From the NCBI GenBank assembly GCA_036386395.1, contig DASVVU010000350.1, positions 1 to 58,854 on the forward strand: DNA of 58,854 bases. The letters are read 5' to 3'. The translations under genes and the position numbers were made by a program. The stretch comes from Beijerinckiaceae bacterium (GTDB lineage Bacteria > Pseudomonadota > Alphaproteobacteria > Rhizobiales > Beijerinckiaceae). The stretch's first letter is position 1. Every line of letters begins with the position of its first letter. Below, piece by piece: positions 1 through 58,854 of the stretch. Under the pieces are notes generated by a model. It saw nothing but the letters and a program-made list of their open reading frames with translations, was not told the DNA's origin and made no database searches.

Positions 1-585
1 CCGATCAACCAGCTCCTCGTCACCGGCGGGGTGCTGTTCTTCCTCCAGGCCGCCGCCACCATGGCCTTCGGCATCGAGTTCCGGAACATCGGCATCCGCC
101 TCGGCTCGGTCACCCTGTGGGACATGTCCTTCGCGTGGTCGCGCATTCTGACCTTCGCGGTCGCGCTCGCCGGGATGCTGGCCCTGTGGCTCTTCCTCGC
201 CCGCACCTACATGGGCACGGCGATCCGGGCGATCGCGCAGGACCGCGGGATCATGCCGCTCATGGGGGTCGACGCCCGCAAGGTCTATCTCGTCACCTCC
301 GCGATCGGCGGCGGGCTCGCCGGGTTGGCCGCGGCCCTCATGGTGCTGCAGTACGACATCTACCCGCAGATCGGCCTCCAGTTCGGGCCGCTGATCTTCA
401 TGATCTGCGTGCTCGGCGGCCTCGGCAACATGCTCGGCGGCTTCGCCGCCGCCTTCATCATCAGCCAGTTCATCGCGGTCGGCGGCTCGTGCTTCGCGAC
501 CGAGTGGGGCTACGCCATTGCCTTCCTGTTCTTCATGGTGATGGTCTTTATCCGCCCGCAAGGGCTGTTCGCGAGGCGGGCATGA
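1..585 (+). CDS. Branched-chain amino acid ABC transporter permease, LivH-like (5'-truncated by window edge)
   Basis: Hydrophobic ORF with G(T)AIRAIAQD...LMGVD and VLGGLGN motifs; frame open from the window start. Confidence 0.85.
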   Translation, partial: PINQLLVTGGVLFFLQAAATMAFGIEFRNIGIRLGSVTLWDMSFAWSRILTFAVALAGMLALWLFLARTYMGTAIRAIAQDRGIMPLMGVDARKVYLVTSAIGGGLAGLAAALMVLQYDIYPQIGLQFGPLIFMICVLGGLGNMLGGFAAAFIISQFIAVGGSCFATEWGYAIAFLFFMVMVFIRPQGLFARRA

Positions 586-1664
586 TCCGCCTTTCGCCCG
601 CGGCGCTCGCCGGCCTCGCGGTCTTGATCCTGCTGCCGTTCCTGGTGCGCCTGCTCTTTCCGGCCTCCGAAAAGTACTACCTGCACCTCCTGATCCAGAT
701 TCTCTTGTGGGCCTTCATCTACACCGGCTGGTCGCTCATGGGCCGCTTCGGCCTGACCTCGCTGGGCCACGGCGCCTTCACCGGCATCGGCGCCTACGCG
801 GTCGTGCTGCTATGGAATTTTTTTGGGCTCACCCCGTGGCTCGGCATCCCGGTCGGCGTCGCGCTTGCCGTCGCGATGGCGCTCCTCGTCGGCTACCCGT
901 GCTTCCGGCTGCGCATCACCGGCCACTACTTCGCCCTGATGACGCTGGCGCTGACCGAGTTCGTGCGCCTGTGCATCGTGGGCCTGCGCGACTGGACCGG
1001 CGGCTCGCTCGGCACGCAGCCGCGGCGCCACGGCGACGGGCTCTCCCTCTACGCCATGCAGTTCGAGCCCGACCGGATGCTGTCCTACTACATCGCCCTC
1101 GGGCTGTGGGCCTTCGGAATCTATATGTGGCTCCGGGTCGACTGCAGCATGGACCGCTATGCGCTCGACGCCGCGAGCGAGGACGAGGACGCGGCCGCCT
1201 CCGTCGGCATCGACGTGACGCGCGAGAAGCTCAAGGTGACCGGCCTCTCGGCCGCGCTCTGCGCGCTCGGCGGCGCGATCTACGGCCAGTACCAGATGTA
1301 CATCGGCCCCGACACCATCGCCGGCCTCGGCGTCTCCCTCAACATCGTCTTCGCCGTGATCGCGGGCGGCCTGTGGACGCCCCTCGGGCCGACCGTAGGG
1401 GCCGTGTTCACGCAGGTCCTGTCCGAGACTCTGCGGGTCGGCATCCAGGGCTCGACCTTCCTGAAAAGCTGGCTCGGCTCCGCGGCGCTCGCCCTCGACA
1501 CCGCGGTCTACGGCCTGCTCCTGATCCTGTTCATCATCTACATGCCGAAGGGGATCCTCGGCACGATCCTCGAGCGGCGCCGCCGCCGCGGAATTGACCG
1601 CCGTCCGGAGAAGCTTGAGATTGGCGGCCAAGAAACTCGGAAACTTGCCGGAGGATCGCCATGA
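582..1664 (+). CDS. Branched-chain amino acid ABC transporter permease, LivM-like
   Basis: ATG at 582 overlaps upstream stop; SLGHGAF, LRITGHYFALMTLAL, EDEDAAASVGID motifs. Confidence 0.85.
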   Translation: MIRLSPAALAGLAVLILLPFLVRLLFPASEKYYLHLLIQILLWAFIYTGWSLMGRFGLTSLGHGAFTGIGAYAVVLLWNFFGLTPWLGIPVGVALAVAMALLVGYPCFRLRITGHYFALMTLALTEFVRLCIVGLRDWTGGSLGTQPRRHGDGLSLYAMQFEPDRMLSYYIALGLWAFGIYMWLRVDCSMDRYALDAASEDEDAAASVGIDVTREKLKVTGLSAALCALGGAIYGQYQMYIGPDTIAGLGVSLNIVFAVIAGGLWTPLGPTVGAVFTQVLSETLRVGIQGSTFLKSWLGSAALALDTAVYGLLLILFIIYMPKGILGTILERRRRRGIDRRPEKLEIGGQETRKLAGGSP

Positions 1665-2683
1665 GGCTGTGCGCCCTGATTTTTGCCGCCGTCGCGACCG
1701 TCGTCCTCGCCGGCGGGGCACAGGCGCAAGGGACGGTCGTGGTCTACTGCGGCGTGCAGGAGGAGTGGTGCCGCGCCGCGGTGACGGCCTTCGAGCGCGA
1801 GACCGGCATCAAGGTGGCGATGACCCGCAAGAGCGCGGGCGAGGTCTACGCCCAGCTCAAGGCCGAGGCGGCGAACCCCCGCGCCGACATCTGGTGGGGC
1901 GGCACCGGCGACCCGCACATGCAGGCCGCCGAGGAGGGCCTGACCGAGGAGTACAAGTCCCCGAAGCTCGCCGAGCTGCACGACTGGGCGGTGCGGCAGT
2001 GGGAGCAATCCAAAGGGCGGACCGTGGGCATCTACTCCGGCGCGCTCGGCTTCGGCTACAACACCAAGGAGATCGCAGCCAAGAAAATCGCCGAGCCGAA
2101 GTGCTGGGCCGATCTTCTGGACCCGAAGCTCAAGGACGAAGTCCAGGTCGCCGACCCGAACTCCTCGGGCACCGCCTACACGCTGCTCGCGACCATGGTC
2201 CAGCTCATGGGCGAGGAGCCGGGCTTCGACTATCTCAAGAAGCTGCACAAGAACGTCAATCAGTACACGAAGAGCGGCGCCGCACCCGCGAAAGCCGCGG
2301 CGCTCGGCGAGACCGCGGTCGGCATCGTCTTCATGCACGACCTGATGACCATGGTGGTCGACGGCGCCCCCATGAAGGTGGTCGCGCCGTGCGAGGGCAC
2401 CGGCTACGAGATCGGCTCCATGTCCCTCGTCAAGGGCGCCCGCAACGCCGAGAACGCCCGCAAGTGGTACGATTGGGCCCTCACCCCCGCGGCCCAGGCC
2501 ATCGGCGCCCAGGTGAAAAACTTCCAGGTGCCTGCGAACAAGAGCGCGCCGATCCCCAAGGAGGCGCCGAAGCTCGAGGAGATCAAGCTCATCGCCTTCG
2601 ACTTCGCCAAGTACGGCTCCTCCGACGAGCGCCGCCGGCTCCTCTCCCGCTGGGACCGCGAGGTGAAGAGCGCGCCGAAGTAG
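1661..2683 (+). CDS. ABC transporter substrate-binding protein (Fe3+/AfuA-like family)
   Basis: Signal peptide; NPRADIWWGG, CWADLLDP, DPNSSGTAY motifs. Confidence 0.85.
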   Translation: MRLCALIFAAVATVVLAGGAQAQGTVVVYCGVQEEWCRAAVTAFERETGIKVAMTRKSAGEVYAQLKAEAANPRADIWWGGTGDPHMQAAEEGLTEEYKSPKLAELHDWAVRQWEQSKGRTVGIYSGALGFGYNTKEIAAKKIAEPKCWADLLDPKLKDEVQVADPNSSGTAYTLLATMVQLMGEEPGFDYLKKLHKNVNQYTKSGAAPAKAAALGETAVGIVFMHDLMTMVVDGAPMKVVAPCEGTGYEIGSMSLVKGARNAENARKWYDWALTPAAQAIGAQVKNFQVPANKSAPIPKEAPKLEEIKLIAFDFAKYGSSDERRRLLSRWDREVKSAPK

Positions 2684-2712
2684 TTCCGTCGTGATCGGAT
2701 GGGCAGCGCGCC

Positions 2713-2774
2713 GCGGCCCACCTCTCCCGGAGGGAGAGGTCGAGTCGCGCCGGAGGGCGCGACCGGGTGAGGGG
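2713..2774. repeat. Palindromic intergenic repeat, family C (CCTCTCCC-n-GGGAGAGG), partial copy
   Basis: 2713-2747 is identical to 29571-29605; two consecutive hairpins. Confidence 0.8.
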
Positions 2775-2803
2775 TTACGGCGGTTGCGGCGGAGCCCGCA
2801 CTC

Positions 2804-4993
2804 ATGACCCGCGCGGCCCGCGCGTGCGTGGCGCTCGCCTGGATCGGCTATGCGATCCTGCCCTGGTATCTCGTCACCGATCTCGCTGGCTATCCGTTCG
2901 GAGAAGCCGGAAGTGGGTTGGCACTTGGCTTAGCCGGCCGATGGTGGCTCCTCCCGTCCCTCGTCCCGCTCGCCCTTGCGACCCTTCCGCTCCTCGCCCG
3001 CGCCACGCGCGAGAGAACGGCTCGCGCGATGATCCTCGCCGGGACTCTCGGCCTTGTGTGGCTCGTCCTCGAGGGCTTCGCCATCGGCCTCAACGGCTGG
3101 ACCGCGCCGTGGCTGGCAAAAATCTTCAGCGCTCCGGGGCCGCGGCAGGGCGGGATGGGGTTCGGGGCGGCGCTGACCGCGCTCTCCTTCCTGATGCTCC
3201 TGTCGCACGGCCTCGCGGCCCGGGCCTGGTGCCGGGGCGACGCCTTCGTGGTCTCGGCCATCGCCCTCGTCGTGGCCCTCATCGCGGTGTTCGTGTTCTT
3301 CCCCGTGACCACGATCCTGGCGAGCGCGTTCCAGGACAACGCCGGCAACCTCTCGGCCGCGGCGTTCGCGGAAAAGTTCTTCGACCAGTCCGTTTGGGGG
3401 CTCGACTGCCTCACCTCCGGCCTTCGCTGCGGCGTCGCCTGGAACACCCTCTTCTTGGCCGTGCTGGTCGGTGTCGGCACCACGGCGCTCGGCCTCGCCT
3501 TCGCCCTGATCGCGACCCGCACGGATTTCCGCCACAAGGGCGTGCTGCGGGCCCTCACCGTGCTGCCGATCATCACGCCGCCGTTCGTGATCGGGCTCGC
3601 CCTCATCCTCCTGTTCGGCCGCTCGGGCGCGGTCTCTGCGCTCCTGTCCGAGTGGTTCGGCGTGCCGCGCTCGCGCTGGATCTACGGCCTGCCGGGCATC
3701 CTCATCGCCCAGCTCCTCGCCTTCACGCCGATCGCCTTCCTGGTGCTCGTCGGCGTCGTGCAGGGCATTAGCCCGTCCCTGGAGGAGGCGTCCCAAACGC
3801 TCCGAGCGAAGGGCTGGACCACGTTCCGCACCGTGTCGCTGCCGCTCATGCGCCCGGGCCTCGCCAACGCCTTCCTCCTCGGCTTCGTCGAGAGCCTCGC
3901 CGACTTTGGCAACCCGCTCGTGCTCGGCGGCAATTTCGAGGTCCTCTCCACGAAGATCTTCTTCGCGGTGGTCGGCGCCGCGCACGACCAGGGCCGCGCC
4001 GCCGTGCTCTCGATCGTGCTCCTCGGGTTCACGCTCGCGGCCTTCTTCGTGCAGCACGCCTGGCTCGGAAAGCGCGTCTACACGACCGTGACCGGCAAGG
4101 GCGACTCAGGGCTACCGCTCCGGCTGCCGCGCGGCATCGCCTGGCTCGCCTACGGCGTCGCGATCCCGTGGGCAGCCTTCACCTTCGCGGTCTACGCCAT
4201 CATCCTGGTCGGCGGCTTCGTGCGCTCCATGGGACGCGACTACACGCCGACCCTCGAGCATTTCCTCACCGGCTTCCGCATCGAGCAGGGGGCCTTCGGC
4301 CTGCACTTCTCGGGCAGCGCCTGGAACTCCTTCACCGCGACCCTGAAGGTCGCGGCGCTCGCGGCCCCGCTCACCGCCGCCGTGGGACTGCTCACGGCCT
4401 ATCTCCTGACGCGCCAGACCTTCACGGGGCGGCGCGCCTTCGAGTTCGGCACCATGCTGAGCTTCGCGATCCCCGGCACGGTCGTCGGCGTGTCCTACAT
4501 CCTCGCCTTCAACGTGCCGCCGATCGAGATCACCGGCACGGCCTTCATCCTCGTGATGTGCTTCGTGTTCCGCAACATGCCGGTCGCCGTGCGCTCCGGC
4601 ATCGCGACCCTCGCCCAGATCGACAGGAGCCTCGACGAGGCGTCGCTGACGCTCGGCGCACGCTCCTTCGCGACGGTGCGCCGGGTGATCCTGCCGCTCC
4701 TGCGGCCCGCCGTCGTGGCCTCCCTCGTCTACAGCTTCGTGCGCGCCATGACGGCGGTGAGCGCCGTCATTTTCCTGGTCACGGCCGAGTACAACATGGC
4801 GACGACCTACATCGTCGGCCGCGTCGAGGCCGGCGAGTTCGGCCTCGCCATCGCCTACTCGTCGGTGCTGATCGTGGTGATGCTCCTCGCCATCCTCCTG
4901 ATCCAGCTCCTCGTCGGCGAGCGGCGCCTCGGCCGCCGCAGCGCCACCGTCGTCGCTCCCGTCGGCAACGTCGCCGCGGTGGCGGCCGGCTGA
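2804..4993 (+). CDS. Iron/AfuB-type ABC transporter permease with two membrane domains
   Basis: 729-aa polytopic protein with two EAA loops (LEEASQTLRA, LDEASLTLGA). Confidence 0.9.
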   Translation: MTRAARACVALAWIGYAILPWYLVTDLAGYPFGEAGSGLALGLAGRWWLLPSLVPLALATLPLLARATRERTARAMILAGTLGLVWLVLEGFAIGLNGWTAPWLAKIFSAPGPRQGGMGFGAALTALSFLMLLSHGLAARAWCRGDAFVVSAIALVVALIAVFVFFPVTTILASAFQDNAGNLSAAAFAEKFFDQSVWGLDCLTSGLRCGVAWNTLFLAVLVGVGTTALGLAFALIATRTDFRHKGVLRALTVLPIITPPFVIGLALILLFGRSGAVSALLSEWFGVPRSRWIYGLPGILIAQLLAFTPIAFLVLVGVVQGISPSLEEASQTLRAKGWTTFRTVSLPLMRPGLANAFLLGFVESLADFGNPLVLGGNFEVLSTKIFFAVVGAAHDQGRAAVLSIVLLGFTLAAFFVQHAWLGKRVYTTVTGKGDSGLPLRLPRGIAWLAYGVAIPWAAFTFAVYAIILVGGFVRSMGRDYTPTLEHFLTGFRIEQGAFGLHFSGSAWNSFTATLKVAALAAPLTAAVGLLTAYLLTRQTFTGRRAFEFGTMLSFAIPGTVVGVSYILAFNVPPIEITGTAFILVMCFVFRNMPVAVRSGIATLAQIDRSLDEASLTLGARSFATVRRVILPLLRPAVVASLVYSFVRAMTAVSAVIFLVTAEYNMATTYIVGRVEAGEFGLAIAYSSVLIVVMLLAILLIQLLVGERRLGRRSATVVAPVGNVAAVAAG

Positions 4994-5018
4994 TCTTGTC
5001 TCCCATTCGAGGCCCGCA

Positions 5019-6044
5019 ATGAAAAAAGCTCTCCTTATCGCCGCCGCCCTGATCGCTCTCGCAGCCCCGCAGGCGCTGCGCGCGCAAGCGCCGCTCACGG
5101 TCTACTGCTCGATCCTGGAGGAGCAGTGCCGCGTCGGCGTCGCGGCTTTCGAGCGCGCCACGGGCATCAAGGTTTCGATGGTCCGCAAGAGCACCGGCGA
5201 GACCTACGCCCAGATCAAGGCGGAAGCCTCGAACCCCCGCGCCGACGTGTGGTGGGGCGGGCCGGGGGACCCGCATTTCCAGGCCGCCGAGGAAGGGCTC
5301 CTCGACGAGTACAAGTCACCCATGCTCGCCGAGCTGCACGACTGGGCGATCCGGCACGCCGAGCAATCGAGGTGGCGCACCGCCGGCATCTACCTCGGGG
5401 CGCTCGGCATCGGCTATAACACTAAGGTGCTCGGCGAGCGCGGCGTCCCGGAGCCGAAGTGCTGGGCCGACCTCCTCGACCCGCGCTTCAGGGATGAGGT
5501 GCAGGTCTCGGACCCGAACTCCGCCGGCACAGCCTACGTGCTCCTCGCTTCCCTCGTCCAGCTCATGGGCGAGGACGAGGCCTTCGCGTACCTCAAGCGC
5601 CTGCACCGGAACGTCAACCAGTACACCAAGAGCGGCGCCGCGCCCGTCAAGGCGACGGCGCTCGGCGAGACCGGCGTCGGCCTCGCCTTCATGCACGACA
5701 TGGTGACGATGATCGTCGAGGGCGCGCCGGTGAAGACGGTGGCGCCCTGCGAGGGCACGGGCTACGAGACGGGCTCGGTGTCGCTGGTGAAGGGGGGCAA
5801 GAACCCGGCCGAGGCGCGCCGCTTCTACGATTGGGCCCTCTCGGCCGAGGCCCAGACCCTCGTCGGCGCGAACCTGAAAATCTACTCCATTCCCTCGAAC
5901 AAGGGCGCCGCGGTGTCGCCGCAGGCGCCGAAGCTCGCCGAGATGAAGCTCATCGCCTACGACGCCGCGAAGTACGGCTCCTCCGCCGAGCGCGTGCGGC
6001 TGCTCCGCAAGTGGGACGCCGAGGTGAAGTCGCAGCCGAAATGA
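5019..6044 (+). CDS. ABC transporter substrate-binding protein, paralog of 1661..2683
   Basis: Signal peptide; shares long blocks with the first SBP (NPRADVWWGG, NVNQYTKSGAAP, PCEGTGYE). Confidence 0.85.
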   Translation: MKKALLIAAALIALAAPQALRAQAPLTVYCSILEEQCRVGVAAFERATGIKVSMVRKSTGETYAQIKAEASNPRADVWWGGPGDPHFQAAEEGLLDEYKSPMLAELHDWAIRHAEQSRWRTAGIYLGALGIGYNTKVLGERGVPEPKCWADLLDPRFRDEVQVSDPNSAGTAYVLLASLVQLMGEDEAFAYLKRLHRNVNQYTKSGAAPVKATALGETGVGLAFMHDMVTMIVEGAPVKTVAPCEGTGYETGSVSLVKGGKNPAEARRFYDWALSAEAQTLVGANLKIYSIPSNKGAAVSPQAPKLAEMKLIAYDAAKYGSSAERVRLLRKWDAEVKSQPK

Positions 6045-7096
6045 CGAAGACCCCGTCCTCCGTCGAGTTCCACGCCGTCACGAAGCGCTACGGCACGGTG
6101 ACGGCCGTCGACGCCGTGTCGTTCGCGATCGCCCCCGGCACCCTCGTGACGCTCCTCGGCCCCTCCGGCTGCGGCAAGACCACGACGCTACGCCTCATCG
6201 CCGGCCTGGAGATCGCGAGCGAGGGGCAGATCCTCATCGGCGGCGAGGACGTGACGTCGCGCTCGGCCGCCGAGCGCGACGTCAGCATGGTGTTCCAGAG
6301 CTACGCCCTCTTCCCGCACATGACGGTGCTGGAGAACGTCGCCTACGGCCCGACCGTGCAGGGTCTGCCGAAGAAGCAGGCCCAGGCGATGGCCGCGGAA
6401 AAACTCGCGCTCGTGGGGCTGTCCGGCCTGGAGAAGCGCTCGCCCTCCGAGCTCTCCGGCGGGCAGCAGCAGCGCGTCGCCGTGGCGCGGGCGCTCGTGC
6501 TCGAGCCGAAGGTCCTGCTCTTCGACGAACCGCTCTCGAATCTCGACGCGAAGCTGCGCCGGCGGGTGCGCGAGGACATCCGCGAGCTGCAGCAGAAGCT
6601 CGACCTCACGGTCGCCTACGTGACCCACGACCAGGAGGAGGCGCTCGCGGTCTCGGACCGCATCATCGTGATGTCGAACGCCCGCATCGCCCAGGTCGGC
6701 ACGCCCCGCGAGCTCTACGAGGAGCCGTCGAGCCTGTTCGTCGCCGACTTCATCGGCGACGCCAATCTTTTGGACGCCGAGGTGGTGGAGGAGCGCGGCG
6801 AGCGCGCCCTCGTGCGGCTCGGCCCGCTCGCCCTCGACCTTCCTCGCCGGGGCGCGAGCCGCGGGCCGGTAAAAGTAGCGGTGCGCCCGGACGCCGTAAC
6901 GATCGGGGCCTCGGGGAACGACGCGGCGCTCGACGCCCGCGTCGCGAAGGCCTCCTATCTCGGCCGCCACATCGAGTACACGCTCGCGACGCCGCTCGGC
7001 GACCTCTTCGTCGTCGACCGCCGCACGCGCACGCCGCTCCCCACCGGCACAGAGGTCACGATCGCCTTTGCCGAGGTCACGGTGGTGCCGATCTGA
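6041..7096 (+). CDS. ABC transporter ATP-binding protein (FbpC/PotA family)
   Basis: Walker A GPSGCGKT, LSGGQQQR signature, LLFDEP Walker B; ATGA overlap with the SBP gene. Confidence 0.92.
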   Translation: MTKTPSSVEFHAVTKRYGTVTAVDAVSFAIAPGTLVTLLGPSGCGKTTTLRLIAGLEIASEGQILIGGEDVTSRSAAERDVSMVFQSYALFPHMTVLENVAYGPTVQGLPKKQAQAMAAEKLALVGLSGLEKRSPSELSGGQQQRVAVARALVLEPKVLLFDEPLSNLDAKLRRRVREDIRELQQKLDLTVAYVTHDQEEALAVSDRIIVMSNARIAQVGTPRELYEEPSSLFVADFIGDANLLDAEVVEERGERALVRLGPLALDLPRRGASRGPVKVAVRPDAVTIGASGNDAALDARVAKASYLGRHIEYTLATPLGDLFVVDRRTRTPLPTGTEVTIAFAEVTVVPI

Positions 7097-7129
7097 GCCG
7101 GCTGTGCCGAAAGAGACCTCCACGACGGA

Positions 7130-7550
7130 GAAGCAGGCGCGCCAAATCCCCCCGGGGCTCCAGGGCGGGTCAGTCCGGCGATGTCAAAGAGCGAGGGAGA
7201 GGCGCCGAGGAACCGGCTCCAGGTCTGCAGAAGAAAGGAGCCGGTTCCCCGGCGCCCCACGGATCTCTCGCTTCCCCCTCTCGAGGGTCGCGATCTCAAC
7301 CGCTCCGAGCCCCACGGCTTGAGAGTCCCGTTGCCGGAACCCTAGCGCATCCGCGCGCCCGGCTCGTAGTGGCCGGGGGGTGGGCCTCGTCGGGCTTTCC
7401 CTCTCCGGCGCTTTCGCACCTTCAAGAGAAGCCCTGGATCGGAGCGGCCGCCCGAGTCGGACGCCACCGTGCGCCCGCCGCAGGACCGCCTCCCCTCCGC
7501 CTGCGTGATCCGGTGTACACGGCGGGTCCCTCGTCGGAGGGGAGTAGGCG
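7130..7550 (-). ncRNA. Candidate large structured non-coding RNA downstream of a LexA-box promoter (family not recognised; ends approximate)
   Basis: No credible ORF; stems at 7486-7551, 7407-7420 (GAAA loop), 7358-7377, 7322-7343 (GCAA loop), 7274-7287, 7201-7256; long-range complementary pairs; promoter immediately upstream. Confidence 0.6.
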
Positions 7551-7552
7551 GA

Positions 7553-7581
7553 CGAATAGAACATAATAGGAACATTGTCAA
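7553..7581 (-). promoter_or_regulatory. sigma70-type promoter with overlapping LexA (SOS) box
   Basis: Minus strand TTGACA (7581-7576), 17-nt spacer, TATTCG; spacer contains GTTC-N7-GTTC (plus strand GAAC-ATAATAG-GAAC, 7559-7573), the alphaproteobacterial LexA consensus. Confidence 0.8.
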
Positions 7582-7626
7582 GGGCATCCTCTGCCTCACC
7601 CTCATGCCGGTTTGAGAATTACCCAT

Positions 7627-8262
7627 TCAGCCCGCATGCAGCAGCAGCGCGCCCCTGCCCTCCTCCACGAAATCAGCCTCGACCAGGTAGCGCAACGGCC
7701 CCGCGGTCCTCGCGTCGAGGGGCCAGCAGGTGGTGAGGACGAGGCGGCGGCCATCCGCCAGCGGATCGATGCCGGAGGCGTCCCAGGGCGCCACCCTGGT
7801 CCCGGTCACGCGGAAGCGCATCGCGGCGCCGTCGCGGCGGGTGACGCGCAGCTCGTCGCCGACTCTGACATCGGCCAGGAACGCGAAATGGGTGTCCCGG
7901 TGGGCGGCGTAGACCGCCGTGCCGGGCTCGCCGGCCTCGGGCGTGCGCGCGAGGTGTCCCGGCCCGAAGGCGAGGGCCTGGCCGCTGCCGCCATGGAGGA
8001 CGACGGCGCCCTTGCCGAGCCGCGGCGCCTCGATGCGGGCGACCGGCCAGGTGTCGGCCCAGGACCAGGGCTTCACGTCCTGTCCGGTCCGCAGAGTCTC
8101 GGCGAAGGCGCGCTCCAGGAGCACCTGGGCAAGGAGCGCCTTCGCATGGATCCACAGGCCCTGTCCGCACAAGGTCAGGCCGAGGCCTGCGAGGAGCGCG
8201 GCGGCCGGGAGGACCGGCCGCCGCACCATCCCCGACACTCCTAGGCGCAGCGTCGAGGACAT
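7627..8262 (-). CDS. Class GN (proteobacterial) sortase
   Basis: N-terminal anchor, KPWSWADTWPVARI, LAFGPGH, catalytic His (AAHRDTHF), LTTCWP Cys and downstream Arg (LRY). Confidence 0.88.
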   Translation of the reverse strand: MSSTLRLGVSGMVRRPVLPAAALLAGLGLTLCGQGLWIHAKALLAQVLLERAFAETLRTGQDVKPWSWADTWPVARIEAPRLGKGAVVLHGGSGQALAFGPGHLARTPEAGEPGTAVYAAHRDTHFAFLADVRVGDELRVTRRDGAAMRFRVTGTRVAPWDASGIDPLADGRRLVLTTCWPLDARTAGPLRYLVEADFVEEGRGALLLHAG

Positions 8263-8267
8263 TGCCT

Positions 8268-10583
8268 TCAGGCTCCGAAGGCGAGCCGACGGCGGCCGAA
8301 GGCGGCCAGCAGGACGCTTCCGGCGAGGAGCAGGAGGCCGAGGAGCATCCGCAGCTCCGCGTCCGTCGCCGTCGCCGGGAGCGACACGCCCTGCGCCGGC
8401 ACGGCGGCGGACTTGCGCATGACCGGCCCGTCCGCAGTGGTATCCGCGGCGCTCGCGACCTGGATGCGCGAGAGGTCGGCGCGGTCCATCCGCGGCGCGT
8501 CGGCGCGGTCCGGCCGCGGCGCCGCCCCCGGCTTCTCGCCGAAGAGCTTGTCGAACTCCCAGCCGGCCGGGAGGTTGAGGGGGACCTCCGCCTTCGTCAG
8601 GCGTGCGCCGTCGGGGCGGCTTACGGTCTTGTCGACGGCGACGAGGCTCGTCAGGCGCGTCACGAGGTGATGGTCGAGGGCGAGTGCCAGGATCGCCTTG
8701 TCGGCCTCCTCCAGGGTCGTGCGGCGCAGCGTGCGGGCGACCTCGGCATCGGCGATCTTGCGCCGCGCCCACAGCTTCGACAGGCCCTTGCCCTCGGCGG
8801 CGCTCGCGAGCGGCAGGGTCACGCTCCAGGGCCGCTCGCCGATGTGGCCCTTGACCTCCACCGTGCCGGAGAGCGAGGGCACTTTCGCGGCGAGCACCAG
8901 CGGCTCGCCCCGGTAGAGATCGGGCAGCACTGAGGGCGTCGCGTCCGCTCCGCCCTCCGAGAAGGTCGCGGCGAGGTTCGTGACGGCGGGGCTCTCGAGC
9001 TTCTCGAACAGGGCCCGCATCCGCTCCTCGACCTGTTCCACGGAGCCGATGTGGGTGAAGGTGCCGCGCCCGATCTCGGCCGCGCGGGTCATGAGGTAGG
9101 AGTTCGGCGCCGAGCCGATGCCGACCATGAAGACGCGGGAGCGCCCGCGCATGGCCGCCATGGTGTCGAGCATCTGCTGCTCGTTGCCGATCGCTCCGTC
9201 GGTCAGGAACACGACCTGGCGCAGGTACGCGCCGTCGTTCGGGCGCGGATCGGCGAGCGCTGCCTTCATGGCGGGCAGCATCTCGGTCCCGCCCTTTGCC
9301 TGGAGGGCGCCGACGAAGCCCTTGGCCCGCGCGAGGTTCTCCGCATTCGCCGGCACCGCGTCCGAGAAGAGCACGTCCATGGTGTGGTCGAAGCGGATCA
9401 CGTTGAAGCGGTCCGCCGCCGTCAGGCGGTCGAGCCCGTAGAGGAGGCTCGCCTTGGCCTGCGTCATCGAGGTGCCGCCCATGGAGCCCGAGTTGTCGAT
9501 CACGAAGACGATCTCGCGCGGGCGGCGCTCCTCAGCCTGCCTGAGCGCCGGGGGCGTCACGAAGGCCAGCACGTAGTCGGCGTCGCCGACCCGCTCGCGG
9601 AAGAGCCCGATGGCGGGGGCGCTCGTCGCGGCCGGCGTCCAGGTCAGCTCGAAGTCCCGGTCGGCCGGGACAGGCCCCTCGGCGAGCTTGATCGTGCGCG
9701 CGTCGCCGTCGCCCTCGATCTTGACCGGATGGTGGTGGCTCTTGACCTCGCCGAGCGGGAAGCCGGCGGCAAGGCGCACCGCGATCGAGACCGGGTTCGT
9801 CGGCGCGTGCTCGGCGGGGTCGAGGACCGGCGGCTCGATGCGGTCGCGGTCCGGCACCGGGTCCGAGGCCGTGCCCCAGCCCCCGCTGCCGGGGGCGAAG
9901 TCGACGGTCTGCACCACCGGCTTCGGGTTGTAGCGCGGGGCCACGACGAGGGGTACGCGCAGCGAAAAGACGTCCGCCGACTGGCGCACCGGCTGCTGGT
10001 ACTCGATCTGCACCAGCACGGTCTCGCCCGGCCCGATGTTGGCGACGGCGTTGGTGAAGAGGTTCGGGCGCTCCTGCTCGAGGAGCGTCGCCTTGCGGCC
10101 TGCCGCCTTCGCCTCCTCGTAGACGGCCCGCGCCTCCCGGCGCTCCTTGATGTCGCCGACGACGATGCGGTCGCCGATCACCATCCGCAGCGTGTCGACG
10201 GCCCCGCCCTCCGGGAGGGGATAGACGTAGACCGCCTCGACCCAGCCCTCGGTCGGATTGTGGAAGACCTGGGTGATGCGGGCCCGGGCGGTCGGACCGC
10301 TGACCGTGAGGTCGACGTCGGTGCCGAGGCGGGGCGCCTCGACGAAGCGGCCGCTCTCGGTGCTGTGGAAGAGCAGGGAGCCGGCCTTCATCTCGCCCGG
10401 CGTGACGAGGATCTCGCCCGGTCCCCTCGCCTGCGCCCGCGGCGGCCCCGCGAAAATTGCCGCAATTGCGGCGACGATCAGCACCACGAGGTTCGCCGCG
10501 GCTATAATCGTACGCCGCCAAGCGGACCGCGTGGATAAAGAGAGCCCTTCGGGCCCTCCGGTTTCGACGAATGCTGTGCGCAT
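8268..10583 (-). CDS. Proteobacterial sortase target protein (VIT + vWA domains, C-terminal LPxTA sorting signal)
   Basis: VIT-like EAVYVYPLP, vWA MIDAS DNSGSM and FLTDG, C-terminal LPATA + hydrophobic helix + RRR; GAGGAG RBS before ATG 10583. Confidence 0.88.
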   Translation of the reverse strand: MRTAFVETGGPEGLSLSTRSAWRRTIIAAANLVVLIVAAIAAIFAGPPRAQARGPGEILVTPGEMKAGSLLFHSTESGRFVEAPRLGTDVDLTVSGPTARARITQVFHNPTEGWVEAVYVYPLPEGGAVDTLRMVIGDRIVVGDIKERREARAVYEEAKAAGRKATLLEQERPNLFTNAVANIGPGETVLVQIEYQQPVRQSADVFSLRVPLVVAPRYNPKPVVQTVDFAPGSGGWGTASDPVPDRDRIEPPVLDPAEHAPTNPVSIAVRLAAGFPLGEVKSHHHPVKIEGDGDARTIKLAEGPVPADRDFELTWTPAATSAPAIGLFRERVGDADYVLAFVTPPALRQAEERRPREIVFVIDNSGSMGGTSMTQAKASLLYGLDRLTAADRFNVIRFDHTMDVLFSDAVPANAENLARAKGFVGALQAKGGTEMLPAMKAALADPRPNDGAYLRQVVFLTDGAIGNEQQMLDTMAAMRGRSRVFMVGIGSAPNSYLMTRAAEIGRGTFTHIGSVEQVEERMRALFEKLESPAVTNLAATFSEGGADATPSVLPDLYRGEPLVLAAKVPSLSGTVEVKGHIGERPWSVTLPLASAAEGKGLSKLWARRKIADAEVARTLRRTTLEEADKAILALALDHHLVTRLTSLVAVDKTVSRPDGARLTKAEVPLNLPAGWEFDKLFGEKPGAAPRPDRADAPRMDRADLSRIQVASAADTTADGPVMRKSAAVPAQGVSLPATATDAELRMLLGLLLLAGSVLLAAFGRRRLAFGA

Positions 10584-10762
10584 GACCGGCTCCTCAGGCT
10601 GCATCACTTGCGAAAGCCCAAGGTGTTCTGTTCCATTCGGCCTGTGTCCTGCGACGGGCATGTTCGGGCTTGTCCGGCAACGGTCCGCCCGCAACCGCCG
10701 CGGTGCGCACGCCCGAGGCGGTTCCGTGAGGGTTTGTACGTGATGACGTGCGGAGAGCCGTG

Positions 10763-11533
10763 ATGGCGGGCGCAGCGGACACCGAGCTTTCGGCCGAGCA
10801 GAGCCGGACGGTCTCGGGGCTCGTGCGGGAGGAGCTCGCCCGCCGCCGCATCTCGCGCCAGCGGCTTGCCGACGACGCCAGGATCAGCCTCTCGACCCTG
10901 GAGAAGGCTCTCTCGGGCCGCCGGCCCTTCACCCTCGCGACGACGATCCGCCTGGAGGAGGCGCTCGGCGTCTCGCTCCGCAAGGCGAATGGCGCACCGC
11001 ACCTCGCCCCGCCGGCGCACGCGATCGTCGCCCCGGAAGAGCTCGGCTCCTACGCCCGCCCGGCCGTCGCCTGGATCGAGGGGGCGTACCTGACGCTCCG
11101 GCCCTCCTTCGGCGTGGCGGGCGGCATCTACGCCTACCGCACCGAGATCTTTTGGGACGAGAGCGGCCCGGGCTTAGGGTTTCGCGAATCCGAGCGCCTC
11201 GACGCCGCCTTCACCCAGTACGGCGCGGTGTCGGTCCCGAACCAGTCGGGCCACATCTATCTCGTCACGAACCGTCATGGGCAGTACCGGCTCATCACCG
11301 TGGCGCGGCCGACGATCAGCGGCGAGATGCACGGCATCCTCACGACCCTCCAGGCCGGCCAGGGCGCGCAGCTCACGCCGGTGGCGGCGCCGATCGCCTT
11401 CGTGCCCCTGCGGCGGCTCGCCGAGGAGCCCGCCTTCGGGCGCGTCGGTGCCGGCCACCCTTGCCACGAGCGCTACCGCGCCTACCTGAAGCGGACGGTC
11501 GAGGACGCCTTCGCGCGCTTCCTCACGGCTTGA
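10763..11533 (+). CDS. XRE-family helix-turn-helix protein with uncharacterised C-terminal domain
   Basis: N-terminal ISRQRLADDARISLSTLEKALSG HTH; divergent from the sortase operon. Confidence 0.7.
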   Translation: MAGAADTELSAEQSRTVSGLVREELARRRISRQRLADDARISLSTLEKALSGRRPFTLATTIRLEEALGVSLRKANGAPHLAPPAHAIVAPEELGSYARPAVAWIEGAYLTLRPSFGVAGGIYAYRTEIFWDESGPGLGFRESERLDAAFTQYGAVSVPNQSGHIYLVTNRHGQYRLITVARPTISGEMHGILTTLQAGQGAQLTPVAAPIAFVPLRRLAEEPAFGRVGAGHPCHERYRAYLKRTVEDAFARFLTA

Positions 11534-11543
11534 GGGCATCGGC

Positions 11544-12518
11544 ATGGCGAGCTTGGGCGATTGGAAGGTGCCGTCGGCGGCCCAGCCCAAGCCCCAGGAC
11601 TATCCTTACGACCTCGACCGCGCCCTCTCTGCCGTCGTGAGCGTCACGGCGACGATCCCGGCCGACGCCTTCACAGCCCAGACGCTCGGCACCGAGCGCT
11701 CGGGCCACGGCGTCCAGATCCGCGACGGCGTCGTCCTCACCATCGGCTACCTCGTCACCGAGGCGCAATCGGTGTGGCTGATGACCGGCGACGGGCGCGC
11801 CGTCGAGGGTCACGTCCTGGGCTACGACCAGGTCACCGGCTTCGGCCTCGTGCAGGCGCTCGGCCGCCTCGACCTGCCGACGTTGGAGCTCGGGGATTCC
11901 GCCGCCGCGGCCTTGGGCGAGCGGGTGGTGGTCGCGGGCGCCGGCGGGCGAGCGCGCTCGATCGCGGCCCGCATCGTCGCCAAGCAGGAATTCGCCGGCT
12001 ACTGGGAGTACCTCCTCGAGGAGGCGATCTTCACGGCCCCGGCCCATCCGCACTGGGGCGGCACCGCGCTCATCAATCCTTCCGGCGACCTCGTCGGCAT
12101 CGGCTCGCTGCAGCTCCAGCACATGGGCCCGGGCGGGCGCCCGGCGCTCATCAACATGATGGTGCCGACCGACCTCCTCAAGCCGATCCTCGACGGTCTC
12201 ATGACGCTTGGGCGGCCGGACCGCCCGGCGCGCCCCTGGCTCGGGCTGTTCGCGGCCGAGGCCGAGGACAAGGTCGTGGTGGCGGGGCTTGCCGAGGGGG
12301 GCCCCGCCGACAAGGCGGGCCTACGCGTCGGAGACGCGGTTCTCGCCGTGCGCGGCGCGAAGATCGCGAACCTCGCCGGCTTCTTCCGCCGGGTCTGGGC
12401 GCTCGGCCACGCCGGCGTCGAGGTGCCGCTTACGATCGAGCGCGACGGCCGCACCGCCGAGATCACGGTCCCGTCCGGCGACCGCAACGCGTTCCTGAAG
12501 CGGCCGCTCCTGCACTGA
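11544..12518 (+). CDS. S1C/HtrA-like trypsin-fold + PDZ protein (catalytic triad degenerate)
   Basis: HtrA-like layout (SGHG, VLTIGYLV, GGTALINPSGDLVGIG, RPWLGL, GPADKAGLRVGD PDZ). Confidence 0.75.
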   Translation: MASLGDWKVPSAAQPKPQDYPYDLDRALSAVVSVTATIPADAFTAQTLGTERSGHGVQIRDGVVLTIGYLVTEAQSVWLMTGDGRAVEGHVLGYDQVTGFGLVQALGRLDLPTLELGDSAAAALGERVVVAGAGGRARSIAARIVAKQEFAGYWEYLLEEAIFTAPAHPHWGGTALINPSGDLVGIGSLQLQHMGPGGRPALINMMVPTDLLKPILDGLMTLGRPDRPARPWLGLFAAEAEDKVVVAGLAEGGPADKAGLRVGDAVLAVRGAKIANLAGFFRRVWALGHAGVEVPLTIERDGRTAEITVPSGDRNAFLKRPLLH

Positions 12519-12534
12519 GGAGCGGCGGCGTCCG

Positions 12535-13218
12535 TTACGCCGCGGCGCGGTGCATGGCGCGGGCGGCCTCGTGGGCGCCGTTGATCGCCTTGACCGACTT
12601 CTCGATGGCGCCCCAGAGATTCGCCATCTCGGCGGCGGCGGCCGAGTCCGGGTCGAACTCCCTCGCGCCCGCGCCGGCCCCGAGGGCGAAGCAGAAGTCG
12701 CTGCGGTTCGTGATCTGGCCCGACCACACCGGGGCCCTGATCCCGGAAAGCCCCGCGCGGGCGTCGGCCACGATCGCAGCCTCGGCGTCGTTGCGCTTCG
12801 CCGGCGCCGCGTTGACGACGACCGCGTAGGGCTTGTTCAGCTCGCGGCAGAGCGCGATGGTGTCGGTCACGGCGGCGACGTCGAAGACGCTCGGCCGCGC
12901 CGGGATGACGACGAGGGTGGCGAGGCGGATCGCCTCGGCGACGACACCCGACTTGTTCGGGGGCGTGTCGACGAAGGCCCACTCGTAGCCCTCGCGCTTG
13001 CCCGCCTTCACGGCCTCCTCGACGCCGCGCGGGGCGCGCTTGAGGGCCGGGCGGTCCCCCTTGCGCAGGCCGTGCCAGAGCGACAGCGAGCCTTGGGGAT
13101 CGGCGTCGATCAGGAGACATGACCGCGACGGGCGCGCGGCGGCCTGGGCCGAGAGATGCGCGGCGAGCGTGCTCTTGCCCGAGCCGCCTTTCCGCGAGGC
13201 GAAGACGATGACGTTCAT
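12535..13218 (-). CDS. ParA-family ATPase (orphan)
   Basis: Deviant Walker A KGGSGKST, LIDADPQGS, VDTPP; no adjacent parB. Confidence 0.88.
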   Translation of the reverse strand: MNVIVFASRKGGSGKSTLAAHLSAQAAARPSRSCLLIDADPQGSLSLWHGLRKGDRPALKRAPRGVEEAVKAGKREGYEWAFVDTPPNKSGVVAEAIRLATLVVIPARPSVFDVAAVTDTIALCRELNKPYAVVVNAAPAKRNDAEAAIVADARAGLSGIRAPVWSGQITNRSDFCFALGAGAGAREFDPDSAAAAEMANLWGAIEKSVKAINGAHEAARAMHRAAA

Positions 13219-13262
13219 GGATGACCCCACAGGACGAATCAGGTGAGCCTGAAGGGGCATGA

Positions 13263-13277
13263 TTAACCGTGCGTTAA
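13263..13277. promoter_or_regulatory. Putative CtrA binding site
   Basis: TTAA-CCGTGCG-TTAA (TTAA-N7-TTAA) about 45 nt upstream of the ParA-family start, in GC-rich DNA. Confidence 0.65.
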
Positions 13278-13316
13278 GCACCGTCGACCCGTCGTCCGGG
13301 GCGGTGCACAGCGGGC

Positions 13317-14228
13317 TCAGGTGTTGCGGACGGGGCCCTTGAGCTGGCGCAGCACGGCCGCGAGATAGCCGCCGGCGTAAGTCCTGCCGGAGCCCGCGAA
13401 CGCCCGCGGCAGCGCCGACCAGGCGAGATCCGGACGCTTGTGGTGCACGTCGTGCAGGTTCTGGTGCAGGAGGGCGGGGGCGAGCCAGTCCGGCAGTCGG
13501 GTGTCGTAGGCATCGGCCCCGATGATCGCCGGGGTGCCGTAGTGCGGGGCGTTGTCCTGGAGCGAGACGATGAGGGCCCGGATCGCCATGGCGACGGCGA
13601 GGATCCACCAGCCGTCGCCGTAGAGGGCGAAGGCCGCGCCGTAGACCGCGAGCGCCAGGAGCGCGTCGAGCCGCACGCGGCGCAGGCGCACGGGGTTGCG
13701 GATCGCCCGCTCGGCGCCGGCGAGGAGCGTGCGGCTCTCCCGGTCGTCGCCGGGCAGGGCCTTGCGGGCGAGGCGCTCGAGGAGCGGCCGCGGCGCCAGC
13801 ATCAGGAGGGTCGCGGCGGCCTCGGCGAGCCAGACGCCGCCGAGGAGGTGGGCGTAGTAGGCCGCCTGCGCCAGGACCGGCCCGCGCCCCTGGGGGATCA
13901 CGTCCGGCCGGTCGAGGGCGTGCCGGTTGAAGCGGTGATGGGCGAGGTGCCCGAAGCGCAGCACGTCGAAGGCCACGCCCGAGGTGAGCGCGAGCGCCCG
14001 GCCCAAGGCATCGCTCCGGCGCGGCGCGGCGAGGAGACGCCCGTGGATCGCCTCGTGGATGAGAGCCCCCTTGAACGGCGTCGCGGCGGCCGTCAGGCAC
14101 ACCGCGAGGAGCGCGAGGCCCGGGTGCCCCGGCAGGAGCATAAACGGGACCGCGACGAGCTCGACGGCCGCAAGGGCAAGCGCGAGCGCCGCGAGCGCCG
14201 TGTTCAGGCGGTACGGAGGAGCATCCAT
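13317..14228 (-). CDS. Membrane fatty acid desaturase-family protein
   Basis: His boxes HEAIH, HLAHH, HQNLHDVHH plus hydrophobic segments. Confidence 0.8.
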   Translation of the reverse strand: MDAPPYRLNTALAALALALAAVELVAVPFMLLPGHPGLALLAVCLTAAATPFKGALIHEAIHGRLLAAPRRSDALGRALALTSGVAFDVLRFGHLAHHRFNRHALDRPDVIPQGRGPVLAQAAYYAHLLGGVWLAEAAATLLMLAPRPLLERLARKALPGDDRESRTLLAGAERAIRNPVRLRRVRLDALLALAVYGAAFALYGDGWWILAVAMAIRALIVSLQDNAPHYGTPAIIGADAYDTRLPDWLAPALLHQNLHDVHHKRPDLAWSALPRAFAGSGRTYAGGYLAAVLRQLKGPVRNT

Positions 14229-14244
14229 GCGGCGTCGCGGCGGG

Positions 14245-15309
14245 TCAGGCCGCCGCCTTGCGGTTCTGGGCAAGGCGGTCGTCCACCAAGGCGACCGTTG
14301 CGTCGACCACCGGATTGCGCTGCCCCTTCTGCGCCGCGATCGCCTGCACGAGGCGATCGACCCGCTCGATGTTCGGCGCGCCGGCGAAGAGCGCGCGGGC
14401 GGCCGACGAGGGGCGCGAGAGCCCCGAGGCCGCGGCGGCGTACTTCTCGAACGGCACGAGGTCGCCCGGGTCGGCGCCGAGCGAGACGCAGAGGTCGCGC
14501 ACCCAGTTGTACACCGCGCGCGACTCGGCGGGGTCGGTGTGCACCGCCTCCTTGATCGAGCGCGGCCCGTCCGGCGTGACGCAGCGGTAGTTGCCGGTGA
14601 GCAGCATGGCCCATTTGGCGAGGGGCACGAAGACGCTGTCGTGCACCTTGAGCTTCACAGGGAGCTCCACTTTCTCGCCGCCGACATCCCAGCGCACGGC
14701 CTCGATGCCGGCCTGCATGTCGCGCAGCATGGCGGTGTGGGCGTCGGACTCGAAGCGCGCCACCTTGAAGTTCGTCGGCAGGGTCACCTGCAGGACGTTG
14801 ACCGGCTCGTCCGGCGGCCGGAAGGCCTGCGGGTCGGGGCTGCAGAGCGTCATGAGGGCGGGGTCGAAGCCCTGCCACACGGTCGGGTCGGTGTAGGCGA
14901 CACGAAGCGCGTCGGCGTCGAGGCCCGGCACGCGCTTGAGGTACGTCAGCGGCGGCATGTTCATGATCGACATCGCCGGCACCCGCGCCCTCGCGACGGC
15001 GTCGAGGAGCTCGCGCACACCGGCCGAGCGGTACTGCGGCTCCTGCATGGCAAGCCCGACGAGGTCGTAATCGGCGGGATTCACGGCCCCCGGCCCGTCG
15101 GCCGAGACCTTGCCGGGAAGGTCCTTCGAGCGGATCTCGGCCTGGCCGCGGCCCTTCACGGGGAGCCGCACCACCGCCCCGTCCCGGTTGATCGCCTCGG
15201 CCTCGGCCGGCAGGCACACGAGCTTCACGTTGTGCCCGGCCATGGCGAGCTTGGTGGCGAGGAGCGAGCCGTAGGAGGCTCCGAGGAGCAGCACGTTGTA
15301 GGCGGTCAC
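14245..15309 (-). CDS. Ketopantoate reductase-like NAD(P)-binding protein of unknown function
   Basis: GTG start with GGAGA RBS; Rossmann-like NVLLLGASYGSLLA, PanE-like C-terminus; typical high-GC codon usage. Confidence 0.6.
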   Translation of the reverse strand: MTAYNVLLLGASYGSLLATKLAMAGHNVKLVCLPAEAEAINRDGAVVRLPVKGRGQAEIRSKDLPGKVSADGPGAVNPADYDLVGLAMQEPQYRSAGVRELLDAVARARVPAMSIMNMPPLTYLKRVPGLDADALRVAYTDPTVWQGFDPALMTLCSPDPQAFRPPDEPVNVLQVTLPTNFKVARFESDAHTAMLRDMQAGIEAVRWDVGGEKVELPVKLKVHDSVFVPLAKWAMLLTGNYRCVTPDGPRSIKEAVHTDPAESRAVYNWVRDLCVSLGADPGDLVPFEKYAAAASGLSRPSSAARALFAGAPNIERVDRLVQAIAAQKGQRNPVVDATVALVDDRLAQNRKAAA

Positions 15310-15419
15310 GAGGGCGTTCTCCCATTTAGGCCGGGCGGGACATGCCCGCCTCTTGTCGGTTGCGGCGATGCTATTGGGGACGTGGGCTTCGCGCAATCGC
15401 GCGCTGCGCGACGGCGAAC

Positions 15420-16310
15420 TTACCGCGTCGGCACCGGGTGCTCGCCGCGGTAGTCGTAGAAGCCGCGCTTGGTCTTGCGGCCGAGCCAGCCGGCCTCGAC
15501 GTACTTCACGAGGAGGGGACACGGGCGGTACTTCGAGTCGGCCAAGCCCTCGTGCAGCACCTGCATGACCGAGAGGCAGGTGTCGAGGCCGATGAAATCG
15601 GCGAGCTGCAGCGGCCCCATCGGGTGGTTGGCCCCGAGCCGCATCGCGGTGTCGATCGATTCGACCGAGCCGACGCCCTCGTAGAGGACGTAGATCGCCT
15701 CGTTGATCATCGGCAGGAGGATGCGGTTGACGATGAAGGCCGGGAAGTCCTCGGCGACGGTCGCGGTCTTGCCGAGCTTCTTCACGAAGGCGCAGGCCGA
15801 CTGGAACGTCGGCTCCTCCGTGGCGATGCCGCGGATGAGCTCGACGAGCTGCATCACCGGCACCGGGTTCATGAAGTGGATGCCGATGAATTTCTCGGGC
15901 CGGTCGGTCGCGGCGGCAAGGCGGGTGATGGAGATGGAGGAGGTGTTCGAGGCGATCATCACCTCGGGACGCAGCACCGGGTGGAGGGCGTCGAAGATCT
16001 TCTTCTTCACCGCCTCGCTCTCGGTCGCGGCCTCGATGACGATGTCGCACTCGTGAAAATCGTCATAGGACAGGGCCGGCTTGATGCGGGCAAGGGCCGC
16101 CTGGCGCTCGGCGTCGGTGAGCGTGCCCTTCGCGACGTGGCGGGCGAGATGGCCGTTGACGGTCGCGAGCGCGGCCTCGATCTTCTCCTGCGAGACGTCG
16201 TTGAGGCGCACCTCAAGGCCGGCCTGCGCGCAGACCTGGGCGATGCCGCCGCCCATCTGGCCGGCGCCGATGACGCCGACGGTCCTGATCTCGGTGCCCA
16301 CGTCCCCCAC
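15420..16310 (-). CDS. hbd: 3-hydroxybutyryl-CoA dehydrogenase
   Basis: [38 protein letters not shown] motifs. Confidence 0.93.
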
Positions 16311-16319
16311 GCCTGCCCC

Positions 16320-17264
16320 CTAGCCTCGCGCCTTGGCGAGTTCCTGCTCGAGCTCCGGCAGGATCGCGAAGAGGTCGCCGACGAGGCCGTAGTCGGCGAC
16401 CTGGAAGATCGGCGCCTCCTCGTCCTTGTTGATGGCGACGATCACCTTCGAGTCCTTCATGCCGGCGAGGTGCTGAATGGCGCCTGAAATGCCGACCGCG
16501 ATGTAGAGGTCCGGGGCCACGACCTTGCCGGTCTGGCCGACCTGCCAGTCGTTCGGGGCGTAGCCGGCGTCGACCGCGGCGCGCGACGCGCCGATCGCGG
16601 CGCCGAGCTTGTCGGCGACGGGCTCGATCACCTTTTTGAAGGCATCGGCGGAGCCGAGCGAGCGCCCGCCCGAGATGATGATGCGGGCGGAGGTGAGCTC
16701 CGGCCGGTCGTTCTTCGCGATCTCCTCGCCCTTGAAGGTCGAGACGCCGGGATCGTCCGCCGCCGCCGCGCTCTCGATCGGGGCGGAGCCGCCCTCCCCC
16801 GCCGGCTGGAAGGCGGCGGTGCGCACCGTCACAACCTTCTTGCCGTCGGTCGCCTGCACGGTCTGGATCGCGTTGCCGGCGTAGACCGGGCGCTCGAAGG
16901 TGTCGGGGGATACCACCTTGATGACGTCCGACACCTGCATGACGTCGAGGAGCGCCGCGACGCGCGGCATGACGTTCTTCCCCGTCGTGGTCGCGGCCGC
17001 GACGATGGCGTCGTAGGGGCCGGCGAGCGCGGCGATCAGCGCCGCGGTCGGCTCCGCCAACATGTGCTCGTACTTGGGATCGTCGGCGAGAAGCACCTTC
17101 TCGACGCCGTCGAGCTTCGCGGCCGCTTCCGCGGCCGGGCGCGCGTTCGAGCCGGCGACGAGAATATGGACGGGCGCGCCCATCGCCTTCGCGGCGGCGA
17201 GCGCCTTCGCGGTCGCGTCCCGGAGGTGCGCGTTGTCGTGTTCGGCGACGAGGAGGGTGGTCAT
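16320..17264 (-). CDS. etfA: Electron transfer flavoprotein alpha subunit
   Basis: [29 protein letters not shown]. Confidence 0.96.
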
Positions 17265-17315
17265 CTCAAATCCCTGGCGGCCTGGAGGCTACGTTCTTCA
17301 TGGGCTACACAAATC

Positions 17316-17430
17316 TCCTCATGCTGAGGTGCGAGCGCAGCGAGCCTCGAAGCACGCACGGTGGTTAGGCGCTGCATCGACAGGGTGCGTCCTTCGAGGC
17401 TCGCCTTCGGCTCGCACCTCAGGATGAGGA
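17316..17430. repeat. Palindromic intergenic repeat, family A (CCTCATSCTGAGG...CCTCAGSATGAGG)
   Basis: Terminal inverted repeats; closely related inverted copy at 42435-42551. Confidence 0.85.
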
Positions 17431-17451
17431 CTTTGGAGGACGGCCCGGACA

Positions 17452-18201
17452 CTAAAGAACTCCCGCCTCGACCTTGAGCTTCTGCACGAGCTCGGCGACC
17501 GAGGAAACCTTGACGCCGGCCTTGCGCCCGCCGGGCTCGACGGTCTTGAGCACCTTGAGGCGCTGCGCGACGTCGACGCCGAGCGCCTCGGGGGTCGTCT
17601 CGGCGAGCGGCTTCTTCTTCGCCTTCATGATGTTCGGGAGCGAGGCGTAGCGCGGCTCGTTGAGGCGCAAGTCCGTGGTGACGATCGCCGGGAGCTTGAG
17701 GCCGACGGTCTGGAGGCCGCCGTCGACCTCGCGGGTCACGTCGAGCGTGCCGTCGCCGACCACAAGCTTGTAGGCGAAAGTGCCCTGCGGCCAGCCCAGC
17801 AGCGCCGCGAGCATTTGCCCGGTCTGGTTCGAGTCGTCGTCGATCGCCTGCTTGCCCATGATGACGAGGCCCGGCGCCTCGTCCTCGACGATCTTCTTCA
17901 GGATCTTCGCGATGGCGAGCGGCTCGACCGTCTGGTCGGTCTTGACCAGGATGCCACGGTCCGCCCCCATGGCGAGGGCCGTGCGGATCGTCTCCTGGGC
18001 CTGCTGCGGGCCGATGGACACCGCGACGATCTCCGTCGCCTTGCCCTGCTCCTTGAGCCGGATCGCCTCCTCGACGGCGATCTCGTCGAAGGGATTCATG
18101 GACATCTTGACGTTGGCGAGCTCGACGCCCGAGCCGTCGGGCTTCACCCGGATCTTGACGTTGAAGTCGACCACCCGCTTCACGGGCACCAGAATCTTCA
18201 T
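17452..18201 (-). CDS. etfB: Electron transfer flavoprotein beta subunit
   Basis: [40 protein letters not shown]. Confidence 0.96.
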
Positions 18202-18398
18202 GGACGCGGTCCCAAAGACGGGGCGGCCTCCAAGCCCGCGCGGCGTCGCCGCGGCGGGGAGCGTCGGCCCCAGAAATGCGAGGGCCGGACCTAACGACGC
18301 CGCCCCGCGGATGTCAACGGAAGGCTCGGAGCTGCGGCGGCGCGTGACAAACCGGCGGCCTCGCTTATGGTCGCCTCCCCGAAACGAGGAGGACCGAC

Positions 18399-18821
18399 AT
18401 GATCCGCAAGGCGCGCGCCGTCTGGCGCGGGACGGGCAAGGACGGCAACGGCGACCTGACAACGGACTCCGGCGTCCTCTCCGGCACGCCCTATTCCTTC
18501 AAGACCCGCTTCGAGAGCGAGAAGGGCACGAACCCCGAGGAGTTGATCGCGGCGGCGCACGCGGGCTGCTTCACCATGGCGCTCGCGTTCCAGCTCCAGG
18601 GCGCGGGCTTCACGCCGACGGAGCTTGCGACGGAAGCGGCCGTGTCCCTGGAGAAAGAGGGCCAGGGCTTCCGCATCTCGAAGTCGGCGCTGACCCTCAA
18701 GGCGCAGGTGCCCGGGATCGAACGGGCGAAATTCGAGGAGCTGGCCCGGGCCGCGGAGAAGAACTGCCCGGTGTCCAAGGTCCTCAACGCCGAGATCACG
18801 ATGGAGTGGACGCTGGGGTGA
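18399..18821 (+). CDS. osmC: OsmC-family peroxiredoxin
   Basis: [16 protein letters not shown] and CPVSK; GAGGAG RBS. Confidence 0.92.
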
Positions 18822-18898
18822 CCCTCGCGAAACGGCCGTCGAGATCGTTTGTGTACGAATGATCTTGTGGTAAGCTTCCCGCGAGACGGGAGGCGGGT

Positions 18899-19216
18899 TT
18901 GGGCGTCATTCACGTGATCGACCGCGAGGGCGCGCGGCACACCCTCGAGGCGCTCGACGGCTGGCGGGTGATGGAGATCATCCGCGACTGGAGCCTGCCC
19001 ATCGGCGGCACCTGCGGCGGGGCCTGCGCGTGCGCGACCTGCCACGTCTTCGTCGCGCCCGAGTGGATGGACCGGCTCCTGCCCGCCTCCGACGAGGAGG
19101 AGGACAAGCTCGACATGGTGCCGCTGACGCAAGGAAACTCGCGCCTCGCCTGCCAGATCCTTTACGGGCCCGACCTCGACGGGCTCGAGGTCGCGCTCGC
19201 GCCGGTGAGCGGTTAA
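18899..19216 (+). CDS. 2Fe-2S ferredoxin (adrenodoxin/putidaredoxin type)
   Basis: CGGACACATCH and SRLACQ. Confidence 0.9.
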   Translation: MGVIHVIDREGARHTLEALDGWRVMEIIRDWSLPIGGTCGGACACATCHVFVAPEWMDRLLPASDEEEDKLDMVPLTQGNSRLACQILYGPDLDGLEVALAPVSG

Positions 19217-19234
19217 GAACCGCCGAGCGAGTAG

Positions 19235-20410
<1,176 letters not shown>

Positions 20411-20414
20411 CGGC

Positions 20415-20517
20415 CGTCATCCTCGGGCCGCGTAGCGGACCGGAGAACCTCCGGGGATTCGAGCTCGACCGTCCCGGGATCCTCGGCTCTCCGCTTGCGC
20501 TCTGGCCGAGGATGACG
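20415..20517. repeat. Palindromic repeat related to family B (CGTCATCCTCGG...CCGAGGATGACG)
   Basis: 12-bp terminal inverted repeat with internal hairpins, between convergent genes. Confidence 0.7.
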
Positions 20518-20522
20518 CTCCT

Positions 20523-21212
20523 TTACGGACGCCTCGCCTCCACAAGCCAGTCCTGCTCGCCATAGGTCGTGCCGATGCGGACGACCTCAAAGCCGGCCTG
20601 TCCGAAAAGGCTTTCCAGCTCCTCGCGCGAGAAGAAGTTGAAGCGGGTCCAATCGGTACGGGCGAGGATCGCCCGGGTGCACACCGTGGCGACGAGCAAT
20701 CCCGGCCCGTTCCGCGCGAGCGACCACCAGCGCGAGGGGCCGCCGCGCAGGTGCTCCCGCATGAGGGCGTTGATCCGGAACCGCTCCCGTGGATTCGAGC
20801 ACATCAGGGTTCCGCCCGGCCGCAGCACGCGCCGGAACTCCTGCAGGGTCCGGAGCGGACGGGGCAGGCTGTAGAGCACGTTCGAGCACAGGACCACGTC
20901 GAAGCTCGCGTCGGGAAAGGCCAAGGGCGCGTCGAGGTCGGCCTTGAGCACCCGGGTGCGCCTGAGCTTCCTGCGCGCGCGGGCGAGCATGACCTCGGAT
21001 CCGTCGACGGCGGTCAGCGCCGCCGCGACTCCGGCGCGCTCCAGGTGCAGGCAGGCGTTGCCGGTGCCGCAGCCGGCATCGAGCACCGCGGACGCGCCGC
21101 GGGCCGGGCCGCAGAGGTCCTCGATCATCTGCCGGTAGGGCTCGAGGTGCGAGATCGAGTCGTAGACGCGGGCGTAGCTGCCCCAGAACATCCGCCAGAA
21201 CCGGTCGCGCAT
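20523..21212 (-). CDS. Class I SAM-dependent methyltransferase
   Basis: VLDAGCGTG, VDGSEVML, FPDASFDVV, RRVLRPGG. Confidence 0.88.
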   Translation of the reverse strand: MRDRFWRMFWGSYARVYDSISHLEPYRQMIEDLCGPARGASAVLDAGCGTGNACLHLERAGVAAALTAVDGSEVMLARARRKLRRTRVLKADLDAPLAFPDASFDVVLCSNVLYSLPRPLRTLQEFRRVLRPGGTLMCSNPRERFRINALMREHLRGGPSRWWSLARNGPGLLVATVCTRAILARTDWTRFNFFSREELESLFGQAGFEVVRIGTTYGEQDWLVEARRP

Positions 21213-21288
21213 CCTTAAGCTCCGTCGGACCGTTTGCGGAAACGATGGGCGAGGGACTGACGTTTTGCAATCACAGGGAGGCAACTGC

Positions 21289-22026
21289 ATGGACTCACTT
21301 GCCGGGAGCGGCGGCCGGCCTGCGTTCGTCATCCGCGAGCTCGTCGCGGCGGACGAGATCGAGGCCTATTTCCGGCTGCGCTACGACGTGTATTCTCAAT
21401 CCGGCTACCTCCCGGAACGGCGCGACCGGATCGAGATCGACGCCCACGACCCCGGCTCCCGCTTCCTCGGAGCCTTCGAGGGAGCTACGAGGCAGCTCGT
21501 CGCCGGCGTCAGGATGATCCTGCCGGCGGGCGAGCCGAACGGCCGCGCGGTTCGCGAGCTCGCGGCTCGCCTGAAGGAAGAGCCGCTGCCGGCGGAGCGC
21601 CCCGCCCTCTTCCCGACCCGGGCGGCTTTCGACGCCGACTGGTTCTTCGCATTCTGCGAGAACCGCGGCCTTCGCCTGACGGAATTCGGCCGCACCGTGT
21701 GCCGCCCCGAGCATACCAAAAGCGGCATCGGGACGATGCTGGTCCACGCGGTCCATGCCCTGGCGATCCTGTACGACCTCGACGCGGGCTTCAGCTCGTG
21801 CCCGCCGAAACTGGCCGGCTTCTACGGCAAGCTCGGATGCCAGGTCATGGGCAGCCTCGGAACGTCGCAGATCCGCGGCATCGACACCGAGCTCGTGGCC
21901 CTCCTGTCGGACCTGAAGACGATCGGGCTCGACGGGCGGGTCGAGCGGGCGGCACGCGACCTTGCGCGAGGTGGCGTCGCTCTCGTCCCGTCGGCCGGTG
22001 GCCTCGACTTCGCCGGCTCCGCGTGA
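21289..22026 (+). CDS. GNAT-fold acyltransferase, N-acyl amino acid synthase (FeeM)/autoinducer-synthase-like
   Basis: FRLRYDVYSQSGYL, IEIDAHD, VAGVRMI, EFGRTV, FYGKLG pattern; GGAGG RBS. Confidence 0.6.
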   Translation: MDSLAGSGGRPAFVIRELVAADEIEAYFRLRYDVYSQSGYLPERRDRIEIDAHDPGSRFLGAFEGATRQLVAGVRMILPAGEPNGRAVRELAARLKEEPLPAERPALFPTRAAFDADWFFAFCENRGLRLTEFGRTVCRPEHTKSGIGTMLVHAVHALAILYDLDAGFSSCPPKLAGFYGKLGCQVMGSLGTSQIRGIDTELVALLSDLKTIGLDGRVERAARDLARGGVALVPSAGGLDFAGSA

Positions 22027-22040
22027 CTCGTGCCGCAAAG

Positions 22041-22064
22041 AAAAAGGCCGGGGAAACCCCGGCC
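22041..22064 (-). terminator. Rho-independent terminator
   Basis: GGCCGGGG-AAA-CCCCGGCC hairpin followed by a U-run on the minus strand. Confidence 0.75.
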
Positions 22065-22088
22065 CTTCTCGGAAAAGCGCTGCTCGAC

Positions 22089-22370
22089 TTAGTCGTTGCA
22101 CTTGCGGATGCGCTTCGTGACCATGCGGCCGAAGTCGTCTTCCTTCTTCACGATGATCGTGCGGCAGCCGACGTTGCCGGTCTCGTAGACGTCGCGGCGC
22201 TGGCGGCGGACCACCACGCGGTCGTCGTCCCAGCCGCGGTCGCGGCGGACCTCGGTGCGGACCGTGCGGTCGCGGTCGAAGCCGGGGGCGCCGGCGCGGA
22301 ACTCGATGCTCTGGGCCGAGGCCGCGGTCGCCGCGACGCAGAACCCGAGGGCAAGGGCAAGCTTCTTCAT
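22089..22370 (-). CDS. Small exported Arg/Asp-rich protein of unknown function
   Basis: GGAG RBS; MKKLALALGFCVAATAASA signal peptide; two C-terminal Cys; own promoter and terminator. Confidence 0.75.
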   Translation of the reverse strand: MKKLALALGFCVAATAASAQSIEFRAGAPGFDRDRTVRTEVRRDRGWDDDRVVVRRQRRDVYETGNVGCRTIIVKKEDDFGRMVTKRIRKCND

Positions 22371-22410
22371 GGTTCGTCTCCCGAGAAAGAGGTTCAACAC
22401 GTGGAGATGA

Positions 22411-22435
22411 AACGTCCCAGGGCGGCCCCTGTTCC
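22411..22435 (-). promoter_or_regulatory. sigmaEcfG (general stress response) promoter
   Basis: GGAAC-N16-CGTT on the minus strand, about 40 nt upstream of ATG 22370. Confidence 0.72.
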
Positions 22436-22595
22436 GGAGAATTGCTAGATAAGCCATTGAAGAGAGGAGCGAGTGTTCAGGTTGGTGAACGGCAGATGAA
22501 TAGCGAGCTATTCGAAGCTCGACGCGCCCGAGCTTGGAACGCGTTCCTCCACTTGCCGCCGGGCGTTTACCTTCTCGCAGATCGGAGCCGGCCAT

Positions 22596-22623
22596 AAAAA
22601 ACCCCGCCGCGGGAGCGGCGGGG
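22596..22623 (-). terminator. Rho-independent terminator
   Basis: CCCCGCCGC/GCGGCGGGG stem plus U6 on the minus strand. Confidence 0.75.
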
Positions 22624-22650
22624 CGTTGGCTGCGCGGAAAGCCGCCGTGC

Positions 22651-22953
22651 CTAGCGCACGACCTCCTTGCAGGTCCGGTTGCCCAGGGAGTCCTGGATGC
22701 AGGTCTGCTCGCGGGTCGCGGGGACGCGCTCCTCGACGACGACGGAGCCGGTGGTGTTCGGGCCGGTGGTCGCGCCGCCGACGACGGCGCCGGCGCCGGC
22801 GCCGATCACCGCGCCCACGGGGCCGCCGACGACCGCGCCCGCGACCGCGCCGGTGGTGGCGCCGGCGGCCGCGCCCGAGTCGGTCGCGGAGGCGATGTTC
22901 GGAAGGGCGAAGAGGGCCGCGACCGCGGCCAGGCCGATGATGCTCGCACGCAT
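22651..22953 (-). CDS. Small exported glycine-zipper protein
   Basis: Signal peptide, GAVAGAVVGGPVGAVIGAGAGAVVG zipper, C-terminal Cys pair; AGGAG RBS. Confidence 0.8.
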   Translation of the reverse strand: MRASIIGLAAVAALFALPNIASATDSGAAAGATTGAVAGAVVGGPVGAVIGAGAGAVVGGATTGPNTTGSVVVEERVPATREQTCIQDSLGNRTCKEVVR

Positions 22954-22989
22954 GGTGTCGCTCCTGGGGGTTCGATCCGTTGCACGGGA

Positions 22990-23014
22990 AACGCTGGGCT
23001 CCGGACGCGGTTCC
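22990..23014 (-). promoter_or_regulatory. sigmaEcfG (general stress response) promoter
   Basis: GGAAC-N16-CGTT on the minus strand, about 37 nt upstream of ATG 22953. Confidence 0.72.
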
Positions 23015-23069
23015 GGCTCGTGAGGACGGGACCGGCAGCTGACTTGTCATTCCGGGGCTCGTGCGAGGG

Positions 23070-25100
23070 TTACACGACCGCCTTGTTGCGCACGGCCCGC
23101 CGCTTCGGCACCCCCGGCGCACTCTCCGCCCGCCGCTCCGCCGCCCGCTCCACCACGCGCACCATGTCGGCCATGATGGCGTCGAGGGCGTAGTCCTTCG
23201 GCGTATAGACGGCGGCGACGCCCATGTTGCGCAGCACGTTGTCGTCCTCGGCCGAGATGATGCCGCCGACCACCACGGGGACGTGGTCGAGGCCCTCCAA
23301 GCGAAGGCGCGCCTTGACCTCGCGCACGAGGGGCACGTGGGAGCCCGAGAGGATCGAGAGGCCGATCACGTGCGCCTTCGTCTCCCGCGCCTTGGCGACG
23401 ATCTCGGCCGGGGTCTGGCGGATGCCGTCGTAGGCGACCTCCATGCCGACGTCGCGGGCGCGGAGCGCGATCTGCTCGGCGCCGTTCGAGTGGCCGTCGA
23501 GGCCTGGCTTGCCAACGACGAGGCGGGGCGTCTCCCCGAGCTTCTCGCCCAGCTCCGCCACCATGAGGCGGATGTCCGGCGTCGCGCCCGCCGTCGCGGT
23601 CTCGGGGGTCACGCCGGTCGGGGCGCGGTACTCGCCGAAGACGCGGCGCAGGCGCTCGCCCCACTCGCCGGTGGTGACGCCGGCCTTGGCGCAGGCGATC
23701 GAGGCCGGCATGATGGTGCGATCCTCCCGCGCGGCGGCTTCGAGGTCCGCAAGCGCCGCCTCGGCCGCGGCCCCGTCGCGGGAGTCGCGCCAGGCGCGGA
23801 TGCGGCGCACCGCCTCCATCTCGACGGTCTCGGGGACGCTGAGGAACGCGCTCTCGCCGGCCGTGAGGGGCGAGCTCTCGCCCTCGGTGAAGCGGTTGAC
23901 GCCGACGACGACCTGCTCGCCGGACTCGATCGCGGCAAGCCGCCGCGCGTTCGACTCGACGAGGGCGCGCTTCAGGGCCCCGCTCTCGACCGCGGCGATC
24001 GCTCCGCCCATGGCGTCGATGCGGGCGAGTTCTTCCCGCGCCGCGCTCTTCAGCTCCTCGACCTTCGCCTCGATGACATGCGAGCCATCGAAGATGTCGC
24101 CGTACTCGAGGAGGTCCGTCTCGTAGGCGAGGATCTGCTGCATGCGCAGCGACCACTGCTGGTCCCAAGGGCGCGGCAGCCCGAGCGCCTCGTTCCAGGC
24201 CGGGAGCTGCACGGCGCGGGCGCGGGCCTTCTTGGACAGGGTCACGGCCAGCATCTCGAGCATGATGCGGTGGACGTTGTTCTCGGGCTGCGGCTCGGTG
24301 AGGCCGAGGGAGTTCACCTGCACGCCGTAGCGGAACAGGCGCTTCTTCGGGTCGGTCACGCCGTAGCGCTCCAAAAGAATCTCGTCCCAGAGCGCCGCGA
24401 AGGCGCGCATCTTGCAGATCTCGGTGACGAAGCGCAGGCCCGCGTTGACGAAGAACGAGATGCGCCCCGCCGCCTCCGCGAAGGCCTCCTCGTCGACCTC
24501 GCCCGCGGCCCGCACGGTGTCGAGGACGGCGCAGGCGGTGGCGAGCGCGAAGGACAGTTCCTGCACCGGCGTCGCCCCCGCCTCCTGCAGGTGGTAGGAG
24601 CAGACGTTCATGGGATTCCACTTCGGCATCTCGCGGGTCGTGAACAGGATCACGTCCTTGGTGAGCCGCATGGAGGGCGCCGGCGGAAAGACGTAGGTGC
24701 CGCGCGAGAGATACTCCTTGACGATGTCGTTCTGGGTCGTGCCCTGAAGCGCGGCCCGCTCCGCCCCCTGCTCGTCCGCGACCGCGATGTAGAGCGCGAG
24801 GAGCCACGGCGCCGTGGCGTTGATGGTCATCGAGGTGTTCATGTCGGCGAGCGGGATGCCGTCGAACAGCGCCCGCATGTCGCCGACGTGGGAGACCGGG
24901 ACGCCGACCTTGCCGACCTCGCCCTTGGCGAGCTCGTGGTCCGGGTCGTAGCCCGTCTGCGTCGGCAGGTCGAAGGCGACGGAGAGGCCGGTCTGGCCCC
25001 GCGACAGGTTCGAACGGTAGAGCGCGTTCGACTCCGCCGCCGTCGAGTGCCCGGCGTAGGTGCGGAAGATCCAAGGCTTGTCGCGCGTCGCGCTCGTCAT
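23070..25100 (-). CDS. ecm: Ethylmalonyl-CoA mutase (MeaA/Ecm)
   Basis: KPWIFRTYAGHS, LSVAFDLPTQTGYD, B12-binding GLDGHSNG; divergent from ccr. Confidence 0.93.
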   Translation of the reverse strand: MTSATRDKPWIFRTYAGHSTAAESNALYRSNLSRGQTGLSVAFDLPTQTGYDPDHELAKGEVGKVGVPVSHVGDMRALFDGIPLADMNTSMTINATAPWLLALYIAVADEQGAERAALQGTTQNDIVKEYLSRGTYVFPPAPSMRLTKDVILFTTREMPKWNPMNVCSYHLQEAGATPVQELSFALATACAVLDTVRAAGEVDEEAFAEAAGRISFFVNAGLRFVTEICKMRAFAALWDEILLERYGVTDPKKRLFRYGVQVNSLGLTEPQPENNVHRIMLEMLAVTLSKKARARAVQLPAWNEALGLPRPWDQQWSLRMQQILAYETDLLEYGDIFDGSHVIEAKVEELKSAAREELARIDAMGGAIAAVESGALKRALVESNARRLAAIESGEQVVVGVNRFTEGESSPLTAGESAFLSVPETVEMEAVRRIRAWRDSRDGAAAEAALADLEAAAREDRTIMPASIACAKAGVTTGEWGERLRRVFGEYRAPTGVTPETATAGATPDIRLMVAELGEKLGETPRLVVGKPGLDGHSNGAEQIALRARDVGMEVAYDGIRQTPAEIVAKARETKAHVIGLSILSGSHVPLVREVKARLRLEGLDHVPVVVGGIISAEDDNVLRNMGVAAVYTPKDYALDAIMADMVRVVERAAERRAESAPGVPKRRAVRNKAVV

Positions 25101-25134
25101 GCGGTCGCCCATCGGTCCTCGCGCCCAAGCTTTG

Positions 25135-25267
25135 TTGTGCAATGCACTATCCTATCCCTTCGTTCCGGTGAAGCCAGCCGGCTCCAGCGCACGCAAAGGG
25201 AAACCTGGAGAGGGCGGAAGCGTTGCCGTCGCAACCATCCTCCTCAAGGCTATGTTGCGGCGCAGCA
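25135..25267. promoter_or_regulatory. Two putative PhaR boxes in the ecm-ccr divergent region
   Basis: TGCATTGCACAA (minus, 25135-25146) and TGCGGCGCAGCA (plus, 25256-25267) fit the rhizobial PhaR motif TGCRNYGCASMA. Confidence 0.55.
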
Positions 25268-25312
25268 ACAAGGCCGGTAGTCTCCCCCCAACGATCAAGC
25301 GAGGGCACCCCG

Positions 25313-26584
25313 ATGGCGGTCCAGGCGCTGCGCAAGTCCGACAAGCCGAAGAGCCTCTACGAGGTGGGCGAGATCCCGCCCCTCGGGCACGTGCCCGAAA
25401 AGATGTACGCCTGGGCGATCCGCAAGGAGCGGCACGGGCCGCCGGAAGAGGCCATGCAGGTCGAGGTCGTGCCGACGTGGGAGATCCACGACGACGAGGT
25501 GCTCGTCCTCGTGATGGCGGCCGGCGTCAACTACAACGGCGTCTGGGCGGCGCTGGGCCAGCCCGTCTCGACGCTGGACGGCCACAAGAGCCCCTACCAC
25601 GTCGCGGGCTCCGACGCCTCGGGGATCGTCTGGGCGGTCGGCGCCAAGGTGAAGCGCTGGAAGGTCGGCGACGAGGTCGTGGTCCACTGCAACCAGGACG
25701 ACGGCGACGACGAGGAGTGCAACGGCGGCGATCCGATGTTCTCAGCGAGCCAGCGCATCTGGGGCTACGAGACGCCGGACGGCTCGTTCGCCCAGTTCTG
25801 CCGGGTGCAGTCGCGCCAGCTCATGGCGCGGCCCAAGCACCTCACCTGGGAGGAGGCGGCCTGCTACACGCTGACGCTCGCCACCGCCTACCGCATGCTG
25901 TTCGGCCACCAGGGCCATAGGCTGCGGCCCGGCGACAACGTGCTGGTGTGGGGCGCGAGTGGAGGCCTCGGGGTGTTCGGCGTGCAGCTCTGCGCGGCCT
26001 CCGGCGCCAACGCCATCGGCATCATCTCGGACGAGTCGAAGCGCGACTACGTCATGCAGCTCGGCGCCAGGGGCGTCATCAACCGCAAGGATTTTTCCTG
26101 CTGGGGACAACTGCCCAAGGTCAACTCGCCCGAGTACGCCGAGTGGTCGAAGGAGGCGCGGAAGTTCGGCAAGGCGATCTGGGACATCACGGGCAAGAAG
26201 GACGTCGACATCGTCTTCGAGCACCCGGGCGAGCAGACTTTTCCGGTCTCGACCCTCGTCGTGAAGCGCGGCGGCATGGTGGTGTTCTGCGCCGGCACCA
26301 CGGGCTTCAACATCACCTTCGACGCCCGCTACGTCTGGATGCGGCAGAAGCGCATCCAGGGCTCCCACTTCGCCCATCTGAAGCAGGCCGCCGCCGCGAA
26401 CCAGTTCGTCCTCGACCGCCGCATCGACCCCTGCATGTCCGAGGTCTTCCCCTGGGACAAGATCCCCCAGGCCCACACCAAGATGTGGAAGAACCAGCAC
26501 GCGCCCGGCAACATGGCGGTGCTCGTCAACGCGCCGCGCTCGGGGCTGCGGACGTTCGATGATGTGATCGAGGCGGGGCGGTAG
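25313..26584 (+). CDS. ccr: Crotonyl-CoA carboxylase/reductase
   Basis: LVMAAGVNYNGVWA, HVAGSDASG, IWGYETPDGSFAQF, WMRQKRIQGSHFA. Confidence 0.96.
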   Translation: MAVQALRKSDKPKSLYEVGEIPPLGHVPEKMYAWAIRKERHGPPEEAMQVEVVPTWEIHDDEVLVLVMAAGVNYNGVWAALGQPVSTLDGHKSPYHVAGSDASGIVWAVGAKVKRWKVGDEVVVHCNQDDGDDEECNGGDPMFSASQRIWGYETPDGSFAQFCRVQSRQLMARPKHLTWEEAACYTLTLATAYRMLFGHQGHRLRPGDNVLVWGASGGLGVFGVQLCAASGANAIGIISDESKRDYVMQLGARGVINRKDFSCWGQLPKVNSPEYAEWSKEARKFGKAIWDITGKKDVDIVFEHPGEQTFPVSTLVVKRGGMVVFCAGTTGFNITFDARYVWMRQKRIQGSHFAHLKQAAAANQFVLDRRIDPCMSEVFPWDKIPQAHTKMWKNQHAPGNMAVLVNAPRSGLRTFDDVIEAGR

Positions 26585-26593
26585 GTGTGGGAG

Positions 26594-27187
26594 CTAGCGT
26601 CTCCCGAATGTAAAAAGCCAAACAAGGCCCACGAGATATACAAACGCCACTACAGAAAGCATGGTCGCTAATGATCGACGGCGCTCTATGCGGCGCTGGA
26701 TTCGCTCGTCAATGATAGAGAGAAACGCTGAGAGAATCTGGCCAACATAAATCAGCTCCTCACGATTATTTTCAGCAGCCGCTTTTATGGCGCGCCTCAC
26801 CTGCTCCGACAGCTTGGCTCCATACGTATCAACGATGCGTTCAACGCTCGGAAATTTATATTGCGCGTCGTAAATGAGAGAATACAATTTTTCGCGCGGG
26901 CCCTGGACATCTTGCTCCCAGACATCAACACAATAATAGCCTTTTCTGGTCGTTCTCTCACGGCCTCCCAAAAATGGCAGGTCGAGTATGAAGGACGGTG
27001 AGGCGAGTTGCTCGTTGTCGTATATCTCCGCTAAGCCAGCTTCTCTTAGGGAATAATATCCAATCAAGTCGGAATTCTCTTCTCCACTGGACAACAGCAC
27101 AGAGGGGGTGGGCGATCCCGGTCCGACTATAACGAAGCGAACCGGCGCATTGACCACGACAGGTTTGTTATTGCTGTAGTCCGGCAT
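26594..27187 (-). CDS. Hypothetical protein with C-terminal transmembrane helix (low-GC islet)
   Basis: 197-aa ORF in AT-richer DNA; ATG abuts the upstream stop; hydrophobic C-terminus. Confidence 0.65.
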   Translation of the reverse strand: MPDYSNNKPVVVNAPVRFVIVGPGSPTPSVLLSSGEENSDLIGYYSLREAGLAEIYDNEQLASPSFILDLPFLGGRERTTRKGYYCVDVWEQDVQGPREKLYSLIYDAQYKFPSVERIVDTYGAKLSEQVRRAIKAAAENNREELIYVGQILSAFLSIIDERIQRRIERRRSLATMLSVVAFVYLVGLVWLFTFGRR

Positions 27188-28012
27188 TTAGTGAGCCATC
27201 CAGTGAAGGAGCACGGCGATATCCTTGTTCCGTAAGTTCGAATGGTCGACCAGGATATCAACTACCTCGTATTTTCCGCTTTGTTCCAATAGCTTCCGTG
27301 ATTCCTCGACAAATTGAATCATAGCCAAAGAGGTATGTCTGTCCCTGCTGATAAGATCGGCTTTGTTTAGGACGATGATTACATTGCGAGAGGCGGCGTC
27401 ATCTCTATTCTTCGCCGCAACCAGTTGCTGTAAAAAATAACTCTGCTGGTGAAGGCGGGCACTGTCGAGGTCTGACGTGTCGTCCCGCTCGTTGTGATCT
27501 ACGAATATCACCAAACGATCAGACATACTTTGAATGTCGAATTGGGTGAGGTCCCTTTGGCCAACGGTATCTAAAACGGCAACATATGCGGGAGGATCTT
27601 TGTCCGGAATGGCGACAAGTCGCGCGTACGGTTTTTCGGTCTGCCGCTTCTCGCTCCGGCGACTTACGGCTCCATCGAGAAAAGTTGTTTTTCCAACGTT
27701 TTGCTTCCCTACGAGGCCGATTTTTGGCACGGGCACAAGCAACGAGTTTAGCTCTTCCAACTCAAGCCTTCTTGATCCAATGCGAGATGGATGAAGATGG
27801 AACTGGGGCATGCTAAAGTAAAGCAACAAGACGATACACGCTGAAAATGCAATAAGAAAGGCGTAACGCCAATGTTCACTGGAAATTACGATTCCAGAAA
27901 GTGCAAATATTCCCGCTAGAATTGCGATAAGATTAAGCTGTACTGTCGCAATTTCTACAAACCGCCGCCCCCAGCACGAGAAGAACGCAATTATCGCGAC
28001 TCGGTTAGGCAT
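27188..28012 (-). CDS. Membrane-anchored TRAFAC-class GTPase (low-GC islet; start uncertain)
   Basis: G1 GKQNVGKT, G3 DTVG, G4 NKAD, preceded by two hydrophobic helices. Confidence 0.75.
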   Translation of the reverse strand: MPNRVAIIAFFSCWGRRFVEIATVQLNLIAILAGIFALSGIVISSEHWRYAFLIAFSACIVLLLYFSMPQFHLHPSRIGSRRLELEELNSLLVPVPKIGLVGKQNVGKTTFLDGAVSRRSEKRQTEKPYARLVAIPDKDPPAYVAVLDTVGQRDLTQFDIQSMSDRLVIFVDHNERDDTSDLDSARLHQQSYFLQQLVAAKNRDDAASRNVIIVLNKADLISRDRHTSLAMIQFVEESRKLLEQSGKYEVVDILVDHSNLRNKDIAVLLHWMAH

Positions 28013-28401
28013 CTTAAATTGCGCGCTGTCCCATGAGGCGGCATGTTGGCATATGTCTCCTACGCGAGCAACGACAAGCATCGGAGGAACGACATCGGCG
28101 AACTTTGCGGTCGCACTCCGCATCCGCGACCCACGCCCGATACCGTGGCGTCAACCACTACCGGTGCATCCCATGTCCCGAGCCTTCAAAGCTCAGCCGT
28201 CTACATCGAATGCTAGGGACGCCGAGGCAATCTGCGGCACCTCCGAATCCGGAGCTTGGGACGTCATTGGCAGCCGAGCTTTCTCCTGGACTGTTGAGGC
28301 AAAGCGGCGGCATATCGACAGACGAAGTCTCATGACCCATGCTGGCCGTGTGCCGCGATCAACGCGACTGCCACGTGTTGAAGCGTATTGGGGAGGATCT
28401 C

Positions 28402-29568
28402 ATGAAGGTTCGGATTTCGCGCACGGGCGCGCTCGGCGCCGCGCTCGCCGCGCTGCCCCTCGTCTCGTTGCCCGCCGCCGCGCAGCTCGCGGTCTCGTCG
28501 AACGACAACAAGGCGCTGCTGGCGAACGGGGTCAACACGGTGCCGCCGAACCCGGCCGACGACACGGTGACGGTCATCGACCTTTCCGCCTCGCCGCCGA
28601 AGGTCGTCGGCGAGGTCAAGGCGCCCTCGAGCGTGGTCGGGCCGCCGCAGAACGTGGCGGTCGCGCCCGACGAATCGATCGCCCTCGTCTCCTCGAACCA
28701 GAAGCTCGACCCCGCCGACCCGAAGAAGCTCGTCAACGACAACCGGCTCTCGGTCATCGACCTCAAGGCCAATCCGCCGGCCGTGATCGCGACCCTCGAG
28801 CTCGGCGCGGCGCCCGCCGGCATCGCCATCAACCGCGCCGGCAACCTCGCGCTCGTCGCGAACCGCGGCGAGGGCACGGTCTCGGTCCTGACCATCTCGG
28901 GCAAGACGGTGACGGCCGTGGGCAAGGTCGACTTCAGCGCCAAGGCCTCGGGCCCGTCGGGCGTCGCATTCTCGCCCGACGGCAGGACGGCGCTCGTGAC
29001 CCGTGACGGCGACCACCGCATCTCCGTCCTCTCCGTCGACGGCACGAACGTGCAGGACACGAAGCGCCTCATGACCGGCGGCTTCCGGCCCTATCCGATC
29101 GAGATCAGCCCGAAGGGCGACATCGCGGTCGTCGGTAACCAGGGCGGCGGCGCCGGCGACGTCGACACCATCAACGTCATCGACATGCGCGGAAAGGCGC
29201 CGCGCATCGTGCGCACGATCGACGTCGGCCAGATCGTCGAGGGCGTCGCCTTCTCGGACGACGGCGCTTTCGTGGCCGTGACCGCGCAGGACGGCTCGAA
29301 CCGCGCGCCGGACCATCCCTTCTACAACCCGCAGGGGCTCGCGGTCGTCTTCGCCGTGAACGGCACGGAGCTCGTGAAGGTCGCCGAGGCGCGGATCGGC
29401 AAGTGGAACCAGGGCATCGCCTGGAGCCGCGACGGCAAGACGCTTCTTGCCCAGAACATGGTCGAGAAGTCGCTCTCGGTCCTTGCCTTCGACGGCAAGA
29501 CCCTGAAGGTCGCGGGCGAGATCAAGGTCGACGGCGGACCGGAAGGCCTGCGCACCGCGCGGCGCTGA
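28402..29568 (+). CDS. YncE-family beta-propeller periplasmic protein
   Basis: Signal peptide; repeated VTVIDL / GVAFSPDG blades; GGAGG RBS. Confidence 0.8.
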   Translation: MKVRISRTGALGAALAALPLVSLPAAAQLAVSSNDNKALLANGVNTVPPNPADDTVTVIDLSASPPKVVGEVKAPSSVVGPPQNVAVAPDESIALVSSNQKLDPADPKKLVNDNRLSVIDLKANPPAVIATLELGAAPAGIAINRAGNLALVANRGEGTVSVLTISGKTVTAVGKVDFSAKASGPSGVAFSPDGRTALVTRDGDHRISVLSVDGTNVQDTKRLMTGGFRPYPIEISPKGDIAVVGNQGGGAGDVDTINVIDMRGKAPRIVRTIDVGQIVEGVAFSDDGAFVAVTAQDGSNRAPDHPFYNPQGLAVVFAVNGTELVKVAEARIGKWNQGIAWSRDGKTLLAQNMVEKSLSVLAFDGKTLKVAGEIKVDGGPEGLRTARR

Positions 29569-29570
29569 GC

Positions 29571-29725
29571 GCGGCCCACCTCTCCCGGAGGGAGAGGTCG
29601 AGTCGGCGCGGTAGCGCCGACCGGGGGTCGGCCGCCGGGGGCGGAGCCTGCGCTGCTGCGCCGTCCGCGCCTTCTGCGGAGAGGGTGGTCCCTCACCCCT
29701 GCCCCTCTCCCGTCCGGGAGAGGGA
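29571..29725. repeat. Palindromic repeat, family C, full copy
   Basis: CCTCTCCC-n-GGGAGAGG hairpins at both ends; homologous to 2713-2774, 39175-39303 and 40405-40552. Confidence 0.8.
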
Positions 29726-29739
29726 AAGCGGGAGTTCCC

Positions 29740-30828
29740 TCACCGCCCCGTCTTCACCCTTGTCCACGCCCGCGTCACCGTGCGTTGCGCGCGCTCGTCG
29801 TAGGCGGTGTTGGTGAAGAGGCGGCGGAAGGTCGCCTCGTCCGGATAGACGCCGGGGTTGTTCAGGATCTCCGGGTTGACGAGGGGCCTCGCGGCGAGGT
29901 TGCCCGAGGCGTAGGACACGAAGTTGGTGTTCTGGGCCGCGATCTCGGGGCGCATCAGGTAGTCGATGAAGGCGTGCGCCTCGGCGACGTTCTTGGCATC
30001 CGCCGGGATCGCGATCGAGTCGAACCACATGAGCGCGCCCTCGCGCGGCACGAAATAGGCGATCTCGACCGCGTTCTTCGCTTCCTCGGCGCGCTTCCTC
30101 GCTTGCAGCACGTCGCCCGAGTAGCCGACCGCCATGCAGATGTCGCCGTTCGCGAGCGCGTTGATGTACTCCGACGAGTGGAACTTCTGCACCGAGCCGC
30201 GGATGCGGAACATCGCGTCGCCCGCCCGCGTCAGGTCCTCGACGCGCTTCGAATCGGGGTTGAGGCCGAGGTAGTTGAGGACGTTCGGGAAGACGTCCTC
30301 CGGCGCGTCGAGGACGTGGATGCCGCAGTCCTTGAGCTTCGACAGGAGCTCGGGGCGCAGCAGGAGGTCCCAGGTGTTGAACGGCTGGCTGCCGAGGCGC
30401 TGGCGCACCTTCTGCACGTTCACGCCGATGCCGGTCGTGCCCCACATGTAGTTGATCGCGTACTCGTTGCCCGGGTCGTAGACCTGGAGGCGCTGCATCA
30501 CCTCGGGCCACAGGTTCTTGAGGTTCGGGAGCTTCCCCTTGTCGAGCTTGCGGAACACCCCGGCCTTGATCAGCCGCTGCAGGAACGGGCCCGACGGCAC
30601 CACCACGTCGTAGCCGGACTTGCCGGCGAGAAGCTTCGTCTCGACGATCTCGTTGTTGTCGTAGGTATCGTAGGTGACCTTGATGCCGGTCTCCTTGGTG
30701 AAGCTCTCTAGCACCTTCGGGTCGATGTAGTCCGACCAGTTGTAGACGTTGACGACCCGCTCCTGCGCGGCGGCGGAGCCAACGAGGGCGAGGGCAAGCC
30801 CGAGGGCCGACAGGGCGGCGCGGATCAT
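29740..30828 (-). CDS. potF: Polyamine ABC transporter substrate-binding protein (PotF/PotD)
   Basis: VYNWSDYID, GYDVVVPS, YMWGTTGIG, GYSGD, PREGALMWFD. Confidence 0.88.
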   Translation of the reverse strand: MIRAALSALGLALALVGSAAAQERVVNVYNWSDYIDPKVLESFTKETGIKVTYDTYDNNEIVETKLLAGKSGYDVVVPSGPFLQRLIKAGVFRKLDKGKLPNLKNLWPEVMQRLQVYDPGNEYAINYMWGTTGIGVNVQKVRQRLGSQPFNTWDLLLRPELLSKLKDCGIHVLDAPEDVFPNVLNYLGLNPDSKRVEDLTRAGDAMFRIRGSVQKFHSSEYINALANGDICMAVGYSGDVLQARKRAEEAKNAVEIAYFVPREGALMWFDSIAIPADAKNVAEAHAFIDYLMRPEIAAQNTNFVSYASGNLAARPLVNPEILNNPGVYPDEATFRRLFTNTAYDERAQRTVTRAWTRVKTGR

Positions 30829-30940
30829 GGGCGCGTCTCCTTCGAGAGCCGTTCTTGGTTTGCGCGCAAGCTAGGGGCTCGCCTGTGCGGCGGCAACCCG
30901 AAGGGGCGCGGCAAACCAGCCTGTGGGTGCGGCGTCCTGT

Positions 30941-30952
30941 TGCTGCGGCGCA
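30941..30952 (-). promoter_or_regulatory. Putative PhaR box between potF and the HNH gene
   Basis: Minus strand TGCGCCGCAGCA matches TGCRNYGCASMA. Confidence 0.4.
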
Positions 30953-31036
30953 ACCTTCACAAGCCCGTCATCGGGCTTGTAGATTGACACGGAAGCGGGA
31001 TTCGTCTCTTCGGGGTGTCGTGAACGAGGAGGTGGC

Positions 31037-31606
31037 GTGACGATCCACGTTCAGCCTGTGGTGCGGCCGGAGGCCTGTCCGGCCCTCGTCCTCAACGCCG
31101 ACTATCGGCCGCTGAGCTACTACCCCCTGTCGATCTGGGGCTGGCAGGACGCCATCAAGGCCGTCTTCCTCGACCGCGTGAACATCGTCTCGGAGTACGA
31201 CAAGACCGTCCGAAGTCCGAGCTTCGAGATGCGGCTGCCTTCCGTCGTCTCGCTCAAGACCTACGTCAAGCCGTCCCGGCACCCGGCCTTCACCCGCTTC
31301 AACGTCTTCCTGCGCGACCGCTTCACCTGCCAGTACTGCGGCGCCCGCGAGGACCTCACCTTCGACCACCTGATCCCGCGCTCGAAGGGCGGGCACACCA
31401 CCTGGGAGAACGTCGTCGCGGCCTGCTCGCCCTGCAACCTGAGGAAGGGCGACCGCCTCCCCCGCGAGGTCGAGATGTGGCCGCGCCAGGCGCCCTTCGC
31501 CCCGAGCCTCTCCGACCTCCACCGCAACGGCCGCCTCTTCCCGCCGAACTACCTCCACGAGAGCTGGCTCGACTACCTGTACTGGGACACCGAACTCGAG
31601 CCGTGA
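31037..31606 (+). CDS. HNH endonuclease (McrA-like)
   Basis: LVLNADY, RDRFTCQYC, DHLIPRSKGG, NVVAACSPCNLRK. Confidence 0.9.
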   Translation: MTIHVQPVVRPEACPALVLNADYRPLSYYPLSIWGWQDAIKAVFLDRVNIVSEYDKTVRSPSFEMRLPSVVSLKTYVKPSRHPAFTRFNVFLRDRFTCQYCGAREDLTFDHLIPRSKGGHTTWENVVAACSPCNLRKGDRLPREVEMWPRQAPFAPSLSDLHRNGRLFPPNYLHESWLDYLYWDTELEP

Positions 31607-31666
31607 CGGCGCGCTCCCGGCAGAGCCTCTGTGTCGTTCACCCGCAGCAGCGTCGAACCGTTCGCT

Positions 31667-32926
31667 TCAGCGTCCGCGCGGCGACGGCGTGACGGGCTCG
31701 CAGTCCTCCCCAAGCGACTTCGCGAACGCGCGTTCAAGCCGGCGCACCGTCGCGTCCGGGACCCCGTCTTCTGAGAACATGCGGCGCCAGGGCTTCATCG
31801 TCTCGATCATGCGGTCCACGATGCCGCGCGCCGGGGCGGCGTCGAGGCCGAACTCCCCACACCGGCTGAGGCAATTGGCGATGCTCGGATAGGCGCCCGA
31901 AGCCCCAACCCCGATGGCCTGCATCGGTTCGAAGTCCGGCTGCGGCACGATGTCGAAAGCGGGCGAGAGGCGCCATCCGGAGGCGTCGCAGAGGACCGCG
32001 TGGTTCTTGAGATGGTCGTCGCGGTTGCCGCTCAGCACGTTGAAGACCATCCGCCGGAACAGCTCCTCGCGGTCCTGCCGGTGGCGGGCCGAGATCCGAT
32101 GCAGGAAGCCGGCGATGTCGAGGTAAGAGCCGGCGTCGGAGGTCTCGTCGAGGTCGAGCAGGCTCAGCGCGCTCACGTAGTGGGCGGTCGGCCGGAAAGG
32201 TGGGCCGGCGGTGCGGTCGAACCGTCGGACCAGCACCACCCGGCGCGGGCCGACGTCGCGGAGCCGTGTCTCCGCAGTCTCGATGCCGCATGCAGCGGCG
32301 AGACGCATGGTGGCGTGCTCCGCGGCGCACTGGTCGTACTCGTCGTCGCGACGCTGGAACTTCGCGATCCACAGCGCGCCGTCCAAGGCGATCGCCGCCT
32401 TCGGCCTCGCTCCGCCCAGGCTGCGGCCCGCCTGGAAGAAGCGGGCCGCGTTCGCGTCGGCCGCCTCGCCGCGGTCGAGCCGCTCGAACTGCTCGCCGAG
32501 TTCCGCGAGATCGGCGGCTCCCGCGAATCCCTCGCTCGCGGCGGGGGGGTCGGAGGTTGCCGAGAAGGCGAGGCAGCCGACGCGTTCGTCCCCGGTCACG
32601 AACAGCCAGTCGGCAGGCGACAACGGCGGGCGCGCGGCGGGCCTCGTCGCCTCCACGACGCGCCGCCCCCAGCGGTCCGGAGTGGTGTCGGCGAGCGGCC
32701 CTGGCAACCTCTCGCGCCTGCGGGCCTCGAAAGGCCCGGGCGCGAGCGGCAGGTTCTCCGGGTCGAGCGGGAACGCGCGACCGTGCTCGTTGCGACGCCA
32801 CGAGCCGACGTAGCTGAAGCGCCCGAAGGCCGCAGCGCCCTGCGGCGTCACGAGCTGGTAGAGGCCCACAAGGCGCGAGCTGCCGTCGGCGAAGCGGGCG
32901 TGGACATAGGCCTCAGAGACGGTCAA
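31667..32926 (-). CDS. hipA: HipA-family kinase toxin
   Basis: SLGGARPK, IAKF, NRDDHLKNH, LSPAFD; TTG start overlapping the antitoxin stop. Confidence 0.88.
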   Translation of the reverse strand: MTVSEAYVHARFADGSSRLVGLYQLVTPQGAAAFGRFSYVGSWRRNEHGRAFPLDPENLPLAPGPFEARRRERLPGPLADTTPDRWGRRVVEATRPAARPPLSPADWLFVTGDERVGCLAFSATSDPPAASEGFAGAADLAELGEQFERLDRGEAADANAARFFQAGRSLGGARPKAAIALDGALWIAKFQRRDDEYDQCAAEHATMRLAAACGIETAETRLRDVGPRRVVLVRRFDRTAGPPFRPTAHYVSALSLLDLDETSDAGSYLDIAGFLHRISARHRQDREELFRRMVFNVLSGNRDDHLKNHAVLCDASGWRLSPAFDIVPQPDFEPMQAIGVGASGAYPSIANCLSRCGEFGLDAAPARGIVDRMIETMKPWRRMFSEDGVPDATVRRLERAFAKSLGEDCEPVTPSPRGR

Positions 32927-33260
32927 GGTCGACCTCGCGCGAACGCGGCCGGCGCGCACGCTTCGGTAACCGGGCCGCCTCGATGGCGGCGGCGAAGCGG
33001 TCGTTCTCGGGACGGACAGCCTCCCGGACGGGGACCAGCAGCCCGAGCACCCAGGCCGCCGCGGCGAAGACGCCCAGCGACACGGTCGGATCCCCCCGTT
33101 CGAGCTTACGCAGGGTTGGAAGGGAAACACCGATGCGCTCGGCGAGGTCGCTCGCCGGCAGGCGGCGCCGAAGGCGCGCCGCGCGCAGGCCCTCGCCGAT
33201 CACGGCCAGCGAAGCGGCAGCGTCCCATGGCAAGGGGACCCTTGATGACTTGCGATGCAT
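32913..33260 (-). CDS. XRE HTH antitoxin (HipB-like)
   Basis: LRAARLRRR...DLAERIGVSLPTLRKLERGDPTVSLG; directly upstream of hipA. Confidence 0.82.
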   Translation of the reverse strand: MHRKSSRVPLPWDAAASLAVIGEGLRAARLRRRLPASDLAERIGVSLPTLRKLERGDPTVSLGVFAAAAWVLGLLVPVREAVRPENDRFAAAIEAARLPKRARRPRSREVDLDRL

Positions 33261-33512
33261 GGCAAAGATAATTGCATATAGCACGCCGTAAGTAAAACTA
33301 TGATTTCAGTACAGGCCGGTTCGTCAGCCTAAGCGAGGGCGCTTCGACCTAATCCGCGGCGTGCCCGCAGTGCCCGGCGACGCTCACCGGCTCCTCTGTT
33401 GCGGAGCTTTGGCGCCGATGCCCAGCCACGCGGCATTTTCGGTCCAGCGGCGCACTCAAATCCTCCCGCAGTTCTCGTCGGCCGACGGGCGCCCGCTTTT
33501 GGGGATGCATCG

Positions 33513-34058
33513 CTACAGCGGGTCAATCAACTTAGCCGGTCGCCGTGCCGGAATTATGGGGTGCGCGACGGCCGCGGCGGCCGCCAAGGCCGCGAGCCCC
33601 AAGGACACCACCACGTTCCAGCCCGCCATCGAGAGGCCGAGGAAGCGGAATGCCGCCTCGGTGCAGCTCACCACACGGACACCCTCGAGTTGCTTGCGGA
33701 AGTCGTCCAGGCCGCTCGGCGCCGGCGGCGGCGCGCCGCCGCAGTCGTTGGGCCCGAGCCAGAAGCCCCATTCGACGCCGGCGTGGTAGGCCCCGAGGGC
33801 CGCGCCGACGAGGAAGATCGGCGCGAGGAGCCCAAGCCCGGCTCGCCGCACCCCGTCCGGCACGGGCGCCAGCACGAGCGCAAGGGCGATCGGGATGGCG
33901 ACGTAGTAGGGCCAGCGCTGGTGGAGGCACAGCTTGCAGGGCACGTACCCGAGGACGTGCTGCGAGAACAGTGCCGTCCCGATGGTCGCCGTCGCGACGA
34001 ACAAAATGATGAGCGTCGCGGTGCGGGGCTCGGTCAGGCGGGCCACGAGGCGGTCCAT
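33513..34058 (-). CDS. dsbB: Disulfide bond formation protein B family
   Basis: PCKLCLHQRWPYY, YHAGVEW, LGLSMAGWN. Confidence 0.85.
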   Translation of the reverse strand: MDRLVARLTEPRTATLIILFVATATIGTALFSQHVLGYVPCKLCLHQRWPYYVAIPIALALVLAPVPDGVRRAGLGLLAPIFLVGAALGAYHAGVEWGFWLGPNDCGGAPPPAPSGLDDFRKQLEGVRVVSCTEAAFRFLGLSMAGWNVVVSLGLAALAAAAAVAHPIIPARRPAKLIDPL

Positions 34059-34071
34059 CGGCAGCCCCGCC

Positions 34072-34653
34072 TCAGAAGAGATACCGGAAGGCCACGAAGC
34101 CGCCGACGATCGTCACGGCAAGCCCCGCCATCACCTTGTTGAAGTGGGTGTCGATCACGCCCTTGATGGCCGGCCCGAAGCGCCCGAGGATCGCCGCCAG
34201 GAAGAAGAAGCGCGCGCCGCGGGTCACGATCGACAGCACCACGAACCAGAACAGGTCGTAGCCGGCGAACCCCGAGGTGATGGTGACGAGCTTGTAGGGG
34301 ATCGGCGTCAGGCCTTTCAGCAGGATGACCCAGTGGCCGTACTGCGCGTAAGCCGCGCGGAAGGCCTCGGCGCTCTCGGTCAGGCCGTAGATGCGGAACA
34401 GCCACTGCCCGACCGACTCGTAGAGCAGCGCCCCGATGGCGTAGCCCACAAGCCCGCCGGCGACCGAGGTGACGGTCATGACGAGGGCGTAGAACCACGC
34501 CCGGTCGGGCCGGGCGAGGGCCATCGGCACGAACATCACGTCCGGCGGAATCGGGAAGAACGAGCTCTCCGCGAACGAGACCGCGCCGAGCGCATAAGGC
34601 GCGGCGGGCTTGCTCGCGAGAGAGAGCGTCCAGTCGTAGAGGCGTCGGAACAT
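34072..34653 (-). CDS. YqaA/DedA-family membrane protein
   Basis: SFAESSFFPIPPD, GLTPIPYKL. Confidence 0.9.
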   Translation of the reverse strand: MFRRLYDWTLSLASKPAAPYALGAVSFAESSFFPIPPDVMFVPMALARPDRAWFYALVMTVTSVAGGLVGYAIGALLYESVGQWLFRIYGLTESAEAFRAAYAQYGHWVILLKGLTPIPYKLVTITSGFAGYDLFWFVVLSIVTRGARFFFLAAILGRFGPAIKGVIDTHFNKVMAGLAVTIVGGFVAFRYLF

Positions 34654-34857
34654 GGAAGGCGGCAAGGCTCCAGATGACGCGGCTTCGGGGAAGTGCGGGC
34701 CCCTTTGAGCACAAACCCGCCCGCGCCGCGAGGCCGAACCGTCTGCGGCTGGCCGCCGCGATTGTTTCGGCGGCGCAACCCGGCACGACATTCTCCTGAA
34801 AACTCCGGCCCTTATCGGACGCCCACCGATCGCCGGATCAGGGAGAATCACCTCGCG

Positions 34858-34932
34858 ATGTCCACCATCCTCACGTTCTGCATTGGAGCCGTCGCGCCCC
34901 TCGCCACCATGGGGTGGCTCCTCCTCCACTGA
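34858..34932 (+). CDS. Candidate 24-aa hydrophobic small protein (MSTILTFCIGAVAPLATMGWLLLH)
   Basis: GGGAGA SD upstream, host-like codons, single TM-length hydrophobic stretch. Confidence 0.45.
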   Translation: MSTILTFCIGAVAPLATMGWLLLH

Positions 34933-34937
34933 GCCCC

Positions 34938-35079
34938 TGTCATTCCGGGGCGCGCGAAGCGCGAGCCCGGAACCCATAAACACGAATCTTTGCAATGAGG
35001 CTGAAGCGGTCGTGCGCAATCGGCGCCGCTGGTGTTTATAGGTTCCGGGCTCGCGCCTGCGGCGCGCCCCGGAATGACA
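34938..35079. repeat. Palindromic repeat, family B (TGTCATTCCGGGG...CCCCGGAATGACA), full copy
   Basis: Long terminal inverted repeats with internal hairpins; fragments at 19291-19333 and 23045-23060. Confidence 0.85.
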
Positions 35080-35089
35080 ATGACGCTGC

Positions 35090-36136
35090 CTACGTCCCGA
35101 AGTACTTCGTGTAGTTGGCCTTGATCTCCTCGGCTCGGTCGGCGATCGCGGCCGGGTCCTCGGTCAGGAGCTTGATCGTGGACAGCGGCCGGCGGCCGGG
35201 CTTCTCGCGGGCGAGCGGGTGCAGGGAGCGCTCGCCGCCCTCGTCGATGAGGAGCTGCTGCAGCTCCGGCGAGAAGAGCCAGGCCTGGAACAGGCGCGCC
35301 GCGTTCGGGTGCGGCGCCTTGGCCAGCACCGCGGTCGGCGAGGGCACGAGGGGCGTGCCTTCCTCCGGATAGACGATCTCGACGGGCGCGCCCGATTCCT
35401 TCAGCGTGAACATGTTCGACTCGGTGCCGTCGGCCATGACCGGCCGCTCGCCGACCGCGAGTTTCTTGGGGCTCTCGGTCGAGGACTGCACCTGCATGAC
35501 CTTCTGCTTCGCGAGGCGCTCGAAGTAGCCCCAGCCGAGCGCGCGGGCGACGGCCGAGGTCTCGGTCAGGATGGTGCCGCTGTAGGAGGGATGGGCCTTG
35601 ACGATGAGGCCGCGCCACTTCGGGTCGAGGAGGTCGGCGTAAGCGCGCGGCGCCTCGGACGCCTTCACGAAGCGCGTGTTGTAGCCGACGACGCAGAGCG
35701 ACGCCTTCCAGGTCGCGAACTGCCCGTCCGGGTCGACGTGCTCGGGCGCGTAGTGGCGCGCGACGTCCTCGGGCACGAAGGGGGCAAGCCACTCCTGGCG
35801 CTTCCACACCACGAAGTGGGCGGCGTCGGCGCTGTTCACCACGTCGGCGTTGAAGATGCGGCTCGCGTATTCCTGCGCGAGGCGCTGGAACTGCCGCTGC
35901 GCGCCGTTGCGCTCGACCATCACCTTGATGCGCGGGTATTTCGCCTCGAACGCCTTCTTGACCTTCTCGGCCACCTCCACATCGACGGAGGTGTAGAAGT
36001 TGACCGTCCCCTCCCGCTCGGCCGCCGCGACGAGCTCCGCCGTCACCGGCGTCGCGGCGGGAAGCGCGAGCGCGCCGCTGGCGAAGGCGACGAGCATGGG
36101 CGCGAGTGCGGCGCGGAGCAGACGATTGAGGCGCAT
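35090..36136 (-). CDS. ABC transporter substrate-binding protein (iron(III)/thiamine-like family, orphan)
   Basis: Signal peptide; AAEREGTVNFYTS, YADLLDPKWRG, APHPNAARLF. Confidence 0.8.
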   Translation of the reverse strand: MRLNRLLRAALAPMLVAFASGALALPAATPVTAELVAAAEREGTVNFYTSVDVEVAEKVKKAFEAKYPRIKVMVERNGAQRQFQRLAQEYASRIFNADVVNSADAAHFVVWKRQEWLAPFVPEDVARHYAPEHVDPDGQFATWKASLCVVGYNTRFVKASEAPRAYADLLDPKWRGLIVKAHPSYSGTILTETSAVARALGWGYFERLAKQKVMQVQSSTESPKKLAVGERPVMADGTESNMFTLKESGAPVEIVYPEEGTPLVPSPTAVLAKAPHPNAARLFQAWLFSPELQQLLIDEGGERSLHPLAREKPGRRPLSTIKLLTEDPAAIADRAEEIKANYTKYFGT

Positions 36137-36247
36137 CTCACCCTCGTTCGGTAGAGGCCGAGGGTTGAATATCACAACGCAGCAGCCTTCGCGCTTCCAC
36201 CCCCACCCGCGCCCGTGTAATCCGAGCTTCAGCGCACGGGAGGAACC

Positions 36248-37174
36248 ATGAAGATCGCGGTGATGGGGTCGGGCGGGGTCGGCGGCTATTTCGGGGCGCG
36301 GCTCGCGAAGGGCGGGGCCGAGGTGCATTTCGTGGCGCGCGGCGCGCACCTCGAGACCATGCGCCGGGACGGCATCGCCATCGAGGGCGGGCCGGACCCG
36401 ATCCATGTCCGACAGGTGAACGCGACCGACGACCCCAAGGAGATCGGCGTCGCCGACGTCGTCCTCTTCGCCGTGAAGCTGTGGGACACGGAAAGCGCGC
36501 TGGAGCTGATCCGGCCCATGGTCGGGCCGGACACCGCCATCGTGTCGTTCCAGAACGGGGTGCAGAAGGACGACTACCTGCGTGCCGCCTACGATCCGCG
36601 CCAGGTGATGGGCGGCGTGACTTACGTCGCGACCACCATCGACCGCCCCGGCGTGATCCGCCAGACCGGCACGATGCAGCGCCTCGTGTTCGGCGAGTTC
36701 GACGGCGCGCGCTCGCCCCGCGCCGAGGCGCTCCTTGCGGCGGCGCAAGCCGGCGGCATTAACGCCGAGATCAGCCCCGACATCCGCCGCGAGATCTGGG
36801 AGAAGTACGTCTTCCTGGTCGGCCTCTCGGGCACGACCACCACCATGCGGACGACCATCGGCCCGATTCGCGAGAACCCGAAGACGCGCGCCTTCCTGCG
36901 CGACGTGATGGCCGAGGTGGTGGCGGTCGGGCGCGCGCACGAAGTCGCGCTGGAGGCGGACCACGCCGACAAGCGCCTCGCGCACGCCGACAACCTGCCC
37001 TTCGAGATGACCTCGTCCATGCATCACGATTTCGAGCGCGGGAACCGGCTCGAGGTGCCGTGGCTCTCCGGCGGCGTAGCCGCGCTCGGGGCGAAGGTCG
37101 GCGTGCCGACGCCGCTGAACCGCGCCATCGCCGACATCCTGGCGCTCTACGCCGACGGCCGGAAGGGCGCCTGA
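36248..37174 (+). CDS. panE: 2-dehydropantoate 2-reductase family
   Basis: GSGGVGGYFG, FAVK, FQNG, IWEK, SSMHHD. Confidence 0.85.
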   Translation: MKIAVMGSGGVGGYFGARLAKGGAEVHFVARGAHLETMRRDGIAIEGGPDPIHVRQVNATDDPKEIGVADVVLFAVKLWDTESALELIRPMVGPDTAIVSFQNGVQKDDYLRAAYDPRQVMGGVTYVATTIDRPGVIRQTGTMQRLVFGEFDGARSPRAEALLAAAQAGGINAEISPDIRREIWEKYVFLVGLSGTTTTMRTTIGPIRENPKTRAFLRDVMAEVVAVGRAHEVALEADHADKRLAHADNLPFEMTSSMHHDFERGNRLEVPWLSGGVAALGAKVGVPTPLNRAIADILALYADGRKGA

Positions 37175-38259
37175 TGGCCCTCACCATCCGGGGCGTGCGC
37201 ACCACGGCGGTCGAGGTGCCGATGACCTTCGCGCTCGGCACCAGCGCCGCGACGATCCGGGCTGCGCCGCTCCTCCTCGTCGATCTCGACACCGAGGAGG
37301 AGGTGACGGGCCGCGCCTACCTCTTCGCCTATCGCCGCAGCGGCGCCCGCGCCATGGCGGAGGTGCTGCGGGACGCAGTCGAGATGGTGAAGGGCGAGAA
37401 GGTCGCGCCGGTGCCCCTCGGCCTGATGCTGGCCCGGCGCTTCGCGCTCCTCGGCGTCACGGGCGTCGTCCGCATGGCGCTCTCGGCGCTCGATTCGGCG
37501 CTATGGGACGCCCTCGCGGTCGCGGCCGGGCAGCCGCTCGCATCCCTCCTCGGCGCCGCGCCGAAAAGGATTCCGGCCTACAACAGCAACGGCCTCGGCC
37601 TCAGGGGGGCGCAGGCCGTGGCCGACGAGGCCGAGAAGCTGATCGCGGGCGGCTTCAAGGCCGTGAAGCTCAGGCTCGGCTACGCGACGCTCGAAGAGGA
37701 CGTCGCCGTCACCCGCGCCGTGCGCAAGCGCCTGGGCGAAGAGATCGCCGTCATGGCCGACTACAACCAGGCCCTCACCGTCGCCGAGGCGCTCCGCCGC
37801 GGCCGGGCGCTCGAAGCCGAGGGCGTGACCTGGCTCGAGGAGCCGATCCGCCACGACGACTACGCCGGCTCCGCCGCCATTGCCCGCGGCCTCGATCTCC
37901 CGGTGCAGATCGGCGAGAACTTCGACGGGCCGAAGGCGATGGAAGAGGCGCTGTCGGCTGGCGCCTGCGACTACGTCATGCCGGACCTCGCCCGCATCGG
38001 CGGGGTCACCGGCTGGATGCAGGCGGCCGGCATCGCCGCGGCCCGCGGCGTCGAGATGTCCTCGCACCTCTTCCCCGAAGTAAGCGCCCACTGCCTCGCC
38101 GCGACCCCGACCGCGCACTTCCTCGAATACGTCGACTGGGCGAACGCGGTCCTCGAAGAGCCTCTCGCCATCGAGGACGGCTTCGCCGTCATCTCCGACC
38201 GCCCGGGTAGCGGGCTTTCCTGGGATGAGACGGCGGTCGCGCGGTATCGCCTCGATTAG
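37174..38259 (+). CDS. Mandelate racemase-like enolase-superfamily enzyme
   Basis: MADYNQ, WLEEP, IGEN, MPD, MSSHLF, ATPTAH. Confidence 0.85.
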   Translation: MALTIRGVRTTAVEVPMTFALGTSAATIRAAPLLLVDLDTEEEVTGRAYLFAYRRSGARAMAEVLRDAVEMVKGEKVAPVPLGLMLARRFALLGVTGVVRMALSALDSALWDALAVAAGQPLASLLGAAPKRIPAYNSNGLGLRGAQAVADEAEKLIAGGFKAVKLRLGYATLEEDVAVTRAVRKRLGEEIAVMADYNQALTVAEALRRGRALEAEGVTWLEEPIRHDDYAGSAAIARGLDLPVQIGENFDGPKAMEEALSAGACDYVMPDLARIGGVTGWMQAAGIAAARGVEMSSHLFPEVSAHCLAATPTAHFLEYVDWANAVLEEPLAIEDGFAVISDRPGSGLSWDETAVARYRLD

Positions 38260-38335
38260 CCTGGTCGGCCTCCGCGGTTGGATTTGCGCCGCGAGGGCTC
38301 ATATGACGGGGCTTCAAGCCGTCCGGAGTCCCCCG

Positions 38336-38593
38336 ATGATCGACGACCTGCCCGAGATCCGCGAGCAGCTGCAGAAGCACTGGCAGAAAGCGGGCGTCGA
38401 CCTCGTCGAGCGCGGCTTCCGGCCCGAGGCGGTGTTCGAGACGATGTTCACGGTCGGTCTTGCCGGCTTCGTCGAGGTCCACGGCAAGGATTCCGTCGCC
38501 GAGCGCCTGGTCCTGATGGCGCAGCGTCTCTCCGACCAGATCCGGGAGGAACGGCAGGCGACGGCCGAGGCCGCGCGCGCGACGAAGAATTAG
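38336..38593 (+). CDS. Hypothetical protein
   Basis: GGAG RBS, host-like codon usage, fills the gap before gcvPB. Confidence 0.6.
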   Translation: MIDDLPEIREQLQKHWQKAGVDLVERGFRPEAVFETMFTVGLAGFVEVHGKDSVAERLVLMAQRLSDQIREERQATAEAARATKN

Positions 38594-38596
38594 CGT

Positions 38597-40375
38597 TTAT
38601 TCCGCCGCCTCCGCGATCGGCTTCGGCGGGGTCCATTTGAGGATCGGCTGGCGGGCGGCGCGGGTTTCGTCGAGGCGGCGGCGGGGGGCGTGGTAGGGCG
38701 CGCCCGAGAAGCGCTCCGTGTTGCCGCGCTTCGCCGCAAAGGCGAGGTCGCGGAGCGCCGCGACGAAGAGGTCGAGGGAGGCCTTCGATTCCGATTCCGT
38801 CGGCTCGATCAGCATGGCGCCGTGGACGACGAGGGGGAAGTACATGGTCATCGGGTGGTAGCCCTCGTCGATCATCGCCTTGGCGAAGTCGAGGGTCGTG
38901 ACGCCGGTGTCCCTGAGCCATGCGTCGTCGAACAGCACCTCATGCATGCAGGGCTTGTTCCCGAAGGGCAGGGACATGAGGTCGGCGAGGCCCGCGCGCA
39001 CGTAGTTGGCGTTGAGCACTGCGTCCTCGGATGCCTGCCGCATGCCGTCCACGCCGTGCGAGAGCATGTAGGCGAGAGCGCGCACGTACATCCCCATCTG
39101 GCCGTGGAACGCCGTGATGCGGCCGAGGGGCTGCGCCCCGCCGGCGCCGGCGGCGTGCTCGACGAGGGTGTAATTCCCCTCCCTCTTGCGGGGAGGGGTA
39201 GGGGTGGGGGGCGCGCCGGATGAAACGCCGGCGGTGCCTTCTGCACGCCCCCCCTCGCTCGGCCTTCGGCCGAGTCGGTCCTCCCCCGCAAGGGGGGAGG
39301 GGATCACGAACGGCACCGGCGCAAACGGAGCGAGGCGCTCGGACAGCACCACCGGGCCGGCCCCCGGCCCGCCGCCGCCGTGGGGAGTGGAAAAGGTCTT
39401 GTGCAGGTTGATGTGCATGGCGTCGACGCCGAGGTCGCCGGGCCGGGCCTTGCCGACGATGGCGTTGAAGTTCGCGCCGTCGCAGTAGAAGTAGGCGCCT
39501 ACCTCGTGCAGGGCCTTCGCGATCTCGACGACCTGCGGCTCGAACAGGCCGCAGGTGTTCGGGTTCGTCAGCATGATGGCGGCGACGTCAGGGCCGAGGC
39601 GCTCGCGCACGTCCTCGACGTGGACCCAGCCGTCGTCCCGGGCCGGCACGGGCTTGACGGTGAAGCCGATCAGGGCGGCGGTCGCCGGGTTCGTGCCGTG
39701 GGCGGAGTCCGGCACGAGCACGACCTTGCGGGTCTGGCCCTCGCCTTTCGCGTCGATCGCGGCCTTGATCGCCATCATACCGAGAAGCTCGCCATGGGCG
39801 CCGGCCTTCGGCGAGAGCGCGACGGCCGGCATGCCGGTGAGCGTTGTGAGGTACCGGGCGAGCTCGCTCATCAGCTCGAGCGCCCCCTGCACGGTCGAGA
39901 CCGGCTGCAGCGGATGCACGTCGCCGATGCCCGGCAGGCGCGCCGCGCGCTCGTTGAGGCGCGCGTTGTGCTTCATGGTGCAGGAGCCGAGGGGAAAGAG
40001 GCCGGTGTCGATGCCGAAGTTCTTTTGGCTGAGGCGCACGTAGTGGCGCATGGCCTCGGGCTCGGTGAGGCCTGGGAGGCCGATCTCTCCGGTGCGCTCC
40101 AGGCCGCCGAGGCGGGGCTTGAAGTCGTCCGGCTCGTCGAGGTCGACGCCGGTGGCGTCGAGCCGCCCGATCTCGAAGATCAGCGGCTCCTCCTGCTGAA
40201 GCGCGCGGTTGCCGGTGAAGGTAGGGTGGTCTGTGCTGCGGGCGCCGGAGCGAGGGGCATCGCCCTGGAGCCGGGCGGCCTCGTCGCCCATTCCGGCGGC
40301 GGGATCGGCGACGCCGTGCTCCTGCGCGGCAGGCTGCGCCTGCGGGGTGGTGGGTCGGCCTTGGCGGTTCAGCAT
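38597..40375 (-). CDS. gcvPB: Glycine dehydrogenase (decarboxylating) subunit 2
   Basis: PLGSCTMKHN, AGAHGE, SAHGTNPA, PLP lysine NLHKTFSTPHGGGGPG. Confidence 0.95.
   Translation of the reverse strand: MLNRQGRPTTPQAQPAAQEHGVADPAAGMGDEAARLQGDAPRSGARSTDHPTFTGNRALQQEEPLIFEIGRLDATGVDLDEPDDFKPRLGGLERTGEIGLPGLTEPEAMRHYVRLSQKNFGIDTGLFPLGSCTMKHNARLNERAARLPGIGDVHPLQPVSTVQGALELMSELARYLTTLTGMPAVALSPKAGAHGELLGMMAIKAAIDAKGEGQTRKVVLVPDSAHGTNPATAALIGFTVKPVPARDDGWVHVEDVRERLGPDVAAIMLTNPNTCGLFEPQVVEIAKALHEVGAYFYCDGANFNAIVGKARPGDLGVDAMHINLHKTFSTPHGGGGPGAGPVVLSERLAPFAPVPFVIPSPLAGEDRLGRRPSEGGRAEGTAGVSSGAPPTPTPPRKREGNYTLVEHAAGAGGAQPLGRITAFHGQMGMYVRALAYMLSHGVDGMRQASEDAVLNANYVRAGLADLMSLPFGNKPCMHEVLFDDAWLRDTGVTTLDFAKAMIDEGYHPMTMYFPLVVHGAMLIEPTESESKASLDLFVAALRDLAFAAKRGNTERFSGAPYHAPRRRLDETRAARQPILKWTPPKPIAEAAE
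39175..39303. repeat. Family C palindromic repeat inserted in frame within gcvPB
   Basis: CCCCTCCC-n-GGGGAGGGG terminal hairpins and CTCGGCCTTCGGCCGAG hairpin; translated as PSPLAGED...PPTPTPPRKREG. Confidence 0.78.
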
Positions 40376-40404
40376 GTCTCGACCTCGACGAGGGGCGCGC
40401 GGAA

Positions 40405-40552
40405 TCCCTCTCCCGAATGGGAGAGGGGCAGGGGTGAGGGCCCGCCCTCTCCGCAGAAGGCGCGGTGGCGGGCCCGTACCGGCTCCGCCCCACACCGCCG
40501 TTCCCTCACCCGGTCGGCTTCGCCGACTCGACCTCTCCCATTCGGGAGAGGT
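40405..40552. repeat. Palindromic repeat, family C, full copy
   Basis: TCCCTCTCCC-n-GGGAGAGG...CCTCTCCC-n-GGGAGAGG; inverted homolog of 29571-29725. Confidence 0.82.
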
Positions 40553-40562
40553 TGGCGCGCGC

Positions 40563-41906
40563 TCATGCCAGCACCTCTTTCATGGCGGCGGCGAACGCCG
40601 CCCGGTCCTCGTCGGTGTTGACCTCCGTCGAGGCCACGACGAGGAGGTCGTCGAGGACCGCTCCCGGCAGGAGGCGCGAGACCGGCACGCCGCCGAGCAC
40701 CCCGCGCGTGGCGAGCGCCTCGACCACCGCCGCGGCGGGACGCGGCAGGCGAATCGTGAACTCGTTGAAGAAGGTCTCGTTGAGCACCGTCACGCCGGGC
40801 ACGCCGGCAAGCGCGTCGGCGAGCTTCACGGCGTTGGCGTGGTTCACCCGGGCGAGGCGCTTGAGGCCGGCTTCGCCGAGGAGTGTCATGTGGATCGTGA
40901 AGGCGAGGCAGCAGAGGCCGGAGTTGGTGCAGATGTTGGAGGTCGCCTTGTCGCGGCGGATGTGCTGCTCGCGGGTCGAGAGGGTGAGCACGAACCCGCG
41001 CCGGCCTTCCGCGTCGACGGTCTCGCCGCACAGGCGCCCGGGCATCTGGCGCACGTACTTCTGGCGCGTCGCGAAGAGGCCGACGTAGGGGCCGCCGAAG
41101 GAGAGCGCGACGCCGATCGACTGGCCCTCGCCGACGGCGATGTCGGCCCCCATCTCGCCCGGCGGGGTGACGAGGCCAAGCGAGACGGCCTCGGTGAACA
41201 CCGCGATCAGCAGCGCCCCGTGCCGGTGCGCCTTCTCCGCAACTGCGCGCAGATCGCGCAGGTTGCCGAAGAAGTCCGGCGTCTGCACGACGACGCAGGA
41301 CACCGTGTCGTCGATGGCCGCGAGAAGGTCCTCGGCGGTGGTCGCGTCCGGCGGCAGCGACATGACGTCGTCGCTCGCCATGCGGGACAGGGTGCGCACC
41401 ACCTCGGCGTACTGCGGGTGCAGGCCGCCGGAGAGCACGGCCTTGCGGCGCCGGGTGATCCGGTGCGCCATGAGCACCGCCTCGCCCGTGCCGGTCGAGC
41501 CGTCGTACATGGAGGCGTTCGCGACCTCCATTCCGGTCAGGTTCGCGACCTGGGTCTGGAACTCGAAGAGATACTGCAGCGTCCCTTGCGAGATCTCGGG
41601 CTGGTAGGGCGTGTAGCTCGTCAGGAACTCGGAGCGCTGGATCAGGTGGTCGACGGACGCCGGCACGTGGTGCTTGTAGGCGCCGGCGCCGACGAAGAAC
41701 GGCACCGAGGAGGCGGGCACGTTCCGGGCCGCCATCCGCCCGAGGATGCGCTCGACCTCGAGCTCGCCCTTGCGGCGCGGCAGGTCCGGCGGCTCCGCGA
41801 GGAGCGCGTCCGCCGGCACGTCGGCGAAGAGGTCGTCGATTCCTTTGACGCCGATGCGGGCCAGCATCTCGGCGCGGTCGTCGTCGGAGAGGGGGAGGTA
41901 GCGCAT
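40563..41906 (-). CDS. gcvPA: Glycine dehydrogenase (decarboxylating) subunit 1
   Basis: [42 protein letters not shown]. Confidence 0.95.
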
Positions 41907-41923
41907 GGCGGAAAAGAAATCCC

Positions 41924-42400
41924 TCAGGCGTGGGCCGGTTGGCCCGCCACGACGACCTCGGCCAGGACCGAGTTCGCGATGAAGCATTCCTCGTGCGAGC
42001 GGTGGTGCAGGTCCGCGACCGCTTCGGGCGAGGGCTGCTTGTCGCCCGAGAAGGCGATGCGGGGATCGAGCGTGATCTTCGAGACGTAGAGCTTGCCCCG
42101 CTCGTTCTTCTCCATGACGCCGACGGGGCGGTCCTCATAAAGATCGACCGTGAAGCCGGCGCGGGAGGCGAAGTCGAGGAAGAACAGCATGTGGCAGGAG
42201 GAGACCGCCGCCACCAGCGCCTCCTCGGGGTCGACCGCGTCCTCCCGCGACCAGGGCAGGCGCACGTTGAGCGGCGAGGCCGAGGCCGGCACTTCGAGGC
42301 CGCCGTCGAAGACCCAGACGTGCGCCCGCGAGTAGCGCCCGCCCGCAAAGGCCGCCTCGCCGCGCTCCCAGCGCACCGTCGCCCCGTATTCGTGGTTCAT
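41924..42400 (-). CDS. OsmC/Ohr-family protein
   Basis: [30 protein letters not shown] (two conserved Cys). Confidence 0.85.
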
Positions 42401-42434
42401 CGCACGCTCCTATTCATTGGGGCCGCCCTCCCAA

Positions 42435-42551
42435 CTCCTCATCCTGAGGTGCCCGCGAAGCGGGCCTCGAAGGACGCACCCTGCCAATGCAGCGCCTCAC
42501 GTGTGTGCGTGCTTCGAGGCTCGCCTGCGGCTCGCACCTCAGCATGAGGAG
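42435..42551. repeat. Palindromic repeat, family A
   Basis: Inverted homolog of 17316-17430. Confidence 0.85.
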
Positions 42552-42576
42552 GTTTGCAGCGCCCATAATCCGGTAC

Positions 42577-42951
42577 TCAGCTGATCGACGCGACATACTC
42601 GCGGTACTGCTCCTCGGTCATGAGGCCGTCGAGTTCGGAAGGGTCCTTGAGGCGGAGCTTGAAGAACCAGCCGCGGCCGGCGGGCTCCTCGTTGACGGTG
42701 CCGGGCGCGCCTTCGAGCTCGCCGTTGACCGCCGTGACCTCGCCGGAAACGGGAGCGTAGACCTCGCTTGCGGCCTTCACGCTCTCGACGACGGCCGCCT
42801 GCGCGCCTTTCTCGACGCTCGCGCCTTGCGAAGGCAGCTCGACGTAGACCACGTCGCCGAGCTGCTCCTGGGCGTAGTCGGTGATGCCGACGGTGCCGGT
42901 GTCGCCCTCGACCCGGACGTATTCGTGGTCCTTGGTGTAGCGCGTCGTCAT
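42577..42951 (-). CDS. gcvH: Glycine cleavage system H protein
   Basis: [19 protein letters not shown], lipoyl-lysine VESVKAASE. Confidence 0.96.
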
Positions 42952-43298
42952 GGTCCCTCCCTCACCGGCTCGAGATCGCGCGGGGCCTCGGCGCGGTCGT
43001 TCGGCCCGTAGTCCCTGACCACCTGCGCGATCCGCAGGCGGTAATCCGCGAAGAGGCCGCCGCGGCCGATGGCCTGCATGCGGCGGTGCTCCAGGTGGTT
43101 GCGCCAGCGGGCGATCGCGGCGTCGTCGCGCCAGAACTGGAGCGACAGGAGCTTGCCTTCCGCGTAGAGGCTTTCGAAGCGCTCGACCGAGATGAAGCCG
43201 TCGATCGTCTCGACCTCGCTCCTGAGCGCGGCGGCGAGGCGCAGATAGTCCTCCCTGCGCCCCTCGGCCGGCCAGACCTCGAAGATGACGGCCATCAT
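42948..43298 (-). CDS. Antibiotic biosynthesis monooxygenase (ABM) family protein
   Basis: [31 protein letters not shown]; overlaps the gcvH start. Confidence 0.85.
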
Positions 43299-43304
43299 GG
43301 CGGC

Positions 43305-44444
43305 TCACCCGCGCTTGTAGCGATGCGGCGCGAACGGCATGGCCGCGACCTTCGCCGGCAGCGGCTTGCCGCGCACGACGAGGTGAAGCTCCGTCCCGGG
43401 CTGCGCGGCCTCCCGCGCGACGTAGCCCATGGCGACAGGCCCGTTCACGGTCGGCCCGAAGCCGCCGGAGGTAACGGTTCCGACCTCGCGGCCGTCCGGC
43501 GTCGTGATAGGCGTGCCCTCGCGAGCCGGCGCGCGGCCTTCGGGGCGTAGCCCAACCCGCACGCGGGACGGCCCTTCTGCGATCTCGCGCTGGATGCGCA
43601 CGGCACCCGGGAAGCCGCCCTCTTCCCGCCGCCGCTTCTGGATCGACCACGTGAGGCCCGCCTCGACCGGTGAGGTCTTTTGGTCGATGTCGTGGCCGTA
43701 GAGGCAAAGCCCCGCCTCGAGCCGAAGCGAGTCGCGGGCTCCAAGGCCGACGGGCTTCACCTGCTCGTCCTCCAGGAGGAGTCGCCACAGCTCGGCGGCG
43801 CGGTCGGCCGGCAAAGAAATCTCGAACCCGTCCTCGCCGGTGTAGCCGGAGCGCGAGACGTGCGCCGGGATGCCGCCGACCATGGTCTGCGCCGCCTCCA
43901 TGAAGGCGAGCGAGGCCACGTCCGGCGCGAGGCGCGCCAGCACCGCCTCGGCCTGCGGGCCCTGGAGCGCGAGGAGCGCGCGGTCGTCGAAGCGGCGCAG
44001 CTCGACACCTGGGGGCAGATGCGCCGCCATGTGGGCGTAGTCGTCCTCCTTGGTCGAGGCGTTGACCACGAGGAGGAGCTCGCCGTCCTGGAGCGGGTTT
44101 CCCGGCCGCGCCACCATCAGGTCGTCGAGGATGCCGCCGTCGTCGGACAGGAGCTGGGTGTAGCGCTGCCGGCCGCTCTTGAGGTTCAGGACGTCGGCCG
44201 GCACGAGGGCTTCGAGGGCCTTGGCGGTCGTGGCGTGGTCGGGGCCGATCAGCGCCGCCTGGCCCATGTGCGATACATCGAAGAGACCGGCGTGCTCGCG
44301 GGTCCAGACGTGCTCCGAAAGAATGCCGGTCGGGTACTGCACCGGCATGGCGTAGCCCGCGAAGGGCACCATGCGGGCGCCGAGCGCCATGTGCTCGTCG
44401 TGGAGCGGCGTGTTGAGGAGGGATTCGCCGGCCGGTTCAGCCAT
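43305..44444 (-). CDS. gcvT: Glycine cleavage system aminomethyltransferase T
   Basis: [34 protein letters not shown]. Confidence 0.96.
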
Positions 44445-44497
44445 GGGGGTCCTCGGAACGGAGTCACGCGCCCGGCCGGACTCTCGGCCCGTGAGCG

Positions 44498-44686
44498 CCC
44501 CCTCTGTCCTTGGACCTGAGAGATTTCCCCCGGCCTCGGGCCGGAGTTACCCCCGTCGGTGGGCGATGCCCGAAGACACCGCCGCTTTCCAGAGTGCCAG
44601 CTCCCCGCGGTCCTTTGGGCCTGAGCGTTTCCGGGGCGGTTGCGCCTTCGGCGCCGGCTTTCGCCGGACTCTCCCGCGGGGATCAG
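44498..44686 (-). promoter_or_regulatory. Tandem glycine riboswitch
   Basis: GGAGAG...CCGAAGG...CTCAGG aptamer I and CTCTGGAAAG...CACCGACG...CTCTCAGG...GACAGAG aptamer II upstream of gcvT. Confidence 0.93.
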
Positions 44687-44870
44687 CGGCGCGCCTTGTG
44701 TGGCCGAGGCCTTGGGCGATGTCAACGGCGCATGGGAGGGAGGTCTCACATCCAGCAAGCGTGCCAAGCGTTCTCGACCTTGTAAGATTCCTCTTGCATT
44801 TGTGTTGTAAAAACCTCCGAAGGCAGGGTTAGCTTCCAAGCATCCCGCGAAATTCATGAATTTAATGCGA

Positions 44871-44886
44871 TGTGACGTAGTTCACA
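44871..44886. promoter_or_regulatory. Putative CRP-family binding site
   Basis: Perfect TGTGA-N6-TCACA in an AT-rich promoter region. Confidence 0.55.
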
Positions 44887-45043
44887 TTTGGACGATCTTA
44901 AACGAATTAACCTCATGAGCCAGAGGCAGATCGCATTCGCGAGATGCCGGCCAGCAACAGAAAGCAGTTTTCCTCCGCAGCCGTAGCTCCGGGAAGAAAA
45001 GGGCAATCCGCGTCTACGGCAACGGCTTCATCTGGAGAGAGCG

Positions 45044-46168
45044 ATGCCAACCACAGGCCCCAACCTCGTCGTCAATGGCAGCTTCGAGGATCTGAACAGC
45101 ACCGGCGACAACCTTTCCGCGGCGCTCATTGGCATGAGCCATCCCTTCTTCGGCATGAATTGGACCACCAGCAACACCCTCTACGGGTGGCGCCGGACAA
45201 CTCCCTATCCGTTCGAGCTCGTCAAGACCAATAACATCTTCACCGGAGCGACCAGCCCGGTGATCCTGGATTTGGAGTTCAACGGCGGACAGAACAGCAT
45301 CATCTATCAAGACATCCCCGGCCTGACCGCGGGCGCCACCTACCATCTGATGTTCGACACGGCACAGTACAAGATTCCTAGCAGCGTTTATACGGCTTCG
45401 CTCCAAGTCTGGTGGAACGGGGTGAAGGTGGCGACCGTCAACCCGAGCGGTCCGCCACTCACCTTCGTCACGACTGCCATCGACGTCGTCGCCGCAGCCG
45501 CAGGCACCGGCGTGGGCGGCATGCAGCGTCTCGAATTCCGAGAGGCCGGCGCTGGCGCGGACGGGCTTGGCACCGCGCTCGACAATGTGCGCCTCTACGC
45601 CAACTGTCCCAACCTCGTCGTCAACGGCAGCTTCGAGGATCTGAACAGCGCCGGCGACAACCTATCCGCGGCGCTCATCGGCACGATGCATCCCTTCTTC
45701 GGCATGAATTGGAATACCAGCAACACTCTGTACGGTTGGCGCCGCGCGACCCCATACCCGTTCGAGCTCATCAAGCCCAACAATGTCTTCACCGGCGCGA
45801 CCAGTCCGGTGATCCTGGATCTGGAGTTCAACGGCGCACAGAATTGCATCATCTACCAGGACATCCCCGGCCTGACCGCGGGCGCCACCTACCACCTGAT
45901 GTTCGACACGGCGCAGTACAAAATCCCGAACCACGTCTATACGGCTTCGCTCCAAGTCTGGTGGAACGGGGTGAAGGTCGCGACCGTCAACCCAAGCGGC
46001 CCGCCGCTCACCTTCGTCACAACCGCCATCAATGTCGTCGCCGCCGCCGCAGGCACCGGCGTGGGCGGCGCGCAGCGTCTCGAATTCCGCGAGGCAGGCG
46101 CAGGCGCGGACGGGCTTGGCACCGCGCTCGATAATGTGCGCCTCTATCCTCCCAACTGCTCGATATAA
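45044..46168 (+). CDS. Protein of two tandem ~183-aa jelly-roll-like (DUF642/carbohydrate-binding-like) domains
   Basis: NLVVNGSFE...IYQDI...GATYHLMFD...LDNVRL repeated with a 549-nt period; GGAGAG RBS. Confidence 0.75.
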   Translation: MPTTGPNLVVNGSFEDLNSTGDNLSAALIGMSHPFFGMNWTTSNTLYGWRRTTPYPFELVKTNNIFTGATSPVILDLEFNGGQNSIIYQDIPGLTAGATYHLMFDTAQYKIPSSVYTASLQVWWNGVKVATVNPSGPPLTFVTTAIDVVAAAAGTGVGGMQRLEFREAGAGADGLGTALDNVRLYANCPNLVVNGSFEDLNSAGDNLSAALIGTMHPFFGMNWNTSNTLYGWRRATPYPFELIKPNNVFTGATSPVILDLEFNGAQNCIIYQDIPGLTAGATYHLMFDTAQYKIPNHVYTASLQVWWNGVKVATVNPSGPPLTFVTTAINVVAAAAGTGVGGAQRLEFREAGAGADGLGTALDNVRLYPPNCSI

Positions 46169-46249
46169 GAACAGGAGCGGCACACGGCTTGGCCTCCGAG
46201 CAGAAGTCTTGAATCACCCCTACCCAGCGCTCAAGAGCTTAGGTGGAAC

Positions 46250-46849
46250 CTAGCCCCGCTTGCGCCGGGCCGGGCGCTCGGGCTTCTCGCCCGCGCCGGC
46301 GCCGAGGCCGACGTCGATCTCGTACTCGCCGACGCCCGGCGGCACCACGAGGCCGTCCTGCACGGTGACGAAGCTCGCCTGCGTGTCGCCGGCCGGCACC
46401 GCGACGGAGACTCTTTGGGTCCGGCTCGCGAAGACGCGCTCGCCGCGCTTGACCACGAAGGTCACCGGCGCGTCGAAGCGGCCGGGCTGGCCCGCCGGCC
46501 CGAGGAGCGCCCGCCCCTCGACCCCGACCTTGATCAGGATCGAGCCGTCGGGCTGCTCGACGCACTCGCGGGCGAGCTGGCCGATGGCGATCTGGTGGCG
46601 GAGCGCCGAAGGCTCGCCGACCTTGCCTCCGGTGTAGGCCCGAAGCGCCGCGCCGCCCTCGATGACGCCGACGGTCGGGCAATAGGCGTCGCCCGCCCCC
46701 CGCGGCGCCTCCTTCGGCTCCGTCGTGCCGCCGAACTTGAACAGGTTCGAGAGGGTGTCGCCGATGCTCTGCGCCGCAGCCGGCGTCGCGCTCGCCAAGC
46801 AGAAGGCCGCAGCCAGAAGCCGGCTTGTCCCGATGCCCAAATGACTCAT
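46250..46849 (-). CDS. Exported hypothetical protein
   Basis: Signal peptide; CP...ARECV...GVEGRALLGPAG pattern. Confidence 0.7.
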   Translation of the reverse strand: MSHLGIGTSRLLAAAFCLASATPAAAQSIGDTLSNLFKFGGTTEPKEAPRGAGDAYCPTVGVIEGGAALRAYTGGKVGEPSALRHQIAIGQLARECVEQPDGSILIKVGVEGRALLGPAGQPGRFDAPVTFVVKRGERVFASRTQRVSVAVPAGDTQASFVTVQDGLVVPPGVGEYEIDVGLGAGAGEKPERPARRKRG

Positions 46850-46885
46850 GCAATCCCCCTAACGCGCCGCGCGGCTTGCCGCCGC

Positions 46886-47389
46886 TTACGGCAGGCTGTC
46901 GAAGCCGGTCCCGAAACCGTTGAGCGAGACCGGGATGCCGACCCCCTCCTCGGGGGTCTGGAACACGATGAAGGTCGCGGTCTGGCCGCCCTTGAGCTGG
47001 CCGAGGAGCGTGTCGTCGAGGACGGCCTCGGCGATGCAGCCGGTGGTGAGGCAGCGCACGTAGCCGGCGCGGCCGATGTCCTTGTCGTCGATGCGGAGCC
47101 CGATCCCGGCCGGGATCAGGATGCCGAGGGGCGCGACCATCCTGAGCAACCGCGACTTCCCGTCGGCAGTCTTGAGCGCGATCACGAGGAGCGTCAGGTT
47201 CGGCCGGTCCTCGGCCATGACGTTCTGGACGAGGGCGCACTGCTCGGACTTCGCGCCCGCCGGGGTCTCGCAGCGCATCTGCCAGTCGCCGTTAGTCGAG
47301 CGCACGGTCCCTTGCGCCAGGGCCGCACTGGGCGCCGCCGCGAGGAGCGCCGCGGCCGTCCAAACCGATCGCCAGCGAAGAAGCGCCAT
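46886..47389 (-). CDS. Invasion-associated locus B (IalB) family protein
   Basis: GDWQMRC, CALVQ, PLGILIPAG, RCLTTGC, PVSLNGF; divergent from coxB. Confidence 0.85.
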   Translation of the reverse strand: MALLRWRSVWTAAALLAAAPSAALAQGTVRSTNGDWQMRCETPAGAKSEQCALVQNVMAEDRPNLTLLVIALKTADGKSRLLRMVAPLGILIPAGIGLRIDDKDIGRAGYVRCLTTGCIAEAVLDDTLLGQLKGGQTATFIVFQTPEEGVGIPVSLNGFGTGFDSLP

Positions 47390-47667
47390 GTCCTTACTTC
47401 CTTGAGCCCATTCGGCATCGCCGGGCGGCCGTTCCGAACACGGGCCGCCGCGCCCTGTCAAGAAGGCCCGGCGCGGGCGCCCATGAGGGCTGGAAATGCG
47501 GCGTTTTCGGGCCTTTATGACGCACGGCCGCGCATCGCCGTTGCGCTTCCGCGCGCGTTGTGGTCTTTGCCCGCCGAGCAGCACCCTTGCCGCGGCCGCC
47601 GCGCCGTTCGCGCCTTTTAAGGCGCCGGCCCGCGGCCATCGAGCCGAACAGGAGCTTCGAAATCCCG

Positions 47668-48543
47668 ATGCGGACGAAGAGCATTGGACATCGCCCGGCA
47701 ACCTATCTCCTGGCGGCCGGCCTTGTGCTCGCCCTCGGCGGCACGGCCGCGCTCGCGGCCGGCACCGGCCAGCCCGAGCCGTGGCAGGTCGCCATGCAGA
47801 ACCCGGTGACCGACCTCCAGCAGGACGTCCACGCGTTCCACACGTATCTCGTGTGGCTCATCACGCTGATCTCGCTCTTCGTGCTCGCGCTCCTCGCCGC
47901 CGTGGTGGTGAAGTTCAACGAGCGGGCGAACCCGGCCCCCTCGCGCACGACGCACAACACCCTCCTCGAGGTCGCCTGGACGATCGTGCCGGTGCTGATC
48001 CTGGTCGCGATCGCGATCCCCTCGTTCCGGCTCCTGCGCGGGCAGCTCATCATCCCGACGCCCGACCTCGTCGTGAAGGCGACGGGCATGAACGCCTGGT
48101 ACTGGACCTACGAGTATCCGGACGAGGGCGGCCTCAAGTTCGAGTCCTACATGCTCGACGAGGGAAAGCGCGCCGAGGCCGTCAAGGCCGGCGCGAACGC
48201 GCCGCGGCTCCTCGCCGTCGACAACGAGGTGGTCGTGCCCGTGAACAAGGTCGTGAAGGTGCAGGTGACGGCCGAGGGCGTGCTGCACGCCTTCGCCCTG
48301 CCGTCCTTCGGGCTCAAGATCGACGCCGTCCCGGGGCGCCTCAACGAGACCTGGTTCAAGGCCGAGCGCGAGGGCGTCTACTACGGCCAGTGCTCGGAGC
48401 TGTGCGGCAACGGCCACCCCTACATGCCGATCCAGATCCGGGTGGCGTCCGAGGCGGACTACGCCGCCTGGCTCGCCGAGGCGAAGAAGAAGTTCGCCGC
48501 CGCGCCGGCCGCGGGCAACGCCAAGCTCGCCGCGAACGACTGA
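47668..48543 (+). CDS. coxB: Cytochrome c oxidase subunit II
   Basis: [16 protein letters not shown], CuA motif [12 protein letters not shown]. Confidence 0.95.
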
Positions 48544-50196
<1,653 letters not shown>

Positions 50197-50330
50197 TCCG
50201 CCGCGGCCGGCCGGAGAACGGTCCGGCCAAGCTTCCCACGAAGTGCGGCCGCTTCGGCGGTGAGCAAACTTTTGAGGCATCTGGCCGTTTCGAAGCGGCT
50301 GTGCCACCATTCCGGGACCGACCCCTCCAG

Positions 50331-51311
50331 ATGAGTTCCGCGGCTAGCTTGAGCGACATCGTTCCCGGCGAAACCCTCGCGGCGTCCGCCGCCACGGCGC
50401 GCGTCGATGCGCCCGGCGGCGAGGTCTCCGACTACCTCGCGCTCCTGAAGCCGCGGGTGATGTCGCTCGTCGTGTTCACGGCCCTCGTCGGCATGGTCGT
50501 GGGGCATGCGCCGGTGAACCCGGTCATCGCCTTCGCCTCCCTCGTGATGATCGCCGTCGGGGCCGGGGCGTCGGGCGCCCTCAACATGTGGTGGGACGCG
50601 GACGTCGACGCGCTGATGACCCGCACCCGCAAGCGCCCGATCCCGGACGGGCGCATCCGGCCGGAGGAGGCCCTGTCCTTCGGCATGACCCTCGCCGTCG
50701 GCTCGGTCCTGGCCCTCGGGCTTATCGCCAACTGGACGGCGGCGGCGCTCCTCGCCTTCACGATCCTCTTCTACGTCGTCGTCTACTCGATGGGGCTGAA
50801 GCGCCGGACGGCGCAGAACATCGTGATCGGCGGCGCCGCCGGGGCCTTCCCGCCGATGATCGGCGAGGCCGCGGTCTCGGGGCAGGTCTCGCTCGAGACC
50901 TTCGTGCTCTTCCTCATCATCTTCCTGTGGACCCCGCCGCACTTCTGGGCGCTCGCCCTCGTGAAGTCGTCGGACTACGCCCGCGCCGGCATCCCGATGA
51001 TGCCGAACGTGGCGGGAGCGGATTCTACGCGCCGCCAGATTCTTATCTACACGCTGGTCCTCGTCCCGGCCGGGATCGCGCCGGTGCTCCTGGGGTTCGG
51101 CGGCCTCGCCTACGCCGCCGTCTCGACGCTGACCGGCCTCGCCATGCTGGGGCTTGCGTGGAAGGTGTATCGGGTCCGCACCGGCGAGCCCGCCATGGGG
51201 GCCGCGCAGGCGCTGTTCGGGTTCTCGATCCTGTACCTGTTCCTGCTCTTCGCGACGCTGCTCGCCGAGCACGCCCTCGGCCTGATGCGCCCGCTCGGGC
51301 TCTCCTTGTGA
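50331..51311 (+). CDS. ctaB: Protoheme IX farnesyltransferase
   Basis: [37 protein letters not shown]. Confidence 0.95.
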
Positions 51312-51466
51312 GCGAGGACCCAACGCCGGGGCCTGGCCCGGAGGAACTGAAGCGCCGCCGCTCGCGTTCGATCGCGATCGCGGTGGCGCTCGCGGCGCTC
51401 GCGCTCCTGTTCTACGTCGTCACCATCGCCAAGATGGGACCCCAGGTCCTGAACCGCCCGTTATGA
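51308..51466 (+). CDS. Small membrane protein (CoxF-like)
   Basis: [11 protein letters not shown]...FYVVTIAK; overlaps the ctaB stop and ctaG start. Confidence 0.75.
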
Positions 51467-52062
51467 CCGACGCCTTGCCGAAACCTGCACTGCCGAAGGG
51501 CGCGCGCCGCACGGCGCTGCTGTGCGCCGGCTTCGCGGCCGGCATGCTCGGCCTCGCCTACGCCTCGGCGCCGCTCTACGACCTGTTCTGCCGCGTCACC
51601 GGCTACGACGGCACGCCGCTCGCCGGCAAGGCGCCGGCGGGCGAGGTCCTCGACCGCACCGTCGCGGTGCGCTTCGACGCCAACGTCGCCCCGGGGCTCG
51701 GCTGGCGCTTCACGCCCGAGACGCCGCAGATCAAGGTCCGCCTCGGCGAGACCCAGACGGTCTTCTACAAGGTCCGCAACGAGGGCCGCACGGCGACGAC
51801 CGGCATCGCCACCTTCAACGTGCAGCCCGGGCAGGCCGGCGCCTTCTTCGTCAAGCTGCAGTGCTTCTGCTACACCGACCAGACGCTTCAACCCGGCGAG
51901 GAGGTCGAGAGCGCGGTCGCGTTCTACATCGATCCGGCGCTCGCCCAGGATCCGAACCTGCGCGAGCTCTCCGGCATCACCCTGTCCTACACCTACTTCC
52001 CGTCCCGCAACGGCGAGCCGGTCGCGACGTCGAGCGCCGCCGCGCCCGCCCCGGAGCTGTGA
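51463..52062 (+). CDS. ctaG: Cytochrome c oxidase assembly protein CtaG/Cox11
   Basis: PLYDLFCRVTG, KLQCFC, ITLSYTYF. Confidence 0.93.
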   Translation: MTDALPKPALPKGARRTALLCAGFAAGMLGLAYASAPLYDLFCRVTGYDGTPLAGKAPAGEVLDRTVAVRFDANVAPGLGWRFTPETPQIKVRLGETQTVFYKVRNEGRTATTGIATFNVQPGQAGAFFVKLQCFCYTDQTLQPGEEVESAVAFYIDPALAQDPNLRELSGITLSYTYFPSRNGEPVATSSAAAPAPEL

Positions 52063-52343
52063 GATGCTGCCCTGGGGCTCCGCCATCCCCACGGAGCCTC
52101 GCGCGGAGGATGTGGGCCACGGGTGAACGTGGACCCCTGAGCTCCTGCCTCGGGTACGCTTCCAGGCAGTTCGTCTCGGATTGACCCATGTAAGTGCGGC
52201 CCCTGCAGAAGCGCGCGTAGGGTGCCCTGGTCTCGGCAGCGGGTTCCGGTCCCAACCGCCGCCGCGAGACAGTTTCTCCCGCCGGGCGCTTCGGTTGCGT
52301 ACTGCGCCCGGCGGGGTTCCCTCACCGAAGCTGGTATCCGACC

Positions 52344-52622
52344 GTGGCCACAATTCATCCCTTCGTCCCGCGCATGCTTGGCCGGTTCCTCGACCCGGAT
52401 CGCGTCCGCATTGCCTCTCAGGCATTCGACTCGGCGCTGCAATCCTTAGGCGCCACGGCCGTTGCGGTCCGCCCGCATCGCGTTCGCCATCTCGTGGCGA
52501 GCTTCATCGTCGAGCGCGTCATGTACGGCGAGCACGACCCGGAACGGCTCGCCCGAGGGGCTGTCGAAAGCCTGGAGATCGTCGGGCAGGCGACAGGCGA
52601 GAACGCCTGCGGCAACGACTAA
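52344..52622 (+). CDS. Small hypothetical protein inserted in the cox operon
   Basis: 92-aa helical ORF ending GEHDPERLARGA, resembling small rhizobial hypothetical proteins; GTG start. Confidence 0.55.
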   Translation: MATIHPFVPRMLGRFLDPDRVRIASQAFDSALQSLGATAVAVRPHRVRHLVASFIVERVMYGEHDPERLARGAVESLEIVGQATGENACGND

Positions 52623-52708
52623 GGGGCGAAGCGCGTGATCCGGGCGTGACAACGGCGAAGGCCGGGCTTAAAGCGGGCGCGACCAAAGGAAGGCGGAGAC
52701 TCCCGGAG

Positions 52709-53578
52709 ATGGCCGAGGCCCACGGCAAGCCCCATCACAACTACCATCTCGTCGACCCGAGCCCGTGGCCGCTCATCGGCTCGATCGCGGCCTTCACCAT
52801 GGCGGTCGGCCTCGTCCTGACCATGAAGAGCCTCACGCTCCTCGGCCTGAGGATCGGCCCCTACGTCTTCGGCGCGGGCGTCATCGGCGTCCTCTACACC
52901 ATGCTGAACTGGTGGCGCAGCGTCATCCGCGAGGCGACCTACGAGGGCCACCACACCCGCGTCGTGCAGCTCAGCCACCGCTACGGCATGATCTTCTTCA
53001 TCGCCTCGGAGGTGATGTTCTTCGTCGCGTGGTTCTGGGCCTTCTTCGACGCCTCGCTCTATCCGAACGACCCGCTCCAGTTCACGCGCGCCGAGCTCAC
53101 CGGCGGGCACTGGCCGCCGAAGGGCATCCAGACCTTCGACCCCTGGCACCTGCCGCTGTTCAACACCCTGATCCTCCTGACCTCCGGCACCACCGTGACC
53201 TGGGCCCACCACGCCCTCCTCCACGGCGACCGCAAGGGACTGAAGTGGGGCCTGTGGCTCACCATCCTCCTCGGGATGTTCTTCACCTGCGTGCAGGCTT
53301 ACGAGTACGGCCACGCCGCCTTCGGCTTCAAAGGCCACATCTACGGCGCGACCTTCTTCATGGCGACGGGCTTCCACGGCGCCCACGTCATCATCGGCAC
53401 GGTCTTCCTCGCCGTGTGCCTGTGGCGGACCTACCAGGGCCAGTTCTCGCCGCGCCAGCACCTCGGCTTCGAGTTCGCGGCCTGGTACTGGCACTTCGTC
53501 GACGTGGTCTGGCTCTTCCTCTTCGCCTGCATCTACGTCTGGGCCCAAGGCGCCGGCGGCGCGGCGGGCGGGCACTGA
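52709..53578 (+). CDS. coxC: Cytochrome c oxidase subunit III
   Basis: YHLVDPSPWP, FIASEVMFF, TGFHGAHV, WYWHFVDVVW. Confidence 0.96.
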   Translation: MAEAHGKPHHNYHLVDPSPWPLIGSIAAFTMAVGLVLTMKSLTLLGLRIGPYVFGAGVIGVLYTMLNWWRSVIREATYEGHHTRVVQLSHRYGMIFFIASEVMFFVAWFWAFFDASLYPNDPLQFTRAELTGGHWPPKGIQTFDPWHLPLFNTLILLTSGTTVTWAHHALLHGDRKGLKWGLWLTILLGMFFTCVQAYEYGHAAFGFKGHIYGATFFMATGFHGAHVIIGTVFLAVCLWRTYQGQFSPRQHLGFEFAAWYWHFVDVVWLFLFACIYVWAQGAGGAAGGH

Positions 53579-53580
53579 CG

Positions 53581-53607
53581 CCCCCTCTCCCCGTTTGCGG
53601 GGAGAGG
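53581..53607. repeat. Single family C hairpin (possible terminator role)
   Basis: CCTCTCCCC-n-GGGGAGAGG immediately after the coxC stop. Confidence 0.5.
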
Positions 53608-53692
53608 TGGACGCCCCGCCCTGACAAACCACCCACGGAAGCCTACATGAGGGGCGGCGAGAGCCGCCCTTCCCGTTTCGCCCAAGGCCGCG

Positions 53693-54070
53693 ATGCCCGA
53701 CCCCGCCGACATGCCGTCCCCTTATGCCGTCGGCCTTGCCGGGCGCTGCCCGCGCTGCGGCCAGGGGCGGCTGTTCAACGGGTTCCTGTCGCTCGCGCCG
53801 CGCTGCGAGGCCTGCGGCCTCGACTTCTCCTTTGCGGACTCCGCCGACGGGCCGGCCTTCTTCATCATGTCGATCGTCGGCATCCTGGTGGTCGGGCTCG
53901 CGCTCGGCGTGGAGTTCGCCTACGAGCCGCCGATCTGGCTCCATCTCGTCGTCTGGTCGACCCTCGCGATCGTGCTCAGCCTCGCCATGGCGCGCCCCGC
54001 CAAGGGCCTGATGATCGCGCTCCAGTACCGCCACCGGGCCGAGGAAGGGCGCCTCCGCCGTGACGGATGA
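53693..54070 (+). CDS. DUF983 family membrane protein
   Basis: CPRCG...CEACG, DSADGPAFF, PPIWLH, LQY. Confidence 0.88.
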   Translation: MPDPADMPSPYAVGLAGRCPRCGQGRLFNGFLSLAPRCEACGLDFSFADSADGPAFFIMSIVGILVVGLALGVEFAYEPPIWLHLVVWSTLAIVLSLAMARPAKGLMIALQYRHRAEEGRLRRDG

Positions 54071-54906
54071 GGCGCGAAAACCGCCCGCGCCGACCCCGCG
54101 GGAATTCCCGTGGTGACTCCGTGGGAAATCCCGCGGTGAAGAGCGCCTGGCGCACCCTCATCCCGCCGGCCCTCGCGACGCTGATCGGGGTCGCGGTCCT
54201 CGTCGCCCTCGGCGTCTGGCAGCTCGAGCGCCGGGCCTGGAAGCAGGATCTCATCAGTAAGATCGAGGCCCGCGCCTACGGCGCCCCGGGCCAGATTCCG
54301 CCGGAATCCGAATGGGTTAATTGGTCGCGGGAGGCCCAAGAATACCGCCGCGTGCGCATCGCCGGCCGCTTCCTCTACGAGGCCGAGGTCGCGGTGCATG
54401 GCCTGATGTCCGGCCGCGAGCGCGGCCAGCCGCTCCAGGGCTACTACCTCCTCACGCCCCTGCGGCTCCACGACGGCTCGATAATCGTCGTCAACCGCGG
54501 CTTCGTCCCCGGCGAATTGCGCCCCCCCGGCCGCCGCCCGGGCTCCGACCCCGAAGGCGAAATCGCCTTCACCGGCCTCGTCCGCGCCCCCGAGACCCCG
54601 GCCCCCTTCGTCCCGAAGAACGACCCCGCCAAGAACGAATGGTTCGTCCGCAGCCCCGACGAGATCGCCAGGGCCAAGAACCTCTCCCGTGTCGCCCCCT
54701 TCCTCATCGACGCCGACCCGATGCCGAGCCCCGCCGGCTGGCCCAAGGGCGGCCAGACGCGCCTCTCGATGCCGAACGACCACCTGCAATACGCCCTGAC
54801 CTGGTTCGGCCTCGCCCTGACGCTCCTTGGCGTCTTCGCCGGCTTCGCCTGGCGGCGCCTGCATCCGAAGCCGGGCGAGCTTGTTCCGTCCCCCCGCGAG
54901 CCGTAA
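54067..54906 (+). CDS. SURF1/Shy1 family cytochrome oxidase biogenesis protein (true start may be a later GTG)
   Basis: LGVWQLERRAWK, VNRGFVP, NDHLQYALTWF. Confidence 0.9.
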   Translation: MRRENRPRRPRGNSRGDSVGNPAVKSAWRTLIPPALATLIGVAVLVALGVWQLERRAWKQDLISKIEARAYGAPGQIPPESEWVNWSREAQEYRRVRIAGRFLYEAEVAVHGLMSGRERGQPLQGYYLLTPLRLHDGSIIVVNRGFVPGELRPPGRRPGSDPEGEIAFTGLVRAPETPAPFVPKNDPAKNEWFVRSPDEIARAKNLSRVAPFLIDADPMPSPAGWPKGGQTRLSMPNDHLQYALTWFGLALTLLGVFAGFAWRRLHPKPGELVPSPREP

Positions 54907-54937
54907 GGTCCCGGGACCACCTCCCAGGCAATTCGAA

Positions 54938-56353
54938 GTGCTGCACGTCTCCACCCGCGGCGAAGCGCCGCCGATCGGCTTCACCGACGCGCTCCTCGCG
55001 GGCCTCGCCCGCGACGGCGGCCTCTACCTGCCGCAGCGCTGGCCCACGCTCGCGCCGCAGACCATTGCGGGCTTCGCCGGGCGGCGCTACGCGGATGTGG
55101 CGAAGGCCGTCGTGGGTGCCCTCGCGGACGGCGAGATTCCCGAGGCCGATTTGTCCCGCATGGCCGAGGCCGCCTACGGGGCGTTCCGCCATCCGGCGGT
55201 CTGCCCGCTCGTGCAGGTCGGCGACAACCTCTTCGTGCTGGAGCTCTTCCACGGCCCGACGCTCGCCTTCAAGGACGTGGCCATGCGCTTGCTCGCGCAG
55301 CTCATGGACCACGTGCTGAAGGCCCGCGGCGCCCGCGCGACCGTCGTCGGCGCGACCTCCGGCGACACCGGCAGCGCCGCCGTCGACGCCTTCCGCGGCC
55401 TCGACCAGGTCGACGTGTTCGTCCTCTTCCCGGACGGGCGCGTCTCCGACGTGCAGCGGCGGCAGATGACGACCGTCGACGCCCCGAACGTCCACGCCAT
55501 CGCGGTGGACGGCACCTTCGACGACTGCCAGGCGATCGTGAAGGGGCTGTTCAACCACGCCGCCTTCCGCGACGAGCTTGCCCTCTCGGGCGTCAACTCC
55601 ATCAACTGGGCCCGCATCGCCGCGCAGGCCGTGTACTACTTCACCGCCGCCGTGGCGCTCGGGAGCCCGCACCGCCCGGTGTCCTTCGCGGTGCCGACGG
55701 GCAACTTCGGCGACGTGCTGGCCGGGTGGGTCGCGAAGCGGATGGGGCTGCCGGTCGGGCGGCTCATGGTCGCCACCAACGCCAACGACATCCTCCACCG
55801 CACCCTGACGCAAGGCGCCTACGAGGTCCGCGGCGTGACGCCGACGACCTCGCCCTCGATGGACATCCAGGTCTCCTCGAACTTCGAGCGCCTGCTGTCC
55901 GAGGCCTACGGTCGCGACGCCGCCGCTGTGCGCGCCCTCATGGCGAGCCTCAGGCAGTCCGGCGCCTTCACCCTCGCCCCCGGGCCGCTCGCCCGCATCC
56001 GCGAGGAATTTTCTTCGGCGGCGGTCGAGGAGGAGGACGTGGCCGAGGAAATCCGGTGGACTTGGCATGAGACCGGCTATCTCCTCGACCCGCATACCGC
56101 CGTCGGCGTCCGCGCCGCCCGCGCGCTCGTGAACGAGACGCCGGCGACCCCCGTCGTCGCGCTCGCGACGGCGCACCCCGCAAAATTCCCCGACGCGGTC
56201 GAGCGCGCAACGGGCGTGCGCCCGGAGCTGCCGCCGCACCTCGCCGACCTGATGCACCGCCCCGAGAAATTTGCCCGCCTCGCGAACGACCAGGGTGCGG
56301 TCGAGCGCTTCATCCGCGAGCGCGCGCGGGTCGTGAAGGGCGCCGCCGCATGA
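54938..56353 (+). CDS. thrC: Threonine synthase
   Basis: STRG, GLARDGGLY, FHGPTLAFKD, ATSGDTG, NSINWAR, ATAHPAKF. Confidence 0.96.
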   Translation: MLHVSTRGEAPPIGFTDALLAGLARDGGLYLPQRWPTLAPQTIAGFAGRRYADVAKAVVGALADGEIPEADLSRMAEAAYGAFRHPAVCPLVQVGDNLFVLELFHGPTLAFKDVAMRLLAQLMDHVLKARGARATVVGATSGDTGSAAVDAFRGLDQVDVFVLFPDGRVSDVQRRQMTTVDAPNVHAIAVDGTFDDCQAIVKGLFNHAAFRDELALSGVNSINWARIAAQAVYYFTAAVALGSPHRPVSFAVPTGNFGDVLAGWVAKRMGLPVGRLMVATNANDILHRTLTQGAYEVRGVTPTTSPSMDIQVSSNFERLLSEAYGRDAAAVRALMASLRQSGAFTLAPGPLARIREEFSSAAVEEEDVAEEIRWTWHETGYLLDPHTAVGVRAARALVNETPATPVVALATAHPAKFPDAVERATGVRPELPPHLADLMHRPEKFARLANDQGAVERFIRERARVVKGAAA

Positions 56354-57651
56354 ACCAGCACTTCACCGCCGCTGCCGACCCCGCCGTCGCGGTCTCGCGG
56401 CTCGACAACGGCCTCACCGTCGTGACCGAGCGCATGCCGCACATCAAGACGGCGACGCTCGGTGTCTGGGTCGGGGCGGGCTCGCGCAACGAGCGCGAGA
56501 GCGAGCACGGGCTCTCGCACTTGATCGAGCACATGGCGTTCAAGGGCACGCGCCGCCGCTCGGCGCGGCGCATCGCCGAGGACATCGAGAACGTCGGCGG
56601 CGAGATCAACGCCGCGACCTCGGTCGAGTTCACGAACTACACGGCCCGCGTCCTCGGCGACGACATCGAGGTCGCCCTCGACGTGCTCGGCGACATCCTG
56701 ACCGAGTCGAGCTTCGAGGAGGCGGAGCTCGCCCGCGAGAAGAACGTCATCCTCCAGGAGTACGCGGCCGTCGAGGACGATCCCGAGGACCTCGTCTTCG
56801 ACGCCTTCATAGAGACGGCGTTTTCCGGCCAGGCGATCGGCCGCCCGATCCTCGGCACGCCGGAGACCGTGAGGCGCTTCGACGGCGGCACCATCCGGGC
56901 CTTCATGGCGCGCGAGTACGCACCCGAGCGCATGGTGCTGGCCGCCGCCGGGGACGTCTCGCACGAGGCGGTGCTTGCCGCCGCCGAGCGCCACTTCGCC
57001 GCCCTTCCGGCGACGCAGCCGAACGGCGCCGCGCCCGCCCGCTACACCGGCGGCGAGCGCCGCCTCAAGCGCCGGCTCGAGCAGGCGAACCTGGTGCTCG
57101 GCCTCCCCGGCTGCTCGTTCAAGGACGAGCGCTACTACGCGACGCACATGTTCGCCCAGGTGCTCGGCGGCGGGCTCACGTCCCGCCTGTGGCACGAGGT
57201 GCGCGAGCAGCGCGGCCTCGCCTACGAGATCGGCGCCTTCCACTGGCCGTTCTCGGACACCGGCCTCTTCGGCATCAGCGCCGGCACGGCGGCCTCCGAT
57301 ATCCCTGCGCTCGTCGACGTGACCCTCGCCTGCGCCCGCGCGGCCGTCGCCGACATCGACGAGACGGAGGTCGCCCGCGCCAAGACGCAGCTCAAGGTCG
57401 CACTGCTCGCGGCGCTGGAGAGCCCGGCCGGGCGCATCGAGCGCAACGCCCGTCAGCTCCTCGCTTGGGGACGGGTCATCCCCGCCCAAGAGATCGTCGC
57501 CAAGGTCGATGCCGTGACGGTCGACCAGGTGCGGGCCGCTGGCCGGACAGTGCTCGCCGGCGCCCCGACGCTCGCCGCCATCGGTCCGATCCGCAAGCTC
57601 CAGAGCCTGGCGGACATCGCCGGGCGCCTGGGCGCTCCCTCGGCTGCTTGA
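56350..57651 (+). CDS. M16B (pitrilysin/processing peptidase-like) zinc peptidase
   Basis: Inverted zinc motif HLIEH (HxxEH), GGEINA, REQRGLAY. Confidence 0.93.
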   Translation: MNQHFTAAADPAVAVSRLDNGLTVVTERMPHIKTATLGVWVGAGSRNERESEHGLSHLIEHMAFKGTRRRSARRIAEDIENVGGEINAATSVEFTNYTARVLGDDIEVALDVLGDILTESSFEEAELAREKNVILQEYAAVEDDPEDLVFDAFIETAFSGQAIGRPILGTPETVRRFDGGTIRAFMAREYAPERMVLAAAGDVSHEAVLAAAERHFAALPATQPNGAAPARYTGGERRLKRRLEQANLVLGLPGCSFKDERYYATHMFAQVLGGGLTSRLWHEVREQRGLAYEIGAFHWPFSDTGLFGISAGTAASDIPALVDVTLACARAAVADIDETEVARAKTQLKVALLAALESPAGRIERNARQLLAWGRVIPAQEIVAKVDAVTVDQVRAAGRTVLAGAPTLAAIGPIRKLQSLADIAGRLGAPSAA

Positions 57652-57702
57652 GGCGCGCAGCGGCCCCCGGTAGGTTGCCTGCCTCGTCATCTGCGTGCGC
57701 CC

Positions 57703-58491
57703 TTGACCGATTCCCCTCCTTCCGAGCGCCTGAAGAAGGCCGCGCGTCAGCGGCTGATCGTGGCCGAGCTGTCGACCGCCGCGACGGTCCGCACCTCGGA
57801 CCTCGCCCAGCGCCTCGGGGTCTCGGCCGAGACCGTGCGCCGGGATCTCGAGGAGCTGACCGGGCGCGGGGTGCTGAACCGGACCTACGGCGGCGCCTCC
57901 GGCCGCCACGTCGGCGTGCAGCCGATCCTCGATGATCGCAGCGGCCTTGCCGTGAACGAGCGCCAGCGCATCGCGCGCCGCGCCGCCGCTCTCGTCTCGT
58001 CGGGCGACGTGGTGATGATCGATTCGGGCTCGACCACGACCCACTTCGCCCACGCGCTCGCCCGCGTCGCCGACGCCATCACGGTGCTGACCAACAGCTT
58101 CGGGGTCGCGAACGCCCTCGTCGACCAGCCCGCCGTGCGGGTGATCGTCTGCCCCGGCGACTTCTCGGCCCGGGAGCGGGGCGTGTACGGGCCGGAGACC
58201 ATCGCCTTCCTCGACCGCTTCAACGCCGACATCGCCTTCGTCGGCGCGAGCGGGCTCACCGCCGACGGCCCGACCGACGTCGAGACCCAAGCCTGCTGGG
58301 TGAAGCGCACGATGCTCGCCCGCGCCGACCGCGGCGTCCTCCTCGCCGATTCGAGCAAGTTCGACACGAAGCGCCTCGAGGTGGTCTGCGCCTGGTCGGC
58401 GCTCACCGACCTCGTCACCGACCGCGAGCCCCCGGACGAGCTCCGCGCGAGCCTCGACGCCGCCGGGGTGGCGCTCGCGGTGGCGGAGTGA
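57703..58491 (+). CDS. DeoR/GlpR-family transcriptional regulator
   Basis: VSAETVRRDL HTH, RTYGGA, IDSGSTT, LADSSKF. Confidence 0.92.
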   Translation: MTDSPPSERLKKAARQRLIVAELSTAATVRTSDLAQRLGVSAETVRRDLEELTGRGVLNRTYGGASGRHVGVQPILDDRSGLAVNERQRIARRAAALVSSGDVVMIDSGSTTTHFAHALARVADAITVLTNSFGVANALVDQPAVRVIVCPGDFSARERGVYGPETIAFLDRFNADIAFVGASGLTADGPTDVETQACWVKRTMLARADRGVLLADSSKFDTKRLEVVCAWSALTDLVTDREPPDELRASLDAAGVALAVAE

Positions 58492-58854
58492 CGCGCGTCC
58501 CGCTTCTCCAATCCCGCTAATGGTGTCGACGGGTCCGTGCGGGCGGCGTAGCGGATGCGAGTCGTGCGTCGTCGTTCTCGCGGTCCTTGCCGGCCCGAGG
58601 CATGGGAGGGAGGAGATCGAGGGGTGCGCGGGGCGCACAGCGAACCCGATCGAAACTTGGGCCCGCCGGGCCCCGCGCACGGTGTTCTGCGTCCGCTGGC
58701 GAGGCCGGGTCTTCCCGGGAGCGTCGGGCGAGGGGAGCTCTGTCGTCTCCCTTGGCCGTCCGCGGCGTGGTCCCTCGCGCGGCGCCCGGACCGGGGTCAA
58801 GCGTTGTCCCCCGGCGCGGCACCGGTCCCGCCCCACGTCACGACGCCTCGCGAG

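What the first reader, a model, noticed from the sequence alone, without database searches (positions are those of the whole stretch)
7130..7581. Candidate large SOS-inducible structured ncRNA behind a LexA-box promoter
Seen: a minus-strand TTGACA-N17-TATTCG promoter (7581-7553) with a perfect GTTC-N7-GTTC in its spacer (7559-7573). It points into about 420 nt with no credible ORF or RBS, and the next gene is convergent. The transcript would be heavily paired: 5' stem 7535-7551/7486-7499; GGUGC-GAAA-GCGCC (7407-7420) inside a GGGCUU...AAGCCC stem; CCCGGC/GCCGGG (7358-7377); GUUCCG-GCAA-CGGGAC (7325-7340); CCCUC-GAGA-GGGGG (7274-7287); a ~20-bp stem at 7201-7256. The GNRA loops and G-U wobbles work only on the minus strand, matching the promoter. 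Known: GTTC-N7-GTTC is the alphaproteobacterial LexA operator. It does not resemble RNase P, tmRNA, 6S, SRP or any riboswitch I recognise. Inference: a stand-alone DNA-damage-induced large ncRNA, possibly an undescribed class.
Basis: partly seen in the sequence, partly recalled or inferred. Interest (0 to 1): 0.88.

Follow-up and report, generated by a model that had tools for sequence, protein, structure and literature searches.

The report
Multicopy pseudoknotted RNA with zinc-protein partner
This is one of 20 or more scattered copies of an undescribed, promoter-carrying element whose long-range base pairs are conserved across ten bacterial families; it likely makes a folded non-coding RNA that works with a small cysteine-rich protein, and only some copies, including this one, look DNA-damage controlled.

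Summary
The promoter, the LexA-type box and the hairpins are there as described. But the element is not stand-alone. The genome holds 31 pieces (15 with a 5' end, 21 with a 3' end), and relatives occur, often in many copies, in 10 families of the host's order. Across 44 diverse copies, six helices are 86% paired with compensatory changes in 28 of 33 pairs. A ribosomal-type boxA follows the pseudoknot in about half of the copies. Where a small unclassified four-cysteine protein is encoded, this RNA nearly always lies just upstream; most RNA copies lack the ORF. No Rfam family matches. The LexA box is real in a subset (8 of 78 promoters perfect, 0.03 expected) but is not family-wide, so 'SOS-inducible class' is only partly supported. 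Metatranscriptome contigs cover relatives' RNA bodies, without strand or ends. Best reading: a new class of mobile structured RNA with a small zinc-protein partner; function and the means of spread are untested.

The parts
7553..7581 (-). sigma70-type promoter, TTGACA-N17-TATTCG; predicted +1 about 7547-7545
   Evidence: Sequence. The same position holds a TTGAC-type -35 in the 72 full-length copies (selected with that anchor), with TA exactly 17 nt later in 37 of 72. In closed genome G008, identity between copies with different promoters starts 34 nt after the -35.
7559..7573 (-). LexA-type box GTTC-N7-GTTC in the promoter spacer
   Evidence: Host lexA promoter has GTTC-N7-GTTC and recA a one-mismatch form. 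Family: 8 of 78 distinct promoters perfect, 8 more GTTC-N7-GTGC at this same offset.
7136..7547 (-). predicted RNA, about 410 nt, from +1 to the conserved 3' motif
   Evidence: 5' and 3' limits from copy comparisons; covariation; relatives present in RNA libraries. Ends are inferred, not mapped.
7490..7544 (-). P1: 5' stem (7544-7536 with 7498-7490) whose large internal loop carries the 5' strand of the pseudoknot
   Evidence: Helix 1: 82% paired, 5 of 6 pairs with changes on both sides.
7527..7533 (-). pseudoknot PK1, 5' strand (pairs with 7198-7192)
   Evidence: cognate pairings beat swapped ones in 0 of 20000 permutations in each of three sets.
7485..7489 (-). long-range helix P2, 5' strand (pairs with 7263-7259), closing the central domain
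   Evidence: Helix 2: 89% paired, 3 of 5 pairs compensatory; swap test 0 of 20000.
7451..7484 (-). P3: conserved CCUG/CGGG base plus a strongly covarying hairpin
   Evidence: Helices 3-5 (95%, 87%, 73% paired).
7307..7388 (-). P4/P5 subdomain with the conserved 8-nt loop CACUACGA (7371-7364) on hairpin 7377-7358
   Evidence: Helix 6 (4 of 4 pairs compensatory); loop pattern in 42 of 72 copies and 21 of 23 held-out copies; the subdomain is absent from short forms.
7259..7263 (-). P2, 3' strand, after an A-rich linker
7199..7258 (-).
   Evidence: Helices 7-8 (86%, 78% paired; all 7 pairs compensatory).
7192..7198 (-). pseudoknot PK1, 3' strand
7182..7192 (-). boxA-identical motif GCTCTTTGACA
   Evidence: 8 copies in the genome: 7 in this element, 1 in the rRNA leader before 16S. 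Within one mismatch in 36 of 71 full copies scored. Nus-factor binding untested.
7136..7169 (-). terminal hairpin and conserved 3' motif; in several relatives this motif holds the start codon of the Cys-rich ORF, here decayed, and no such ORF follows
   Evidence: the profile search of this genome finds the protein at four other loci only.
58558..58854 (-). second family member in the same window (type B), cut by the contig end inside its 5' domain

Best explanation
The element is one copy of a dispersed, multicopy family with its own promoter and a conserved pseudoknotted fold, and it likely yields a non-coding RNA that acts as a folded molecule, probably bound by the small four-cysteine protein that a minority of copies encode. 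Shown: copy number, polymorphic insertion sites, the covarying helices, the boxA-identical motif, and the linkage of the protein gene to the RNA. Inferred steps: (1) each intact copy is transcribed from its promoter, under LexA in the copies that carry the box and under other control elsewhere; (2) P1, P2, P6 and PK1 bring the two ends together into a compact core that tolerates 0-300 nt of variable inserts; (3) boxA recruits the host's Nus factors, as in rRNA leaders, to help an untranslated transcript fold or escape Rho; (4) the ancestral unit was promoter + RNA + zinc-protein gene, and the ORF-less copies use protein made in trans; (5) copies spread at the DNA level by recombination in repeat-rich intergenic regions, not by an enzyme of their own.
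For: Structure: 86.1% of 1379 cells paired, 28 of 33 pairs compensatory, slid controls 44-51%; PK1 of 6 bp or more in 52 of 52 distinct pairs and 43 of 44 diverse copies; swap test also passed by 22 copies not used to build the model. G-U interchange (for example UG 23, CG 17, UA 4 at one pair) fits selection on RNA rather than DNA. ORF-less copies keep promoter and fold: 4 protein hits against 21 3' ends in this genome, 1 of 5 in closed genome G008, 0 of 23 intact motifs in the held-out set. Repeats have inserted between RNA and ORF in L319, L321, L331, L338. Linkage: all 18 real protein hits among 21 loci shown have the RNA upstream (14 whole, 4 cut by contig ends); 13 of 18 real hits among 19 loci do so clearly. 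RNA-library contigs cover the RNA body in 4 of 4 runs from 3 studies. Mobility: five 99%-identical copies at five sites with ragged ends, empty sites in relatives, unrelated neighbours.
Against: No activity, binding or transcript end has been shown; the RNA evidence is contigs of relatives, without strand, and DNA carry-over is not excluded. RNA-protein binding is inferred from linkage alone; two real protein hits (L345, L359) show no RNA upstream and two (L352, L355) are unclear. The boxA motif is lost or degenerate in 35 of 71 copies. Many copies are truncated, as expected of a decaying repeat. No mobilising enzyme was found, so step 5 has no positive mechanism; repeat-like motifs lie within 200 nt of 31 of 62 copies against 430 of 1836 gene ends in an unmatched control. 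Kin share changes, so the permutation counts are not probabilities.
Confidence: 0.5

Rival explanations
1. The RNA is a long cis-regulatory 5' leader that keeps the small Cys-rich protein (perhaps a stress toxin or regulator) untranslated until processing or a signal, as the structured leader of the SOS toxin mRNA tisB does; ORF-less copies are spreading remnants.
For: The protein gene almost always sits 0-250 nt after the RNA. In several lineages the conserved 3' motif is the start codon and the ribosome-binding site lies in the terminal hairpin. A boxA near a start codon represses translation of suhB and was tested on a toxin gene (PMC5725501, passages). All 7 copies from genus g64 have both an ORF and a perfect LexA box. 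tisB uses a leader pseudoknot (PMC7708055, abstract).
Against: Most copies lack the ORF yet keep fold and promoter in several families; this copy points at a convergent gene; repeat insertions separate RNA and ORF; the protein is not a short membrane peptide; no antisense partner was looked for.
Confidence: 0.25
2. It is a selfish non-autonomous mobile repeat; the structure serves its own mobilisation (as a guide, bridge or single-stranded DNA substrate for an enzyme encoded elsewhere) and gives the host nothing.
For: High, variable copy number, patchy distribution (8 of 150 order genomes with the RNA model), random intergenic sites and truncated copies, frequent contact with palindromic repeats.
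Against: No terminal inverted repeats, target duplications or fixed outer ends; no reverse transcriptase in 4 of 5 multi-copy genomes including closed G008, no Y1 transposase in 5 of 5; no longer fused form of the protein; one IS110 transposase among 86 neighbouring ORFs; G-U interchange points to RNA. Other recombinase families were not searched genome-wide.
Confidence: 0.17
3. It is a dedicated SOS-response ncRNA class, induced by DNA damage wherever it occurs.
For: Perfect boxes in 8 of 78 promoters against 0.03 expected, at two different positions (in the spacer here; abutting the -35 in genus g64), plus 8 one-mismatch boxes against 1.55 expected; the host uses this box (consensus in PMC9578287, passages).
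Against: 62 of 78 promoters lack a box within one mismatch and 0 of 23 further copies have one; 7 of the 8 perfect boxes come from one genus.
Confidence: 0.08

Closest known systems
Large orphan structured RNAs GOLLD, ROOL, OLE (PMC12286853, passages) and raiA motif RNA (PMC12968392, passages)
   Same: Large, covarying, pseudoknotted, a compact core with variable peripheral stems, function unknown.
   Different: No Rfam match to any of them. Those occur in Bacillota, Actinomycetota and (pro)phages, and raiA is a single-copy gene; this family is chromosomal, multicopy, in one alphaproteobacterial order, and was not found in phage collections.
HEARO / omega RNA with IscB of IS200/IS605 elements (recalled, not from a call)
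   Same: A structured RNA of a few hundred nt directly upstream of an ORF, mobile, with ORF-less copies.
   Different: The ORF here is 84-160 aa with no nuclease or transposase domain; no Y1 transposase in five host genomes; no Rfam match.
SOS-induced type I toxin mRNAs such as tisB (PMC7708055, abstract)
   Same: LexA-type promoter in some copies, long structured leader with a pseudoknot, small downstream protein.
   Different: Leader far larger and usually without its ORF; protein is a helical four-cysteine protein; toxicity and an antisense RNA are untested.
Non-autonomous intergenic repeats: REP/REPIN, RIME, Correia elements, MITEs (recalled)
   Same: Many dispersed intergenic copies, truncations, mosaics with palindromic repeats.
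   Different: No terminal inverted repeats or target duplications; long-range covarying helices and conserved loops over ten families; a conserved promoter at a fixed distance.
rRNA leader boxA / Nus factor system (PMC5725501, passages)
   Same: The 11-nt motif is identical to the host's rRNA leader boxA.
   Different: It lies near the 3' end of a short RNA, directly after the pseudoknot, and is lost in about half of the copies.

Membership tests
Any Rfam 15 family (incl. GOLLD, ROOL, OLE, raiA, HEARO, RNase P, tmRNA, 6S, SRP, ribozymes) | covariance-model score at gathering threshold | tested here: not met
   Window stretch at E<=5: only sub-threshold miRNA models; 12 loci at gathering: only 16S rRNA; 8 diverse loci at E<=0.5: none.
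tRNA / tmRNA | ARAGORN gene call | tested here: not met
   0 genes in the window.
LexA regulon (alphaproteobacterial) | GTTC-N7-GTTC overlapping the promoter | tested here: met
   Met for this copy and 8 of 78 promoters perfectly; not met for most of the family.
LexA regulon (alphaproteobacterial) | LexA binding and induction by DNA damage | not testable with these tools
   Needs EMSA and expression data.
IS200/IS605 derivative (HEARO/omega RNA) | adjacent IscB/TnpB nuclease or Y1 transposase available | tested here: not met
   Adjacent protein has no family match; no longer form among 7991 candidates (weak evidence by the tool's own note); no Y1 transposase in 5 of 5 genomes.
Retroelement (group II intron, retron) | linked or host reverse transcriptase; intron domain V | tested here: not met
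   No RT in 4 of 5 genomes; the one RT lies 3 kb from a copy behind two unrelated genes; no intron Rfam match.
MITE / IS-derived repeat | terminal inverted repeats and target-site duplication | tested here: not met
   Ragged ends, no duplication seen in five G008 copies or at three filled/empty site pairs (these pairs are only 70-87% identical, so short duplications could be eroded).
Type I toxin-antitoxin mRNA | toxic small protein | not testable with these tools
   No family or fold match.
Type I toxin-antitoxin mRNA | antisense antitoxin RNA | not tested
   No search made.
Nus-factor target | boxA identical to the host rRNA leader boxA | tested here: met
   within one mismatch in 36 of 71 copies.
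Nus-factor target | NusB/S10 binding and effect | not testable with these tools
   Needs binding or reporter assays.
Known protein fold for the Cys-rich protein | structural match | tested here: inconclusive
   Model pLDDT 79.7, pTM 0.45; best Z 3.7; no Foldseek rows.

The most novel reading that the evidence does not exclude
A new class of self-propagating ribonucleoprotein or ribozyme: the RNA's pseudoknotted core, with the small zinc protein, itself drives or guides copying of the element to new chromosomal sites without reverse transcriptase or transposase, and some lineages have wired it to the SOS response.
Probability: 0.15. Interest if true: 0.97.

Novelty: categorically new. Interest (0 to 1): 0.82.

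Why it matters
New classes of large, pseudoknotted bacterial RNAs are rare, and those known are mostly without a function. This one has strong covariation over ten families, natural minimal forms of about 200-250 nt, a candidate protein partner, a ribosomal-type boxA and, in some lineages, a LexA box, so it can be tested at once by probing, cryo-EM, binding and induction assays. It also poses an open question: how an element with no terminal repeats, transposase or reverse transcriptase reaches 5 to more than 20 copies per genome while keeping a promoter at each.

Tried and rejected
A 16-nt pattern scan of genome contigs gave chance hits only: none of the 80 loci listed held the element. A strict 3' pattern found nothing in 400 other genomes of the order, which proved to be a sensitivity limit. 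No match in viral contigs, phage records or plasmids. Protein profile: 0 of 300 class-level genomes; RNA model: 1 of 149; both score only 16-25 candidates per genome, so these are 'not found in those searched'. Protein family, Atlas and fold searches gave nothing usable. A first automated test of P2 picked the wrong linker in many copies and was weak (74 and 2485 of 20000); it was redone on alignment columns. PK1 could not be counted on the MAFFT alignment because its 3' strand is out of register there, so it rests on alignment-free swap tests with segments I anchored by motif. A possible further pairing of the 3' terminal motif with the P1 loop was seen by eye only and not tested. A group II intron domain V reading of 7365-7337 was dropped because it is not conserved. 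In RNA runs no contig lay on the promoter or on the ORF while a DNA run had some; lack of cover is not counted as evidence. The reverse transcriptase near one G166 copy looks like a separate retron-type gene (type judged from recall). Literature searches for a description found none; the library lacks most subscription papers, and the supplements of the motif-discovery papers (PMC5737381, PMC2864571), which list individual motifs, were not read.

Full report
Observation. The promoter, the LexA-type box and the hairpins are at the stated coordinates on the minus strand. The 423-nt stretch folds better than all 100 shuffles (z -3.77), but so does the opposite strand (z -2.89), and one such box per window is expected by chance. 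The case therefore had to come from relatives. Rfam has no family for it, nor for 12 and 8 further loci.

It is a multicopy element. The first genome search found about a dozen strong matches in the own genome, many starting at the -35 box. Using 72 full-length copies as queries gives 31 pieces: 15 with a 5' end, 21 with a 3' end, 5 assembled whole and 19 touching contig ends, one of them at the right end of this window. So the genome has at least about 20 copies. Six of 8 same-genus genomes match one query, with up to 26 matches. A covariance model of the 5' domain found it in three more genera (4 of 120 family genomes, 17 hits in G122). A 3' pattern gave 70 metagenome loci; the listing was cut, and 2 of the loci shown were chance hits. 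A broader model found copies in 8 of 150 genomes of the order and 1 of 149 of the class. With the protein-led search below, the RNA was seen in 10 families of the order (f1, f3, f5, f10, f15, f18, f27, f38, f41, f48).

Structure. On a sequence-only alignment of 44 diverse copies, helices picked from the alignment itself are 86.1% paired over 1379 cells, with changes on both sides in 28 of 33 pairs; no shuffle of 500 reached this and slid partners give 44-51%. Two long-range helices matter. P2 (7489-7485 with 7263-7259) closes the whole central domain (89% paired; swap test 0 of 20000). PK1 joins the internal loop of the 5' stem (7533-7527) to the segment after the last long hairpin (7198-7192): a helix of 6 bp or more forms in 52 of 52 distinct pairs and 43 of 44 diverse copies, and true partners pair better than swapped ones, also with one copy per genus (14 copies, 0 of 20000) and in 22 of the 23 copies found afterwards (one had no locatable segment; 0 of 20000; 17 of 22 reach 6 bp or more). 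Kin share changes, so these counts are not probabilities. P1, P2, P6 and PK1 abut one another and would form a compact core, with 201-467 nt between +1 and PK1. An 8-nt loop of pattern YAHUANGR is kept in 42 of 72 copies and is missing from the shortest forms. No reading frame is kept.

boxA. The 11-mer right after PK1 occurs 8 times in the genome: 7 times in this element and once in the rRNA leader before 16S; in G008 it lies 181 nt before 16S. It is within one mismatch in 36 of 71 copies and recurs in family f41. Nus factors act through boxA on rRNA and can repress translation of mRNAs (PMC5725501, passages). Binding here is inferred.

Promoter and SOS. The host's lexA promoter has GTTC-N7-GTTC and recA a one-mismatch form, the Caulobacter-type box (PMC9578287, passages). 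Of 78 distinct element promoters, 8 have a perfect box (0.03 expected from shuffles; 0 of 46 control promoter-like sites) and 8 have GTTC-N7-GTGC at the same offset as here (1.55 expected); 62 have neither. Seven perfect boxes are from one genus and sit at a different place, against the -35. None of 23 further copies, most from other families, has a box. SOS control is thus plausible for this copy and some lineages, not for the class. In closed genome G008 five 99%-identical bodies carry two unrelated promoters, joined at the predicted +1, so promoters are exchanged.

The protein partner. Some copies are followed by an 84-160-aa ORF with an invariant Arg and four invariant Cys. It matches no Pfam, NCBIfam or PHROG family, has a helical model (pLDDT 79.7, pTM 0.45) with no fold match, and no longer form was found. 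Zinc binding is inferred from the cysteines. Searching genomes with the protein alone (19 of 200 family genomes; 19 of 300 order genomes) led back to the RNA: of 21 loci shown, 3 were false protein hits and all 18 others have the RNA upstream (14 whole, 4 cut by contig ends); of 19 loci, 1 was false, 13 have it clearly, 3 are partial or unclear and 2 do not. The reverse does not hold: 4 protein hits in this genome, 1 of 5 copies in G008, 0 of 23 intact motifs in the held-out set. The window copy has none and faces a convergent ABC-transporter gene.

Mobility. Neighbouring genes are unrelated housekeeping genes; 1 of 86 scanned ORFs is a transposase (IS110) and none is phage-like. Three filled/empty site pairs were found, and the sortase gene upstream of this copy is followed by other genes in the two relatives that have it. 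Ends are ragged, with no terminal repeats or target duplication. Four of 5 multi-copy genomes lack a reverse transcriptase and all 5 lack a Y1 transposase. Palindromic repeat motifs lie within 200 nt of 31 of 62 copies against 23% of gene ends in an unmatched control. How copies spread is unexplained; DNA-level recombination is the residual inference.

Expression. Six of 24 runs holding parts of the stretch are RNA runs. Contigs of relatives in 4 of 4 runs laid (3 studies) cover parts of 7159-7505, and in 3 of 3 runs parts of the body of a second copy. Contigs show neither strand nor ends, and DNA carry-over is not excluded; this is modest support.

Interpretation. The fold is kept, with compensation and G-U interchange, in copies that have lost the ORF, in several families. 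That favours the RNA itself as the selected product, with the small protein as its likely partner (0.5). A cis-acting leader of the tisB kind (PMC7708055, abstract) is the main rival (0.25), a selfish mobile repeat next (0.17), and a family-wide SOS RNA least (0.08).

Comparison and novelty. It resembles in kind the large orphan RNAs GOLLD, ROOL, OLE and raiA (PMC12286853 and PMC12968392, passages) and in layout HEARO/IscB (recalled), but it fails the membership tests that could be run. Eight literature searches and three look-ups in this scan's findings found no description; a term search of PMC5737381 found nothing relevant in its main text, and motif-paper supplements were not read. I rate it a new class of structured RNA element, interest 0.82; the score is held down by the lack of any functional or stranded expression data.

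Noticed in passing
window 58558-58854, minus strand: A second member of the same family (type B), cut by the contig end; its start-codon motif is decayed.
   Followed up: partly
promoters of the 72 full-length copies: A second, palindrome-like motif (TAGGAA-N3/4-TTCCTA consensus) lies in the spacer or just before the -35 in 21-22 of 67 promoter sets at 3 or fewer mismatches (about 1 expected); partly confounded with the -10 and -35 letters. It may be the operator of another repressor.
   Followed up: partly
L370-L397 (families f5, f18, f41): Many distant copies use a different promoter type, with CTTATCCCC or CCTAGAC in place of TTGACA and a TANACT -10.
   Followed up: no
L292: A promoter joined directly to the 3' helix end: an internal deletion of nearly the whole RNA, starting near the predicted +1.
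   Followed up: no
G122 loci L209-L236; genus g64 loci L317, L318, L322: Natural minimal forms of about 200-250 nt that keep P1, P2, P3, P6 and PK1 but lack the conserved-loop subdomain; good targets for structure work.
   Followed up: partly
L402:2223-3185, minus strand (G166:C1): A retron-type reverse transcriptase gene flanked by two unknown ORFs, 3 kb from an element copy; probably a separate defence cassette.
   Followed up: partly
window 7627-10694 (minus) and 10748-11533 (plus): Sortase with a VIT/vWA sortase-target protein and a divergent XRE-type regulator; the pair is conserved in G003 and G007.
   Followed up: no
G000:C112 and L193: The rRNA operon leader has two tandem promoters, each followed by its own structured segment, before boxA.
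   Followed up: no
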